Notes: generated from the letters alone by a model not told the origin. Shown: positions 1 through 64,000, numbered from the stretch's first letter. The stretch: DNA of 64,000 bases from an uncultured Rhizobium sp. (GCA_964580715.1 CAZOKU010000002.1:531-64530); one strand, 5' to 3'. Translations and numbers: made by a program.

Positions 1-1864
1 GCAACCTGCGTGAAAAATCTTTTGCGTCTTTGATTGGCTCATCTTCAATGATACAAGCCAAATCAAACAAAGTTTTAACAACATCCGTCGCCTCTTCTTT
101 CTTTGCTTCATCTAAACATTTTTCTTTTAAAGATTTAACAATTTTATTATTCGGATTGATTTCAAAAATTTTTGCCGATGCAGCTTGAATCTGTTTTTGC
201 TCAAGCAAAAATCTTTCTAAACGAATGTCCATTGAGTTTGAATCAACCGCTAAACAAGCTGGGCTGTCCGTCAATTTTTTTGAAATTCTTGCATCAGCAA
301 TTTTATCGCCCAAAACTTCTTTAATAAATTTTAAAACGCCTTCAAAATCGCTGCTGGTGACATCTTTTATCTCTTCTTTTTTGCTTTCTTCAGTTTTTTC
401 ATCCAATTTTTTATCAATTTGTTCTAAATCAACATCATGACGATTGATTGATTGAAATTCCTTGTCTTTGTAAGGCAACGCAACTGTAACCCAAAATTCA
501 TCAACCGCATCAGTTAAAAACAAAACCTCAACATCTTTTTTCAAGAAAATTTCTAACTGTGGCGAAGATTTTATTTTTTCAACTGATTCACCAGTCAAGA
601 AATAAATTTTGTCCTGACCAATTTTTACGCGGTCTAAATATTCAGCAAGCGAAATCAATTTTCCTCCAGACTTAGAAGAATGAAAACGACAAATTTCTAA
701 AATTTTTTCTCTAAAATCAGAAGATTCACAAAGCCCTTCTTTTAAAACTGCACCAAAATTTTCCCAAAATTTTAAATATTCTTCCTCGCTTTCATTGGCC
801 TTCTTCTTCAGCTCTGACAACACTTTATTCACCACTGATTTTCTGATTTTTTCTAAGATCAAATTATGCTGCAAAGTTTCGCGACTGATGTTGAGCGGCA
901 AATCATCAGAATCAATAAGGCCGCGCAAAAAGCGCATGCAAGTTGGCACCAAATTTAAATCTTCTGAAATAAAAACTTTTTTTACATAAAGCTTCACTGA
1001 AGTTCTGCGATCTGGATGAAACAAATCAAACGGCTTGCTTGAAGGAATAAAAAGTAAATTTGTATAGCTCACCAAACCTTCTGCTTTATTGTGCAAAACC
1101 ATGTAAGGCTCGCCTGGCAAATGTGAAAGATGCTTGTAAAAATTTTGATATTGTTCTGCCGTAATTTCCTCTTTCGGCTTAGTCCAAAGCGCCGAGGCAG
1201 AATTTAAAACTTCAATTTTTGCACCAGCTTCTAGAGTTTCTGGCACAAATTCAATTTTAAAATTAATGTGATCAGAATAAGTTTGAACTATATGCTTGAT
1301 GTGAAAGCGGTCTAGGAAGTTATCCGCGTCATCTTTAAGATGTAAAATTATTTTTGTGCCATGCGTTATTTTTTCATCCGCTTCAGAAATGCTAAATTCG
1401 CCAGCGCCCGCAGATTCCCATTTCCAAACTTTATCATCATCAAATTTTCGTGAAAATACTTCCACTTTATTTGCGATCATAAAACTAGAATAAAAACCAA
1501 CGCCAAATTGCCCAATCAGCTGCACATCTTTTTGCTTGTCACCAGTAAGCGACTTTAAAAATCCTTCAGTTCCCGAGCGCGCAATTGTGCCTAAATTATT
1601 GATTAAATCTTCACGATTCATGCCAATTCCATTGTCCGTAATGATCAGCAACTTTTTTGCCTTATCAACGGTAATCGAAATTTTTAATTCATCTTTTGCC
1701 AAATCTGGATTTTGCACCGAAAGATAGCGCAATTTATCACAAGCATCAGAAGCATTAGAAATCAACTCTCGCAAAGCCACATCACGATTTGTGTAAAGCG
1801 AATTAATCATTAAATTGAGAATTTTTCCAACCTCAACATCAAAATTAAATTTTTGTTCTGTCAT
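1..1864 (-). CDS. htpG: Molecular chaperone HtpG (Hsp90 family); C-terminal end runs off the window
   Basis: Absent from the ORF track because there is no stop in the window. The reverse complement from the ATG at 1864-1862 reads MTEQKFNFDVEVGKILNLMINSLYTNRDVALRELISNASDACDKLRY...ITDNGIGMNREDL...GQFGVGFYSSFMI, which are Hsp90 GHKL ATPase motifs. The frame stays open to base 1 (...IIEDEPIKDAKDFSRRL). Confidence 0.9.
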   Translation of the reverse strand, partial: MTEQKFNFDVEVGKILNLMINSLYTNRDVALRELISNASDACDKLRYLSVQNPDLAKDELKISITVDKAKKLLIITDNGIGMNREDLINNLGTIARSGTEGFLKSLTGDKQKDVQLIGQFGVGFYSSFMIANKVEVFSRKFDDDKVWKWESAGAGEFSISEADEKITHGTKIILHLKDDADNFLDRFHIKHIVQTYSDHINFKIEFVPETLEAGAKIEVLNSASALWTKPKEEITAEQYQNFYKHLSHLPGEPYMVLHNKAEGLVSYTNLLFIPSSKPFDLFHPDRRTSVKLYVKKVFISEDLNLVPTCMRFLRGLIDSDDLPLNISRETLQHNLILEKIRKSVVNKVLSELKKKANESEEEYLKFWENFGAVLKEGLCESSDFREKILEICRFHSSKSGGKLISLAEYLDRVKIGQDKIYFLTGESVEKIKSSPQLEIFLKKDVEVLFLTDAVDEFWVTVALPYKDKEFQSINRHDVDLEQIDKKLDEKTEESKKEEIKDVTSSDFEGVLKFIKEVLGDKIADARISKKLTDSPACLAVDSNSMDIRLERFLLEQKQIQAASAKIFEINPNNKIVKSLKEKCLDEAKKEEATDVVKTLFDLACIIEDEPIKDAKDFSRRL

Positions 1865-1922
1865 AAATATTTTTTTATTTTTAAGTGATTAACTTTCGTA
1901 ATGTTTCATTAATAAGCGAAGA

Positions 1923-2094
1923 CCCCTCACCCTAACCCTCTCCCCGCTCGCGAGGAGAGAGGACGCGTGTATAAAGCCTTATCATTACACCCTTCTCCTC
2001 ACTCTCAAAGAGAAGGGATATTGGTTTTAGAGATAGAATCTTATTCACGGGTATCCCCTCTCCCCGCAAGCGGGGAGAGGGTTAGGGTGAGGGG
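1923..2094. repeat. Composite palindromic element (family C), about 172 bp, with 25-bp terminal inverted repeats and three internal hairpins
   Basis: Left end CCCCTCACCCTAACCCTCTCCCCGC (1923-1947) is the exact reverse complement of right end GCGGGGAGAGGGTTAGGGTGAGGGG (2070-2094). Internal hairpins are CCTCTCC..GGAGAGG (about 1935-1962), CCCTTCTC..GAGAAGGG (1990-2017) and CCCTCTCCCCGCAAGCGGGGAGAGGG (2055-2081). The element lies between lipB and htpG. Confidence 0.85.
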
Positions 2095-2153
2095 CTTTTA
2101 TCTATTAATTGAAACATTATATTAATTTTAAATATTATCTAAACTATATAATT

Positions 2154-2792
2154 TCAAGACCCCAACTTTTTAAACTTCCCAACAATCACTTCTTCCAACT
2201 CAATATCCTTTCTACCAACAACCTCAGCAATCGAAGTCACCCCAAACTCCTTAATTCCGCAAGGCACAATCTTTTCAAAACCCGACAAATCAGGATCCAC
2301 ATTAATCGCAATGCCATGATAAGAAACCCATTTTTTTATCTTAATTCCAAGTGCTGCAATTTTTTTCTCTAAACCATCATGATTAACCCAAATTCCAACT
2401 CTGCCCTTTCTGATTTCTCCTCTAATTCCAAACTCCGCTAAAATTTCAATCACCCAATTTTCCAAAAACTCAACAAAACGCGCAACATCAGGCGCTTCTG
2501 GTGCAAAAAATTTTTTTAAATCAAGCATCACATAAACAATTTTCATGCCCGGCGCGTGATAAGTATATTTCCCGCCACGATTAGTTTTAAAAACTGGAAT
2601 ATCGGTTTCCCCAAGCAAATCCTCATCTTTCGCGCTAACTCCTGCAGTATAAACTGGATGATGTTCCAAAATCCAAATCAGCTGTTTTTCCTTGCCACTT
2701 ATAATGCCATCAACCCGCTGCTGCATAAATTCCACAGCATCTTGAAAAGAAACTAATTCTTTACTGATTTTAAATTCAATATTATCAAGCAT
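2154..2792 (-). CDS. lipB: Octanoyltransferase (lipoyl(octanoyl) transferase) LipB
   Basis: 212 aa. Motifs EHHPVYTAG, NRGGKYTYHAPGM and KKIAALGIKI..WVSYHGIAINV are typical of LipB. Confidence 0.85.
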   Translation of the reverse strand: MLDNIEFKISKELVSFQDAVEFMQQRVDGIISGKEKQLIWILEHHPVYTAGVSAKDEDLLGETDIPVFKTNRGGKYTYHAPGMKIVYVMLDLKKFFAPEAPDVARFVEFLENWVIEILAEFGIRGEIRKGRVGIWVNHDGLEKKIAALGIKIKKWVSYHGIAINVDPDLSGFEKIVPCGIKEFGVTSIAEVVGRKDIELEEVIVGKFKKLGS

Positions 2793-2850
2793 TGAGGAAT
2801 AAAAAAAATTAAACTAAGGTTTGTTTTTTATTTAAATTAACATTTAAAAC

Positions 2851-3480
2851 ATGATCGGTAAATTACGCGGTTTTATTGATTCAGTCAATGACGATAAAGC
2901 AATAATTGACGTTTCTGGCGTGGGCTATGTGGTTTTTATCGCCAAAAAAACTGCAGATTTTTTAAAACAATTCCCCAAAGAAAAAGAAGTTTCTCTAACC
3001 ATTGAAACCATTGTTAAAGAAGACTCAATCGAGCTTTATGGCTTTGGATCAGAAATTGAAAAAATCTGGTTTCTAGAACTAACCAAAGTGCAAGGAGTTG
3101 GCGCAAAAATGGCGCAAAAAATTCTCAGCGCCTTTACAATTTCTGACCTCGCCAAAGCTTTAATTTCTTCTGACATTAAAGCTTTTTCACAAATTTCAGG
3201 AATTGGCCCAAAACTTGCCAGTCGCCTTACAACCGAGCTTAAAGACAGTCCAAAGAAACTGGGAATTGATGTTGGAATCAACATTGATAAAGCATCAGAT
3301 TTTTCTAAACTCACAAACAATCACATAGTTTCAGATGCACTTTCCGCCCTTGAAAACCTTGGCTATAAAAAAGCCGATTGCCTAAAAGTGATAAATTTCC
3401 TAATTTCTGAAAATGAAAAAATCACTCTCGAAAGCTTAATCACCTCGTCTTTGCGAGAATTATCTAAAAATCGATTTTAA
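2851..3480 (+). CDS. ruvA: Holliday junction branch migration complex subunit RuvA
   Basis: 209 aa. [12 protein letters not shown]...[11 protein letters not shown]-terminal OB fold, then HhH region [16 protein letters not shown] / [12 protein letters not shown]. It is directly followed by ruvB. Confidence 0.9.
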
Positions 3481-3485
3481 AACCT

Positions 3486-4484
3486 ATGCCAAAACATGAA
3501 GATCTAAACTCAACCTTAAATCAGGAAGATCCAAGCGAAAAAAGCAACGAAAACATCCTACGTCCGCTTTATTTGCGAGACTTTTTGGGGCAAGAAAAAC
3601 TCAAAGAAAATTTACAAATTTTCATTAATGCTGCAAAAAACCGTAAAGAAGCACTTGACCATGCTTTATTCTACGGCCCTCCCGGCCTTGGAAAAACCAC
3701 TCTTGCGCAAATCATTTCTCACGAAATGGGTGTTGGTTTTAAAGGCACTGCCGGCCCTGTCATTTCTAAGTCTGGTGATTTAGCTGCAATTTTAACCAAT
3801 CTTCAGGCAGGAGACGTTTTATTCATCGATGAAATTCACCGCTTAAACAAAAATGTCGAAGAAGTTTTATATGCCGCAATGGAAGATTTCAAACTCGACA
3901 TCATGATTGGCGAAGGCCCAGCAGCACGCGCCATTAAAATTGACTTGCCAAAATTCACACTAGTTGGCGCAACCACACGCGTTGGATTAATTGCAAACCC
4001 CCTAAAAGACCGCTTTGGCATTCCCCTTCGCATCAATTTTTACAGCCCACAGGAGCTTGAACAAATCATCATTCGTGATGCACGAATTTTAGAAATTGAA
4101 ATTGAAAAAAACGCTGCAGCAGAAATCGCTAAAAGATCGCGCGGAACCCCAAGAATCGCGATTCGCCTGCTCAAACGTGTTCGAGATTTTGCCAGTCATG
4201 CTCAAGAACAAATCATCAGTCAAAAAACTGCTGATCACGCCCTACAGCGCCTTGAAATCGACAATGCTGGCCTTGATGCTTCTGATTATCGCTATCTAAA
4301 ATTTATCGCGATCAACTATCGCGGAGGCCCTGTGGGAATTGACACGATTGCTTCAGCAATTGGCGAAGAAAAAGACACTGTCGAAGACACTATTGAACCA
4401 TATTTAATCCAACAAGGCTTCGTTGAAAAAACCCCACGCGGCCGCATTTTAACCGAAACCGCGCTAAAACATCTTGGAATATAA
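3486..4484 (+). CDS. ruvB: Holliday junction DNA helicase RuvB
   Basis: 332 aa. Walker [12 protein letters not shown], Walker [11 protein letters not shown], sensor TLVGATTR and [15 protein letters not shown]. Confidence 0.95.
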
Positions 4485-4485
4485 A

Positions 4486-4510
4486 ATGTAAGGTGTAAAA
4501 TGCCTTACAT
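4486..4510. promoter_or_regulatory. 8-bp perfect inverted repeat ATGTAAGG-N9-CCTTACAT between ruvB and the vapB-like gene (terminator or antitoxin operator candidate)
   Basis: Read directly: atgtaaggtgtaaaatgccttacat, 2 nt after the ruvB stop and about 28 nt before the 4538 start. Confidence 0.4.
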
Positions 4511-4537
4511 TATTACTTTACAATTTTACCTTACTTT

Positions 4538-4819
4538 ATGGAAACCACAAATCACACTTACACCAAAACCAGTCTTTATCTGAGAGACGACCTCAAAGAA
4601 AAGATCCACAAGCTTGCTCCTAAACAAAAACAAAGCGATTTTATTAATCAGACCTTAGAAAACACTTTAAAAAATCTTGAAAAAGAAATGATTAAACAAG
4701 AATTGTTGAAAGATTTAAAATCTATTAAAAAAATCAAAAGTAAAACTACAGCAAAACAAACTTTGGAAAAACTTAGAAAACAAAGAGAAAAAGTTTTGCT
4801 AGGCAGATTAAGCAAATAA
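4538..4819 (+). CDS. Putative ribbon-helix-helix antitoxin (VapB-like)
   Basis: 93 aa. The N-terminus KTSLYLRDDLKEKIHKLA..SDFINQTLENTL fits a strand-helix-helix (CopG/RHH) pattern, followed by a charged tail. It lies 22 nt upstream of a PIN-domain gene. Confidence 0.55.
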   Translation: METTNHTYTKTSLYLRDDLKEKIHKLAPKQKQSDFINQTLENTLKNLEKEMIKQELLKDLKSIKKIKSKTTAKQTLEKLRKQREKVLLGRLSK

Positions 4820-4841
4820 AATTAAACCAACATCACAAACC

Positions 4842-5279
4842 ATGACAAAAAAATTTGTAATCGACTCATGCGTCTTTATGAAGCTGTTTCTTGAAGAAGA
4901 TGATGATAAAATAGCAGAAAAACTATTAATAGAAGCTATCAAAAATTATAATCAAATTTACGTTCCAAGTATTTTTATTTACGAAATATCAAATATTGCA
5001 GCAAATAAAAACTTAGACTTAAAACATTTTTTTTCTATTTTAGAAAAATATGAAAAATCCGTTTTAAAAATAATCGAACCTTCTGCTGATTTACTTAAAA
5101 AATCAATTAAAATGGCTAAAAGTGGCAATACAAAATCTGACTATCCTTCTGTTTATGATTGCATTTATCATGTTTTGGCAATTGAAAAAAATTGTGTTTT
5201 TATTACTAGCGATCATAAACATTATGCCAAAGCAAAAAAATTTAGTTTTATTAAACTATTAAAAGACTATGGAAAATAA
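4842..5279 (+). CDS. vapC: PIN-domain ribonuclease toxin (VapC-like)
   Basis: 145 aa. N-terminal FVIDSCVF (acidic residue 1), LFLEEDD, and C-terminal FITSDHKHY (the TSD acidic residue) are typical of the PIN fold. Size and pairing with a small upstream gene fit a type II TA module. Confidence 0.65.
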   Translation: MTKKFVIDSCVFMKLFLEEDDDKIAEKLLIEAIKNYNQIYVPSIFIYEISNIAANKNLDLKHFFSILEKYEKSVLKIIEPSADLLKKSIKMAKSGNTKSDYPSVYDCIYHVLAIEKNCVFITSDHKHYAKAKKFSFIKLLKDYGK

Positions 5280-6486
5280 AAAAATTCTTCTAATCATCAC
5301 TGGCTCAATTGCCGCTTACAAATCAATGGATTTAATCCGTTTGCTTACGAAGAAAAATTATGACATCACCTGCATTTTAACCAAAGCAGCACAAGAATTT
5401 ATCACGCCCCTTCTTGCTTCAAGCCTTTCTGGCAACAAAACTTACACCGAGCTTTTTTCAGCTGATGAAGAACAAGAAATGGGGCATATCAACCTTTCGC
5501 GTCAAGCTGATTTAATTGTTGTTGCTCCAGCTTCTGCAGATTTTATCGCTAAAATGGCCAATGGTTATGCTGATGATCTGGCTTCTTCTGTAATTTTAGC
5601 CGCCAATAAAACAATATTTGTAGCCCCAGCAATGAATGAAAAAATGTGGGATAATAATAGCACTCAGCAACATCTAAAACAGCTCTTAGAAGCAGAAATA
5701 TCAATCATCCAGCCCGAAACCGACATTCTTGCTTGCGGCGAATTTGGCAAAGGAAAAATGTCTGCACCAGAAAAAATTTGCGAAGAAATTTGTAATTTTT
5801 TTGCGAATCAAAATTTGCTTGCTGGTAAAAAAATTCTTCTAACAGGTGGTGCAACCCTTGAGCCAATTGACCCTGTGCGTTTCATTGGCAATCACTCTTC
5901 TGGAAAACAAGCAATTGAAATTGCGAAAGCATTAAATGACATGGGCGCTGACGTAACTTTCATTGCTGGAAATATCAAAGAAGAAATTCCTTTAAAATCA
6001 GAAAAAATAATTCGCATCAAAACCGCTGAAGAAATGTTTTTAGCCGTTCAAAAAAATCTCGCAAATAACGATATATTCATTGCCTGCGCTGCAGTTGCTG
6101 ATTTCAAAGTTAAAAATTTTTCTGAAGATAAAATAAAAAAAACCACCAGCGACAGCATGACTTTAGATTTAGTAAAAAACCCTGATATTCTTGACTTTGT
6201 GGGGCACAATCAAAACCGCCCTGCCCTTGTCATCGGCTTTGCTGCAGAAGGAAAAGATTTAATTAAAAATGCTCAAGAAAAATTACAGAAAAAAAACTGC
6301 GATCTCATAGTTGCAAACGACATCAACGACGGAAAAATCTTCGGCGCAAACACAACTCGCGCTTATTTCGTTGAAAAAAACCAAATCAGCGATTGTCACG
6401 AAACTTCTAAAACAGAATTAGCCAAACTATTAGCCAAAAAAATTACCGAAAAGGTGTCAGACACTTTTACATCAAAAAGTGTCTGA
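5269..6486 (+). CDS. coaBC: Bifunctional phosphopantothenoylcysteine decarboxylase / phosphopantothenate-cysteine ligase CoaBC (Dfp)
   Basis: 405 aa. N-terminal flavoprotein motif ILLIITGSIAAYK, PAMNEKMW, and the C-terminal CoaB half GGATLEPIDPVRFIGNHSSGKQ and AAVADF. The last 11 aa (KVSDTFTSKSV) are encoded by the family-B palindrome. Confidence 0.9.
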   Translation: MENKKILLIITGSIAAYKSMDLIRLLTKKNYDITCILTKAAQEFITPLLASSLSGNKTYTELFSADEEQEMGHINLSRQADLIVVAPASADFIAKMANGYADDLASSVILAANKTIFVAPAMNEKMWDNNSTQQHLKQLLEAEISIIQPETDILACGEFGKGKMSAPEKICEEICNFFANQNLLAGKKILLTGGATLEPIDPVRFIGNHSSGKQAIEIAKALNDMGADVTFIAGNIKEEIPLKSEKIIRIKTAEEMFLAVQKNLANNDIFIACAAVADFKVKNFSEDKIKKTTSDSMTLDLVKNPDILDFVGHNQNRPALVIGFAAEGKDLIKNAQEKLQKKNCDLIVANDINDGKIFGANTTRAYFVEKNQISDCHETSKTELAKLLAKKITEKVSDTFTSKSV

Positions 6487-6494
6487 CACCTTTT
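6448..6494. terminator. Family-B palindrome (GAAAAGGTGTCAGACAC..GTGTCTGACACCTTTT) forming a bidirectional terminator-like hairpin between the convergent coaBC and pepP genes
   Basis: gaaaaggtgtcagacacttttacatcaaaaagtgtctgacacctttt: 17-18 bp arms, an A-run on one side and a T-run on the other. It overlaps the stop codons of both convergent genes. Confidence 0.75.
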
Positions 6495-8154
6495 AAAATT
6501 TACGCTGATATTCCGCCAACCATTTTTTTTCAGGATAAGTTAACATCGAAAAATCAATCAACCTTTCATCAAGCGGAACTAAAGTGAGGGTTTTGAAGCA
6601 CAAAAATTTCTCATTAAATTCTTCAACCAACATTAAATTTTCAATACGAATTCCATATTCCCCCTCTTTATAAAATCCCGGTTCGTTAGAAATTATCATT
6701 CCAGGTAAAAGCTCTTGATGCGCTCTGCGGCTTATTCCACATGGCCCTTCATGAACTGACAAAAAACTTCCAACGCCGTGCCCAGTTCCGTGATCATAAT
6801 CTTTTCCAACATTCCACAAATGAAAACGCGCTAAAGCGTCAAGCTGTCCGCCAGTTGTGCCTCGCGGAAATTTGGCGCGCGCCAAAGCGATGTGGCCCTT
6901 TAAAACTCGCGTAAAATTCTCCATCATTTCTTCAGTTGGATTTCCAACCGCAACAGTGCGCGTTACATCCGTAGTGCCAATAAAATCGCCACAATATTGC
7001 CCACCCGAATCAATCAAATAAAGCGAGTCTCCTTCAATTTTTTTATTAGTTTTTTTGCTAGCATGATAATGAATCACCGCACCATTATCCGCAAAGCTTG
7101 AGATTGTATTAAAACTTGGATATAAAAAATTTTTACTTTCTTTGCGAAATTCCAAAATTTTTTCTTCCGCCTTAATTTCATCAACTTCTTCACCATTTTT
7201 TAGCGCATTTTCAAGCCACAATAAAAACTTAGAAACCGCCGCGCCGTCTTCTTCATGTGCTTTGATCATACCAGAAACTTCTGTTTGATTTTTACACGCT
7301 TTTAACAAATTAATCGGATCAGTTTTAGCAATTATTTCAAAATTATTTTTTTCTAAAATCTCGTAAAGCCAATAGTTTGTTGATTCCAAATCAATCTGAA
7401 TTTTTTTTACTGATTTTTTTAAAACCGCAATTCTTAAATCAAAACAATCATTTTGCACAAAATTAACTTGCGGCAAATTTATTCCAGCAAATCTTTTTTC
7501 ATCAACAAATAATTCAACTTCACCATTTTTAAATAAAATTGCGTAAGCCAAAAGAAGCGGCGTAAATTCAATGTCAAAAGCCCTAATATTCAACAACCAA
7601 CATAAATTTTCTGGCTTAGTTATTATCATTGCATCAGCATCAAAATTTTTCAAAACTTGATTTCTTTTAAAAATCGAATCAGCACCTGTCAATTTTTCAT
7701 CTAAGGCAAAAACCTTAGATGCTGTAGCATTTGGCACGTCATGCCAGATCTCATCAACTAAATTTTTTTCACAAAAAACTTTTTCTGCAGCAATTTTTTT
7801 AACAAAATTCACATTCACCAATTTTGGATCAAGTGCAATTTTTTCATCTTTTTTTATATTATCCGAAATCCATGATAACACTGGCTTTTCAGCAATATTA
7901 AAAATTTCAAATTCTGCTAAATCAATTTCATTTTGCGCCTGTAAAATATATCTTCCATCAGTAAAAAAATATGATTTATTTTGGCCAAAAATCACATAAG
8001 CATTAGAGCCAGTAAATCCTGTGACATATTGAATTCTCTTTTTATTTTCTGGTAAATATTCCGAAAAAAATTCATCCGAATTAGGCAAAAAGAAATAATC
8101 AATTTTTTGCTCTTTTAACAGCTTTTTAAGCTCTTTTAATCTGAAATTTTTCAT
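6493..8154 (-). CDS. pepP: Xaa-Pro aminopeptidase (M24B, aminopeptidase P family)
   Basis: 553 aa. M24 metal-ligand motifs LIDSGGQY, DVTRT, HGTGHGVG, NEPGFY and GIRIEN. Confidence 0.85.
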   Translation of the reverse strand: MKNFRLKELKKLLKEQKIDYFFLPNSDEFFSEYLPENKKRIQYVTGFTGSNAYVIFGQNKSYFFTDGRYILQAQNEIDLAEFEIFNIAEKPVLSWISDNIKKDEKIALDPKLVNVNFVKKIAAEKVFCEKNLVDEIWHDVPNATASKVFALDEKLTGADSIFKRNQVLKNFDADAMIITKPENLCWLLNIRAFDIEFTPLLLAYAILFKNGEVELFVDEKRFAGINLPQVNFVQNDCFDLRIAVLKKSVKKIQIDLESTNYWLYEILEKNNFEIIAKTDPINLLKACKNQTEVSGMIKAHEEDGAAVSKFLLWLENALKNGEEVDEIKAEEKILEFRKESKNFLYPSFNTISSFADNGAVIHYHASKKTNKKIEGDSLYLIDSGGQYCGDFIGTTDVTRTVAVGNPTEEMMENFTRVLKGHIALARAKFPRGTTGGQLDALARFHLWNVGKDYDHGTGHGVGSFLSVHEGPCGISRRAHQELLPGMIISNEPGFYKEGEYGIRIENLMLVEEFNEKFLCFKTLTLVPLDERLIDFSMLTYPEKKWLAEYQRKF

Positions 8155-8203
8155 TTATAATAAGTTTGAATTTCATTTAAACAGTAACACCAACATTATA
8201 AAT

Positions 8204-9676
8204 ATGACCAAAAAAAAATCAGCATATTCTTGTCAAACTTGTGGCGCCATACATTTTAAATGGTCGGGCAAATGCCCTGATTGTGGCGCTTGGAACAGCA
8301 TGATTGAAGAATTTGAAGAAGGCGGCCAATCACATTTTTCACGAATTTCTGAAGATAAAAAATCTGGAAAAGCAAATAGCAAAACCATTGAATTAGTTGG
8401 TCTAAACGGCGAAGCACAAGAGTTTCCGCGCGTCTACACCGGCATCAAAGAGCTAGATCGCGTGCTTGGCGGTGGCTTAGTTCAAGGCTCTGTAGTTTTA
8501 ATTGGCGGCGACCCTGGAATTGGCAAATCAACTTTATTGCTGCAAACCGCTGATGCTCTGGCTAAAAAGCACAATCAAGTGATTTACATTTCTGGTGAAG
8601 AATCCGTTGATCAAGTGCGCCTTCGTGCCAAAAGGCTTGGCACCACAGCAGATTCCATTCAACTTGGCGCAACCACCAACGTCGCCGAAATTATCAATTC
8701 AATTAAAACTGAAAAAACCAAACATCCTGAGCCAAAAACTAGTCATTCAGAACCGAAAACTAGTCATCCTGAGCCTGTCGAAGGGCCAACCATCGCCATC
8801 ATAGACTCTATCCAAACCATGTTTGTAGAAGATCTCTCTTCAGCACCAGGCACAGTGTCCCAAGTGCGCGCAGCTGCTGGTGAATTAACAATTTTTGCCA
8901 AAAAAAATAACATCACTTTATTAATTGTAAGCCACGTCACTAAAGACGGCCAAATCGCAGGGCCAAAGGTTTTAGAGCACATGGTTGATACGGTTTTATA
9001 TTTCGAAGGCGAAAAAGATTTACATTTTAGAATTTTGCGTGCAATCAAAAATCGCTTTGGTGCAGCCAATGAAATCGGCGTTTTTGAAATGAATGATGTC
9101 GGTCTTTCCGAAGTTTCAAACCCCAGCGAATTATTTTTAACTTCCTATGAACGCGAGACTTCTGGAACCGCAGTTTTTGCAGGAATCGAAGGCACTCGCC
9201 CAATTTTAGCGGAAGTGCAAGCTTTAGTTTCCCCATCTTTCATGCCCACACCAAGACGTGCTGTGGTTGGCTGGGACAGCAACCGCCTTGCCATGATTAT
9301 AGCAGTTTTAAACAATCGTTTTGGCTTAAATTTATTTGATAAAGAAGTTTATCTAAATGTGGTGGGAGGCCTTAAAATCGAAGAAACCGCCGCTGATTTA
9401 GCAGTTGCCTGTGCCTTAATTTCCGCCGCTCGCGACATTGCCCTTCCCTCTAACACCATTGCAATCGGCGAAATTGGCCTCAGCGGAGAAGTTCGCATGG
9501 TTGGCAATCTAGAGGGAAGATTAAAAGAAACCGCCAAGCTTGGATTCAAGAAATGCCTGATTCCCAAAGCCAACGAAAAAAATAAAAATTTCACCAATTT
9601 AAAAAAATCTTTACCTGAATTAGAACTTAATCTAATCTCTCACATCAGAGATTTAGCAAAATTTTTTAAGAAATAA
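8204..9676 (+). CDS. radA: DNA repair protein RadA/Sms, with an in-frame repeat insertion
   Basis: 490 aa. Zinc finger CQTCGAIHFKWSGKCPDCGAWNS, Walker A GGDPGIGKSTLLLQ, the RadA-specific KNRFG motif, and a Lon-like C-terminal domain. Confidence 0.95.
   Translation: MTKKKSAYSCQTCGAIHFKWSGKCPDCGAWNSMIEEFEEGGQSHFSRISEDKKSGKANSKTIELVGLNGEAQEFPRVYTGIKELDRVLGGGLVQGSVVLIGGDPGIGKSTLLLQTADALAKKHNQVIYISGEESVDQVRLRAKRLGTTADSIQLGATTNVAEIINSIKTEKTKHPEPKTSHSEPKTSHPEPVEGPTIAIIDSIQTMFVEDLSSAPGTVSQVRAAAGELTIFAKKNNITLLIVSHVTKDGQIAGPKVLEHMVDTVLYFEGEKDLHFRILRAIKNRFGAANEIGVFEMNDVGLSEVSNPSELFLTSYERETSGTAVFAGIEGTRPILAEVQALVSPSFMPTPRRAVVGWDSNRLAMIIAVLNNRFGLNLFDKEVYLNVVGGLKIEETAADLAVACALISAARDIALPSNTIAIGEIGLSGEVRMVGNLEGRLKETAKLGFKKCLIPKANEKNKNFTNLKKSLPELELNLISHIRDLAKFFKK
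8723..8785 (+). repeat. Three tandem 21-bp units inside radA (the third diverged)
   Basis: catcctgagccaaaaactagt / cattcagaaccgaaaactagt / catcctgagcctgtcgaaggg, encoding HPEPKTS HSEPKTS HPEPVEG just before the Walker B strand IAIIDSIQ. Confidence 0.9.
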
Positions 9677-9680
9677 TTCT

Positions 9681-9722
9681 GACGCTGGGTGGAATTTGTA
9701 ATGCCGCCTTAAATATTTATGC
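9681..9722. repeat. Degenerate family-A palindromic element downstream of radA
   Basis: gacgctgggtggaatttgtaatgccgccttaaatatttatgc aligns with the copy at 47791 (tttgctgggcggaatttgcaattccgcccttctattcatgc). Confidence 0.6.
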
Positions 9723-9735
9723 AAACTAAAAACTT

Positions 9736-10056
9736 ATGAAAAAATTATTTTTTTTACTTTTCATTTCCATTTCCACCCAAACCTTCGCTCAAGAAAAAGA
9801 ATATCTAGTTCAAATCAAAGATCACCAATTTCAACCATCAGCGCTTGAAGTTCCTGCGAATGTCGAATTTAAATTAATCGTTGAAAATCTTGATAAAACC
9901 TTAGAAGAATTTGAAAGCAACGATCTAAAAAAAGAAAAACTTATTGGCGGAGGCAAAAAAATCACCATCAAAATCCAAGCACTAAAAACTGGCGAATATA
10001 AATTCTTCGGCGATTTTCACCAAAAAACTGCCCAAGGCAAAATTATTGTGAAATAA
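9736..10056 (+). CDS. Secreted cupredoxin-fold-like small protein
   Basis: 106 aa. Signal peptide MKKLFFLLFISISTQTFA. The pattern HQFQPSALEVPANVEFKLIVENLD...GEYKFFGDFH..AQGKIIV resembles cupredoxin_1-type domains, but the usual Cys copper ligand is not evident. Confidence 0.45.
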   Translation: MKKLFFLLFISISTQTFAQEKEYLVQIKDHQFQPSALEVPANVEFKLIVENLDKTLEEFESNDLKKEKLIGGGKKITIKIQALKTGEYKFFGDFHQKTAQGKIIVK

Positions 10057-10094
10057 TATAAAACCCCCAGCATCACTCTGGTTGCAGACATAGT

Positions 10095-10138
10095 CCAGTT
10101 GCTGTACGGAGTCTCGACTCCGTCCACACTTTCATATC
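10095..10138. repeat. Family-A palindromic element (variant core ACGGAGTC-TCG-GACTCCGT)
   Basis: ccagttgctgtacggagtctcgactccgtccacactttcatatc shares the GCTG...stem-loop...CAC..TTCAT(A/G)(T)C layout with the other copies. Confidence 0.75.
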
Positions 10139-10173
10139 CTAAAATAATTTTTTAGAAAAATTTATCTCAACCG

Positions 10174-11439
10174 CTAAACCCCCAGCATCACCAACTGATC
10201 AATCCTTACCACAACTCTCCTCGCAATATTTTCAGAACTTTCAATCACCTCAAAAGCACGCCCCGACATAGATTTTACCATATCAGTATCTTCAAAAAAC
10301 TTCTTAACCACCACAGCAATTTCTGCGCCAGAATCAAGCATCACACAAGCATTTTGCCGCTCTAACTTTTCATAAATTTCTTTAAAATTAAAAACTCCAC
10401 GACCAGAAATAACCGCACATCCAAGCTTAATTGGCTCGAATGGATTATGCCCACCAATTTCAAAAAGCGAACCTCCAATAAAAGAAAAATTACAAAGCGA
10501 ATAAAAAATTCCCATTTCGCCTAAAGTGTCAACCAAGTAAATTTCTGTAGAATCTTCAATCTTTCCTGCAACACTTCTTTGCGCAATTTTGAAATTTCTC
10601 AACAAAGCCTTAACTTCCTCTGCGCGATTTGGATGACGCAAAACTAAAATTGTTAATAAATCTGGAAATTCACTTTTTAACTTCTTATGCGCCGCAATCA
10701 CATATTCCTCTTCACCCTTGTGAGTGCTTGCTGCAAGCCACATTTTTCTTCCGCCAATTTGTGTTTTTATTTTTTCTAACTCATCAAAATTAACCGATAA
10801 ATTTCTTGCTTGCGACTTCAAATTTCCATAAAATAAAACTTCCTGCTTGGTCAATTTTGCAAATCGCTCTTTACTTTCAACCATCTGCACAAAAATCGCT
10901 GCAAAATAATCAAAAATATTAAAATTAATTTTCTTAGCAAAATGCCATTTTTTAAAAGATTTTTCTGACATTCTAGCATTCACTAAAAAACTTAAAATTC
11001 CACGATTGCGCGCTTCAAAAACAAGGTTTGGCCAAATTTCTGATTCAACAAAAATTGCCACTCTTGGCTTCCAAAAATCAAAAAAACTTTTAACGCAAAA
11101 ATATGAATCAATCGGCAAAAATTGATGCAAAACTCTGCCTTTAAATTCTGGCAATTTTTTATCTAAAATCGCTGCAGAAGTGAGAGTTGTAGTGGTAAAT
11201 AAAATCGTAATTTTTGGCGAAAAATTTAATAATTCTTCAATCAAAACCATCGCTGAATTTGCCTCACCAACACTCACGGCATGAAGCCAAACAATGTGAC
11301 CTTCTGGCCTCTTCACCGAAGACTTCCCCAGTCTTTCAAGAAAACGTTTTTTATCTTCTTTTTTATTAAGCAACCGCCAAAACAAATAAACCAACAAAAG
11401 CGGGTAAATAACAATCGAAATAATACGGTAAAAAATCAT
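10174..11439 (-). CDS. waaA: 3-deoxy-D-manno-octulosonic acid (Kdo) transferase WaaA/KdtA
   Basis: 421 aa. N-terminal membrane anchor, VWLHAVSVGE motif, and a glycosyltransferase N/C layout (GGSL...GGHNPFEP). Confidence 0.85.
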   Translation of the reverse strand: MIFYRIISIVIYPLLLVYLFWRLLNKKEDKKRFLERLGKSSVKRPEGHIVWLHAVSVGEANSAMVLIEELLNFSPKITILFTTTTLTSAAILDKKLPEFKGRVLHQFLPIDSYFCVKSFFDFWKPRVAIFVESEIWPNLVFEARNRGILSFLVNARMSEKSFKKWHFAKKINFNIFDYFAAIFVQMVESKERFAKLTKQEVLFYGNLKSQARNLSVNFDELEKIKTQIGGRKMWLAASTHKGEEEYVIAAHKKLKSEFPDLLTILVLRHPNRAEEVKALLRNFKIAQRSVAGKIEDSTEIYLVDTLGEMGIFYSLCNFSFIGGSLFEIGGHNPFEPIKLGCAVISGRGVFNFKEIYEKLERQNACVMLDSGAEIAVVVKKFFEDTDMVKSMSGRAFEVIESSENIARRVVVRIDQLVMLGV

Positions 11440-11448
11440 GATATAAAT

Positions 11449-12870
11449 TTAAAAACCTCCAGCAGATTTAATAAAAAATCGCTTCAAAGGCCCGATTTTG
11501 TTCACCAAACCAAGCCCAACATCACGCATGGTTTTAAGAGAAAAACTCTTGGTTTCAAAAATAGAATTCAAAACATCAGTTGCAATCAGCATTTTTCTTG
11601 CCCCAATTTTTGCTTTTTTATTGTAAGAATCAATTACACTTTGCGCCGAAATATCAAATCCACAAAATAAATTTTCTCTAATTAATTCTTGCAAAATTTT
11701 AATTCCTGAAATTGCTAAATTAAAACCTTGCCCCGCAATTGGGTGCACACCACAAGCGGCGTCTCCAATCAAAAGCATTTTTTTGTAATAAAAATCTTTC
11801 GCCTCAATTGCAATCAATGGATAGGAAAATTTTTCAGAAATAATTTTTATTTCTCCTAAAACATTTTCCATTTTTTTGCTTAACTGATGCGTGAAATTTT
11901 CTTCATCCAGCTTCAAAATTGCTTTCGCCTCCTCACTAGGAAAAATCCACACAATCGATGATTGATTATGATCTTTAAAAGGCAAAATCGCAAGTGGCCC
12001 ACCTGGCAAAAACTTTTCATGCGCAATATTTTGATGTGATTTTTCGTGAGAAATATTAAACACAATTGCAGTTTGATGATAGTTTTTTACAGTTGTTGGA
12101 ATTTGATATGTCTCGCGAAGCTTAGAAAACCTGCCATCACAAGCTAGGATTAGTTTTGATGATAAGGTTGTTTTGTTATCAAGTTTTATTTGGCATGAAC
12201 CTCCAGGCGGGATTGCAAATCCCGCCTGAGCAAGGATTCTTCCATCATCAAGTTTGATTTGGCGTGAACGTGAGGACTGGGTCAGAGACCCATTCCTGCT
12301 CAAGGTCTCACATTCAGGATCCTGTTGCACAACAGGATCTCTGACGGTGTCCTCACGTTCATTTTCCATCCGTTGCTGGACGGGGTTTGCAACCCCGTCC
12401 TCACGTTCATGCCTCTGCTGCAGGACTGGTTCTGTGACGGCGTCATCACGTTCATGCAAAAATTTAATCTCCTCATAAAAATTCGGACAAAAAACCGTAA
12501 CATTTTTCCGCTTCAAAACCTCATCCCGCAAAGCATTATGAATATGATAATTCTCAATAATCATCCCAAAATCCCCTTCCACTTCAGACCCAATAAAATC
12601 AAGGATAAACGGCGATTTTTGATCAGTAATTTTTATATCAGAAATCTTCCCCGCCTCTTTTTCAAGCCGCTCAAAAATTCCAATCTCTTCAAACAATTTC
12701 AAAGAAGCCGAAGATATCGCATAAGCCCTTCCATCGCGCTTGCGATCATGATTCAAAATATCTTGCCTTTCCACTATCGCAATTTTCAAATCATCAGAAA
12801 CCACAGCTAAAGCAAGAGCTGACGTCATCCCCGCAAATGATCCACCAATTATTATTATGTCAAAATTCAT
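11449..12870 (-). CDS. FAD-dependent ubiquinone-biosynthesis hydroxylase (UbiH/UbiF/COQ6 family) carrying an approximately 90-aa repeat-derived insertion
   Basis: 473 aa. FDIIIIGGSFAGMTSA dinucleotide-binding motif, ACDGRFSKLR, and GDAACGVHPIAGQGFNLA, the family signature. The internal stretch ERDDAVTEPVLQQRHEREDGVANPVQQRMENEREDTVRDPVVQQ...AQAGFAIPPGGSCQ is encoded by family-A elements. Confidence 0.85.
   Translation of the reverse strand: MNFDIIIIGGSFAGMTSALALAVVSDDLKIAIVERQDILNHDRKRDGRAYAISSASLKLFEEIGIFERLEKEAGKISDIKITDQKSPFILDFIGSEVEGDFGMIIENYHIHNALRDEVLKRKNVTVFCPNFYEEIKFLHERDDAVTEPVLQQRHEREDGVANPVQQRMENEREDTVRDPVVQQDPECETLSRNGSLTQSSRSRQIKLDDGRILAQAGFAIPPGGSCQIKLDNKTTLSSKLILACDGRFSKLRETYQIPTTVKNYHQTAIVFNISHEKSHQNIAHEKFLPGGPLAILPFKDHNQSSIVWIFPSEEAKAILKLDEENFTHQLSKKMENVLGEIKIISEKFSYPLIAIEAKDFYYKKMLLIGDAACGVHPIAGQGFNLAISGIKILQELIRENLFCGFDISAQSVIDSYNKKAKIGARKMLIATDVLNSIFETKSFSLKTMRDVGLGLVNKIGPLKRFFIKSAGGF
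12178..12458. repeat. Cluster of five family-A palindromic elements in mixed orientation, all in frame within the UbiH-family gene
   Basis: Copies at about 12194-12235 (catgaacctccaggcgggattgcaaatcccgcctgagcaagg), 12262-12305, 12306-12362, 12368-12412 (ccgttgctggacggggtttgcaaccccgtcctcacgttcatgcc) and 12413-12456. Flanking direct repeat atcaagttt(t/g)atttggc(a/g)tgaac at 12178-12200 and 12247-12269. Confidence 0.9.
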
Positions 12871-12895
12871 ATTAATTTCTTATCTTTTTTACTTT

Positions 12896-13267
12896 TCAAA
12901 AAATTATTTTAATTGGCTCAGCTTTCTTCGATGGAATTGATTGAATAAGACGAAAAATTGTTTCCAAATCACCAACATCCGTCAGCCTCAATTTACCATC
13001 TTCAGCAATCATTTTCAACTGGTGACAATTTGTCACCAGTTCACTTCCTTCCAGTTCTAGTCTTTCTTTAAGCTTATTCCAATATTTCCGCGCCTTCTGA
13101 AATTCATACTGCTCCGTCAAAGCAGCCACAACATCAACAATCGAAAAAAACCATTTCTGACTTTTTTCATCAAAATGACGACGAATTTTAAATTTTTCAA
13201 AAATAGCTGGAAGGCTAGTTTTGCTGGTGTTTTTCATATTAAATTTATTGTTATTATTAATCTTCAC
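12896..13267 (-). pseudogene. Truncated Bro-N-domain paralog (N-terminal domain only)
   Basis: 123 aa. FKIRRHFDEKSQKWFFSIVDVVAALT...LIQSIPSKKAEP parallels residues about 15-105 of the adjacent 286-aa protein (IRRTWYNEEWWFSVVDIVAALT...IIQSIPSSKAEP), then stops where the longer paralog continues with FKKWLAQVGYERI. Confidence 0.5.
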
Positions 13268-13275
13268 TAAATAAG

Positions 13276-14136
13276 TTAATTAATTTTCAATTTTTCCTTT
13301 TTATCAAAGGCAATATCCAAATAATTCTCCTTACTAATCACACTTCTTTTTAATTCCTTTTCAGTTGATTTTCGCGCACTGCCCGCAACCGCTCCGCCAC
13401 GCTTTGCAACTTTTTTACTTTTATTAAAATTATCTGGCTTTTCTTGTTTTGAAATTTCAGTGGTCACTTTCTCACCAAGCATCGTAAATATTAGCTCCAA
13501 GTCAGTCATGTTATCACGCAAATTGGCATTTGATTTGCTCGGAATATTTTTAAATTTTTTATATTCATTTGGCGTCATGCCAAATGTCGCTTTGGAAATT
13601 TCAGCAGTCAAAATTGCATAATCTTTTTCCGCCAAAATTCCTCTTTCTTTCCATTCATCAGTTAAATTTTGTCTTATCGCAATACCGCGCAATCTTTTAT
13701 CAATCCAATCTTTAGGATAACCTTTTTGCTCATAAAGCATTTTCATGCGCTGCTGTGCTAGCTCAGGATCTTCAATTTCCTTAATGCGCTCATAACCAAC
13801 TTGTGCAAGCCATTTTTTAAAGGGTTCTGCTTTTGATGATGGAATTGATTGAATAATACGAAAAGCACCTTCAACATTGGTGCAATTAATATTTTGAACT
13901 CCACCAATAGTTTGTATTGGAAGGGGGGTGGCAATTTGCCCCCACCCTTTTGATAATTCTTCATCCCTTCGACGCATATCTTTGATATATCCAGCAGGAT
14001 CAATAGAGTCTGTTAAAGCAGCAACAATATCAACCACACTAAACCACCATTCTTCATTATACCAAGTACGACGAATTTGTTTTTCTTTAAAAATTACTAA
14101 AGATTTTTCGTGGTTTAAGTTTTTTTTATTTTTCAT
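13276..14136 (-). CDS. Bro-N domain-containing protein (DinD / antirepressor-like family)
   Basis: 286 aa. Bro-N-like N-terminus (WWFSVVDIVAALT, IQSIPSSKAEPFKKWLAQVGYERIKEIEDPE) plus the conserved C-terminal part (LTDEWKERG..DYAILT.EI...GMTPNEYKKFK, LRDNMTDLEL). I recognise this widespread family from memory; it was not searched. Confidence 0.6.
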   Translation of the reverse strand: MKNKKNLNHEKSLVIFKEKQIRRTWYNEEWWFSVVDIVAALTDSIDPAGYIKDMRRRDEELSKGWGQIATPLPIQTIGGVQNINCTNVEGAFRIIQSIPSSKAEPFKKWLAQVGYERIKEIEDPELAQQRMKMLYEQKGYPKDWIDKRLRGIAIRQNLTDEWKERGILAEKDYAILTAEISKATFGMTPNEYKKFKNIPSKSNANLRDNMTDLELIFTMLGEKVTTEISKQEKPDNFNKSKKVAKRGGAVAGSARKSTEKELKRSVISKENYLDIAFDKKEKLKIN

Positions 14137-14163
14137 AAATATTGGTGTTTAGTTAATAATTTT

Positions 14164-15714
14164 TTAAATCATCTTTTTCGGATCAACCCACTTATCAAAA
14201 TCCTCCGCGCTAACCAGCCCTGTTGCTACAGCAGCTTGCTTCAAAGTCGTTCCTTCTTTATGCGCTTTTTTCGCAATTTTTGCCGCATTATCATAACCAA
14301 TATAAGGATTCAGCGCAGTTACCAACATCAAGGATTGTTCCAAAAGCTGTTTAATACGATCTTCATTCGCCACAATTCCAACCAAACATTGATCGATGAA
14401 GCTGTTGATGCCGTCAGACAATAAATTAATCGATTCAATCACATTTCTAATAATCATCGGCCGAAAAACATTTAATTCAAAATGTCCGTTGGATCCACCA
14501 AATGTTACAGCCACATGATTTCCCATCACCTGACAAGCAATCATAGTTAAAGCTTCGCATTGCGTTGGATTAACTTTTCCAGGCATAATCGAAGAACCGG
14601 GTTCATTTTCAGGAAGAGAAATTTCACCCAAACCAGAGCGCGGACCAGAAGCAAGAAAACGAATGTCATTAGCAATTTTCATAACAGAAGCTGCAAGTGA
14701 ATTCAAGCTTCCCGAAAGGTTTACTAATTCATCATTACAAGCTAAAGCAAAAAATTTATTTTTATTGCTATAAAAATTATTACCATATTCCAAACCAAGC
14801 TTATATAAATTTGAGTCTTTAACCTTCCAAACCCCATCAGACAAGGTTGTACGCCCCAAATCAAGGCTCAACAATTTATTATAAATCTTTTTTAAATCTG
14901 AAACTTCAGTAATTTTTTCTGCAAATTTTTCTGCAAATTTTGGATGACAGTTAAGGCCAGTACCAACTGCTGTGCCACCTTGTGCAAGATGAGTTACATA
15001 AGAAATTGCTTGAGAAACAAAAACTGCCGCAGATTGAATTTGCACTTTATAAGCCGAAAACTCTTGCCCCAAAGTTACAGGAGTTGCATCTTGCGTATGA
15101 GTTCGACCAATTTTTACAATATCAAAAAATTCTTTTTCTTTTTTCCCTAATTCATTAGCAAATCTAACCAAAGTCGGCAGCAATTTTTCATAAGCCAGCA
15201 ACACCGTTGCAACATGCATCGCTGTAGGAAATGTGTCATTTGAAGATTGCCCCAAATTCACATGATCATTCGGATGAACCGGCGATTTTCCGCCCTTAAC
15301 ACCATTAACTTTTTCATTCGCAACTGAAGCAATCACCTCATTCACATTCATGTTAGTTTGCGTTCCAGAGCCAGTCTGCCAAACCACCAAAGGAAAATGA
15401 TTTTCATAAAACCAATCAAACCGCGCTAAAATCACATCAACCGCATCAACAATTTTATCCGCTAAATCAGGCGTAAATTTTTTAAACTCATCAGATTTCG
15501 GATCTTCCTTCATCAATTCTTTATTCGCCAAAGCCGCCGCCTTTTTTACAAGCAACATCGCACGAATCACTTCCTTTGGCATTTTATGCCCCGCATTATC
15601 ACTGCAAATCGGAAAATTTTGCACAGATCTTTGCGTTTGCGCCGCATAATAAGCATCAGCAGGAACTTTAATTTCACCGAATGAATCAGTTTCAATACGA
15701 AAATTTTTAGTCAT
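14164..15714 (-). CDS. fumC: Class II fumarate hydratase FumC with lineage-specific insertions
   Basis: 516 aa. [17 protein letters not shown], the [16 protein letters not shown] signature and [15 protein letters not shown]. It is about 50 aa longer than typical FumC (about 460 aa). Confidence 0.95.
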
Positions 15715-15729
15715 AATTTTTTATTTTAA

Positions 15730-16578
15730 TTAGAATTGAGAAAGAGCAATATTTAAAAATTCTTTTGCATCTAAACTGGCCTTTCCAACCAACAGCCCAG
15801 CAACTCCATCAGCTTTCAAAATTTCTCCAGAATTTGCAGAATTTACCGAACCACCATAAAGAACAAAAACTTCTTTTGCAAAGCCAGAAAAATTCTCTTC
15901 CACCAACTTTTTTATCGCCAAATTCATCTCAGAAATCTGCGCCAAGCTAGGAAGCACACCAGTTCCAATCGACCATATCGGTTCATAAGCAATAATCAAA
16001 CGATTAAATGCAACATTCTTTGGCACTGAATTTAAAACCTGCTTGCAAACAAATTCCAAATGATTTTGCGAATCTCTAACTTCTTTGCTTTCACCAACAC
16101 AAATTATCGGAGTCAAGCTTTTGCTCAGCGCCATCTGAACTTTTTTGCTTACAATTTCATCTGTTTCAAAATGATAACTTCTGCGCTCTGAATGCCCTAA
16201 AATCACATATTGGCAACCAACTTTATTCAACATGTCAGCGCTAATGTCTCCCGTAAATGAGCCATTATTTTCCGCACTACAATCTTGCCCACCAAGCTTT
16301 ATCGGCCTTTCATCAAGCACAATTCTAGTTAATTCTTCTTCAGAAAAATCTTCAAAATCTCTTTGCTCAGCTTTCAACAAAGCTTCAAAATTTTCAAAAC
16401 CATCATGCATCAATTCCGAATCAACATAATCAAGCAAAACCGTTGGCGGACAAAGAACCAGCTCAACATTTTCTAAACGCTCTTTATTATCCAAATAATC
16501 TTTTAAAAAACTATCAATCCAAGAATCCGCCTCATCAAATGAGTGATTCATCTTCCAATTTGCGACTATTATTTTCAT
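15730..16578 (-). CDS. tpiA: Triosephosphate isomerase with an approximately 35-aa insertion
   Basis: 282 aa. ANWKMN, ILGHSERR, AYEPIWSIGTG and LYGGSV. There is extra sequence between the CPP strand and KLGGQD. Confidence 0.9.
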   Translation of the reverse strand: MKIIVANWKMNHSFDEADSWIDSFLKDYLDNKERLENVELVLCPPTVLLDYVDSELMHDGFENFEALLKAEQRDFEDFSEEELTRIVLDERPIKLGGQDCSAENNGSFTGDISADMLNKVGCQYVILGHSERRSYHFETDEIVSKKVQMALSKSLTPIICVGESKEVRDSQNHLEFVCKQVLNSVPKNVAFNRLIIAYEPIWSIGTGVLPSLAQISEMNLAIKKLVEENFSGFAKEVFVLYGGSVNSANSGEILKADGVAGLLVGKASLDAKEFLNIALSQF

Positions 16579-17671
16579 AAGTATATTTTAAAATTATTTC
16601 TTTTAACTTATCGCCAAACAAACTGTGGCGCCATCCAAACACAGTTTCGTCAAATAAGTTTTGATTACAAATTATTTTTTTTAAATCAAAATTAGTAATC
16701 AAAAATTGCTCTTTAAAACCAATTTTATTAGCAGTTTTATTTATTAAATTTTTTGCGCTTTGATAACAAGCCTTTTGTCGATCATTATTAAGCAAAACCT
16801 CATTATTTTCAAAGAAAATTTCCTCCGAAGAAATCAAACTTTGAATTTCTTCTATCATCTCTTCTGAAAAATTTAAACCAGATAAATCGCAAGAAACAAC
16901 AATATCAGAAACCTTCTCATCACCAAGCAAATGACGTCTTGGAATATTAATTTTTTGCGCCCATTTTTCACGCCACAGCGCTAAATTTTTGATCTTTGAA
17001 ATTTCAAGCGGAGTTTTATCAACAAAATAAAAATTCTTAAAAATATTTTCTTCTTTTTTAAACAAACTTCGCGACACAAAACTGTTCATTTCTTCCAAAA
17101 ACCATTCCAACCTTTGCATTTCCTGTAATTTACCAAGAAAAATATTATAAATTTCCTCTAAAAAAACCACATCAAGCAAAGCATAATCAAGCTGACTTTT
17201 GCTTAAGGGACGCCTCTGCCAGTCGCTTCTCTGCTGTTTTTTATCCAACTTCTTATCAAACAAATTCTCCACCAAACTCGAATAACCAACATTAAAATCA
17301 AAACCACAAAAATTCGCCATCACTTGCGTGTCAAAAACATTGCACGGAGTTAATTCAGAATGATAATGAAAAATCTGCAAATCTTGTGCAGAAGAATGAA
17401 GAATTTTAACAATTTTAGGATTCGCAATTAATGAAAAAAACTCGCTCAAATCAAGCTTAGACAAACAATCAATAACAAAAGTTTTTTGCTTATTATCAGA
17501 ATCCTTAACCGCAACTTGAATCAGTGACAAAATCGGATAATAAGTTTTCTCCCGCGTAAATTCTGTATCAAGCGCAACAATTCCAGCCCTCTCAATCAAG
17601 GCCACAACATCCTTCAAAGCATCATCACTATTTACATAAAAATCTTTTACCACTTTTTTTAAAAACCACAT
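16535..17671 (-). CDS. rnd: Ribonuclease D
   Basis: 378 aa. DEDD exonuclease motifs ALDTEF, HSSAQDLQ and YALLDVVFL, followed by an HRDC-like region. Its 3' end overlaps the tpiA start by 44 nt. Confidence 0.85.
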   Translation of the reverse strand: MWFLKKVVKDFYVNSDDALKDVVALIERAGIVALDTEFTREKTYYPILSLIQVAVKDSDNKQKTFVIDCLSKLDLSEFFSLIANPKIVKILHSSAQDLQIFHYHSELTPCNVFDTQVMANFCGFDFNVGYSSLVENLFDKKLDKKQQRSDWQRRPLSKSQLDYALLDVVFLEEIYNIFLGKLQEMQRLEWFLEEMNSFVSRSLFKKEENIFKNFYFVDKTPLEISKIKNLALWREKWAQKINIPRRHLLGDEKVSDIVVSCDLSGLNFSEEMIEEIQSLISSEEIFFENNEVLLNNDRQKACYQSAKNLINKTANKIGFKEQFLITNFDLKKIICNQNLFDETVFGWRHSLFGDKLKEIILKYTYENNSRKLEDESLI

Positions 17672-17684
17672 TTAAATAGTTTGA

Positions 17685-19880
17685 TTAAACTGCTATAGTT
17701 GGAGCAGCAGCATGACCAGCAATTGGAGAAGAAACTTCACCCGCACAACTCGGCGAAGTAGAAGGAATATTATCAACTGGAGTATTATCAAGTTTTGTCT
17801 CAACCCTGCTATCTCCAGCCCGATAAGCCATAAGCAAACTCTCTGCCAAAATAGATTTTGCTCGATTAATTGCATCTTCTGCATAAGCCGAATCTACTAA
17901 AATTCTTTTTTTATTAACATTTTCTCCAGTTCTATGATCAAAAACTTCCACCTCTTGATCAAAAGTTTTAACCCCAGCAGTTTCTGCAGCATAAGCAGCA
18001 AATTCTCTTCTTAAAACTTTTTTTCCATCCGCAAGTAAACGAGAATATTGTGGATTAGATTCATTTAAAACATCAACAACACTTCCCACACCACCAATAG
18101 ATTCATAACCCAAATAAGCCGAAAACTTTTTCTGCATTGTTTTAAAAAGAGCTTGTTGACGTTCTCTGTTTTCTGTAATATTTTCATCAAGACCTTCTAA
18201 ATGCGCTACAGCTCTTTTGATAACTTCATCTTTGTCTGCATCTTCACCTAGACTATCTTTAATTGCAATTATAGTATTAACAATATCTCCACTAAACAAA
18301 TCCTTAGCTATCGTTTTCTTATCACCATCCAAAATAAATTCCACTAATTTAAGCTTACCAAAAGCTTCCTCAATAGCTTCAAATTGCATTTCCGCAATTT
18401 TTACCGCCATTTCTTTCTTTCTTTCATCATTAGCTTGACCAAATTGTGCCAAAATATCTCTTAATTTATCCACCGAAGAATCTGTAATCTTATTTTTTGT
18501 CTTATAATGTTCCACTTCTTCATCCAAATGCTTAATCAAATAACCACCAGCAATAACAAATAAAAGCACTGGTTTCATAACTTGCACAGTTGAAAACAGC
18601 ATCCTTCCAATCTCATTATTAAAAAGCATAGTTTCAATATCACCAATATCAGAAATTAAAGGCACCTTATCCAGAAATCCCTCCACTAAATAATCAAGAT
18701 GCAACACTTCATATAACTTACCAAGACCAATCGGCAAATGCTTCGGAGCTTCCGCCACAGCTGCAGAAAATGGACCATCAAAAAGTGGACCAATAAGATC
18801 AGATATAATATCAAAATAATCAAGAAATGGAACAATAAAACCAAAAGGTGTAAAAAAAACTAAAACTGAAGTTATAGCTCTTTTCAAGATTATAGAATTA
18901 ATCTTATCCATCACTCCACTTTGATATTCAGAAGCAGATTCTTTAAACACCCCAGAAATCTTAGCATTTTCTTCATCAGATAATTTTTTTCTACTGTCTT
19001 CCATTACCTGTCTGCACTCATTCACCAAATCTCTAAGACCTTGCTCTGACAATATACTTAAAAAATGCGAGTTTTGACTTCTTAAAATCATTTCAAGAAG
19101 TTCTGGATCAATATGCTCTAACCTTGATAATTCTTCTAACCTAACCCTAGCAATTCGATTTAACTTCTCTCTATTTTCTATAAATTTTGTACTTTCATGA
19201 ACTCCGGGATTTTTTCCCATCATCCTATCAAAAAAGTTATTAAACCGAACGCTTAAATTTCCGGGAATATGTGATGTTGAAACCGGCGCTTCTATTATTT
19301 CTTTGATTTCTTGTAATGAAATGTCTTTTTGATCAAACACATCTTGCAACAACAGATCACATTTTTTTATTTCTTCTCCAACTACAAATTTTTCTCTTTG
19401 AAGATTCATAGCATAAGAAAAACTAGGCGCTCTAAGATGAACCCCAGGATTTTCTATTTTTCTTAAAACTTTCGGACTTTCACTCAGGCTAGAATGTTCT
19501 CCCTTTGGATTCCACTTCCATTTATCAGCAACATCTTTTCTTTTACGTTCTGCAACTGCCATCTGATCAATGGCTTTTGGATCATATACTGCGCCAGACA
19601 TTGCGGCAAAAACTTCCCTTCTCTCTTTTTCTAAATTAATTTGGTCATCTTTAAGACTTTTTTTTCTTTCTAACAAAAACTCTAGTGATTTCAAACCTTG
19701 CAAAGCTTTTCTAGAACCAGCAATTTCATCAATTCTTGTTCGAAAACCCTCAAGAACTTCTCCTGGAGCATAAAAGTCAGATACTAAAGTTTTCACTCTT
19801 TCTTGTAATTGTTCTATTGCTTCGCTTTGATCGCTTCGAATCGCTCCTGTTCTTCCTAAATTTTGAGAATCTCGAGACAT
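17685..19880 (-). CDS. Hypothetical 731-aa protein with central hydrophobic hairpins (orphan)
   Basis: Long uninterrupted ORF with no signal peptide. Coiled-coil-like charged N- and C-terminal regions. Hydrophobic segments ITSVLVFFTPFGFIVPFL and VMKPVLLFVIAGGYLI. Repeated NPGVH motif (ENPGVHLRAP, KNPGVHESTK). I recognise no family motif. Confidence 0.6.
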   Translation of the reverse strand: MSRDSQNLGRTGAIRSDQSEAIEQLQERVKTLVSDFYAPGEVLEGFRTRIDEIAGSRKALQGLKSLEFLLERKKSLKDDQINLEKERREVFAAMSGAVYDPKAIDQMAVAERKRKDVADKWKWNPKGEHSSLSESPKVLRKIENPGVHLRAPSFSYAMNLQREKFVVGEEIKKCDLLLQDVFDQKDISLQEIKEIIEAPVSTSHIPGNLSVRFNNFFDRMMGKNPGVHESTKFIENREKLNRIARVRLEELSRLEHIDPELLEMILRSQNSHFLSILSEQGLRDLVNECRQVMEDSRKKLSDEENAKISGVFKESASEYQSGVMDKINSIILKRAITSVLVFFTPFGFIVPFLDYFDIISDLIGPLFDGPFSAAVAEAPKHLPIGLGKLYEVLHLDYLVEGFLDKVPLISDIGDIETMLFNNEIGRMLFSTVQVMKPVLLFVIAGGYLIKHLDEEVEHYKTKNKITDSSVDKLRDILAQFGQANDERKKEMAVKIAEMQFEAIEEAFGKLKLVEFILDGDKKTIAKDLFSGDIVNTIIAIKDSLGEDADKDEVIKRAVAHLEGLDENITENRERQQALFKTMQKKFSAYLGYESIGGVGSVVDVLNESNPQYSRLLADGKKVLRREFAAYAAETAGVKTFDQEVEVFDHRTGENVNKKRILVDSAYAEDAINRAKSILAESLLMAYRAGDSRVETKLDNTPVDNIPSTSPSCAGEVSSPIAGHAAAPTIAV

Positions 19881-20009
19881 AAAATTTTTTATTTTTTACT
19901 AAAACTTTAATTTATTAAAAATCAAAATTTTAGATAGTTGACATTAACAAAAATAGAATAAAAATGAGAAATTATTCTTAGTTTCAATCAACTTAATTAG
20001 AGGTTTAAA

Positions 20010-20561
20010 ATGTTCAGAAAAATACTGATTATCGCCCTTATAATTTCATTCTCTTCTTGTAAAAGCAAGCTAAAAAAGCATGGTGAAGCTGGATCTGAAG
20101 GCGATCAAACCACCGCTGTCATTGAAAATCCATCTCAAACTGGCACTTACCAAACCATTCCAGACGAGCAACAGGCTGCTGCCCTTGACCGTCAAACCGA
20201 ACAACAACTACAATCTCAAGTGGAAGAAATCGAAGTGCAAGACCGCGTCCTTTTTGGCTATGACTCGTTTAGCATCAATGATGAAGCACAAAAAATTCTC
20301 GACACTCAAGTTGACTGGCTAAAAAGCGATGAATCAATCAAAATCCTTGTGGAAGGCCACTGCGACGAGCGCGGAACCCGCGAATATAACATCGCTTTAG
20401 GCGAAAAAAGAGCTAACGCGGTTAAAAATTACCTAGTTTCTCACGGAATTGACAATTCTCGCATCAAAACCATCTCTTACGGCAAAGAACGCCCTGCCTT
20501 CATCGGCTCAAACGAAAGCTCTTTTGCTAAAAACCGCCGCGCGGTCACTGTTGTACAATAA
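20010..20561 (+). CDS. pal: Peptidoglycan-associated lipoprotein Pal (OmpA-like domain)
   Basis: 183 aa. Lipobox IISFSSC, then FGYDSFSI...VEGHCDERGTREYNIALGEKRA...NRRAV. Confidence 0.9.
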   Translation: MFRKILIIALIISFSSCKSKLKKHGEAGSEGDQTTAVIENPSQTGTYQTIPDEQQAAALDRQTEQQLQSQVEEIEVQDRVLFGYDSFSINDEAQKILDTQVDWLKSDESIKILVEGHCDERGTREYNIALGEKRANAVKNYLVSHGIDNSRIKTISYGKERPAFIGSNESSFAKNRRAVTVVQ

Positions 20562-20580
20562 TTCTGTACAAACTAAACAT

Positions 20581-20620
20581 CTGCTGGGCGGGATTTGCAA
20601 TCCCTCCCAAGTGTTCATGC
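20581..20620. repeat. Family-A palindromic element
   Basis: ctgctgggcgggatttgcaatccctcccaagtgttcatgc, immediately downstream of pal. Confidence 0.85.
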
Positions 20621-20652
20621 AATTATAGTTAAATAACTTACCTATTTTTTAC

Positions 20653-20696
20653 CCGTTGCAGGACGGGGTCTCTGACCCCGTCCTCACGTTCATATC
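20653..20696. repeat. Family-A palindromic element (GGGGTCTCTGACCCC core variant)
   Basis: ccgttgcaggacggggtctctgaccccgtcctcacgttcatatc. Confidence 0.85.
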
Positions 20697-20760
20697 AAAC
20701 TATTAAAGAACATAAACATTTTGTCATAGTCAAAAAACCCACCCTCAACTTCATGTTCTA

Positions 20761-23700
20761 TCAGGCATTTTTCACCACCTTTTCCAACAAAGAATTCTGC
20801 TGACATCTAGCATGTAAATGCTCAAAACTAAACTTATCCATATTTTGATCTTGTTCCATGCAAGCATAAAAATATTCCACCTCACCATTTTCATCAAACC
20901 TTTTTTGCAGACACTGCGAACAAACTGCCTTCATCATACATTGCATTGGCGCGTTTAAACTGGTAATTGCAATTGGCGCCTCCACAATTTCTGGCACAAT
21001 TTTTTCATAACGCAACTTCGCAATTTCATGCATCATTTCATCATTACCAATAGTAAAAATACGATCAATTTTATTGCTGATACCGATGCTGGGCTTAGTG
21101 CTGGAAAGGGTTACGATGCTGTGTTTGCTCCCAATGCTGGACTGGACAGAGCTGCTGGGCGGGGTTTGTAACCCCGCCCACATGTTCATGCCAAAATATT
21201 CTTTTACCGCATCAATCACCGTTCCTTTAATCCCTAAGCTTTCCACCTTGTGCAATTCCAACTTAGAATCATTTTCAATCGCAAAAATCATCTGGTCACA
21301 AGAATTTTCCATACGTTCTTGCCTAACCACAAAAGAAGCATCACGATATCCCGCAACAAAAATAACTTTACAACCATTTTGTTTAAAAACTTCCGCTAAT
21401 GCTGTAAGTGGCTGATTACCACGGCCTCCACCAATCAGTAAAACAGTCTCATTTTTCGGAATTTCCGTCGGCTTGCCACCAGGGCCCATGAAAACACAAG
21501 GCTCTCCTTCTTTAAAATTTTTAATCAAAGAAGTTGAACCACCAGTTTCTACAACAATTCCACTAATAATTCCATTAACTTCATCAACGCTTAAAGCTGT
21601 AACAGCAACACCTTCCATCGCTAAAGTTTTATCCTCAACTTTTTTTGCTAAAGCGTGATAATTTTGCAATCTAAAAATATGCCCAACTTTCGTTTTCCTT
21701 GCAAGCAGCGGCGCTTTAATAAAAATTTCAACGACGTGTTCTGACAAACGGTCAACTCTTTCAACTCTAGTTAAAAAATCATAATTAATTTTTTCTAAAA
21801 AATTCAAATCATACCTATCGCTGGACTGGGTTTCTAACCCTGTCCACATGTTCATATCTAATTTCTCAATAATCTGCTTATATCCCAATTTTGCACTGGC
21901 CATCGCCTTCACCACATTGCCCTCAAACTTTTCACTAGCATCACCAAAAAAACTAATTTTATCCGAATTAATATCCATTTGATCTTCATAAAACGGTGAT
22001 AGATTCGGATGAGTTCCAGCCGCAACCAGCAATGATCCACAAGGATATTCCCCTTCATTACATTTTAATGATTTTATATGAGAAAATTCATCAAGCTCAG
22101 CTTTTACAGGAACAACATTTTCAATAAATTCGACACCTTCTTCCAAAGCTTTATTTAACTCTTGATGATTGTGTTTGTAGGCTGGAGATTCCTGAATTTT
22201 TTTACGATATAAAATTTTTACACCACCAAGTTTTTTTAAAAATTCATGGCTCGAAGCAGATTTTAAAAGCTGCTCGTGATGAGACAAAAATTCTTCAGCA
22301 ATTATTTTTTCCTCTTCATTTAATTGTTTAAATAATTTTTCTTTACCAATTTTTGCAACATTTTCAGCAAATTTTTTAATCTGCTCAACATAATAAGCAC
22401 CAGCTTCACAAGCAACGTCAATCGCCGTCAACCCTCCTCCAACCACCAAAATTGGCATTCTAAGTTGTAAATTAGTTTGCAAATCTTTACGAAATGCCCC
22501 ACCTAAGTGCAACGCCATTAAGAAATCAGAAGCTTGGCGAATCCCTTTAGCAAAATTATTTTCTAAATTGATGATATTTGGTTTTCCCGCACCAATGCAA
22601 AGCGCCACATGATCAAAGCCATATTCTTTAACTGCATCTTCAATTGTAATTGATGAACCAAAACGAAGTCCGCCAAACATTCTAAAATTTTCTCTGCGCT
22701 CTAAAAGCAAACGAATAATTTTTAAAAAATTTTTATCCCATCTTGCCGTAATTCCATATTCCGAAACCCCGCCAAAACCATGTATCAAACGAGTTGAAAG
22801 CGGTTCATAAATTTCTTCAATAAATTTGATTGGCCTAAATTTTCTTCTATTACCAAATTCATCAATCCCTGATATTTCTGGATCTAAAGGCTCAATTTTC
22901 AAACCATCAATTGCAACAACGCTAAATCCTTCATTTAATAAATAGTGCGACAAAGTATAACCAGCAGGCCCTAAACCACATACTAAAATTTTTTTATTAT
23001 TCTCACTTTTAACAATTGGCGAATCAATATTTAACGGATTCCAACGCGTTAATAATGAATAAATTTCAAATCCATAAGGCAGTTTTAAAACATCCTTCAA
23101 CACTCGCGTTTCAATTTGCGGAATATCCACCGGATCTTGTTTTTGATAAATGCAAGCCTTCATACAATCATTGCAAATGCGGTGTCCAGTGCCTGCCACC
23201 ATCGGATTGTCAATAATTGTAAAAGCTAGTGATGCCAAAGAAAAACTTTCAGCCTTTAACAAATTCATCTCTGAAATTTTTTGATCTAAAGGACAACCTC
23301 CCAGCTGCTGGACGGGGTCAGACACATTTTTTTTCTCATATCCCTTACGACAAGAATCCTTATCCTGCCTATGACAAAAAATACAATAGTGCGCCTCCGC
23401 CAAAACCCGATTAAGCGCAAACCCTTGATCAGTAAGATCAAAACCATCACGATTACGTAAAAAGGTGTCAGACACCTTTTGATCAAAAGGTGTCTGACAC
23501 CTTTCAATTTTTTGCGGCAAAATAAATAAAGAACCATTTTTGTGGAAAGCTTTTCCTTCGCCGCTGTAAAGGGCCCAAGTTGCATAAGCTATAAAATCAG
23601 ATAACTCATCTTCAGCATTATTTTCAAGCAAAGAAAAAATTTTATCCGCTAACTTTTTTTCTAAATCATCAATATTTCCATGATAATCAAGACCAAGTGC

Positions 23701-24078
23701 TTCTAAAATTTTAAGAGGTAAAGCCTCTGATGACGAAGATAAAATCAAAGAAGATGAATATTTTTTTGCAACAAATCTCTGAACAAATTCCCTTCTAACA
23801 TAATAAATTTTTTCCAACTCATCATGTTGCTTTTTTAACTCTTTATTTTCTTTTTCAATTTGGAACAATTCAACAATAAATTCTTCTAAAACCCTTGCAA
23901 CATCAAGCAAAACAGCAGCATCATATTTTTTTAATGCAAAAAAATTTTCTGCTAATTCAGAATTTTTTTCACTTAAAAATTCTCTAAATTTTTGGTCTAA
24001 TTTAAGTAAGCCAAAGCGCGAATAAAGATCTTCAAATTCTAAACCAAATTTTAAATTAAGCGGATTTTTCCAAGACAT
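20761..24078 (-). CDS. Large Fe-S/FAD oxidoreductase: glutamate synthase small-subunit-like (GltD) domain fused to a PyrK/ferredoxin-reductase-like domain
   Basis: 1105 aa. Cys cluster CIFCHRQDKDSCRKG, Rossmann motifs KILVCGLGPAGYTLSHYL and LVVGGGLTAIDVA, an FNR-like module (GHIFRLQ..., LLIGGGRGNQPL) and a C-terminal Cys cluster MQCMMKAVCSQCLQK. The architecture matches proteins annotated in Rickettsiales as bifunctional glutamate synthase beta subunit/2-polyprenylphenol hydroxylase (from memory). It contains at least 4 in-frame repeat insertions. Confidence 0.75.
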   Translation of the reverse strand: MSWKNPLNLKFGLEFEDLYSRFGLLKLDQKFREFLSEKNSELAENFFALKKYDAAVLLDVARVLEEFIVELFQIEKENKELKKQHDELEKIYYVRREFVQRFVAKKYSSSLILSSSSEALPLKILEALGLDYHGNIDDLEKKLADKIFSLLENNAEDELSDFIAYATWALYSGEGKAFHKNGSLFILPQKIERCQTPFDQKVSDTFLRNRDGFDLTDQGFALNRVLAEAHYCIFCHRQDKDSCRKGYEKKNVSDPVQQLGGCPLDQKISEMNLLKAESFSLASLAFTIIDNPMVAGTGHRICNDCMKACIYQKQDPVDIPQIETRVLKDVLKLPYGFEIYSLLTRWNPLNIDSPIVKSENNKKILVCGLGPAGYTLSHYLLNEGFSVVAIDGLKIEPLDPEISGIDEFGNRRKFRPIKFIEEIYEPLSTRLIHGFGGVSEYGITARWDKNFLKIIRLLLERRENFRMFGGLRFGSSITIEDAVKEYGFDHVALCIGAGKPNIINLENNFAKGIRQASDFLMALHLGGAFRKDLQTNLQLRMPILVVGGGLTAIDVACEAGAYYVEQIKKFAENVAKIGKEKLFKQLNEEEKIIAEEFLSHHEQLLKSASSHEFLKKLGGVKILYRKKIQESPAYKHNHQELNKALEEGVEFIENVVPVKAELDEFSHIKSLKCNEGEYPCGSLLVAAGTHPNLSPFYEDQMDINSDKISFFGDASEKFEGNVVKAMASAKLGYKQIIEKLDMNMWTGLETQSSDRYDLNFLEKINYDFLTRVERVDRLSEHVVEIFIKAPLLARKTKVGHIFRLQNYHALAKKVEDKTLAMEGVAVTALSVDEVNGIISGIVVETGGSTSLIKNFKEGEPCVFMGPGGKPTEIPKNETVLLIGGGRGNQPLTALAEVFKQNGCKVIFVAGYRDASFVVRQERMENSCDQMIFAIENDSKLELHKVESLGIKGTVIDAVKEYFGMNMWAGLQTPPSSSVQSSIGSKHSIVTLSSTKPSIGISNKIDRIFTIGNDEMMHEIAKLRYEKIVPEIVEAPIAITSLNAPMQCMMKAVCSQCLQKRFDENGEVEYFYACMEQDQNMDKFSFEHLHARCQQNSLLEKVVKNA
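21151..21192. repeat. Family-A palindromic element inside the GltD/PyrK-like CDS
   Basis: gctgctgggcggggtttgtaaccccgcccacatgttcatgcc, translated in the gene frame as GMNMWAGLQTPPSS. It is preceded (21073-21150) by a run of degenerate TGCTGG-containing half-sites encoding SVQSSIGSKHSIVTLSSTKPSIGISN. Confidence 0.9.
21817..21858. repeat. Family-A palindromic element inside the GltD/PyrK-like CDS
   Basis: atcgctggactgggtttctaaccctgtccacatgttcatatc, translated as DMNMWTGLETQSSD. Confidence 0.85.
23304..23325. repeat. Half element joining a family-A arm to a family-B core
   Basis: gctgctggacggggtcagacac: a GCTGCTGGACGGGG arm (family A) runs directly into GTCAGACAC (family-B core). It lies inside the CDS. 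Confidence 0.6.
23460..23504. repeat. Family-B palindrome inside the GltD/PyrK-like CDS
   Basis: aaaaggtgtcagacaccttttgatcaaaaggtgtctgacaccttt is nearly identical to the coaBC/pepP terminator palindrome at 6448-6494. Here it is translated as ERCQTPFDQKVSDTF. Confidence 0.9.
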
Positions 24079-25537
24079 TTTTTACAATTTTCTCCTCGTC
24101 AAATTCAAATTTTTCTTCACCAATAATTTGATATTTTTCATGACCTTTGCCAGCCAAAATCAAAACATCACCATTTTGCAACATATTAATTGCCTTTTCA
24201 ATCGCCATTTTACGATCCGCAATTTCCACTGTTTTAGCCATATCACAACCAACTAATATCGCTTTACGAATATCATCAGACCTTTCTTTTCTTGGATTAT
24301 CATCAGTCACGATCACCAAATCCGCCATTTTTGAAGCAATTTCACCCATTAGCGGACGCTTTACAGCATCACGATTTCCACCACAACCAAACAAAACAAT
24401 AATCTTTGATTCAGTAAGCTTCCTTGCCGATTCCAAAACATTTCTAAGCGCTTCTGGCTTATGTGAATGATCAATAAAAATTTGCGCTTTATTTTCTAAA
24501 GTTGCAACTTTTTGCATCCTTCCTTTTGCTGCATAAAGGCGGGAAAATTTTGGCAATAAATTTCTAATTTCTTGATCATTTAATGTAAATTTTGCCAAAA
24601 CATTTCCCAAAGCACAAAGCACATTAAACACTTGAAAATCTGCAATCACACTCAAATCAAAACTGTAAGAATTATTTTTATAATCAAAAAATATTTTCTG
24701 TCCAAAATCCGTTTGCTCAAACCTTTTCAAACATAAATCACGCGCCTTAAAACCATATTCAATAATTTTTATTTTTCTTGCTTCACAAATTTTTTTAATT
24801 GCCGCAAATTCAGGAATGTCAGAGTTTAAAACTGCCACACCATCGTTAGATAAAATTTTGTTAAACAAAATCATTTTACAATCAAAATATTCAGCCATCG
24901 AAGCATGATAATCTAAATGATCTTGTGAAAAATTAGTAAATGCCGCAACGTCAATTTTTAACCCCGCAATTCTTCCCTGTTCTATTCCAATTGAACTTGC
25001 TTCAATTGCAACATCATCAATTCCAACTTTTTTTAGATTATAAAGATTTTTATAAAGACTCACCAAATCAGGTGTAGTAAGATCAGAAACAATATTATTT
25101 TTAAATTCTTTAACATCCGTAAGCACACCAAGTGAACCAATCGAAGCTGATTTATTTCCTAAAGAACCCAAAATTTGTCTGGTAAATTCTGCTGTTGAGG
25201 TTTTACCATTAGTTCCTGTAATAGCATAAATATTGGCTGGAAGCGGTTTATAAAAAAACTGTAAAAATTCCACTAACAACAAAAATGGCTGTTTAGATAA
25301 AATCAGCGGCACAGATAATTCAACTTCCTGGCTTGAAACCACAGCGATCGCGCCGTTTTTTATAGCATCATCAATAAATTTTTTTCCATCTTGCGATTTT
25401 CCATTTAAAGCAAAAAACACCGAACCTTTTTTAACTAAACGAGAATCAATTTCTATTGCAGAGATTTCTACATCATCAAACTTTCCAAAACACTGATATT
25501 GCGATTGCAACTGCGCTAAAATTTCCTTCAATTTCAT
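24056..25537 (-). CDS. murE: UDP-N-acetylmuramoyl-L-alanyl-D-glutamate--2,6-diaminopimelate ligase MurE
   Basis: 493 aa. GTNGKTST P-loop, EASSIG, DHLDYH and the DNPR motif (VTDDNPRKE) typical of meso-DAP-adding MurE. Confidence 0.9.
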   Translation of the reverse strand: MKLKEILAQLQSQYQCFGKFDDVEISAIEIDSRLVKKGSVFFALNGKSQDGKKFIDDAIKNGAIAVVSSQEVELSVPLILSKQPFLLLVEFLQFFYKPLPANIYAITGTNGKTSTAEFTRQILGSLGNKSASIGSLGVLTDVKEFKNNIVSDLTTPDLVSLYKNLYNLKKVGIDDVAIEASSIGIEQGRIAGLKIDVAAFTNFSQDHLDYHASMAEYFDCKMILFNKILSNDGVAVLNSDIPEFAAIKKICEARKIKIIEYGFKARDLCLKRFEQTDFGQKIFFDYKNNSYSFDLSVIADFQVFNVLCALGNVLAKFTLNDQEIRNLLPKFSRLYAAKGRMQKVATLENKAQIFIDHSHKPEALRNVLESARKLTESKIIVLFGCGGNRDAVKRPLMGEIASKMADLVIVTDDNPRKERSDDIRKAILVGCDMAKTVEIADRKMAIEKAINMLQNGDVLILAGKGHEKYQIIGEEKFEFDEEKIVKNVLEKSA

Positions 25538-25622
25538 ATATCCATTTTCTAAAAAAACTATTTACAAGAATTGTAAGTAGTTTTTTTAACATAATGAAAT
25601 ATAATTTTATACCACAAAATAT

Positions 25623-25970
25623 TTATGAAACTTCAAGCTCTTCATTAATAAACTCTAAAACTAGATGCAATTCTTCCCTAACTTTTTTTAATATATCATT
25701 TTTTTGCTCCATATTATCTTCTGGATGTTTTTGAGCATATTCCAAAGCTTTAGACAATTCAAATGCACCAATCGATGCAGCAGCCCCTTTAAAAGCATGA
25801 GAAGCCATATACCAAGAATTATTGTCACTGTTCTTGATCGCTTCTTCCATTTTTATCATATTGCGATGAGCATTTTCTGAAAAAATTGCAAAAAGCTCCT
25901 TTTCAAATTCTTTATCATTTTCAATAATACTGCGTAAAAACTCTGTATCTATGGCCTTTTTACTTTCCAT
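25623..25970 (-). CDS. Stand-alone histidine phosphotransfer (Hpt) domain protein
   Basis: 115 aa. ASHAFKGAAASIGA contains the canonical HxxKG phospho-His motif in a four-helix-sized protein. Confidence 0.8.
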   Translation of the reverse strand: MESKKAIDTEFLRSIIENDKEFEKELFAIFSENAHRNMIKMEEAIKNSDNNSWYMASHAFKGAAASIGAFELSKALEYAQKHPEDNMEQKNDILKKVREELHLVLEFINEELEVS

Positions 25971-25991
25971 ATAATCCTCAAAAAAATTAAA

Positions 25992-26480
25992 TTAATTAAT
26001 AATAAGATCAGTAGCCAGACTGTTCAGCCTAATACCAAGATCTCTAACAAGCTTTGAATTCAAAGTTAATTCAAAATTTCTTCTACCAACTTGAATTTGC
26101 AACATTCCACCGCCTTCAGTGAAACCATCAAAAATTGCAATCGTTAAAATTTTATGTTTGTTATATTTATCAATATCAACCCTAAAAATCCTCTCACGAT
26201 CTTTAGCGAAATATATTGACTTACATGATAAAAATTTATCTGGAGCTTTGCCTAAATCTATTGTTCGTGGATTTTGAAACACCAAAAGCTTTGATATTTC
26301 ATCAGAACCAACAACACATATCACCCCTGAATTTATTCCCTGAGTTGTGTTAACAACACTTTTAATAAATGCAGCGAAAGCAGACGCTTCGTCATCTTCT
26401 ATTGCAAAAGCATTCGAACAAAAGACCATCAAAGGCAGCAAAACTAACGATATAAATGTTTTTATTTTTTTCAAATACAT
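25992..26480 (-). CDS. YfiR / DUF4154-family periplasmic protein
   Basis: 162 aa. Signal peptide. The pattern ICVVGSDE...CKSIYFA...ILTIA..DGFTEGGGMLQIQVGRRNFELTLNSKLVRDLGIRLNSLATDLII fits the DUF4154 layout (from memory). Confidence 0.6.
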   Translation of the reverse strand: MYLKKIKTFISLVLLPLMVFCSNAFAIEDDEASAFAAFIKSVVNTTQGINSGVICVVGSDEISKLLVFQNPRTIDLGKAPDKFLSCKSIYFAKDRERIFRVDIDKYNKHKILTIAIFDGFTEGGGMLQIQVGRRNFELTLNSKLVRDLGIRLNSLATDLIIN

Positions 26481-26498
26481 TAACTCTTTAAATCAACT

Positions 26499-28511
26499 TT
26501 AATATCTCCACACCACTTTGCCATAGACAGTTCTGCCAATTAAAGTTTGGCTGCTAAGTGATCCAGGTCTGAATTCCGAATGTGTTTGATCAAGTAAATC
26601 CTGAATTCCAATGCTTAGATCAACATTTTTTGTCGCTAAATAACCGATTCTAGTGTCAAATCTAAAATAAGAAGGAATTCCTCTAGGAGAAACAGAAAGG
26701 CCAGAAGCAGTTGAAGTGGAAAAAGAAGTAGGCAAACCGCTAACGTAATAAACTATATTATCAAACTCAATTTTAGAGGTCAGGTTATAAAATGATTTTA
26801 TCTTAAACTGACTTTGCGGTGATTGGCCTTCCGCAAATTGCATTGCAAAATTTGAAGCATAATTATCAGTAGACTTATTATTCAAATGCAAAGTCGTTTT
26901 TAAGAAATCATAATCGAACTCTAACTTCAAGTCATCGGTTGCTTGCCATTTGGTTGCAAGTTCAAATCCATAGGATTCACCATATCCGTTATTTCCAGCA
27001 ATAAACCCGCCTGTCGAGCTGCGATCAAAAGTTCTAAGCTGATTATATTGGTTGAAAAAAGTAGCTATATCTATGGTTAGACGATAATAAGGCTTAACCC
27101 TGTAACCCATCTCATAAGCAATTAATTTTTCGGAATTCATTGCTGTGCTTCCTTTTTGAACTCCAAGCAAATTTAAACCATCTTCATTTCTAGTCGGAGT
27201 TCTAACTGCTCTAGAAACTGACCACCAGATTGTTTGATTTCTAGTTGGATAATATGCAAGTTTCGCATTTGGCTGATGTTCAAAACCTGTAAAATTATTA
27301 TACAAGAACTTAGAGCCAACTGTTAAATAAAGTTTATCTGGAATCAGTCCAAATTTATTTTGAATAAAGCTGCTATAGATATAGCTAACCATATTATTTG
27401 GCGTATAATTAAGCGGAGTAGTTCCATTAGCAGTGCTTTCTTCAATATCATCTGAAATATTTCTATAACCTAAACCCCAAGTAAATTGGTTTTCTTTAGA
27501 AAAATTATAGAAATGCTGAAAATCCAAATCATAGGTTTTTGCACTTCTTTGCAGCACCGGAATGCGAAACTGATCATAATCAAAATATGCATCCAAAGTG
27601 AAATTTGATTTTTTAGAGAGTTTTTTATTCCAATTAACCACTAAATTAGCACCTTTAGAGCTTTTGTCATTTTGATCTGGATTGTTTAAAGTGGTATTAA
27701 AATAATTCTGTGCTCGACCGTCAAAAACATCACCATGAATTGATATCACACTATTTTGTATCGAAGAAATATCATATCTAAAACCTGCACGATCTTGCTG
27801 ATTTCCATCACGATTATAAGCTCTTGTTCTATAATTTTCTAGACCATCTCTTACTGATTTTTTATAATATAATCTGTAAGTATCATTGCTTGCGGTTTTT
27901 CCACCATAACGAGCCTCAGTAATTGATTTATCTTGATTTCCAATAATCTGCGAAACATAAGCACCTTGAGTTTGTGCCGCATTTTTAGTAATAATGTTAA
28001 TCACACCATTAACTGCATTCGCCCCCCAAATTGTTCCCCCAGGGCCTCTAACCACCTCGATTCTATCGATATCTTCTAAAACATAATCATGAAGATCCCA
28101 TAAAACTCCTGAAAAAACTGGCGTATAAACCGTTCTTCCGTCAATCATTACCAATAATTTGTTAGAAAATTGTCCGTTAAAACCTCTTGCTGAAATTGCC
28201 CATTTATTACCGTCAATTCTTGCAACTTGCAAACCCGGAACCATTCTTAAAGCTTCTGGAATTGAGGTTGCGCCAGACCTGCGAATGTCATCAGAAGACA
28301 AAACATAACTTGCTGAAGGAGCATCAAAAGAATTTTCTTTCTTTTTTGATAAAGAAAAAATTTCAGAATCAAAAAAATTCTGACTTGTTTGTTCTTCAAC
28401 AGAAGCTTTATCCTTTCCTGAAATTATGTTATTTGTTGCTGAATAAGCATTTGCAGAGCAGGTTAATAAAGCAAGAAAGTAGATTAATTTAGTAGATGAA
28501 TTAATTTTCAT
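26499..28511 (-). CDS. TonB-dependent outer-membrane receptor
   Basis: 670 aa. Signal peptide, plug domain (VLSSDDIRRSGATSIPEALRMVPGLQVAR...LLVMIDGRTVY, EVVRGPGGTIWGANAVNGVINIITK), a long beta-barrel and a terminal aromatic residue (VVWRY). Confidence 0.9.
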   Translation of the reverse strand: MKINSSTKLIYFLALLTCSANAYSATNNIISGKDKASVEEQTSQNFFDSEIFSLSKKKENSFDAPSASYVLSSDDIRRSGATSIPEALRMVPGLQVARIDGNKWAISARGFNGQFSNKLLVMIDGRTVYTPVFSGVLWDLHDYVLEDIDRIEVVRGPGGTIWGANAVNGVINIITKNAAQTQGAYVSQIIGNQDKSITEARYGGKTASNDTYRLYYKKSVRDGLENYRTRAYNRDGNQQDRAGFRYDISSIQNSVISIHGDVFDGRAQNYFNTTLNNPDQNDKSSKGANLVVNWNKKLSKKSNFTLDAYFDYDQFRIPVLQRSAKTYDLDFQHFYNFSKENQFTWGLGYRNISDDIEESTANGTTPLNYTPNNMVSYIYSSFIQNKFGLIPDKLYLTVGSKFLYNNFTGFEHQPNAKLAYYPTRNQTIWWSVSRAVRTPTRNEDGLNLLGVQKGSTAMNSEKLIAYEMGYRVKPYYRLTIDIATFFNQYNQLRTFDRSSTGGFIAGNNGYGESYGFELATKWQATDDLKLEFDYDFLKTTLHLNNKSTDNYASNFAMQFAEGQSPQSQFKIKSFYNLTSKIEFDNIVYYVSGLPTSFSTSTASGLSVSPRGIPSYFRFDTRIGYLATKNVDLSIGIQDLLDQTHSEFRPGSLSSQTLIGRTVYGKVVWRY

Positions 28512-28649
28512 TTTGATATAATTTTATCTTTTTAAAAAACTACGTAGTAAACATAGTTTTAGTTCTACAGGTTTAGCAAGAAAATAAGACCTTGTAGATT
28601 CTCTATTCAAGATAAAAAAATTTTTAATTATTAATAAAACATAACTGCC

Positions 28650-29594
28650 TCAAAAAGAAACAGGTGAAATTTCGTAAGTTTTTTCAAGAGACTCGTGAAT
28701 TTGCTTAGTTTCTTTATCAATTTTATATTTTCCTGATAAATCAATTTTGTTATTTGCTTTATCAAATTTGATAATCTGTATTCCACCAAAGTTTTTACGA
28801 GAGTTATATTGGTAAGGAAATAATGTTACGTAATATTCCTTGTTCAAAATAGAAGCTATAGAACAATTAATCGATCCACAAACCACGTCTTCTCCACTGC
28901 CCTCTTCTTTTCCAATGATAAGATGAGAAAAAACTCTAACCTCAACATCAATTCCTTCTAGCTCACTTGCAGAAATTATTCCGATAACTCGTGAGTTAAA
29001 TTCACAAGCAAATTTTTCTAATAAATCAAGATTAGGAACAATTGATCTTAGTGTTTTAGAATCTTTCAAACATAAAATATAATCATTAATCTCTGGAGAT
29101 CTATAAACTGCTGTAACGGCTTTTTCATCAACATTAAAAACTGCACATAATTTTTGACGTAAATAATCATCCTCATCTAGCCTAACTTTACATGTATCCA
29201 CTCTAATTGTGATTAAGTCATCTTTAATCAACACTTCCAAGATTCTATCACTTAAATGAAAAAATATTTTATCTGATTTTATATGATTAATTTCTTTGAT
29301 AACACTGGCTGCACATATTGTACCATGACCACATAAACCAAACTCTTTTCCATCTTTAGTGTAATAACGCAGATCAAATTCATTTGCTTTACTACGTGGC
29401 CTGATAAAAGAAGTGATTGGAAATTTTTCTGCAGAAATTTCTGACATTATGTCTTTGGTCATTTTTTCTTTCTTGGAAAATAAAACCACATTTGCCATGT
29501 TACCAACAGCTTCTGTGTCACCATAATTTCCAACAAAAGCATAGGATTTTTGCAATTTCATAAAGTTATATTTTAAATTTGATTTAAATGCCAA
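28650..29594 (-). CDS. PhzF-family (phenazine biosynthesis-like) isomerase-fold protein
   Basis: 314 aa; the true start may be the Met at 29561 (MKLQKSYAFV). The N-domain LRYYTKDGKEFGLCGHGTICAA and C-domain VVCGSINCSIA resemble the two-repeat PhzF/DAP-epimerase fold. I could not locate the usual catalytic Glu (S-E-T-A-F region reads ITSFI). Confidence 0.55.
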   Translation of the reverse strand: MAFKSNLKYNFMKLQKSYAFVGNYGDTEAVGNMANVVLFSKKEKMTKDIMSEISAEKFPITSFIRPRSKANEFDLRYYTKDGKEFGLCGHGTICAASVIKEINHIKSDKIFFHLSDRILEVLIKDDLITIRVDTCKVRLDEDDYLRQKLCAVFNVDEKAVTAVYRSPEINDYILCLKDSKTLRSIVPNLDLLEKFACEFNSRVIGIISASELEGIDVEVRVFSHLIIGKEEGSGEDVVCGSINCSIASILNKEYYVTLFPYQYNSRKNFGGIQIIKFDKANNKIDLSGKYKIDKETKQIHESLEKTYEISPVSF

Positions 29595-29826
29595 TTCTTA
29601 GAATTTTTGAGGAAAAATGACGACAAGGAATGTAAGATGTACCAAATGATACAGCATTATTTCTCGAGTAAATTTTTACCAAAAAAGTGAAGTAAAAAGT
29701 ATCAATAGATTTATGCTTTTTTATAGTTTAACAACTGACGCTTTAAGATTAATAAAAAATACCCCAAATCAAAGAGAACAACAAACAATAGATTGTTAAA
29801 ATTACAAAAAAACCTAGAAAAAATTT

Positions 29827-30705
29827 TTAAACCCGCGCACAAAATGGCGCAACATATGATTGACTAGAAATTCTTTCAAGTGCCATCTGCTTTGATTTTT
29901 CATCAATAAATTTTCTAACATCTTTCATCCTAATACCAGTTCCAGTTGAAAGAAACTTCGCTTTAGTAAGTTCTAAGACATTCACTGTAGGACCATTATC
30001 TTTTTTAATTTGCCCAACATATTCAAAACCACGACGCAAAATAATTGCTTGAGAGTTGTGATTATCAGAAATCGCAGTTGCAATGATTTTTTGTACCGAA
30101 GAGATTGAGAAACTTTGTTTTGCCATAACAGAAGAAACAATCAAAGGAACTGTACCACGATATTCTTTTTTAAACATATATCCGAAATCAAGAACCTCTG
30201 GTTCACCATTTTGATTTTTTTCTAAAACTGCTGCCATAATAAATCCCATCAATTCACCAGTTTTTTTAATTACCTTATAAGATAAAGGCTTCATAGAAAT
30301 TCTATTAGCTTCTGTTAAGATTTTAAAAGTACTTTCAATTTCTTCCTCACTTTTTGCAGAACGACAATCAAATAAAGAAACCGTTTTCATTATTTCATCA
30401 TCAGTCACGATTGCTTTATAATCTTCATAATCAGTTTTTGATTCTGGATCAAATGGCACCATAGTAAAATTATCAAAATGAATAATATGCTGATCTAAAA
30501 CAGAATTAGTAACACCGTTTGAAATGTTGTTATGGTCTATTGATTGCATATTATCTTGCTCTATCGCTTTTTCTTTATGTAATTTAGATATTGATTTTGT
30601 AAATTGCATAACTTTATTACTAACTGCATCACCTTGCGCTATAAAAGAATCAAAAGCAATCTCAAAATTATCGACAGTGTTTAGTGGCATATCTCTACTA
30701 GTCAT
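29827..30705 (-). CDS. Hypothetical protein with a C-terminal GNAT-like acetyltransferase domain
   Basis: 292 aa. The C-terminal half (GFIMAAVLEK...FGYMFKKEYRGTVPLIVSSVMAKQSF...ATAISDNHNSQAIILRRGFEYVGQ) resembles the GNAT beta4-alpha3 region. The N-terminal approximately 130 aa has no recognisable motif. Confidence 0.4.
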   Translation of the reverse strand: MTSRDMPLNTVDNFEIAFDSFIAQGDAVSNKVMQFTKSISKLHKEKAIEQDNMQSIDHNNISNGVTNSVLDQHIIHFDNFTMVPFDPESKTDYEDYKAIVTDDEIMKTVSLFDCRSAKSEEEIESTFKILTEANRISMKPLSYKVIKKTGELMGFIMAAVLEKNQNGEPEVLDFGYMFKKEYRGTVPLIVSSVMAKQSFSISSVQKIIATAISDNHNSQAIILRRGFEYVGQIKKDNGPTVNVLELTKAKFLSTGTGIRMKDVRKFIDEKSKQMALERISSQSYVAPFCARV

Positions 30706-31269
30706 AAAAATAAATATTTTAATTGGTTAAAACTAAAAATAGTTTTCAAAAGATTTGAGGTGACAAATAAAAAATTAGTGCTGACTTATAAAACAAAAAA
30801 CAACCTCAATGTTTCAACAAAACGCTGAAAAACTACCGAGAAGTGAAGCCTCTGTGGTTTTAGCATACAACAATTTCACAGGTCATTAATCCACCTAAAA
30901 AAGGCAATGTGTCAAAATGGGACGCAGGACTTCTGACCAACAAAAACGATAATCAGCAACTTTTAGTAAACTTTAAAACATGGAAAAACCCTTGATTTTA
31001 CTGATTAGATACCGTAAAACCTTTCCAGCATTGATTATTCCCATTTTGAGACAAAAGTCATTTTTGAGGCTAGTCTAAAGAATTACCAAAAAAATTTACC
31101 TAAGCAGAGATTTTTAAAAAATTATGTCCCTGTCGTAAATAAATCTTTTCTGAAAAATTCAATTTACAACACCAAGTCTGTAATAAAAAAATTAAAAAAA
31201 CATTTGACAGCTAGATAGCAAAACACAAATCTATGCAATCTAATTTTTTAAAAAATCTCTTTAAATTTA

Positions 31270-34185
31270 ATGCCAGAAAAAAGCACCATTGGTGCTATAA
31301 AATCTAAGATGAACAAACCTCACAAATCTCTTTTTAAGAAAAAAGAAAAAGCGATTTTGCCTAACATTTTTCAGCGTTTACACTATTACATACTTTTAAT
31401 TTTAATTGGAAAAGACGGCAGAGATTACAGAAAAATAAAACAAAAAAGCATCATTGATCCATCTTACCCCGGCAAGTTTCGCAGAATTCGCAAAAGGCAT
31501 GATCGTATTTATTCCAAACAGAATGTTAGAAATAAAAAATCCAGCATGGATTTAGGTCAGTCTTACAATATTTTTGCTTATGCTTTGTCGTTTCTTGTGC
31601 TTGGTTGGCTTGCTCTAAACGCCTTTTTAGTATATGTAAATTTTTGGTCAAATCTTGATAAACAAATAAAATTCCAAAGTGGCGTCATTGAAAAAGCAGC
31701 CTCTTCTTTATTCAGCGCAGTTGATAATTATCTAAACTATATCGGAGACAAGCTTTTGGTGGTGCAAGGAGAGCAAAATCCTCAAATGATCGCTAATTTT
31801 TTAAAAAGAACTCTCAACAAAGACATTGGTCAAAAAAACGTTTCTTCTTGGATCAACATTGATTTTGCTGATGCCAATGGCAACATCATCGTTAAATCAG
31901 ATGCTGGAGTTTTAAAAAAGCCAACTAAAATTGCCGAATATTTTCCCTATGAAGAATCCTTAAAAAACACTGCTTGGCGATTAAAAATTGGCAAGTTAAA
32001 ACATATTCAAAATGATTACACAATTTATGAAATGATTCCCGTTGCAATGCGTGTCGATTATGACAGCTTGAAAACGATTGGAACTTTTCTTGCTGCTGTT
32101 CCAACTGAGGTTGTGCAAAGGCAAATTGATTGGGTTTTTGGCGATGAAGACATATGCTATATTGTGGTTGATCGCAGTTATGACTTGCTTGCTTATTCAT
32201 CTGGTCTTGATCGCGTTTCCTACAATAAAGAGCAGTTGAGATCCAAACAATTTTTACACGAACCAATCGAACAAAGAAAAGGGCCGCTTGACGATTTTCT
32301 GCCCGCAAGATTTGAAATTAATGATTGCGTAATTTCACATTTTCAACGCTCAACAGATTATTCAATCACCAATTTAACTGGTTATAATCGTGGAAACGCC
32401 TATCGCAACCTTACCTACCAATTGTTTGCGTCCGTTGGTCAATCTTTAATTTTAAGTATCGTCTTTATCATAATTATCCACTTCTTCCGACGCTGGAAAA
32501 TTGGACCATTCGTCAACGAATTAATTGGTGCAAAAACTGCTGCAGAATCTGCCAGTATCGCAAAAAGCCAATTCTTATCTAACATGAGTCATGAGCTTAG
32601 AACACCAATGAATGGAATCATTGGAATGAGCCAGGCACTTTGTGAATCAGGCAAATTAAAAAATGAAGAATTAGATCAAGCAAGCACAATTTACCGCTCT
32701 GCAGAGTCACTTTTAATGATTTTAAATGATATTTTGAATTTCTCCAAAATTGAAGCCAGAAAAATTGAAATTGAAAAAATCAATTTTGACCTCCAAGATT
32801 TAATTGATGATATTGCAGATTTAATGTCACCCACTGCAAACAACAAAGGCATAGAAATTGTAACCAAAATTTCCAAAGAAGTTCCAAATGCCTTGGTTGG
32901 AGATTCTGGAAGATTAAGGCAAATCATGAATAATTTGATCAATAATGCTATCAAATTTACTTATCATGGACAAATTTTTATTCATATAACTCTGGAACGA
33001 AACGAAAATGGAATCTTTTATGTTCACTTTAGCATTAAAGACAGCGGCATCGGAATTCCTTCTGATAAAATAAGTAATATGTTTAGAGTGTTTACTCAAG
33101 TAGACATGTCAACCACCAGAAAATATGGAGGAACTGGTCTTGGTCTTTCTATTTGCAAAGAATTGATTGAATTAATGCATGGAAAAATTGGTGTAAACAG
33201 TGAAATTGGAACTGGTTCAAATTTTTGGTTTACCATTCCATTTACTAAATCAGAAGAGGAATTGGACTCAGTAGAAAATTATTCTGTTCAAAAACAACAA
33301 ATTGCTAACAAGAAAGTTATCTTAGTTGAAAATAACGCCGTATCCGCACAAAACCTGTTAGAAGAGTTTGAAGACCTGAAAATACAAGCGTCAAAAATAA
33401 TTATTCCGAATAATATCAATAAAATTTCTGAAAAATCACAATGGATTTTTGCCGCAATAAAACAGACTTTTGAAAATAATAACCAGCAAGATGCAATAAT
33501 CATAAGCCATAATTTATATAATGGTGTAAATACAATAGAAATTGCAGAATTATTAAAAAACAATGATTCAACCAAAGCTGTTCCAATAGTAGCTTTGATA
33601 TCAGTTCAAGAAAAATTAAAAATCCCAAGTGACAAGCTAAAACTATTAGATCGTATAGTAATCAAACCAGTTAAGAGGAAGAATTTCTTATTGGCACTTT
33701 TCTTTGTCTTTAAAATTACTTACTACGAAGAAGAAGGAACTCTAATTAAAGAAGGAAAAGAAGTTACTCGCAGCGAAAGCTTACAAGGCTCAAATATGCG
33801 TGTTTTACTTTGCGAAGATAATGAAGTTAACATGAAAGTTGCGGTTACAATTTTAAAAAGATTTGGCTTCCAGCTTGATTTTGCTGAAAATGGTCAAGAG
33901 GCTTTAAATAAAACAATGCACATTAAATATGATATGATTTTAATGGATTGCATGATGCCAATCATGGATGGCTTTGAAGCGACTAAAAAAATTCGCGAAA
34001 TGGAAAAAGAACGAGGCGAAGAAAAAGCAACATTAATCGTTGCTTTAACTGCAAATGCCAGCGAAGAAGATAAAAACAAATGTCTAGAAGCAGGTATGGA
34101 TGATTTCGTCGCAAAACCAATCAAACGTGAAGCAGTAGAAGAAATGATTAAAAAATGGGTCAACCCAGATTTTTCACGCAAGTAA
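31270..34185 (+). CDS. Hybrid sensor histidine kinase / response regulator
   Basis: 971 aa. Two TM segments flank an approximately 260-aa periplasmic domain. H-box [11 protein letters not shown]-box [11 protein letters not shown]1 DSGIGI, G2 GGTGLGLSI, a degenerate receiver-like linker, and a C-terminal REC (LLCEDNEVN...[13 protein letters not shown]...VAKPI). The first 92 aa are very basic; Met93 at 31546, directly before TM1, is an alternative start. Confidence 0.9.
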
Positions 34186-34893
34186 TTCTATCAACTCACG
34201 ATGATCGAAATATACTGGCAGAGCCCCTTCTGAGTTTTTTCCATTTTGCAAAATATCTTTTGGAATGGTCTTAGAAATTGCATGAGAAAAATGACCATAA
34301 ACAATTGGTCTGCAACCAGAATTATAGGCACATTCCACATCAGCGATTGTGTCACCAACAAACCAAATTTCATCTTTTTTTGGATCAATATCAGAGCCCA
34401 TTAAAGCAAGCTCTAATGGAGCTTTATCTGGTTTGTCATAGGCAGAATCTTGTGCCCCGATTATGGCAAAAAAATCTTTATCAACTTTTAATTTTTCTGC
34501 TTCTTTTCTAAGCGTTAGGCCAATTTTGTTGCTTACAATAAATTGTAAAATGCCTTTTTTTGTAATCAGATCAATTAATTCTCTTGCGCTGGGTAAAAGC
34601 TCTAGACGCTCTAGGTTAATTGAGCGATAGGTTTTTTTATAAATTTCACCTGCATCTTGCCAATTATCACCGAAAATTTCTGGAAAAGATTCGCGCATTG
34701 ATTTATGCACATTATCTCGCACTTTTTCTAAACCCCAAGGCTCTTTTCCCATAGAAACCATTGTGGTGTCTATAGAAGTTTGAATTAATGGCCAGGTGTC
34801 AACTAAAGTGTTGTCCCAATCAAAAACAATTGCCTTTGGTGGATATTTTTTTAGTGCAGCAAATGCCTGCTTATTTGCTAAAAGTTCATCCAT
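34174..34893 (-). CDS. HAD-superfamily hydrolase (phosphoglycolate phosphatase-like)
   Basis: 239 aa. Motif [12 protein letters not shown], motif II IVSNK, motif [13 protein letters not shown]. Confidence 0.75.
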
Positions 34894-34899
34894 ATATTT

Positions 34900-35514
34900 T
34901 TAATTTAAAATGTTGCTGATGTAGTGAAAAACATTTAGACCCAACAAAACCATAGAAACTGAAATCGTAACTCCAACCAATCCAGTTATAATGCCAATAA
35001 TAACCACTAATCCATCTTTTCCAATTAAACCAAAAGAAATAATTAAAATTCCAAGACCCGGAATAAAGTTAGAAAGCGGCATCGGCAAAAGAACAAAAGA
35101 AGAAAAAATTAAAATAAAAAAACCAACTATTCTTTCCGCAAAACGAGAAATCATGAAAGAAAGACGCGGGCGCAAAAATTTTTCAATTTTTCTGATATAA
35201 GGCCCAGATTTCTGCACCAACATCGCAAGCACTGATCTTTTAACTGATAATTGGAAAAATCTTTTTGGCAATTTTGGCGAAGAACAGCCCATCACCATTT
35301 GCAAAGAAAATAAAACCAAAGGAATTGAAATAATGCTTGGAAAAGGAGGAGGAAGCGGAATTATCAAACCAAAAGCAAAAATCATCATCGCCAAACCAAA
35401 CCCAGCAGCATGCATTGCTTCAACCAAAATGTAGATTGGAATGCGATCTGAAGAAGAGTGATTAACCACATCTTCAATCGCTTGAGTTGTAATAATTTTT
35501 TTATGATCTGGCAA
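34900..35514 (-). CDS. ExoD-family membrane protein (exopolysaccharide synthesis ExoD-like)
   Basis: 204 aa polytopic protein. GFGLAMMIFAFGLIIPLPPP...SIPLVLFSLQMVMG and the size fit the ExoD family (from memory). Confidence 0.55.
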   Translation of the reverse strand: MPDHKKIITTQAIEDVVNHSSSDRIPIYILVEAMHAAGFGLAMMIFAFGLIIPLPPPFPSIISIPLVLFSLQMVMGCSSPKLPKRFFQLSVKRSVLAMLVQKSGPYIRKIEKFLRPRLSFMISRFAERIVGFFILIFSSFVLLPMPLSNFIPGLGILIISFGLIGKDGLVVIIGIITGLVGVTISVSMVLLGLNVFHYISNILN

Positions 35515-35531
35515 AATTTATCTTAACTTAA

Positions 35532-35711
35532 TTATTTGGAATTTTTATCAGAAGAATCTTTTTTATCTTCTTTTTCTTCGGATTTTAGGCCCTCTTTCAA
35601 ACCTTTTACACCTTTTCCAATATCCTTCATTACTTGCGGCAATTTTCCTGCACCAAATAAGACAAATACAATTACTAAAATTAATAATAATTCACCGATT
35701 CCAACTGACAT
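35532..35711 (-). CDS. tatA: Twin-arginine translocase subunit TatA/E
   Basis: 59 aa, below the ORF-track cutoff. The reverse complement reads MSVGIGELLLILVIVFVLFGAGKLPQVMKDIGKGVKGLKEGLKSEEKEDKKDSSDKNSK, with the canonical TatA TM helix, FG hinge and amphipathic helix. Confidence 0.85.
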   Translation of the reverse strand: MSVGIGELLLILVIVFVLFGAGKLPQVMKDIGKGVKGLKEGLKSEEKEDKKDSSDKNSK

Positions 35712-35723
35712 ATTTTTAAAAAA

Positions 35724-36665
35724 TTAATTAATTTCCAAAAGCTTTACCAACTCTTGCCACTCGCGTGCTGAAAGGCCACTTTCTTCTTGCCTAACTTTCT
35801 GACCCTTCAACATTTTCTTAACCACTTCAAGCGCCGGGCCAGAAAGATCTTGCCCTTCACGACGATGCTTAACGAAAGCTTCATAACAATGAGGCACCCA
35901 TTTTTTTACAATATCAAGCATAATTTCTGCGTAAACTCTAATTTCATATTGTGCGTGAGAATCAGCGCGTAAATTTAAAAAATGCATTAAATTGTGCAGG
36001 TCAATTTTCCAATACCACTGTGTGTAACAATTAAGCGGAAGATTCATGCGCGCCAATTCACGAGCAAGCCCTTCACGATTTGAATCAAGCACATTTCCTT
36101 TGTCATCTTGATTGATCATTTCAAGATAATGTTTGTATGATTTCAGTGAATCTTCTTTTAAAATTTGCAAAACTTTTTTCTGCTCTTCCACGTTTAATTC
36201 TCTGCTTTCATCACGACCTTGATGATTAATTTTTGATTGCGCTGAAAGATGTTTTGCTTGTGGAATGTAAAATTCGTCTTCCATGATTGAATAGCGCGCA
36301 GAATATTCATTAACAGAAGCTGTGCGATGGCGAATCCATTGTCTGGCGATAAAAATTGGCAATTTAATGTGGAATTTTATTTCACACATTTCAAGCGGAG
36401 TTGTATGACGATGTGCAATCAAATAATTGATCAAACCTTTGTCCGCATTAATCTTTTTTGTGCCAGCGCCGTAAGACACACGGGCCGCTTGCACCACTGA
36501 AGCGTCATTACCCATATAATCAACCACTCTAACAAATCCATGATCCAAAACTTCAAATGGTTTATAAAGAATTTTTTCTAACTCTTCTGAAACAGGGCGC
36601 AATGTTTGATTTGACTGGCTTCTAAGCTGATTGATTTCTTCAAGCTGTTCTTTTTTTATAGTCAT
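35724..36665 (-). CDS. thyX: FAD-dependent thymidylate synthase ThyX
   Basis: 313 aa. ThyX motif [14 protein letters not shown]. Confidence 0.9.
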
Positions 36666-36760
36666 TTTGTTTACAATTCTTAAAAATTATTTAAAATATA
36701 TATCATTTCTAACAAATATTTTAATTTATTAAAGATTTTTTTGCTAATAAACTTAATTTA

Positions 36761-38440
36761 ATGCCAGCAGAAATAATAAAACTAGACAATATTCCACCAA
36801 CTAGCGGTGTTTATCAATTTTTTGATGCAAAAGACCGCGTTTTATATGTTGGAAAAGCCAAAAATCTTTACAAAAGAGTTGCCAGTTACACCAAAACTGA
36901 CAAGCTTTCACAGAGAATTTCTCACATGGTTTTTTTGGCACAAAAGCTGGAAATTATTCAAACTGAAAATGAAGTTGAAGCGCTGCTTCTGGAGCACAAT
37001 TTAATCAAAAAGCTTGAGCCCCGTTATAACATCTTGCTGCGCGATGATAAAACTTTTCCTTACATTCACATTACTAAGCATAATTTTCCACAAATCACCA
37101 AATATCGCGGGCCAAAAAAAGATGACGGGTTTTATTTCGGACCATTCGCCTCAGCCCATGATGTTAATCACACCATCGATGTTTTGCGCAAAAGTTTTTT
37201 GCTTAGAAATTGCTCTGATGCTGAATTTAAATCGCGCAAAAAACCTTGTCTTGAATATCAAATTAAAAAATGCTTCGCGCCTTGTGTGAATCTGGTTTTG
37301 CAGAATGATTATGAAACTGCTGTAAAAAACGCAGTTGAATTTTTAAACGGCAAATCTGCTGAAGTGCAAAAAAATTTGCTCGCTAAAATGCAAAAATTAA
37401 GCGCAGAAGAAGAGTTTGAAAAAGCCGCAATAATTCGCGATCAAATTAAATCTTTAAACAGCATTCAAACCAAGCAAAACATTAACTTACAAGACATTAA
37501 AAATGTTGATATTATCACGCTAAAACAGCTAAACAACATGACTTGCGTTTATATTTCTTTTTATCGCAACGGGCAAAATTATGGCGCAAAACCTTATTTC
37601 TATGAAATTGATAGCACTGAAAAACAAGAAGAATTTTTATCTGATTTTTTAGGACAATTTTATTTAAACCAAATTCCTGCAAGTGAAATTTTTCTAAATC
37701 TTGAAATAGCCGAGCAATCCTTAATGGAAGAGTTTTTAAGCAAGCTGGCGGGTTGTAAAGTTATCATAAAAATTCCTAAAATTGGCAGTAAATTGGCTTT
37801 AATCAAAGATCAGGAAAAAATCGCACTGCAAAATATTGAGCAAAAAATATTACAAAATTTAAATAATCGCGAATTGCTTTTAGAGATAAAAAAAGCTTTT
37901 GATTTACCAAAAATGCCACAAAAAATTGAAGTTTATGACAACAGCCACACCAGCGGAAGTAATGCTGTAGGGGTTTTAATCACCGCCGACATCAATGGCT
38001 TTGTTAAAAGCGGCTATCGCAAATTTAACATAAAATCAGCAACACCAAATTCAGAAACCAACATTCTTTACGGCAAAGACGACACTGCCATGATGCGCGA
38101 AGTTTTATTTCGCAGATTCTCAAAATTAGACAAATCTGAATATCCTGATTTAATCATTCTTGATGGTGGAAAACCACAACTATCAGCGGCTCAAGCAATT
38201 TTTGATGAATTAAAAATCAAAATTCCTTTTATTTGCATGGCCAAAGGCGAAAACCGCAACGCTGGTGAAGAAAAATTTCATCAAACCAACAAAGAAATTG
38301 TAACTTTTCCCAAAAATCACCCCGCCCTACATTATCTGCAAAGATTACGCGACGAAGCCCACCGCTTTGCGATTATGACTCATCGCAAAAAACGTAGCAA
38401 AGAAACTTTTTTATGGGCCACTAATTCTCACGCCTCCTGA
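36761..38440 (+). CDS. uvrC: Excinuclease ABC subunit C (UvrC), apparently lacking the C-terminal (HhH)2 domain
   Basis: 559 aa. GIY-YIG (GVYQFFDAKDRVLYVGKAKNLYKRV), UVR domain (EEEFEKAAIIRDQIKSL) and the endonuclease V-like domain (IEVYDNSHTSG...RDEAHRFAI). The ORF ends about 20 aa after the EAHRF motif, inside the converging 994-aa gene. Confidence 0.85.
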   Translation: MPAEIIKLDNIPPTSGVYQFFDAKDRVLYVGKAKNLYKRVASYTKTDKLSQRISHMVFLAQKLEIIQTENEVEALLLEHNLIKKLEPRYNILLRDDKTFPYIHITKHNFPQITKYRGPKKDDGFYFGPFASAHDVNHTIDVLRKSFLLRNCSDAEFKSRKKPCLEYQIKKCFAPCVNLVLQNDYETAVKNAVEFLNGKSAEVQKNLLAKMQKLSAEEEFEKAAIIRDQIKSLNSIQTKQNINLQDIKNVDIITLKQLNNMTCVYISFYRNGQNYGAKPYFYEIDSTEKQEEFLSDFLGQFYLNQIPASEIFLNLEIAEQSLMEEFLSKLAGCKVIIKIPKIGSKLALIKDQEKIALQNIEQKILQNLNNRELLLEIKKAFDLPKMPQKIEVYDNSHTSGSNAVGVLITADINGFVKSGYRKFNIKSATPNSETNILYGKDDTAMMREVLFRRFSKLDKSEYPDLIILDGGKPQLSAAQAIFDELKIKIPFICMAKGENRNAGEEKFHQTNKEIVTFPKNHPALHYLQRLRDEAHRFAIMTHRKKRSKETFLWATNSHAS

Positions 38441-41395
38441 ACCACCTGCAGGCTCAACTATGGATCCAGAAGAAGAGCGTGAAGCTGGACCAACAACTGC
38501 TCCAGATGAAGAGTTAGAAGACCCAACAGTTGTTCCACCTTTTGAAGATGAGGCAGAACCAACCATAACTCCTTTTTTACCACCGCTAGAACCAACCACA
38601 ACTCCTGATTTTTCCCTTCCTCCAACATCAGCAACACTGGTTCCTTTATTACCATATTTCTGAACTTTTGATGAACCATATCTTCCAACCTTTTTAGCAA
38701 GTTTTTCTGTACCACGCATTGCACGTCTTTGTGCTTTCCTTAAGAAATTACCAGTGCTTGACATCATCTTAGTCATAGAAGCGGCCCAAGGAGCAGGGCC
38801 TCCAGCACCAACCAACTTCTGAGCGAATTGCGTAATCTTATCCATAAATGCCGATAAAATAAACAATATAAATGCACCCTTCAGAATTGCCATAAACTTG
38901 GTTTTATTCATCGTTACCATAAGAATAGGAATTCCAAAACCAAGACTTCTAAACACTGAAGACACTTTGTAATTTACAATATTCATTATGCAGTAAATAC
39001 TTTCATCAGCTCCTGGTGTGGTGCAATCAATGGTTTTTTCTTCCTTCACACCATCTCCACTGAATAAAACATCACCAACTACTACCTTATCAAAAACAAT
39101 AATCACAAAAGCAAGATAACAAAACAAAATCATTGGCTGCAAACAAAAGCCCAGAACCTGTCGCCACCAACCATCGAACACATTTTTAGTACGATTAAAA
39201 AGTGCCAAAGTTATAGTGACAGGAGAAACATATATCAAAATCGTAATTGCAATAATTGCCACCAACATTATATGTATTGCTCGAATCACTAAAGACAACA
39301 TGAAGAACCCTAAGATCAAACTAAACACCACGAAATAAATACCAAGTCCACCAGTAAAAAACCCAGCAACCACTAACATAATTAAATTTGGAACTGTTGC
39401 TGAAGGTCCGTAACCCATAGCACGGGCCAATTTACAATCTAGTGTATCCCAAGGTCTTAAATATTCTTTTCCAGGAGGATAGGCTCGAGTTGCTGGATTA
39501 TATCTGGTATCCTCATTTTTATCTTTATAGTTAAAGCGAGGAAATTGACAACCATCTAGCCGATTTTGATTTACACTAGGACTGCCATAGTATCCATCAT
39601 CACCTAAATTGAACACCATGTTCGCCAAATAAGAAGAAGATTTAATAACACCAGAAGCAAATTGATCTTGCCATGCAGTGCCCAGCGCAAAATAAGAAAC
39701 TAATCCAATTTTTAATATGTAGGGAAGCAACTGTTTTTTTGCAACTGGCTGAAGCCCAAGCAAAATCATTGCACCAAAAAGCATCACCGAAATCGACATC
39801 GCAACTTTAATTACGGTTCGTAATCCCGATACTATCTTAGAAAAGAAAGAAGGAGTTGTTAAAGTATCACCATTTTTATACTTAACCCCACTATGTGGAC
39901 ATGGATTTTGTGTAGTAGTAACCACAATATCTGCCGTAGCATCAAAAAGAGGAATCTCAGAAGAATCATTACATATCGTATGCCCTGCCCTGTTAAAAAA
40001 TAAATTTTCTACAGTCTCTTTAAAACATTGTATAACTGGAGCAGAAAAATGCCTGATATTACTCGTCAATATTCCTGCATTATAAGAATAAACATTCTGC
40101 GAATCCCCTTCCATATTAGCGCAAGCAGAAGAAACAAAAGCTTGTGCGAAAGCAGGCTGCTTAATGGTTGGAATAATCGGAAGTTTTATGCAATGGTTCA
40201 TATATTGACAAGAGTTTGTCATATAACCAGGATTATTTGGGTCCGGATTTTGTGTTTCTGTTCCACCGCCAAGATTATGATTAAAAGGACAAACAGAATA
40301 TGTTTTTGCACAAATATAATTTGGCACAGTTTTAGATGGAAAAATATCAAAAGTTATCGCATCGACAATACATCTGCTGCCCAATTTACAAACTTTATAG
40401 TCTTTTCCTTTATCAATACACATTGTGTTTTGACTTCTTTGAACACAACAATCATAAGCATTTTGCGCAGCAGCTCTTTCATCTTCCGTAGCAAATTTAT
40501 ATAATAAAAACCGATTGCAAGCATAAACCGGAGCATTTCCTGCGCCAGTGTAATAATATTTTTGATTATCACTGTCATATCCAAGTCTTATTAACCTTGT
40601 AGGACCATCCCACGGGTTTGTACAAGCATCATCTCCATTATCCGTATATTCCATTCCACCATAAAAATATTCACGATAAAGCTTATTTGTCATATGGCGA
40701 CTTAGGTCACTATCAGAATTTATTCCATAACTGTTACATTCTGCAGGAATGCCCCCTGGACCGAATATAGTTTCAATACATTTACGATAACCACCCTTAC
40801 CTTTCACCAAAGGACTATTAGAGCCACTGTCAGCAGCACTGCCATCAGCCTTGCTCCATCCTGACCAAGCAGCGCCACAAACCCTTGTGCTATCATAAGC
40901 AGATTTTGCTGCTGCATAAACAACCCCCATAGCAGCAATCGTAGCAGCAGTTGAAGCAACCAAAGCCCAAGCAGTAGCACAACAAAAAGGATTAGAAACA
41001 CTAGTTGCCGCACAAGTTGCATTATTTTGTGCGATCTCCATAATTTTTGTTGGGGACATTGCAACCCCAGCAGCTATTTGGCGTGCGGTTTCAGCATTAT
41101 ATATCGTATTAGCACAAGCATTATTTGCCGCATATGACGCCGCAGCACCAACCAATCCAACACCAGCAACCAAAGACGCACAAACTGGATTAGAAATTTG
41201 CCAATCTAGATCTATACCACCAAAGGGAGTAAATGAAATTTCAGCAACATCACAACGATCTTGAGTATAACTTTTAACCGTTCTTGGCCCATCATAAATC
41301 GCATAAGCATTGTTTGTTTTACAGACAGCAGAAAAAAACAACAATAAAGCTAGAGAGTAACAAAAATTTTTTTTCCAAAAATTATAAAACATCAA
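38411..41395 (-). CDS. Large Cys-rich polytopic membrane protein, tentatively TrbL/VirB6-like
   Basis: 994 aa. Signal/anchor sequence, an approximately 500-aa N-terminal region with more than 20 Cys, at least 6 TM helices (e.g. LIMLVVAGFFTGGLGIYFVVFSLILGFFMLSLVIRAIHIMLVAIIAITILIYVSP, then FDGWWRQVLGFCLQPMILFCYLAFVIIVF, reminiscent of the TrbL/VirB6 core) and a Gly/Ser-rich tail (GSSGGKKGVMVGSASSSKGGTTVGSSNSSSGAVVG). The family assignment is from pattern memory only. Confidence 0.4.
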   Translation of the reverse strand: MMFYNFWKKNFCYSLALLLFFSAVCKTNNAYAIYDGPRTVKSYTQDRCDVAEISFTPFGGIDLDWQISNPVCASLVAGVGLVGAAASYAANNACANTIYNAETARQIAAGVAMSPTKIMEIAQNNATCAATSVSNPFCCATAWALVASTAATIAAMGVVYAAAKSAYDSTRVCGAAWSGWSKADGSAADSGSNSPLVKGKGGYRKCIETIFGPGGIPAECNSYGINSDSDLSRHMTNKLYREYFYGGMEYTDNGDDACTNPWDGPTRLIRLGYDSDNQKYYYTGAGNAPVYACNRFLLYKFATEDERAAAQNAYDCCVQRSQNTMCIDKGKDYKVCKLGSRCIVDAITFDIFPSKTVPNYICAKTYSVCPFNHNLGGGTETQNPDPNNPGYMTNSCQYMNHCIKLPIIPTIKQPAFAQAFVSSACANMEGDSQNVYSYNAGILTSNIRHFSAPVIQCFKETVENLFFNRAGHTICNDSSEIPLFDATADIVVTTTQNPCPHSGVKYKNGDTLTTPSFFSKIVSGLRTVIKVAMSISVMLFGAMILLGLQPVAKKQLLPYILKIGLVSYFALGTAWQDQFASGVIKSSSYLANMVFNLGDDGYYGSPSVNQNRLDGCQFPRFNYKDKNEDTRYNPATRAYPPGKEYLRPWDTLDCKLARAMGYGPSATVPNLIMLVVAGFFTGGLGIYFVVFSLILGFFMLSLVIRAIHIMLVAIIAITILIYVSPVTITLALFNRTKNVFDGWWRQVLGFCLQPMILFCYLAFVIIVFDKVVVGDVLFSGDGVKEEKTIDCTTPGADESIYCIMNIVNYKVSSVFRSLGFGIPILMVTMNKTKFMAILKGAFILFILSAFMDKITQFAQKLVGAGGPAPWAASMTKMMSSTGNFLRKAQRRAMRGTEKLAKKVGRYGSSKVQKYGNKGTSVADVGGREKSGVVVGSSGGKKGVMVGSASSSKGGTTVGSSNSSSGAVVGPASRSSSGSIVEPAGGSGGVRISGP

Positions 41396-42017
41396 AAACT
41401 TTTACTAGCTGATTAATCTCTTGGTTTTTAACCTTAAGAGAAGTTCGGTTAACCACTAAGTGAGAGGTTACATCAATTATTTTTTTTAGTTCAAACATTT
41501 CATTTTCAATTAAAGTTTTTCCACTGCTAACTAAATCTAAAATAAAATCACACAAACCAAGCGCCGGCGCAATTTCAATTGATCCGTTAAGCTTGATTGC
41601 TTCAGTTTGAACCCCATTTGCTGAAAAATATTTTTCTGCAATGTTGGTATATTTCGTGGCAATTCTGATATGACTAATTTTATTTAAATCAAGCTCAATA
41701 TTTTTTTTTGCCGCAATTGACAAACGACATTTGCCAATTTTTAAATCAAGAACTGGAAAAATTTCTGGTGAAGAAAATTCTTCTAAAACGTCAAGCCCAC
41801 AAATTCCAAGATCCGCCGCGCCAAATTTTACAAAAGTTGCCACATCAAAACTTCTAACTTTTACAATCTCCAAATTTTCTATATTGGTTTTAAAAATTAA
41901 CTTTCTTGCCGAATCATCAAAAAAATCAGCTTCCGGAACAATTCCCGCTCTTTCAAACAAAGGATAAAGCTCAGATAAAATTCTTCCTTTTGGAACTGCA
42001 AATAAAATTTTTTTCAT
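41382..42017 (-). CDS. hisG: ATP phosphoribosyltransferase, short form (HisG)
   Basis: 211 aa. LFAVPKGRI, VRSFDVATFVKFGAADLGICGLDVL, IATKYTNIAEKYF and LVSSGKTLIENEM. No other his genes are adjacent. Its stop overlaps the start of the 994-aa gene by 14 nt. Confidence 0.85.
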   Translation of the reverse strand: MKKILFAVPKGRILSELYPLFERAGIVPEADFFDDSARKLIFKTNIENLEIVKVRSFDVATFVKFGAADLGICGLDVLEEFSSPEIFPVLDLKIGKCRLSIAAKKNIELDLNKISHIRIATKYTNIAEKYFSANGVQTEAIKLNGSIEIAPALGLCDFILDLVSSGKTLIENEMFELKKIIDVTSHLVVNRTSLKVKNQEINQLVKVFDVL

Positions 42018-42043
42018 ATTTAAAAATTCTTATAATAACCTTT

Positions 42044-42084
42044 GGTGCTAGTCGGGGTCTCCTGACCCCGACTGACTGTTCATT
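42044..42084. repeat. Family-A-like palindromic element between hisG and the OMP gene
   Basis: ggtgctagtcggggtctcctgaccccgactgactgttcatt, with core GTCGGGGTC-TCC-TGACCCCGAC. Confidence 0.8.
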
Positions 42085-42178
42085 TTCCTATCAAAAATTG
42101 GCATTTATAATAACTTAAAATAAACCTAATAACCTAGAAAAAAAGCCGCTACCGCAAAAAAAATAATTTTTTCCATGT

Positions 42179-43393
42179 TTAAAAATTCTTATAATAACGA
42201 AGCAACAGCCCCAATCCATTAACTTTATTAGAACCAGTTTTAAAGTCATTATATTGATTTTGATAACCAACTTGCACTAAAAAACGATCAAATAAAATGT
42301 TTTTATCAAATTCATAACCAACTGAAATCTCTTTCAAAGATTGATCAAATCCATATTGATATGGCTTGTTATTGTGTCGAGCACTATATCCAAGCGTCAC
42401 ATTCCAATTACGACAAAAACGATTAACCGCATTAGCAGTTAAATAGTTTTCATCATTGCCACGACGCCCCAAAACATTTTTCAGCAAAGCATATTCAACC
42501 AAAAAATCTGTATCAACTTTTTCATGAGACGCAAATTTATAATTCATTCCCGCCACAACTCCTGTTTGGTTTGACACATTGTAATCCAAACTAGCATTAG
42601 CATTAACCGCTAAATTCATATAACCAAAATGATAAGTCAATTTTTCTCTTTCACCAAAATCAAATTTAATATCAAGCCCAATAGTGTAAGATTTTAAAGA
42701 TCTCGTATCACCAGGAACAGCATCTTGCTTGCGTTCCGACTCTCTGCTTGTAATCAAAGAATTATCCAAATTTTTGCGATCATTAGTGAAGCTAGAAAAA
42801 CTAAATTCATATTCACCAGTCTTTTTTAAATTTCCTAAACGATAAACTCCACCAAAACCAAGTTTTTCAGTTTGTCGATAGTTGTTTGCAATAAGATGGT
42901 TCCAAATGCCGCGATTCCAGCGCCAAGCAGTTCCAAAATTTGGATTAAACTTTCCCGCAAGAAGTGCAAATTTTTTCCTATCATAAGAAATGTTTAATTC
43001 TCTTGCATAAATTCCTTCTGAATCAAAAGCAAAATCGCCAGCATTATGCGACACTTGAGTTATTCCATTAGTTCTTCCATCTTGGTTCACAACTTCCATA
43101 ATAAACTGGCCATTTAATGCCAAATGCTTGGTAAGGTTAAGCGACGAAAAAAGACGGCCTCTTGCAGCAATATTTCTATATTCACTAGCTTTATCAGTGG
43201 CGCGATATTGATCATTAACATTTACATCAAAAATCAATTGATTAGAAAATTTTGGAAAAAAAGCCTCACCACTTTCTGTTTCTTTATTATCCTCTTCAAG
43301 CAAATGCCTGAAAGTGTTGATCTTAACATCTTCAGCAAATAACTTGAAAGGAAAGAAAATAAAAACTAAAACTATTAAAAAATTCTTTTTCAT
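42179..43393 (-). CDS. Putative outer-membrane beta-barrel protein (porin-like)
   Basis: 404 aa. Signal peptide MKKNFLIVLVFIFFPFKLFA, alternating-hydrophobicity strands throughout and a C-terminal ...LLLRYYKNF with terminal Phe. Confidence 0.5.
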   Translation of the reverse strand: MKKNFLIVLVFIFFPFKLFAEDVKINTFRHLLEEDNKETESGEAFFPKFSNQLIFDVNVNDQYRATDKASEYRNIAARGRLFSSLNLTKHLALNGQFIMEVVNQDGRTNGITQVSHNAGDFAFDSEGIYARELNISYDRKKFALLAGKFNPNFGTAWRWNRGIWNHLIANNYRQTEKLGFGGVYRLGNLKKTGEYEFSFSSFTNDRKNLDNSLITSRESERKQDAVPGDTRSLKSYTIGLDIKFDFGEREKLTYHFGYMNLAVNANASLDYNVSNQTGVVAGMNYKFASHEKVDTDFLVEYALLKNVLGRRGNDENYLTANAVNRFCRNWNVTLGYSARHNNKPYQYGFDQSLKEISVGYEFDKNILFDRFLVQVGYQNQYNDFKTGSNKVNGLGLLLRYYKNF

Positions 43394-43420
43394 TAATCTA
43401 TGGTTAGGTAAAACAATTTT

Positions 43421-43622
43421 ATAAACGCCAATTCGGGATAAAAAAGTAATTGTTTTAAACCAAAATGTGTGAAAACCGTCGTCTTCCTTCGATCTGGCTT
43501 AGAATTTTTAATTTAAAAAACTCACTTATTTGCATAAGCTCAAGTTTTTTAAATTAAAAATTCTAAGCCAGCTCTTTGCAATACTCGGTTTTGACACATT
43601 TTTATCCCGAATTGGCGTTTAT
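43421..43622. mobile_element. Approximately 200-bp near-perfect palindrome (MITE-like, family D)
   Basis: ATAAACGCCAATTCGGGATAAAAA (43421-43444) pairs with TTTTTATCCCGAATTGGCGTTTAT (43599-43622). Inner arms also pair: caaaatgtgtgaaaaccg with cggttttgacacattttt, and ctggcttagaatttttaatttaaaaaac with gttttttaaattaaaaattctaagccag. The loop centre is cttatttgcataag. There is no coding capacity. Confidence 0.8.
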
Positions 43623-43656
43623 AAGAAATTAATCTTGATACAAAGACACAAATTTT

Positions 43657-44385
43657 ATGTCAATTCCAGTTTTAATCGCAATAAGTTTTTCTGCCGGATT
43701 TTTTATTGAAAGCATCGTTGGCTTTGGCGGTGGTTTAATTGCTTATGCGATTCTCGGCTTTTTCATGGATCTTAAAGACATGATTTTAGCTGGCTTTTAC
43801 ATCGGCACCTGCTCTAGCGCCTATATTGCCTATACCGACATAAAATCATTCAACAAACCAATTTTTAAATCAATTCTGCCAATCTCTTTAATCGGAACTA
43901 TAATCGGCGTTTTTATCTTTAGCAAATTCTCTCCAGACTCTCTTGCTCTTGCCTTCGGAATTTTGTTAATTTTTCTTGCCACCAAAATCTTATTTTTCGA
44001 TCACTATATTTTGCCAAAAATCTTTAAAAATAAATTAATTTTACTCGGCGGAATCTCTCACGGAGCCTTTGGAATAGGCGGCCCATTCTGGGTTAATGCT
44101 TTAAAAAATGACTTCCAAAACAAATCACAATTGCGCACCACAATGGCAATTATTTTTGTTGCTTTTAATTTTGTACGCTTAATTCAGCTAAGTCTGCAAG
44201 GCCAAATAAAACTACAATTTTTTCAAGAAATATGGTGGGTAATCATACCAATCTTCATAACCATAAAGCTCGGACATCATGTTCATACAAAAATTAGTGA
44301 TAATATATTCAAAAAAATGATTGCTTTAATGACATTTTTTGCTGGAATAAAGTTTATCTCTAAATTTCTAATGGCATTTTTGTAA
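43657..44385 (+). CDS. TauE/SafE-family sulfite/anion exporter
   Basis: 242 aa with about 7-8 TM segments. VGFGGGLI and GAFGIGGPFWV glycine motifs in the two halves. Confidence 0.65.
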   Translation: MSIPVLIAISFSAGFFIESIVGFGGGLIAYAILGFFMDLKDMILAGFYIGTCSSAYIAYTDIKSFNKPIFKSILPISLIGTIIGVFIFSKFSPDSLALAFGILLIFLATKILFFDHYILPKIFKNKLILLGGISHGAFGIGGPFWVNALKNDFQNKSQLRTTMAIIFVAFNFVRLIQLSLQGQIKLQFFQEIWWVIIPIFITIKLGHHVHTKISDNIFKKMIALMTFFAGIKFISKFLMAFL

Positions 44386-44425
44386 ATCAAAAATTTCAAC
44401 AAAAAGTTTGATTTGCAACAGTGCC
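44384..44425 (+). promoter_or_regulatory. Hairpin-containing motif AAATCAAAA..TTTGATTTGCRACAGTGCC, 22 nt upstream of the SulP-CA start (copy 1 of 2)
   Basis: aaatcaaaaatttcaacaaaaagtttgatttgcaacagtgcc. Compare 59871-59922, upstream of the pilin-like array. Confidence 0.4.
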
Positions 44426-44446
44426 CTAATTAACCTAATTTAAATT

Positions 44447-46600
44447 ATGAAACTTACTCTTCGCAACTTAAAACGCGATCTGCCTGCAAGTATCGTAGTT
44501 TTCTTTGTCGCCCTTCCTTTGTGCCTTGGAATTGCTCTTGCTTCAGGGGCTCCTTTATTTTCAGGAATTATCTCTGGAATTGTCGGCGGAATTGTTGTCG
44601 GATTTGCTAGCAAATCTGAAATCGGCGTCAGTGGCCCTGCTGCTGGTCTTGCCGTTATTGTTTACACCTATATTGCCACTTTAAACAATTCTTACCCCGC
44701 TTTTTTAAACGCTGTAATTATCGCTGGTTTCATACAAATCATCGCGGGCTATCTAAAAATGGGCTCAATTGCTTATTACCTTCCATCTTCGGTGATTAAG
44801 GGAATGCTTTCGGGAATTGGCATCATCATCATTCTCAAACAAATTCCTCACGCAATCGGTTATGACAGCGATTTTGAAGGCGACATGGCTTTTGAACAAC
44901 AAGACGGCTATAACACAATTTCTGAAATCACTCACGCCTATGAACTTCTAACTCCAGAAGTGATTTTAATCTCACTTATTTCAATGTTAATCTTGATTTT
45001 TTGGGATAGGCTTCTTAACCGAAAACATCGAATTTTCAGATTTCTTCAAGGCCCTTTAATGGCCGTATTAATTGGCATCATCATCACCAGCCTTGCTAAA
45101 TCTGGTGTTCTGCCCTTTTATCTTGAAGACAAACATTTAGTCAACATTCCAACTTCGTCTAACCTCAGCGAATTTTTAACTCAATTCACTCTGCCAGATT
45201 TTTCTTATTTAAGAGATCCACAAATTTATTTAATGGGTTTAATTTTAGCAGTTGTAGCAAGCGTTGAAACCTTGCTTTGCGTGGAAGCAACCGACAAAAT
45301 TGATCCTTACAGAAGAATCACCCCAACCAACCGCGAGCTTAAAGCTCAAGGGCTTGGAAACGTAATTTCAGGCTTTATCGGCGGATTGCCTCTAACTCAA
45401 GTTGTGGTGCGAAGCAGTGCCAACGCTTCTTTTGGCGCCAAAACCAAAACTTCAGCAATTCTACATGGTTTTTTCCTTTTATTTACTGCAATTGCAATTC
45501 CCGACATTTTAAACATGATTCCACTAGCAAGCCTTTCCTGCATATTAATCATTGTTGGATATAAACTTGCCACCCCCAAAATTTTCAAAGAAACCTTTAA
45601 GCTAGGGCTAGAACAATTTCTGCCTTTCATCACCACCATTATTGTCATGGTTCTAACCGACTTGCTTAAAGGCGTTGCTGCTGGATTATTGGTTGCAATA
45701 ATTTTCGTATTACATAAAGGCTTACAAAACTCTTATCAACTCATGGTTGAAAAAGGAGTTAGCGGCTCTCAATATCTCGTCCGCCTTGCCGAAGAAGTTT
45801 CTTTCTTAAACAAAGGAAGCATCCTCAAACTTCTTAACTCAATACCTCGGCGCTCTCGTGTCATCATTGACGGTGCTCATTCTGAATATATTCACCATGA
45901 CGTTGTAGAAATCATCGACAATTTTCAAATTAACTCTAAAACTAAAGGCATCAGCCTTGAAGTTCGCGGCAAAGAAATTAACAAAAGAAAGGAAATTTCC
46001 GCCATCAGTCAGAGAGATTTAAAAGAACTAACCCCCAAAAAAGCCATACAACTTTTAAAAGATGGCAATAAAAGATTCGTTAATAACCTTCATATTAACC
46101 GTAATCTATTGCGTCAGGTTAACGACACTTCAAAAGAACAAAATCCTTTTGCCTTTGTTTTAAGCTGCATCGACTCTCGCACCTCTGCAGAGCTGATCTT
46201 CGACCAAGGTTTGGGCGACATCTTATCTTGTCGTATCGCTGGCAATATTTTAAATGACGACATTTTAGGCAGCATGGAATTTGGCTCTAAAGTTATCGGG
46301 GTTAAACTGATCGTAGTTCTTGGCCACAGCGGCTGTGGCGCCATTAAAGGTGCTTGCGAACATGTTGAAATGGGCAATCTCACTGGTCTTTTAGAAAAAA
46401 TCAAACCAGCAATTGCAATGGAAGGCAAAAATCATGACCGCAATTTCGTTGAAAATGTCGCAACAAACAACGTCAAACTAATCATCAAAGACATAACCAA
46501 ACGCAGCCCAATCATCAAAGAACTAATCGGACAACAAAAAATCGCCATAATCGGCGGCATGTATGACGTAGCAACCGGCAAAGTCGAATTTTACGATTAA
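44447..46600 (+). CDS. SulP-family anion transporter fused to a beta-carbonic anhydrase
   Basis: 717 aa. SulP TM core, STAS-like region (YLVRLAEEVSFLNKGS...), then beta-CA motifs CIDSRTSAE and VLGHSGCGAIKGA. Confidence 0.85.
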   Translation: MKLTLRNLKRDLPASIVVFFVALPLCLGIALASGAPLFSGIISGIVGGIVVGFASKSEIGVSGPAAGLAVIVYTYIATLNNSYPAFLNAVIIAGFIQIIAGYLKMGSIAYYLPSSVIKGMLSGIGIIIILKQIPHAIGYDSDFEGDMAFEQQDGYNTISEITHAYELLTPEVILISLISMLILIFWDRLLNRKHRIFRFLQGPLMAVLIGIIITSLAKSGVLPFYLEDKHLVNIPTSSNLSEFLTQFTLPDFSYLRDPQIYLMGLILAVVASVETLLCVEATDKIDPYRRITPTNRELKAQGLGNVISGFIGGLPLTQVVVRSSANASFGAKTKTSAILHGFFLLFTAIAIPDILNMIPLASLSCILIIVGYKLATPKIFKETFKLGLEQFLPFITTIIVMVLTDLLKGVAAGLLVAIIFVLHKGLQNSYQLMVEKGVSGSQYLVRLAEEVSFLNKGSILKLLNSIPRRSRVIIDGAHSEYIHHDVVEIIDNFQINSKTKGISLEVRGKEINKRKEISAISQRDLKELTPKKAIQLLKDGNKRFVNNLHINRNLLRQVNDTSKEQNPFAFVLSCIDSRTSAELIFDQGLGDILSCRIAGNILNDDILGSMEFGSKVIGVKLIVVLGHSGCGAIKGACEHVEMGNLTGLLEKIKPAIAMEGKNHDRNFVENVATNNVKLIIKDITKRSPIIKELIGQQKIAIIGGMYDVATGKVEFYD

Positions 46601-46637
46601 AAGCTGAAATTAGTCCTCAAGCGCTCGGCGCAAGAAA

Positions 46638-46677
46638 GGGGCCAGGCGACTTTTAAGCCTAAAAGTTGCCTGGCCCC
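46638..46677 (+). terminator. Long GC-rich hairpin downstream of the SulP-CA gene
   Basis: ggggccaggcgacttttaagcctaaaagttgcctggcccc has about 19 paired positions and is followed by gttctttc. The stem start GGCCAGGC resembles the hairpin at 49836. Confidence 0.6.
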
Positions 46678-46742
46678 GTTCTTTCGGTTGACATTTTGTT
46701 AATTCAAAAATATGCTGTAGCGTACTATTTTTCTAACTCTAA

Positions 46743-47774
<1,032 letters not shown>

Positions 47775-47790
47775 TTCCTGATAAAAACTA

Positions 47791-47831
47791 TTTGCTGGGC
47801 GGAATTTGCAATTCCGCCCTTCTATTCATGC
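47791..47831. repeat. Family-A palindromic element downstream of ilvC
   Basis: tttgctgggcggaatttgcaattccgcccttctattcatgc. Confidence 0.85.
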
Positions 47832-48000
47832 AATACCCAATTACACCAAATTGCATTTTATATCACAATCGGCGGTTATCCCTTCATAAACAACTCGGTG
47901 TAATGGGATATTTCCCTAACAATCCCAAAAAAAACATCTTTAAAAAAAACATCTCTTATCTAAGATAAAATAATCAAATTATTTTAATCATTATTTTATC

Positions 48001-49344
48001 ATGACCAACTCTCTATCCATCATCATCCTTGCCGCTGGAAAAGGCACTCGAATGAAATCTGATTTGCCAAAAGTAATGCATAAAATTGCGGGCAGAGAAA
48101 TGCTCAACATGGTTATTGATGAAGCAAAAAAACTTTTCCCCAAAAACATCACCGTCGTGGTTTCTGATGAAATGCAAAATTCTTTTACAAAAATTCTCAA
48201 AGAACATCCAGAAACAAAAATTAATTTTGCTATACAAAAAGAACGCAAAGGCACAGCTCACGCGCTTCAAACTGGTTTAGAAAATCTGTCTGATTTAGGT
48301 GAAAAACTTTTAGTTTTATATGGCGACACTCCCTTAATAAAACATGCAACCTTAGAAAAAATGATCGAAAAACTCGATAATTTTTCACTATGCGTTTTAG
48401 GCTTTGATGATGAAGAAGAAAATGCCTATGGACGCTTGGTAATAGACGATCACGGCCATATCGAAAAAATCGTAGAATTTAAAGATGCTACAAATGAAGA
48501 AAAGAAAATTTCTTTATGCAATTCTGGCGTGATGGCAATTGACGGACATCAAATTAAAAATTTATTATCGCAAATCAACAACCATAACGCTGCTGGTGAA
48601 TTTTATCTCACTGACATTGTTGCAATCGCAGGAAAATCAGGGCTTAAACGTAGTTTCATTAAAACCGAAATAAATCAAGTTTTAGGCGTTAATTCACGCT
48701 TTGAACTAGCAAAACTTGAAACTATCAAACAACAAGAAATCAGAAAAAAAATGATGGATGATGGCGTAACTTTGCTTGATCCAGAGTCAGTTTATTTTTC
48801 TTACAACACCAAAATCGCCTCAGATGTCATCATTCATCCGCATGTGGTTTTTGGCAAAGATGTTGAAATCAGCAAAAATGTCGAGATCAAATCTTTCTCA
48901 CACATTGAAGGCGCTGTAGTAAAATCTCATTCAGTGGTTGGGCCATTTGCGCGCTTGCGTCCCGGCACCATAATTTCTGAAAATGCTAAAATTGGCAATT
49001 TCGTTGAAGTAAAAAAATCTAACATCAAAACTGGCGCCAAAATCAACCATTTAAGCTATATTGGCGACAGTGAAATCGGCGAAAATTCTAACATTGGCGC
49101 TGGCACCATCACTTGCAATTATGATGGCTATAACAAATTCAACACTATCATTGGAAAAGATGTTTTTGTCGGCTCAAATTCTGCATTAGTTGCACCAATA
49201 ACCATCGAAGACGGCGCAGTTATTGGCGCTGGAAGTGTTATCACCAAAGATGTAAAAAAAGATGAATTAGCAGTTGCAAGATCAAAACAAATTGCGATTC
49301 TTGATGGCGGAAAAAAATTTCATCAAACCAAATCTAAAAAATAA
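48001..49344 (+). CDS. glmU: Bifunctional UDP-N-acetylglucosamine pyrophosphorylase / glucosamine-1-phosphate N-acetyltransferase GlmU
   Basis: 447 aa. LAAGKGTRMKS, YGDTPL and C-terminal hexapeptide repeats (IGDSEIGENSNIGAGTITCNYDG). Confidence 0.95.
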   Translation: MTNSLSIIILAAGKGTRMKSDLPKVMHKIAGREMLNMVIDEAKKLFPKNITVVVSDEMQNSFTKILKEHPETKINFAIQKERKGTAHALQTGLENLSDLGEKLLVLYGDTPLIKHATLEKMIEKLDNFSLCVLGFDDEEENAYGRLVIDDHGHIEKIVEFKDATNEEKKISLCNSGVMAIDGHQIKNLLSQINNHNAAGEFYLTDIVAIAGKSGLKRSFIKTEINQVLGVNSRFELAKLETIKQQEIRKKMMDDGVTLLDPESVYFSYNTKIASDVIIHPHVVFGKDVEISKNVEIKSFSHIEGAVVKSHSVVGPFARLRPGTIISENAKIGNFVEVKKSNIKTGAKINHLSYIGDSEIGENSNIGAGTITCNYDGYNKFNTIIGKDVFVGSNSALVAPITIEDGAVIGAGSVITKDVKKDELAVARSKQIAILDGGKKFHQTKSKK

Positions 49345-49824
49345 GTGAAAAAAATCTTTAATTTATTTATCACATTTTTATCGCTTTCTTTCCTACTGCC
49401 TCAAGCTTCTTTGGCCAACCAAACCATCGAAGAAGTCAATTATTTTGCCTCGCTTCGTGCCGCACAAACCAACGTGAGATCTGGCCCCGGCCAAAGTTAT
49501 CCAATCAAATTCACTTACAAACTTCGCGGCATTCCAGTTCGAGTTGTGCGCGAATATGACAATTGGAACGAAATCGAAGATTATGATGGCCAAACTGGCT
49601 GGGTTACACAAAGCCTGCTCACCAAAAAAAGAACTTTAATGGTACGCACCACCAAAAGCTTCATCAACATGCACAGCAAAGACAACCACAAATCCCGCAT
49701 CATCTATCACCTAGAAAACAACGTAATTGGCGATTATATCAACTGCTCAGATAATTGGTGCGCAGTCAAAATCAACAACAAAAAAGGCTGGGTGCAAAAG
49801 GAAGAACTTTGGGGAATTGAATAA
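49345..49824 (+). CDS. Secreted SH3-like (DUF1058-type) domain protein
   Basis: 159 aa with a GTG start. Signal peptide. NVRSGPGQSYPIKFTYKLRGIPVRVVREYDNWNEIEDYDGQTGWV and C..NWCAVKINNKKGWVQKEELWG match the alphaproteobacterial SH3-like pattern (from memory). Confidence 0.65.
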   Translation: MKKIFNLFITFLSLSFLLPQASLANQTIEEVNYFASLRAAQTNVRSGPGQSYPIKFTYKLRGIPVRVVREYDNWNEIEDYDGQTGWVTQSLLTKKRTLMVRTTKSFINMHSKDNHKSRIIYHLENNVIGDYINCSDNWCAVKINNKKGWVQKEELWGIE

Positions 49825-49835
49825 AAAATTGGAAA

Positions 49836-49868
49836 GGAGCCAGGCTGACGTCGTTGCTTGGCTCTTTT
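49836..49868 (+). terminator. Rho-independent terminator-like hairpin after the SH3-like gene
   Basis: ggagccaggctgacgtcgttgcttggctc followed by tttt. Confidence 0.6.
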
Positions 49869-50328
49869 CTAACCTAAGATTCTAGTGGGTTTGGTTGTGG
49901 TGTGGTTACTATTTGTGATGCTGGTATGGTGGTGTTGAGTATGTTTTATGGTGCTGGCCTATTTTGTGATGTTTCGGGTTTTAAAGCCATGGTATTATAA
50001 TCATAATCCATAACTTCTCGTGGTGTTCTCTGGGCTTGCGTGACAGTGTTCAGTGTTGCAGAGCCGTCCTCTATTAATTTGGGCTCAGAATAAAAATTTA
50101 TATATAATATCTCAATAAAACGCGCCAACAGCCGCTTGAAATGCTTCATAAGGTGCAAATGGTACAAAAAACGCGGATAATGGTGATTAATATGCAAAAG
50201 CTTCATGTTCTAAAAAGAATCATTGTTAAGAATTGTTAAACAAGCCTAAACAAAAAAGTTGATTTAAGGTTAAAAAGCAAATTAGTTATATTAATTCCAT
50301 CAATAACTACATTGATATTATCAATTAT

Positions 50329-51264
50329 ATGACCGATTTAAATAATTTTTTTTACAAAAAAAATGTATTGCAACAGATCAAAGGATTCTATTATGCAACT
50401 AGACTTAAAAGCGTTTCAGAAGCCGCAAAAGCTATGAATTTAACTCAATCTACTGTTAGTTTACAGATTGGATCTTTAGAAAGAGATTTAGGCTTAAAAT
50501 TGTTAAAAAGAGATAGCAAGCCAATTTCACCAACTTTAGATGGTGAAGAGTTTTACAAATTAATCTGCCCTTTAATACAAAAATTTGAATCAGTTATTAA
50601 GAATTTTCTAGATAGCAAAAAGAAAAAAGAAGAAAAACAAATTAAAATTGCTGTGCATCACATAGCCATTTCTTATCTAATGCCAAAAGTGGTTGCACAA
50701 TTTAAAAAAATTAATCCAGACGTTAAAATTATTATTAAAAATATTGCACCTCTCGACGCAATAAATGCTCTCAAGAATGGCGAATTAGATCTAATTTTTT
50801 ACCCAAATTTATCGCAAGATCCAGAAATAGAATATATCGAGAGCTTTTCTTATGACCCAATATTAATCATGAATAAAAACCATCCGCTAGCTAGAAAAAA
50901 AATTCAAAGTTTAAAAGATTTAAAAGATTTTGATTTAATTAGAATTGACAAAGGACTGATAACATTGCCTTTATTTGAAGAAGCGGTCAAAAATCATCAT
51001 TTGAAAGGCAGTGTGGAATTCGAAAATGGCAATTGGGAAATGCTCAAACATTTTGTTAAAGAAAACGATTTTGTGGCAATTATTTCAACAATTTGCCTAG
51101 ATAAAAATGATTCTGACTTAGTGGTAAAAGATCTATCCAATTTCTTCCCAAAGATGGGTTACAATATGGCCATTAAAAAGGGTAACCTGTTAAAAACATC
51201 CATAAAAGATTTTATTAATTCATCACAGAAAGTAAGAAACACACTTGTAGAGCCAAAGAATTAG
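50329..51264 (+). CDS. LysR-family transcriptional regulator
   Basis: 311 aa. N-terminal wHTH (LKSVSEAAKAMNLTQSTVSLQIGSLERDLGLKLL) plus a LysR substrate-binding domain. Confidence 0.85.
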   Translation: MTDLNNFFYKKNVLQQIKGFYYATRLKSVSEAAKAMNLTQSTVSLQIGSLERDLGLKLLKRDSKPISPTLDGEEFYKLICPLIQKFESVIKNFLDSKKKKEEKQIKIAVHHIAISYLMPKVVAQFKKINPDVKIIIKNIAPLDAINALKNGELDLIFYPNLSQDPEIEYIESFSYDPILIMNKNHPLARKKIQSLKDLKDFDLIRIDKGLITLPLFEEAVKNHHLKGSVEFENGNWEMLKHFVKENDFVAIISTICLDKNDSDLVVKDLSNFFPKMGYNMAIKKGNLLKTSIKDFINSSQKVRNTLVEPKN

Positions 51265-51660
51265 CCAAAACTTTGTAAATAATACAGAAATGCATCAAGT
51301 TGGCATTGTTGCATGGCTTTTCCACTGCTCAGGCAGCGTTACATAACGACACCGGAGCAGTGGAACACACACCATACAGTAAAAATTCAAAAACGGGTCT
51401 TTGTGCTATAAGTATCACATGCGCTATTTAAATGTCAGTTAATTACTCCTAAATCCCAATAAACTCTTGCAATATCACGTTATTATATGATTTAATTACA
51501 CTATTGATTCCTTCAATATGGTATTAATTTTTTATGAATTATACAAATTCTTTCAAGAAAAATGAAAAATTGGATTTAGTTCACCATGTTATTTTCTTTT
51601 TGTTTAAAAATAATAATCATTATTTAACGATCGGTAGCTTTCTTTGGGGGCTGTTTTGAC

Positions 51661-53001
51661 ATGTCAAGACGAGATCATACTTTATTATCTCCACATCATT
51701 TGGAAGCTTTTGAATTTTTAGAAAAAAAATCTTCACCTGGATATGACTTATCATCTGCAACACCTATAACAGCCGCCTCAAGTACAGTTCTAAAAGAAGC
51801 AATTAGTTCTGGGCAGTTATCTTATGCTCACTTTACTGGCGAATCGAGGGGAAGTGAAGATGTTTTAAAAAAATGCACCTCTTTTTTTCAAAAACATGGT
51901 ATAAAATGCAAAACTAAAAATATCGCTCTTTTCAGTGATGGCATAACTTCTGCTATAGGACAAGCATATAACTTATTAAAAGTAAAAAGTATATTGGTCC
52001 CAACACCAACTTTTGGATATTTTTTTAAACAACTTAATAAATTTGGTATTAGTTTTGTAACTATACCTACTAATAAAGATAGCGGATTCCTAATCGATCC
52101 GGAAGAATTAGAAAAATCAATTATTAAAAATAATATTCGTGTTTTGCTAATTTGTTACCCTAACAACCCAACTGGAGTTGTAATAACAGAAGAAAATGCT
52201 AGAGCAATAGCAGAAGTGGTTAAAAGATATAATGTCTTTGTTATACAAGATGCAATTTTCCTTGAAAATTCATTATCTAGCGAAACAAACAAGAATTTTT
52301 TAATTGCTGCCGTAGAGGGTATGCTAGATAGATCTTTAACTTTATACAGCACTTCTAAAATGATGTCCCATGCAGCAGATCATGTTGCCGTTGGTGTTGG
52401 TCCAGAAGATTTAGTTAAAGATTTTGCAAAGCTTGGGGGACATTCAGTATTCTCTGAAAGAGTTTTTACTTCCGCAGTAAAAGAAATCGAAGAAAACCAT
52501 GAATATTTCGAAGATGCCAGACAAAAATATTTAAATAACATTTGGTTAGTGAATACAAAAATCGAAGTTCTAAATGAAAAATTTAGTAAAATTTTTGGTG
52601 AACAAGATGCAGATGAACAACCCTATGTAAAACCATATATCGAAATTCCAGAAGCTGGAAATGTCTATTTGCTAGACTTTTCTGGTTTAAAAGGAAAAAT
52701 ATTTGATGGCAAAGAAATGTTAACTGGACTTGATATTAGTAAATTCTTACTTGAAAATGCTTCGGTTGCAACTGTTCCTGGTGAATGTTTTTTCTTTCCA
52801 GAAGAATCAATGTTAGTAAGAATTTCTTTGGGTCATCCAATTGAATATATTAGCGAAGCTTTTAATAGTATAATTTATTCCGTAGAAAAACTCAATGTCG
52901 TAGAAAAAACTGATCCAAGGTCTTCACCGTCTTCAAGCAAAGCTAAACCTCTTTCTGAAGCTGCTATGGAAGCTATGAAATCAATCAAATCCCGCCTATA
53001 A
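51661..53001 (+). CDS. PLP-dependent aminotransferase (class I/II fold)
   Basis: 446 aa. CYPNNPTGVV, VIQDAIF and YSTSKMM (candidate Schiff-base Lys) are in the expected order and spacing. Confidence 0.7.
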   Translation: MSRRDHTLLSPHHLEAFEFLEKKSSPGYDLSSATPITAASSTVLKEAISSGQLSYAHFTGESRGSEDVLKKCTSFFQKHGIKCKTKNIALFSDGITSAIGQAYNLLKVKSILVPTPTFGYFFKQLNKFGISFVTIPTNKDSGFLIDPEELEKSIIKNNIRVLLICYPNNPTGVVITEENARAIAEVVKRYNVFVIQDAIFLENSLSSETNKNFLIAAVEGMLDRSLTLYSTSKMMSHAADHVAVGVGPEDLVKDFAKLGGHSVFSERVFTSAVKEIEENHEYFEDARQKYLNNIWLVNTKIEVLNEKFSKIFGEQDADEQPYVKPYIEIPEAGNVYLLDFSGLKGKIFDGKEMLTGLDISKFLLENASVATVPGECFFFPEESMLVRISLGHPIEYISEAFNSIIYSVEKLNVVEKTDPRSSPSSSKAKPLSEAAMEAMKSIKSRL

Positions 53002-53003
53002 CC

Positions 53004-53771
53004 ATGAAAATCCTATTACTAATAAACAACGATATTCATTCTGCAACCGCTCTGAATCTTCTACTTCCTGAGTTAAGAAAGAATGAGGTTAGAATAATTT
53101 TATCTGAAATAAATTCTTATAAAGACAAAGCGCCAGAGCTGCTTGCAATGGAAGAAATTGAGCGCGATGCAGTGAAGGAAGGGTTTTTGCAGAAAAATGA
53201 TTTATCGACTTTTGGTTATATCTTAGAAAACAAACAATTTAAAACCTTCGAACAAATTGCAAAAATACTTAATTGTCAGATAAAAATTTATGACAACATA
53301 AATTCAGAAAAATCTATTTTTGATTTAAAAGAATTTGCGCCAGATCTGGCTTTGTCTATTCGTTTTCGTCAAATTTTGCATGAAGAAATAATAAAAATTC
53401 CAAAGAATGGCGTAATCAATCTTCATTCTGGTCTTTTGCCGCAATTTCGTGGAGTTTTGCCAAGCTTCTGGACAATTTTGTCAGGAGAAAAAACTTTAGG
53501 AACAACACTGCACTTTATAAATAATCGAAAAATTGATGTCGGAGACATTATTGGCTTTACTACAAAAGACGTTGATTTTAATCAATCTTTATCAGCAAAC
53601 ATAAACCAGCTTTATTATGAAGGGTGTCAGTTAATTGTTAATACGATAAACAAAATTAATAGCAATTCTATTATCAAAACCACTAAGCAAGATGAGACTT
53701 GCGCTCGATATTTTTCTTATCCGCAAGAAAGTGACGTGAAAAAATTTTTGCAAATTATGAAGTTGGTTTAA
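53004..53771 (+). CDS. Formyltransferase-family protein (Fmt/PurN-like catalytic domain only)
   Basis: 255 aa. INLHSGLLPQFRGVLPSFWTILSGEKTLGTTLHFINNRKIDVGDII contains the N/H/D catalytic pattern of formyl transferases. It starts 2 nt after the aminotransferase stop. Confidence 0.7.
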   Translation: MKILLLINNDIHSATALNLLLPELRKNEVRIILSEINSYKDKAPELLAMEEIERDAVKEGFLQKNDLSTFGYILENKQFKTFEQIAKILNCQIKIYDNINSEKSIFDLKEFAPDLALSIRFRQILHEEIIKIPKNGVINLHSGLLPQFRGVLPSFWTILSGEKTLGTTLHFINNRKIDVGDIIGFTTKDVDFNQSLSANINQLYYEGCQLIVNTINKINSNSIIKTTKQDETCARYFSYPQESDVKKFLQIMKLV

Positions 53772-53846
53772 GGCGATATCTCAATTTAAGCTGAAGCGGC
53801 ATAGTCTTGGAACACTCAGGATGCCTGAGAAACAAGAAAGAAAAAA

Positions 53847-54749
53847 CTATTCAGATTTTTTCCTTGGATCGAAATAAAGCAGGATTGGTGCGGAGATGTA
53901 GATTGAAGAGTAAGTTCCAATAATAATGCCAACAAAAGTTGCTGTGCTGAAGCTTTTCAAAGCTTCTCCACCAAACAACATCAAAGCAAGCAGTGAAATC
54001 AATGTAACGCTGGAAGTTAGGATGGTTCGGCTCATGGTTGAGTTGGTGCTAGAATTAATCAAGTCAGACAAATCCATTTTTTTGTAAAGACGCAAATTTT
54101 CGCGAATGCGATCATAAATCACCACTGAGTCATTGATTGAATAACCAATCACCGTAAGGATTGCCGCAATTGAAGTTAAGTTAAATTCCAACCCGCTTAA
54201 AGAATAAAAACCAACAGTTAAAAATGCATCATGCAATAAAGCAAAAATTCCACCAAGACCAAACTGCCAATCAAAACGAATCCAAATGTAAATCATAATA
54301 AAAATGAAAGACATCAAAAGCGCCATGAAGCCTTTTTTAATCAGCTCCAAGCCAACTTGCGGGCCAACATAATCAATTTTTCGATATTCAATTTGTGAGA
54401 ATTTTTTGCTTAAAATTTCTTGAATTTTCTTAACCACTAAAGACTGCTCTTGCTCAGTTTTTGCCACTCGAATCAACAAATCTTTTTGATCAACATTTTG
54501 AATTTGCACATCTTTTATTTCAGCGCTCAACATTTTTCGAACTTCCGCAACATCAACAGCCTCTTGAACTCTTGCTTCAATTAAAATTCCACCAGCAAAA
54601 TCAATTCCGAAATTCAAACCCTTAACCATAACCAAAACCACTGATCCAATAATGCAAACAACCGACGCAATAAGCGCCAATTTATGCACTTTCATAAAAT
54701 CGATTTTGGTATTATTTAAAGCTGAACGAAAAGCAGAGATTATTTTCAT
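53847..54749 (-). CDS. secF: Protein translocase subunit SecF
   Basis: 300 aa. GLNFGIDFAGG, DAFLTVGFYSL, IAAILTVIGYSINDSVVIYDRIREN. Confidence 0.9.
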   Translation of the reverse strand: MKIISAFRSALNNTKIDFMKVHKLALIASVVCIIGSVVLVMVKGLNFGIDFAGGILIEARVQEAVDVAEVRKMLSAEIKDVQIQNVDQKDLLIRVAKTEQEQSLVVKKIQEILSKKFSQIEYRKIDYVGPQVGLELIKKGFMALLMSFIFIMIYIWIRFDWQFGLGGIFALLHDAFLTVGFYSLSGLEFNLTSIAAILTVIGYSINDSVVIYDRIRENLRLYKKMDLSDLINSSTNSTMSRTILTSSVTLISLLALMLFGGEALKSFSTATFVGIIIGTYSSIYISAPILLYFDPRKKSE

Positions 54750-54809
54750 CTTAATAGTGTTTTCAAGCTTTTAAAAGAGTTGCTGTAGCATTGGGTTTGA
54801 GCGCAGTGT

Positions 54810-54855
54810 CTTTCAAGCACTGGGCGGAATTAAAAACTGCGCCCAAGCTTGAAAG
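54810..54855. repeat. Palindromic hairpin between rpsT and secF
   Basis: ctttcaagcactgggcg-N12-gcgcccaagcttgaaag. There is no clear U-tract on the rpsT sense strand, so its role as a terminator is uncertain. Confidence 0.6.
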
Positions 54856-54864
54856 TTAAAAATA

Positions 54865-55134
54865 TTATGCAGTTTTTAATGTGCGAATTTTTGCTGCAAT
54901 TCTGGTTAATTTTCTTGCTGCTGTGTTTAGCTTGTAAACCTTTTTGGTTACACCACGCATGATTTCAGGTTCCAAAGCTTTAAAAGCTTCACGAGCCTGT
55001 TTTTCATCACCAGATTTAATTGCATCATCAACTTTTCTGATGAAAGTTCTGATACGATTTTTTCTTGCGTTATTTACTTCGTTTTTTGCCGCACTTGAGC
55101 GTAACGCTTTCTTCGCTGCTTTAGTATTTGCCAT
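54865..55134 (-). CDS. rpsT: 30S ribosomal protein S20
   Basis: 89 aa. MANTKAAKKALRSSAAKNEVNNARKNRIRTFIRKV, typical of S20. Confidence 0.95.
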   Translation of the reverse strand: MANTKAAKKALRSSAAKNEVNNARKNRIRTFIRKVDDAIKSGDEKQAREAFKALEPEIMRGVTKKVYKLNTAARKLTRIAAKIRTLKTA

Positions 55135-55193
55135 GAGTTAATGTATATTTAGTTTTTAAAAACAGGCCCGCCAAAATATTGATTTAATTGAAA

Positions 55194-56456
55194 TTAGCAA
55201 GAAATTTCAGCTAAACCTCCAATATAAGGCCTTAAAATTGATGGAATTGTAATTGATCCGTCCTGATTTTGATAATTTTCCAAGATCGCAACCAAGGTTC
55301 GACCCACTGCCAGAGCGGATCCATTGAGGGTATGAGCAAAAACTGCCTTACCTTCTTTGTTTTTATATTTAATTCCCGCACGTCGCGCCTGAAAATCACC
55401 ACAATTTGAGCAACTTGAGATTTCACGATATTTATTTTGACTTGGCAACCACACCTCTAAATCATAGGTTTTTTGCGCACAAAAGCCCATGTCGCCAGTG
55501 CAGAGCAAAATTCTGCGGAATGGCAATTCCAGCCTTTTTAACACTTCCATGGAAACGTTAGTCATTCTCTCATGCTCAATTTGCGAGCTTTCTGCAGTAG
55601 TTATTGAAACCAACTCAACTTTTTTAAATTGATGCTGACGAATCATGCCCCGCGTGTCTTTTCCCGCAGCACCCGCCTCTCTTCTAAAGCAAGGAGTGTA
55701 AGCAGTAAAGCGCAGCGGCAAATCATTTTCTAATAAAGTTTTTTTTGCCACCAAATTCACTAAAGAAACTTCCGCCGTTGGAATCAACCAATAGCCATCA
55801 CTGGTTACAAAAGCCTCTTCAGCAAATTTTGGCAATTGCCCTGAATTAAACATTCCCGCATCTTTAACCAAATTTGGCGGAGAAACTTCCTCATAACCAT
55901 GTTCCAGCGCAACATCAAGCATAAAATTTGACAATGCCCTTTCCAGCCTTGCCAAACCACCTTTTAACGTTGAAAAACGTGAGCCAGACATTAAAGAAGA
56001 TTGCTCAAAATCAAGCATTTTTAAACTTTCGCCCAACTCATCATGGGCTTTTGGCGTAAAAGAAAATTTTTTGATTTCACCAAATTTTTCAATTTCCACA
56101 TTGTCATTTTCATCTTTTCCTGTTGGAACTAAAGGCTCAGGAAGGTTTGGAATTGTTGCAAGCAAAGCGTTAAGCTGTTCATCCAGTGAAAAATCGCTTT
56201 CAGCAGCAGCAAGCTCAAGGTTAACTTTTTTCGATTCTTCCAAAATTTTTGAAGCATCCGCTCCAGATTTCTTTGCCACAGCAACTTCTTGCGCAAATTT
56301 ATTTCTTTTAGCTTGTAATTCTTGAATCAGCGACTGTTTTTTGCGTTTTTCTTCATCAAGAAACAAAATTTCTGCAGCACGAAAACTTGCTGAGCGCGCG
56401 ATCATCGCTTCATCAAATTTTGTTGGATTTTCACGGATAAATTTTATATCTAACAT
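55194..56456 (-). CDS. serS: Seryl-tRNA synthetase
   Basis: 420 aa. N-terminal coiled-coil arm, class II motifs (TPCFRREAG, GSALAVGRTLVAILEN). Confidence 0.95.
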   Translation of the reverse strand: MLDIKFIRENPTKFDEAMIARSASFRAAEILFLDEEKRKKQSLIQELQAKRNKFAQEVAVAKKSGADASKILEESKKVNLELAAAESDFSLDEQLNALLATIPNLPEPLVPTGKDENDNVEIEKFGEIKKFSFTPKAHDELGESLKMLDFEQSSLMSGSRFSTLKGGLARLERALSNFMLDVALEHGYEEVSPPNLVKDAGMFNSGQLPKFAEEAFVTSDGYWLIPTAEVSLVNLVAKKTLLENDLPLRFTAYTPCFRREAGAAGKDTRGMIRQHQFKKVELVSITTAESSQIEHERMTNVSMEVLKRLELPFRRILLCTGDMGFCAQKTYDLEVWLPSQNKYREISSCSNCGDFQARRAGIKYKNKEGKAVFAHTLNGSALAVGRTLVAILENYQNQDGSITIPSILRPYIGGLAEISC

Positions 56457-56542
56457 AATTGCTTAGTTAAGCTTGAAAAGAAAGCTTTGCAGTTTAAAGT
56501 CTGTCTAGTTTTAAGTAAATAAAAACTTCATCCTGATTTAAA

Positions 56543-57694
56543 ATGACTTTTGACGCAACTTCTTTATCGCAACAACTGATCCGCATTCCGTCCTACTCTG
56601 GAAACAATCCCGAGGTTATTAATTTTTTAAAAAATTATTTAGAAAAATTAAATTTTAAATGCGACATTTTAGAATATGAAGGCGATGGATCCTACAAAGT
56701 CAACAATCTTCACGCAGTTTTTAATCCAAAAAAATCCGACAAAGTTTTATATTTTGCTGGCCACACCGACGTGGTAAAAGAAGGAGATAAATCTTCTTGG
56801 AAATTTGACCCATTTTCCGCCACAATTTCTGAAGGAAAACTTTATGGCCGCGGCGCTTCCGACATGAAATGTGCCATTGCTTGCTTTGTTAGGGCCGTTG
56901 AAGAATTTTTACAAGAAAATCCTCAACCAAATTTTGGTATTGGTTTTTTAATCACCAATGATGAAGAAAATGACAGCATTAACGGCACTAAAAAAGTTTT
57001 AAAATGGATGGCCGAAAATGGTTGCAAAATCACTCATGCACTTGTTGGAGAGCCAACCAACCCAGAAAATTTTGGTGAAATGATCAAAATCGGCAGGCGC
57101 GGATCAGTTAGCTTCAAAGTTAAAATCACTGGCAAACAAGGCCACGTGGCTTATCCTGATTTAGCACTTAATCCCATCACAATTATCATTAATTTATTAA
57201 AAACACTCAAAGATCATAAATTTGACAATGGTTCAGAATTTTTTGATGCAACAAACTTAGAAATCACTTCTATTTCATCACAAAATCTTGGCAATAATGT
57301 GATTCCAAATGAAGCAGAAGCTGCTTTTAATGTGCGCTTCAACGATTTACATAATGGCCAAAACATCATTGATTTAGTTGATTATGCCTGCAAAAAAACA
57401 GTCGGACTTGGCGCTAAATATCAACTTGTTCATTCCTTAAGCGGTGATTCATTTTTGAGCAAACCAAAAATTTTAGCCGAAATCGCCATCAAATCTATTG
57501 AAAAAATCTGCGGTATAACTCCAAAATTAAGCACTAGTGGTGGAACTTCTGACGCGCGTTTTATTAAAGATTATGCTGAAGTTGTTGAGCTTGGACTAGT
57601 CAATCAAACCGCTCATAAAATTGATGAATTTGCTTTAATTTCCGAAATAAATTTGCTGCAAAAAACCTATAAAGAAATTTTGAGAAACTTTTAA
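56543..57694 (+). CDS. dapE: Succinyl-diaminopimelate desuccinylase DapE (M20 family)
   Basis: 383 aa. AGHTDVV, GRGASDMK, DEE and GEPT motifs, and a dimerisation-domain-sized insert. Confidence 0.85.
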   Translation: MTFDATSLSQQLIRIPSYSGNNPEVINFLKNYLEKLNFKCDILEYEGDGSYKVNNLHAVFNPKKSDKVLYFAGHTDVVKEGDKSSWKFDPFSATISEGKLYGRGASDMKCAIACFVRAVEEFLQENPQPNFGIGFLITNDEENDSINGTKKVLKWMAENGCKITHALVGEPTNPENFGEMIKIGRRGSVSFKVKITGKQGHVAYPDLALNPITIIINLLKTLKDHKFDNGSEFFDATNLEITSISSQNLGNNVIPNEAEAAFNVRFNDLHNGQNIIDLVDYACKKTVGLGAKYQLVHSLSGDSFLSKPKILAEIAIKSIEKICGITPKLSTSGGTSDARFIKDYAEVVELGLVNQTAHKIDEFALISEINLLQKTYKEILRNF

Positions 57695-57775
57695 AATTTA
57701 TAGACTGTCAAAAAACAAAAAAAACTTTATGACATTTTTACAAATCAGATTTTTTCTAAGAACTAAAATTCGTAA

Positions 57776-59305
57776 ATGAAAAAATCGTCATTTTTTAAAA
57801 CAACAAACCTTTCTTTAAACAGCCAACTGGAAGAGGATTTTTCAAAAAATAAAAAAAATAATTTTACCACCTCAATTAAAATATATGGCAACTTTTTCGA
57901 AGATGCTTCTGTAATTTTTTCAATATTTCTCTGTTCATTTTTCATTGCCTCAACTTGGTTTTTAGCTTATTTAATGAATAGCGAAAAACATCAGATTAAA
58001 TCTGCTTTAGAAATTCAATCTTCAAAACTGGAAAAATCTTTTATCGATCGCATCAAGCAAACAGAAGCTTTAGCAGAAGAAATTTCCAACGAAATCAAAA
58101 TCAACCCAAGCAATAAACAACAAATTTATCTTTCATTAAAAAAATTTCAGATCAGTCCAAAATTAAATAAAACTTTTGCATGGTCAGAATTTTTATGGAT
58201 TGATGACAAACACCAGATAACAATCAACAGCTCTAAAGAATCTTTTAAAAAACCAATTGATTTATCAATACAAGCGCAAATTCCCCCAACTAAACGAAAA
58301 CCACAAAAACTTTATATTGGCGATCCAATAATTGAAGAAAACAGCAAAAAACTGGTGATTCCAGCTTCATATGGTGTTTTAAATAATAAAAACCAATATG
58401 TCGGAACAATTTTGATAGGCCTTGAAATTGAAGGATTAGCCAAAATCATGAATGAAGAAATGGAAACCAGCCACATTTCTGCTGATCTTATTGATCTTAA
58501 CAATCAACCATTATTTTTTGTTAATAAAGAATCTTTTGGAACCATAAAAGATCGCACCAAAATCAACGATCGTTATGAAGAATTTTTATTCAAAAAAGTT
58601 ATTTTTAACAACAAAGTCAGCACTGCAAGCAACATCAATTTAATGATTGATCAACATGCAATTTTAGTAAAAAAACTAGATAATCTTCCTTATTTATTTG
58701 TTTTATATTATGACAAAAACGCTATTACTTCTGACTTAAAAAAATCAATTCTTTCCCGCTTACTCGAGCTAACATTATTTTTTACCACTTCTGCAATTTT
58801 ATTATTGTTTGTTTTTATTCAAGAAAAAAAACGTCAATCAAAAATTATTTCAATTAAAGATTTAAATGATCAACTTCACGAAATAAAATCAAAATTTTTA
58901 CTGCTTTTAGTAAAAGAGTTAAAAGATGTTTCTCTGCAATTAAAATATAAAACAGATCTTGCCAAAGAACAAAAAAAACAAACTAATCAATCAATTATTT
59001 CTGACAGCGAAGATGAAATATCAAGGCTGAATAACGAACTATCAGAATTAATTGAAGACCTCAAAGAATTGGGAAATTTATCCTACAAAAAAAATGATGA
59101 TGATATAAAAAAAATAAGCTTACAGGCAATTTATCTTTTAGACATTCAAAAAAATAATGACAATTTTAACGAGCTAAACAACCAAATCGAAGGAATTTTA
59201 TATCAATTATTTTTGATTAATCCTAAATATTTGAAAAAAATTTTCTCACAACTTAAACCAAGCAATGTTAGAATTAGAAATTTTTTTAAAGAACTTGGCA
59301 TTTAA
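57776..59305 (+). CDS. Membrane sensor-like protein: periplasmic Cache-like domain plus a degenerate DHp-like helix, with no ATPase domain
   Basis: 509 aa. TM1 VIFSIFLCSFFIASTWFLAYL, an approximately 270-aa extracytoplasmic region (KKLVIPASYGVLNNKNQYVGTILIGLEIEGL), TM2 LLELTLFFTTSAILLLFVFI, then KSKFLLLLVKELKDVSL where kinases have [14 protein letters not shown] (His absent), and a coiled-coil tail. Confidence 0.45.
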   Translation: MKKSSFFKTTNLSLNSQLEEDFSKNKKNNFTTSIKIYGNFFEDASVIFSIFLCSFFIASTWFLAYLMNSEKHQIKSALEIQSSKLEKSFIDRIKQTEALAEEISNEIKINPSNKQQIYLSLKKFQISPKLNKTFAWSEFLWIDDKHQITINSSKESFKKPIDLSIQAQIPPTKRKPQKLYIGDPIIEENSKKLVIPASYGVLNNKNQYVGTILIGLEIEGLAKIMNEEMETSHISADLIDLNNQPLFFVNKESFGTIKDRTKINDRYEEFLFKKVIFNNKVSTASNINLMIDQHAILVKKLDNLPYLFVLYYDKNAITSDLKKSILSRLLELTLFFTTSAILLLFVFIQEKKRQSKIISIKDLNDQLHEIKSKFLLLLVKELKDVSLQLKYKTDLAKEQKKQTNQSIISDSEDEISRLNNELSELIEDLKELGNLSYKKNDDDIKKISLQAIYLLDIQKNNDNFNELNNQIEGILYQLFLINPKYLKKIFSQLKPSNVRIRNFFKELGI

Positions 59306-59308
59306 TCT

Positions 59309-59818
59309 ATGATAAATATCTCAGAATTATTATTAACTTTTTTTTACTCTGGAAAAGCAAAAAAGGCCCCCGGAACTTTTGGCAGCGCTGCCGCTTTAAT
59401 GTTTTGGTTTTGCTTAAATTGGATATTTTTTAAAACAGAAGTTTCTCTATTAAATCAAAATATTTTTTGGGGATTTTTTCTATTTAGCATTTTTTTCTAT
59501 GGCTGTTTTGCAATAAAAAATTATGCTAAAAAAGTTGGTGAAATTGATCATTCTTCAATTGTGCTTGATGAGGTTGTTGGACAAATTTTGCCACTGCAAA
59601 TCACTTTTAATTTAATTGTTACAGATTATTTTTTTAAAAATGATTTAATCGCAAAACATCTCTTATTCTGCTTTATTTTATTCCGCCTTTTAGACATTAA
59701 AAAGCCACTATTAATAGGCTGGTGTGATCGCAATTTAAAAAACGGATTTGGTGTAATGTTTGACGATTTACTTTGCGGAATTTTTACTACATTGCTTGGC
59801 TATTTCTTTTTCAAATAA
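59309..59818 (+). CDS. pgpA: Phosphatidylglycerophosphatase A
   Basis: 169 aa. APGTFGSAAAL, VLDEVVGQ and FRLLDIKKP motifs. Confidence 0.85.
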   Translation: MINISELLLTFFYSGKAKKAPGTFGSAAALMFWFCLNWIFFKTEVSLLNQNIFWGFFLFSIFFYGCFAIKNYAKKVGEIDHSSIVLDEVVGQILPLQITFNLIVTDYFFKNDLIAKHLLFCFILFRLLDIKKPLLIGWCDRNLKNGFGVMFDDLLCGIFTTLLGYFFFK

Positions 59819-59870
59819 AGCTTGATTTGCTAAAAACTTTTTAAAGACTATTCAATTCATAGATAAAGTT

Positions 59871-59922
59871 ACTGTCGCAAATCAAAATTTTCTAAGAAAT
59901 TTTTGATTTGCGACAGTGCCAT
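59871..59922 (+). promoter_or_regulatory. 17-bp-stem hairpin plus GATTTGCGACAGTGCC motif, 22 nt upstream of the first pilin-like gene (copy 2 of 2)
   Basis: actgtcgcaaatcaaaa-ttttctaagaaat-ttttgatttgcgacagt gcc. It shares AAATCAAAA..TTTGATTTGCRACAGTGCC with 44384-44425. Confidence 0.45.
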
Positions 59923-59944
59923 AAAAAATCTTTACTGTTTTTTA

Positions 59945-61045
59945 ATGCAAAAAAAGCCTAAGGCATTCAGCCTAATTGAGCTATCCATCGTTATTACAAT
60001 TATCGCAATCCTCGTTGTTGGCGCTGTTTCTGTGTCAATTTTTAATGACACTAAAGAAAAAATTAAACTCACTCAAGAGCGCATGAATGAAATTTATAAA
60101 GCACTTGGAATTTACGCCGCAAAAAATGGAAAATTGCCCTGCCCCGCCTCTATGAAAGTTGAATCAAGCGATGCATCTTATGGTTTTGCAGCAGATTGCT
60201 CATACACTTGCACTTCCACCAGCTTCCCATCTTCAAGCCTAGGAATCTGGTGTTCCTCAGCTGCAACAAACATTTGGTATGGCATGATTCCAGTTTCAAC
60301 TCTGGATCTACCGATTAGTTATGCCACCGACGCCTTTGGCACTAGATTTAGCTATTTTGTTTTACGCGGCTACACCAACACCACTGATTTTGCAAGCGAG
60401 AACACTTCAACTTTCATTAATGGCAGCGCAAATTATAGTTACGACTCAGGAGACAGCGAAGGAGTTGGAGCCGCCCGCATCAGAGTCTATGAAAATTTAA
60501 ATGGAATTAACCGAAGAATCACCGACAATGCAGCATTTGTTATCGTAAGCCACGGGCCTAATAAATTTGGCGGATGGAATGACACAGCAACAACACAAAA
60601 TGCTGAATCATCCGTTTCAAATTTTGAAAGAGCAAATTATATAACCCCCTCAACAACAGACGCCACAAACATCGGCATGGCCACTTTTTATTCCTCTTAC
60701 ATCACCGCAAAGCATGACACTTCAAAAGTTTTTGATGATATTGTTTTGTATAAAACCATCGATCAACTTGTACTCGATTTCAACATACTCTATTTAGTGC
60801 CTTGTGACAAGCCTGATGGCAGCGGCAACAGTTTATATCCACTAAATAAACTAAACATCTATGACCAATATGGCAGTTCTACTTCTTCTTGGCCATCTGG
60901 AAACACGGCGCCAAAATATGGCGCAATATATAACAGCACCTCAACTTGCAGTTCACCTTATAACAAATGGGTAACTTATCCAAATCGCCGATGTGGTGCA
61001 TTCGGAATTTGGGAAACCACTACCACTGAAAATTGTTTTAATTAA
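59945..61045 (+). CDS. Large prepilin-type N-terminal methylation-domain protein, paralog 1
   Basis: The ATG at 59945 gives MQKKPKA|FSLIELSIVITIIAILVVGA (class III signal, Glu at +5). The track ORF begins upstream at a TTG (59903). It shares the blocks listed in the findings with the three downstream genes. Confidence 0.8.
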   Translation: MQKKPKAFSLIELSIVITIIAILVVGAVSVSIFNDTKEKIKLTQERMNEIYKALGIYAAKNGKLPCPASMKVESSDASYGFAADCSYTCTSTSFPSSSLGIWCSSAATNIWYGMIPVSTLDLPISYATDAFGTRFSYFVLRGYTNTTDFASENTSTFINGSANYSYDSGDSEGVGAARIRVYENLNGINRRITDNAAFVIVSHGPNKFGGWNDTATTQNAESSVSNFERANYITPSTTDATNIGMATFYSSYITAKHDTSKVFDDIVLYKTIDQLVLDFNILYLVPCDKPDGSGNSLYPLNKLNIYDQYGSSTSSWPSGNTAPKYGAIYNSTSTCSSPYNKWVTYPNRRCGAFGIWETTTTENCFN

Positions 61046-61051
61046 AAAATT

Positions 61052-62182
61052 ATGTCACTATTGCAAAAAAAACCTTCGGCATTCAGCCTAATCGAGCTTT
61101 CGATCGTGCTTGCAATCATCTCAATTTTAGTTACAGGCGCTTTATCGCTTTCAACAAACAACGCCAACAAAGAAAAAATCCGCATCACCAACGAAAGAAT
61201 CAACGAAGTTTATAAAGCGATGGGAATTTATCTCGCTAAAAACGGCAAACTTCCTTGCCCAGCTTCAGTTAAAATTGACAAAACCAACCAATCTTATGGA
61301 AGTGCTGCCGATTGTTCTTACGACTGCAGCAGCAGCTTTCCTTCTTCAAGCCTTGGCATTTGGTGTGCCAAAAACAACACCAATGTTTGGTATGGCATGA
61401 TTCCCACTAAAACTCTAAAACTTTCCTCTGATTATGCCGAAGATGCATTTGGCAATCGTTTCAGCTATTTCGTTTTGCGCGGCTATACCAACACCAGCAC
61501 ATTTGGCACTGAAAATGACGCAACTTTCGTTGGCAACGGCGCTCCAAATAATTACACCGCTACGGTAGATAATTTAAGCATAGGAACCAACCGCATCCGC
61601 GTTCATGAAACATTAAACTTTGGAAACCCAAAGCCAATCACTTATAACGCAATTTTTGTTATTGTAAGCCACGGACCAAACGGCTATGGCGCTTGGAACT
61701 CTTATTCAACCACTCAAAACAGTCTTTCCACCAGCACTTCCGAAAGTGGAAATTACATTTCTGGAACAGTCGATTCACCTTCCACAGGAAAAGCCACCTT
61801 CTACAATTATCCATCTGATTATCTCACCGCATATAATGATGCTGATGGAATTTTTGATGATATTGTTTTTTTTAAAACCGTCGACCAGATAGTTTCAGAT
61901 TTTAACATCATGCATTTAATTCATTGCGATAAACCATTTGGCACCAACACCTATCCCGCAAATAATTCCGCACGAATCACCGATTCCAAAAGCGACACCG
62001 GATACTTCGAATGGACCAACAGCACTGATTCGAATCGCCCGATTAAATATGGACAAATAGTTGAAGCCAACTCTTCTGGATCATGTGCTTCACCTTACAC
62101 CAAAGTTCTTGCCAAAGCAACCCGCCGCTGTGGTGCCTTTGGAATCTGGGATCCAGGACTAACATATAATTGCTTAAGATGA
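61052..62182 (+). CDS. Large prepilin-type N-terminal methylation-domain protein, paralog 2
   Basis: 376 aa. MSLLQKKPSA|FSLIELSIVLAIISILV. Conserved blocks NERINEVYKAMGIYLAKNGKLPCPAS, WYGMIPTKTL, FGNRFSYFVLRGYTN, FVIVSHGPNGYGAWN, FDDIVFFKT and RRCGAFGIW. Confidence 0.8.
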   Translation: MSLLQKKPSAFSLIELSIVLAIISILVTGALSLSTNNANKEKIRITNERINEVYKAMGIYLAKNGKLPCPASVKIDKTNQSYGSAADCSYDCSSSFPSSSLGIWCAKNNTNVWYGMIPTKTLKLSSDYAEDAFGNRFSYFVLRGYTNTSTFGTENDATFVGNGAPNNYTATVDNLSIGTNRIRVHETLNFGNPKPITYNAIFVIVSHGPNGYGAWNSYSTTQNSLSTSTSESGNYISGTVDSPSTGKATFYNYPSDYLTAYNDADGIFDDIVFFKTVDQIVSDFNIMHLIHCDKPFGTNTYPANNSARITDSKSDTGYFEWTNSTDSNRPIKYGQIVEANSSGSCASPYTKVLAKATRRCGAFGIWDPGLTYNCLR

Positions 62183-63177
62183 GAATAAACAAAACCGCCT
62201 TCAGTTTAATTGAATTATCAATTGTCATTCTAATTATTGCTGCCATCGCTGCTTTAACTTTAGCCAATAATATCAACAATAATTTAACTCAAAAAAACAA
62301 ACTCACCAATGACCGCATTCGCGAAATTTACAAAGCAATGGGAATTTATCTTGCCAAAAACGGCAAGCTTCCTTGCCCAGCCCCAATTAACTTAACCAGA
62401 GACAATGCCAATTATGGCAAAGCCGCCTCCACCTGCACCAGCGCGCCAAGCTCTGGATCTGGCTATTGGCAAAGCTCTGATTCTGTAAGTTCTAACGTCT
62501 ATTACGGCGCAGTTCCAATCAGAAACCTTGAACTCTCTTCTTACTTCGCCGAAGATGGCTTTGGATCAAAATTTGGCTATGCCATCATCAGCGGCTTCAC
62601 TGACTCAACCAAATTTGGCACTTCTAATAATTCCACTAACGGAACTTATGCTATAAGTGGCGGCTCTGATCGCCTAGTGATTAAAGAACTTTTAACCAAC
62701 GGCACCTCACAAATAACCAACGATGCAATGTTTGTGATCATCAGCTATGGCGCCAACAAAAGCGGGGCTTTTGACGCAATGTCAACCACCCAAAACACTG
62801 CTTCAAGCGTCACTGAAGAATTAAACAACACTGGAACTCTCAGCACAGGAGCTGGCTCAACTAACGCTTTTGATAAAATATTTTACTCTTCTTCAATCTC
62901 CAGCGGATTTGATGACATAGTGTTTTACAAAAGCCGTACCGACATGGTGCAAGATTTCAATCTGATGTATTTATTATTTTGCGACACTTCATCTGGCGCA
63001 ATAACTGACGCTAAAAGCACCACTGGAAGCTTCACTTGGAACATAAGCACTGCCCGCTACGGCGGAATTTATGCCGCCACCAGCGGCACTTGTAACAACC
63101 CCACTGCCGTAACTTACCCCGCCAGAAGGTGTGGCCTAAACGGCTGGGAAGGCGTCAACGTAATTGACTGCACTTAA
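62179..63177 (+). CDS. Large prepilin-type N-terminal methylation-domain protein, paralog 3
   Basis: The ATG at 62179 overlaps the paralog-2 stop as ATGA and gives MRINKTA|FSLIELSIVILIIAAIA (the track start at 62170 is a TTG). Conserved blocks DRIREIYKAMGIYLAKNGKLPCPAP, YYGAVPIRNL, FGSKFGYAIISGFTD, FVIISYGANKSGAFD, FDDIVFYKS and RRCGLNGW. Confidence 0.8.
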   Translation: MRINKTAFSLIELSIVILIIAAIAALTLANNINNNLTQKNKLTNDRIREIYKAMGIYLAKNGKLPCPAPINLTRDNANYGKAASTCTSAPSSGSGYWQSSDSVSSNVYYGAVPIRNLELSSYFAEDGFGSKFGYAIISGFTDSTKFGTSNNSTNGTYAISGGSDRLVIKELLTNGTSQITNDAMFVIISYGANKSGAFDAMSTTQNTASSVTEELNNTGTLSTGAGSTNAFDKIFYSSSISSGFDDIVFYKSRTDMVQDFNLMYLLFCDTSSGAITDAKSTTGSFTWNISTARYGGIYAATSGTCNNPTAVTYPARRCGLNGWEGVNVIDCT

Positions 63178-63205
63178 ACATAAATATTTTTGCTTTTGCT
63201 ATAAA

Positions 63206-64000
63206 ATGGAAAAAAATAAAACAAAAACCGCCTTCACCTTTATCGAGCTAGCACTTGTAATCACAATAGTCGGCATCATCATCGCCATCCTAGTTCCTTC
63301 TTACAACAACTTCTCCAACAATTATAAAACAAAATTAACCAACGAACGCATTAAAATAATTTATAACGCTTTAGGAAATTACGCCAGAAGCAACAAACAC
63401 CTGCCTTGCCCAGCATCAATGCTTTATATAAACAGCGATGCAAATTATGGAATTTCTGAAAATTGTCTAATTGCATCTCCTTCTGGAAATGGTAAAATTT
63501 GGTATTCTGCTTCATCTCAACACAATAATTTGTGGTATGGAATGGTGCCAGTTAAAACTCTTGGCCTTAATCCAGAAGTTGCTAATGATGGATTTGGAAA
63601 TCGCTTCGCTTACGCTGTTTTACGAGGATATGCCGACCCTAATTATTTTGGAAGTGATGACAATTCAACATTCACTGGAACTGGCTATAACTATAATTAT
63701 GGTTCACCCGGCAACAGTTACATAGGATTATTAGGAATGGATCGCATTAGAATCTTAGAAGCAAATGCTAAACTAAGTGGAAGCGGGGTAACTGCAAAAA
63801 TCGTAACTGATGAAGCAATATTTATTATAATAAGCTATGGACCAAATGGCAGTGGAGCATGGAAACCAAATTCCGCATCACCGAATAGCTTCCCAATAAG
63901 TGTAAATGAACAAGGCAATGCAGTTTCGTACAGCAATAATGGACTAGCAGCACAAAATTACTACTCATCAAATTTTTTCTTATATTCTACAAATTATAAC
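63206..64000 (+). CDS. Large prepilin-type N-terminal methylation-domain protein, paralog 4 (3' end beyond the window)
   Basis: Absent from the track because there is no stop. The ATG at 63206 gives MEKNKTKTA|FTFIELALVITIVGIIIAILV...NERIKIIYNALGNYARSNKHLPCPAS...LWYGMVPVKTLGL...GFGNRFAYAVLRGYAD...IFIIISYGPNGSGAW. The frame is open through 64000. Confidence 0.75.
   Translation, partial: MEKNKTKTAFTFIELALVITIVGIIIAILVPSYNNFSNNYKTKLTNERIKIIYNALGNYARSNKHLPCPASMLYINSDANYGISENCLIASPSGNGKIWYSASSQHNNLWYGMVPVKTLGLNPEVANDGFGNRFAYAVLRGYADPNYFGSDDNSTFTGTGYNYNYGSPGNSYIGLLGMDRIRILEANAKLSGSGVTAKIVTDEAIFIIISYGPNGSGAWKPNSASPNSFPISVNEQGNAVSYSNNGLAAQNYYSSNFFLYSTNYN

Follow-up and report, generated by a model that had tools for sequence, protein, structure and literature searches.

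A closed array of four very large type IV pilin-like paralogs with alanine at the predicted prepilin cleavage site

The window (the whole stretch of DNA analysed, 64,000 nucleotides of a freshwater Rickettsiales genome) ends in four consecutive genes that are probably best read as one operon of very large type IV pilin-like paralogs belonging to an uncharacterised family, whose products would most likely make up an adhesive, heteromeric filament, or else the tip assembly of such a filament, for attachment to a host or prey cell. The features are as follows.

59871..59917, no strand: near-perfect palindrome of 47 bp (inverted repeat I1), between the pgpA stop and the paralog 1 start
59945..61045, + strand: paralog 1, 366 aa; leader MQKKPKA then FSLIEL (ORF/translation, PF07963, TIGR02532)
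61052..62182, + strand: paralog 2 (P0001), 376 aa; leader MSLLQKKPSA then FSLIEL
62179..63177, + strand: paralog 3 (P0009), 332 aa; leader MRINKTA then FSLIEL; start overlaps the paralog 2 stop (ATGA)
63206..64000, + strand: paralog 4 (P0210), first 265 codons of 370 aa; leader MEKNKTKTA then FTFIEL

An ORF check returned the same coordinates, strand and spacers for the four genes as the original prediction had given, with the fourth expected to end near 64318. The genes are tightly packed on one strand, separated by 6 nt, a 4-nt ATGA overlap and 28 nt (stop codons TAA, TGA and TAA), and this spacing implies co-expression. Each product consists of a prepilin-type signal, a helix of roughly 52 residues and a globular part of 260–300 residues; the mature proteins would have about 359, 366, 325 and 361 aa, in line with the claim that they are unusually large for prepilin-type proteins. 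The same prediction had the array continuing past the window edge, but it does not do so as further paralogs: only the final 318 nt of gene 4 lie outside. This gene is complete as P0210, a protein of 370 aa encoded on the same 69,978-nt contig, whose residues 1–265 match the window translation. In a syntenic relative the interval from pgpA to nuoH contains four paralogs and no more, and, judged from the syntenic relatives L001, L002 and L087 together with the full-length gene 4, the array is closed at four genes within a conserved housekeeping locus that runs from pgpA to nuoH. The palindrome upstream of paralog 1 has 23-nt arms that are 96% complementary with 1 nt between them, and may be a pgpA terminator or an operator of the array; the equivalent intergenic space is absent in L002, and a search of the window for Rfam RNA families found none.

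Each of the four products opens with a short, basic leader and continues with Ala and F(S/T)(L/F)IEL, which puts Ala at −1, Phe at +1 and Glu at +5 of the predicted cleavage site. Translations and motif both bear out the class III signal with Ala −1 that had been proposed for every gene, and a regular expression for this signal, applied to six frames of the 64 kb, matches these four ORFs only. In the profile searches, PF07963 (cut-off 21.2 bits) scored genes 1 and 2 above threshold (25.4 and 25.7 bits) and genes 3 and 4 below it (15.8 and 17.0 bits), and TIGR02532 (cut-off 16.3 bits) recognised genes 1–3, with 24.4 bits for gene 1, and gave gene 4 14.4 bits; gene 4 thus lies just under both cut-offs but carries the same motif. 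The Phe +1 and Glu +5 of type IV pilins are present in four of four proteins as FSLIEL or FTFIEL, whereas the Gly −1 of the PROSITE-style motif is replaced by Ala in all of them. Singled out originally as an oddity, Ala −1 does occur in all four genes but is the rule in the close family (of the 120 nearest representatives whose motif could be read, 112 have Ala and 7 have Gly), and it is found in unrelated pilins of the same genomes; it is a lineage trait. Some arrays (L034, L036, L038 and L002) mix Ala, Gly and Ser at this position. The streptococcal Com pilins (ComGC), which are cleaved after Ala rather than Gly, provide a precedent, although these are small pilins of monoderm hosts with a role in DNA uptake, and the likeness is confined to the N-terminus, with weak ComGC and ComGE matches. 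Ala is also a recognised alternative cleavage residue for PilD, which cuts at Gly or Ala (PMC3244431).

The globular part belongs to a family of 3,454 representative clusters for which there is no Pfam or NCBIfam model, all matches being confined to the N-terminus. A ladder of conserved blocks had been described for it, and these blocks are real, but the consensus as written is overly strict for genes 3 and 4: gene 3 reads YYGAVP, and gene 4 has ASPN in place of TTQN and a last block without Trp. The segments between the blocks are rich in Ser, Thr and Asn as claimed, with a combined content of 37.6% in variable segments compared with 19.4% in conserved columns. AlphaFold2 models of paralog 2 (pLDDT 83.6, pTM 0.85) and paralog 3 (pLDDT 86.0, pTM 0.84) predict an N-terminal α-helix of ~50 residues (residues 13–64 and 10–61, respectively) on β-sheets. 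A PDB profile search matched the helix alone and gave no match to the globular part, and Foldseek returned nothing better than E 0.3 against the PDB for these two confident models and nothing with E<0.3 against viral structures for one of them. The type IV pilins CofA, PilE and Myxococcus xanthus PilA are among the best, non-significant, Foldseek neighbours. By Pfam, NCBIfam, PDB profiles and Foldseek, the globular domain matches no characterised pilin family, in line with the original prediction, which had not recognised it.

At the C-terminus, an alignment of 28 relatives contains a module with four invariant Cys and an invariant Trp in a sushi-like spacing. Pfam HRM (the class-B GPCR hormone-receptor domain, PF02793) was weakly matched by 10 of these 28 relatives, with a best E of 2e-4 and a best score of 22.1 bits against a cut-off of 26.2; a GABA-B sushi domain was matched at E 0.12. 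CCP and GPCR ectodomains recur among the weak Foldseek matches, with poor superpositions (target-normalised TM-score of 0.3–0.37). The four C-terminal modules of the window itself gave no match to sushi or HRM even at E 10, and membership of the sushi/CCP (PF00084) or HRM family was rejected, all matches being below threshold. We regard the apparent likeness as a lead rather than as membership. In some relatives the family adds Gly_rich_2 modules, and pilins with a weak, below-cut-off Laminin_G_3 (lectin-like) match occur a few kb away.

The type IVa major pilins (PilA/PilE type) share with the window proteins the basic leader, Phe +1, Glu +5, an N-terminal helix of ~50 residues followed by β-sheet, and Cys pairs near the C-terminus. 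The window proteins differ from them in being two to three times larger, in Ala −1, in a globular part with no detectable sequence or fold match, and in the occurrence of four similar paralogs in one operon with pilB, pilC and pilD not nearby. To our knowledge, subunits of 35–40 kDa far exceed any known major pilin. Additional bulk on a pilin module is seen in the modular pilins (Streptococcus sanguinis PilB and PilC, ETEC CofB, GspK), which are proposed to sit at filament tips and to bind ligands (PMC8179133); the Gly_rich_2 additions and the Laminin_G_3-like neighbouring pilins of the relatives recall them. In contrast to modular pilins, which are usually encoded by single genes, there are four paralogs here, and no recognisable domain is grafted after a linker, the mass seeming to lie both within and after the pilin sheet. 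A canonical minor-pilin tip set (FimU-PilVWX or GspHIJK) was considered and rejected: known tip complexes contain four dissimilar minor pilins, whereas the window paralogs resemble one another (mutual identities of 41–59%), and the GspH and GspJ models are matched by N-terminal fragments only.

The original prediction that no assembly machinery occurs in the preceding 60 kb was upheld, as phmmer and jackhmmer searches found no homologues of GspD, GspE, GspF, GspO, HofB or HofC in the window, and a Pfam scan of twenty further ORFs identified products unrelated to pilus assembly; the remaining ORFs were judged to be housekeeping genes from their translations alone. In the relatives, the 10 kb around each Ala-type array contain neither a prepilin peptidase nor an assembly ATPase, and neither a platform protein nor a secretin. 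Pilin genes commonly lack machinery nearby, and its absence is uninformative for other parts of the genome. In L019, a Gly-type relative from the Rickettsiales, two paralogs are directly preceded by a secretin and an A24 prepilin peptidase, the only case in which a peptidase adjoins paralogs. A homologue search for a peptidase in Ala-type genomes, seeded with the one from L019 and followed up on four contigs, led only to genomes with no traceable tie to Ala-type arrays. An apparent assembly ATPase near Ala-type short pilins in L067 was rejected as the VirB11 of a type IV secretion system. In Azonexus and other Betaproteobacteria, distant Gly-type relatives are preceded by an MshL-like secretin (246 bits, just short of the cut-off of 250), an ATPase whose c-di-GMP-binding N-terminal domain is related to that of MshE, and a GspF-like platform protein. 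One alphaproteobacterial contig combines a prepilin peptidase with an MshEN ATPase, a platform protein and a TPR protein. This link to MSHA-type (MSH) systems is seen in the distant relatives only and does not extend to the Ala-type arrays of Rickettsiales. None of the MshA/B/C/D-type family models matches the window proteins, and the sole MshA match is to the N-terminal helix of solved MshA (9lab_B, E 0.013).

The closest match of the N-terminus is to GspG, which aligns with the first ~65 residues (residues 5–69, hhalign probability 95.8) up to the 'Y..NGKLP' turn, and TIGR01710 gives partial matches down to 1e-7 that cover profile positions 2–61 only. By eye, SHGPNxxG ... FDDIV in the window proteins presumably recalls the SLGADGxxG ... 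DDI of GspG, a resemblance with no alignment support, and hhalign lends no support to a core like that of GspG past the helix. Taken with the compact clusters in which distant relatives accompany a secretin, an MshE-type ATPase and a GspF-like platform protein, the N-terminal match could indicate pseudopilins that belong to a machine resembling type II secretion or MSH systems, forming a short periplasmic piston that pushes substrates through the secretin. We consider this unlikely. The TIGR01710 scores of the four proteins (18–32 bits) are far under the cut-off of 88.85, which places them outside GspG, and the proteins are 2.5 times larger than GspG, align with nothing in it past residue ~69 and have no gsp genes in the window. 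Bulky, fast-evolving domains rich in Ser, Thr, Asn and Cys would suit an exposed surface rather than a piston, and the Gly-rich or lectin-like modules of relatives would fit extracellular ligand binding.

Paralogs 1 and 2 (59% identical) cluster together in a neighbour-joining tree, which places paralog 3 with gene 2 of the L001 and L002 arrays, and paralog 1 is, to judge from these comparisons, a recent duplicate of paralog 2. A positional orthologue for gene 4 was sought by BLAST without success, this gene being roughly equidistant from all relatives. In relatives the paralogs occupy the same positions, and their rate of divergence is about double that of the flanking genes, with identities to relatives of 31–44% compared with 65–92%. 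Pairwise dN/dS was 0.14 for the blocks and 0.33 for the variable segments, values that, with dS at 1.5 or saturated, show just no sign of dN/dS>1. The family had been described as diversifying, and it does diverge faster than its neighbours, but dN/dS is below 1 throughout and positional orthologues are kept. The rate of divergence, the concentration of paralog differences in exposed variable segments and the one recent duplication visible (genes 1 and 2) would also fit alternative major subunits, used singly or in varying proportions for antigenic or host-range variation. We find this quite unlikely, as the tight spacing and the start/stop overlap point to co-transcription, searches for an excess of internal promoters and for an invertible element found neither, the DNA blocks shared between paralogs (60–80% identical) are too diverged for cassette-type gene conversion, and pairwise dN/dS is below 1 everywhere. 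The retention of the paralogs as positional orthologues agrees better with non-redundant subunits that assemble together than with a system of variation cassettes.

It is distinctly unlikely that the proteins are no filament subunits and that their N-termini merely anchor, uncleaved, a domain in the periplasm or at the surface, the assembly machine having been lost from the lineage, a reading prompted by the lack of machinery near Ala-type arrays, by the possibility that Ala −1 weakens cleavage and by the patchy distribution of type IV pilus genes among crown Rickettsiales (PMC10847448), since the cleavage/methylation motif AFSLIELS with Glu +5 is conserved in >100 divergent relatives, which is hard to explain without processing and assembly, the mixture of Ala, Gly and Ser within single arrays suggests that one peptidase serves all, and physical linkage to a peptidase and a secretin is seen in Gly-type relatives.

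For the heteromeric adhesive filament or tip assembly that we favour, we infer that the precursors are inserted in the inner membrane, where a prepilin peptidase would cut after Ala −1 and leave Phe +1 and Glu +5. Polymerisation through the N-terminal helix of roughly 52 residues would follow, driven by a type IV filament machine whose genes would lie in another part of the genome, and the paralogs would co-assemble. The bulky outer part, predicted to be β-rich, Ser/Thr/Asn-rich and disulfide-bonded, would form the exposed surface and end in the four-Cys module, which in most members also has one Trp. A role along the fibre and a role at its tip fit alike. The user of the filament would be an aquatic Rickettsiales bacterium attaching to a host or prey cell; adhesion is suggested by analogy and by the lifestyle of the lineage, as type IV pilus genes have been reported in basal Rickettsiales, in those of the DDG clade (the published Deianiraeaceae-containing clade) and in aquatic ones, with a proposed role in host attachment (PMC10847448, PMC9352585). 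A more far-reaching version, offered as speculation that is unlikely to hold as a whole, is a thick type IV filament of a kind not seen before, specific to aquatic Rickettsiales and their allies, with a new outer fold, a sushi/HRM-like ligand-binding module of eukaryote type that engages the host surface, and a peptidase whose preference at −1 has shifted from Gly to Ala.

Type IV pili are thought to be the means by which early, extracellular Rickettsiales attached to hosts (PMC9352585, PMC10847448), and the locus described here directs attention to one particular subunit family, which is large, conserved and wholly unannotated across its 3,454 representative clusters, and which is distinguished by a fixed chromosomal address and a systematically Ala-type signal peptide. 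Pilin-finding tools that require Gly −1 would presumably miss most of its members. The family offers a test case for how strict the Gly rule of prepilin peptidases is, and a concrete target for structure determination and for antibody or cryo-ET work on host attachment.

The right end of the window holds four tandem genes for large pilin-like proteins, with intergenic distances of 6 nt, a 4-nt ATGA overlap and 28 nt, and the array is thus spaced like a co-transcribed unit.

59945-61045, + strand: gene 1, ORF
61052-62182, + strand: gene 2, ORF
62179-63177, + strand: gene 3, ORF
63206 to window edge, + strand: gene 4, ORF running past the edge

All four products begin with a basic leader of 7-10 residues, followed by Ala, the motif F(S/T)(L/F)IEL and a hydrophobic stretch, with Phe at +1 and Glu at +5 in every case, and a six-frame scan of the window for the class III signal pattern matched these four ORFs only. 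Genes 1 and 2 scored over the Pfam N_methyl cut-off and genes 1-3 over that of TIGR02532, with gene 4 slightly under both. Pairwise identity among the paralogs is 41-59%. The block consensus of the original prediction was essentially right for genes 1 and 2 but is looser in genes 3 and 4; the segments between blocks contain 37.6% Ser+Thr+Asn compared with 19.4% in conserved columns. Within 60001-64000, the G+C content of the array is 36-44% per gene, against 27-29% in the genes immediately upstream and a window mean of 35%.

The Ala at -1 of the prepilin cleavage site had been singled out as unusual. It is indeed present in all four products and highly consistent, but it is also the family norm (Ala in 112 of the 138 nearest representatives, Gly in 7, Asn in 1, the remaining 18 being truncated or irregular) and an already known site for PilD, described as cutting after "a glycine or alanine" (PMC3244431); what stands out is its consistency, not its occurrence as such. 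Nearly all close relatives have A↓FSLIELS, and distant ones have G↓FSLIELS. Ala also occupies -1 in other pilin-like genes of the same genomes, for example a Laminin_G_3-like pilin at the syntenic locus L087, and Ala and Gly occur together within each of three mixed arrays (L034, L036 and L038). On the sequences compared, Ala -1 is therefore a trait of the lineage and family, with one peptidase probably accepting small residues generally. Single departures were also seen: Ser at -1 (SKSS↓FTLIEL) in gene 2 of the syntenic locus L002 (11029-12126) and Tyr at +1 (KKRA↓YTLLEL) in gene b of L087 (10001-11089).

The Laminin_G_3-like pilin belongs to a second class of pilin-like genes, found 3-6 kb from the arrays in three relatives.

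L087 19356-20243: prepilin signal and weak Laminin_G_3 (ConA-like lectin) match, under the Pfam cut-off; Ala at -1
L020 3580-4434: prepilin signal and weak Laminin_G_3 match, under the Pfam cut-off
L014 3993-4907 and 4870-5691: weak lectin match and prepilin signal split over two adjacent ORFs; Ala at -1 in 4870-5691

The contig of the window may end just ahead of an equivalent lectin-like pilin gene.

The globular domain, which the original prediction did not recognize, found no counterpart by any route taken. Pfam and NCBIfam gave nothing beyond the first ~65 residues, their matches being confined to the N terminus; a profile of 58 relatives searched against solved structures matched only pilin helices, and hhalign against Escherichia coli GspG aligned residues 5-69 alone. 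AlphaFold2 models of paralog 2 (pLDDT 83.6, pTM 0.85) and paralog 3 (pLDDT 86.0, pTM 0.84) both have an N-terminal helix of 52 residues that leads into beta-sheets, and this predicted helix-then-sheet architecture is the general pilin plan. Foldseek against the PDB and viral structures gave no match below E 0.3; its weak hits were type IV pilins (CofA, PilE and Myxococcus xanthus PilA), CCP/sushi modules and class-B GPCR ectodomains.

A profile of the globular part without the helix matched 3,454 representative clusters at E ≤ 1e-3; the number falls to 895 at E ≤ 1e-10 and to 113 at E ≤ 1e-30. Among the 150 matches listed, nearly all full-length ones start near target residue 62-80. Judged from these matches, this is a large pilin family without a Pfam or NCBIfam model. 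One-genome-per-species searches placed it in environmental, mostly lake-derived Rickettsiales MAGs, with shorter, more distant relatives in Micavibrio, other Alphaproteobacteria, Azonexus/Rhodoferax/Methylovorus and Magnetococcales. As a rule, two to four paralogs stand in tandem.

In a 28-relative alignment, the last 55-105 residues contain four Cys and one Trp that are invariant and have sushi-like spacing; gene 4 of the window lacks the Trp. Pfam HRM matched weakly in 10 of the 28 (best E 2e-4, 22.1 bits against a cut-off of 26.2), one relative touches the Sushi model, and a GABA-B sushi domain was reached at E 0.12. The window's own four modules gave no match at E ≤ 10 and structural superpositions were poor, and we treat a sushi/HRM kinship as a lead only. 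Of the 138 nearest representatives, 31 exceed 500 aa. Gly_rich_2 modules are present in the three representatives checked (P0225, P0250 and P0018; 600-880 aa), with one or two such domains (PF21722) after the four-Cys module; these are plainly the same pilin in modular form. We found no published description of the family, of its fold (to the extent that Foldseek can judge it), of the systematic Ala -1 or of the conserved four-gene locus; prepilin-type subunits are themselves of a kind already known.

The array had been expected to run on beyond the window edge; instead it closes at four genes. P0210, a 370-aa protein from the same 69,978-nt NCBI contig, is the same as the partial gene 4 product over its first 265 residues, so gene 4 ends ~318 nt past the edge. 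No fifth paralog from this contig was among the top matches checked in the representative search, and L087 likewise has four, in the order ilvC, glmU, SH3, secF, serS, dapE, pgpA, four paralogs, nuoH-I-J-K. L001 and L002 have three paralogs between pgpA and nuoH. The window follows the gene order of these relatives as far as pgpA, apart from one additional ORF.

57776-59305, + strand: 509-aa ORF between dapE and pgpA; G+C 26.8% against 35% for the window; no Pfam match
59871-59917: near-perfect 47-bp palindrome (two 23-nt arms with a 1-nt spacer) within the 126 nt that separate pgpA from gene 1

Because the dapE-pgpA interval holds no gene in L002 and L087, the ORF looks like a lineage-specific insertion immediately 5' of the pilin operon. 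The palindrome could be a terminator or operator.

Flanking proteins of the window share 65-92% identity with those of L002 or L087, the pilin-like proteins just 31-44%. In a neighbour-joining tree, window genes 1 and 2 represent a recent duplicate of gene 1 in L001 and L002, and window gene 3 clusters with gene 2 of those loci; positional orthologues are also kept in L008/L013/L015 and in L009/L011. No positional orthologue of gene 4 could be assigned among the relatives. Nei-Gojobori dN/dS for gene 1 against gene 2 was 0.23 overall, 0.14 in blocks and 0.33 in variable segments, without a pairwise sign of positive selection, at a dS (~1.5) near saturation that limits how these ratios can be read. 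The proposal of a diversifying family is thus borne out in part: the proteins evolve fast, diverging more than their flanking genes, but show no pairwise sign of positive selection.

Elsewhere in the window we noted the following genes.

38411-41392, - strand: 993-aa TrbL/VirB6-domain protein, Cys-rich N-terminal half, Gly/Ser-rich tail
12896-13237 and 13276-14136, - strand: two adjacent Bro-N domain proteins (phage-associated family) amid housekeeping genes
17685-19880, - strand: 731-aa ORF, no Pfam match

The first resembles the enlarged VirB6-like proteins of Rickettsiales type IV secretion systems and fits the Rickettsiales placement. The ORFs flanking the Bro-N pair look by eye like fumC and ubiH.

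To locate assembly machinery, we ran phmmer/jackhmmer with E. coli GspC/D/E/F/G/K/L/M/O and HofB/C, the secretin, ATPase and platform protein of Azonexus, and the secretin and peptidase of L019, a Gly-type Rickettsiales MAG. In agreement with the original prediction, nothing matched within the window. The Ala-type arrays likewise had no match in the 10 kb around them. L019 carries a secretin (PF00263) and an A24 prepilin peptidase immediately 5' of two paralogs. Azonexus and about ten other loci have a compact type IV filament cluster (Azonexus hydrophilus L073, 2865-11307; similar in L050, L058, L060, L065 and L070) comprising an MshL-like secretin, an MshE-like ATPase with the MshE-type c-di-GMP domain, a GspF-like platform protein and two proteins without a Pfam or NCBIfam match, after which come a distant family member and then a GspH-like pilin. 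On one alphaproteobacterial contig, an MshEN ATPase, a platform protein, a TPR protein and a prepilin peptidase lie together. Taken together, these loci connect the family with type IV filament machinery. Type IV pilus components have been reported in basal Rickettsiales, in those of the DDG (Deianiraeaceae-containing) clade and in aquatic ones, with a proposed role in host attachment (PMC10847448, PMC9352585).

The array is best read as an operon whose products are very large, non-redundant type IV filament subunits expressed together, given that the motif with Glu +5 is conserved across a large diverged family, that the predicted models show pilin architecture and that relatives are physically linked to peptidase, secretin and ATPase genes. 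Its main weaknesses are that machinery was not seen within 10 kb of the arrays in Ala-type genomes and that the subunits are so large, which makes a role in the fibre body uncertain; a tip location has been proposed for modular pilins (PMC8179133). Less well supported are a pseudopilus of a secretion system, alternative or variable major subunits and, as a third option, uncleaved membrane anchors. As filament subunits, the precursors would undergo cleavage after Ala and assembly by machinery with its genes elsewhere in the genome, and the product would be an adhesive filament formed or capped by these proteins.
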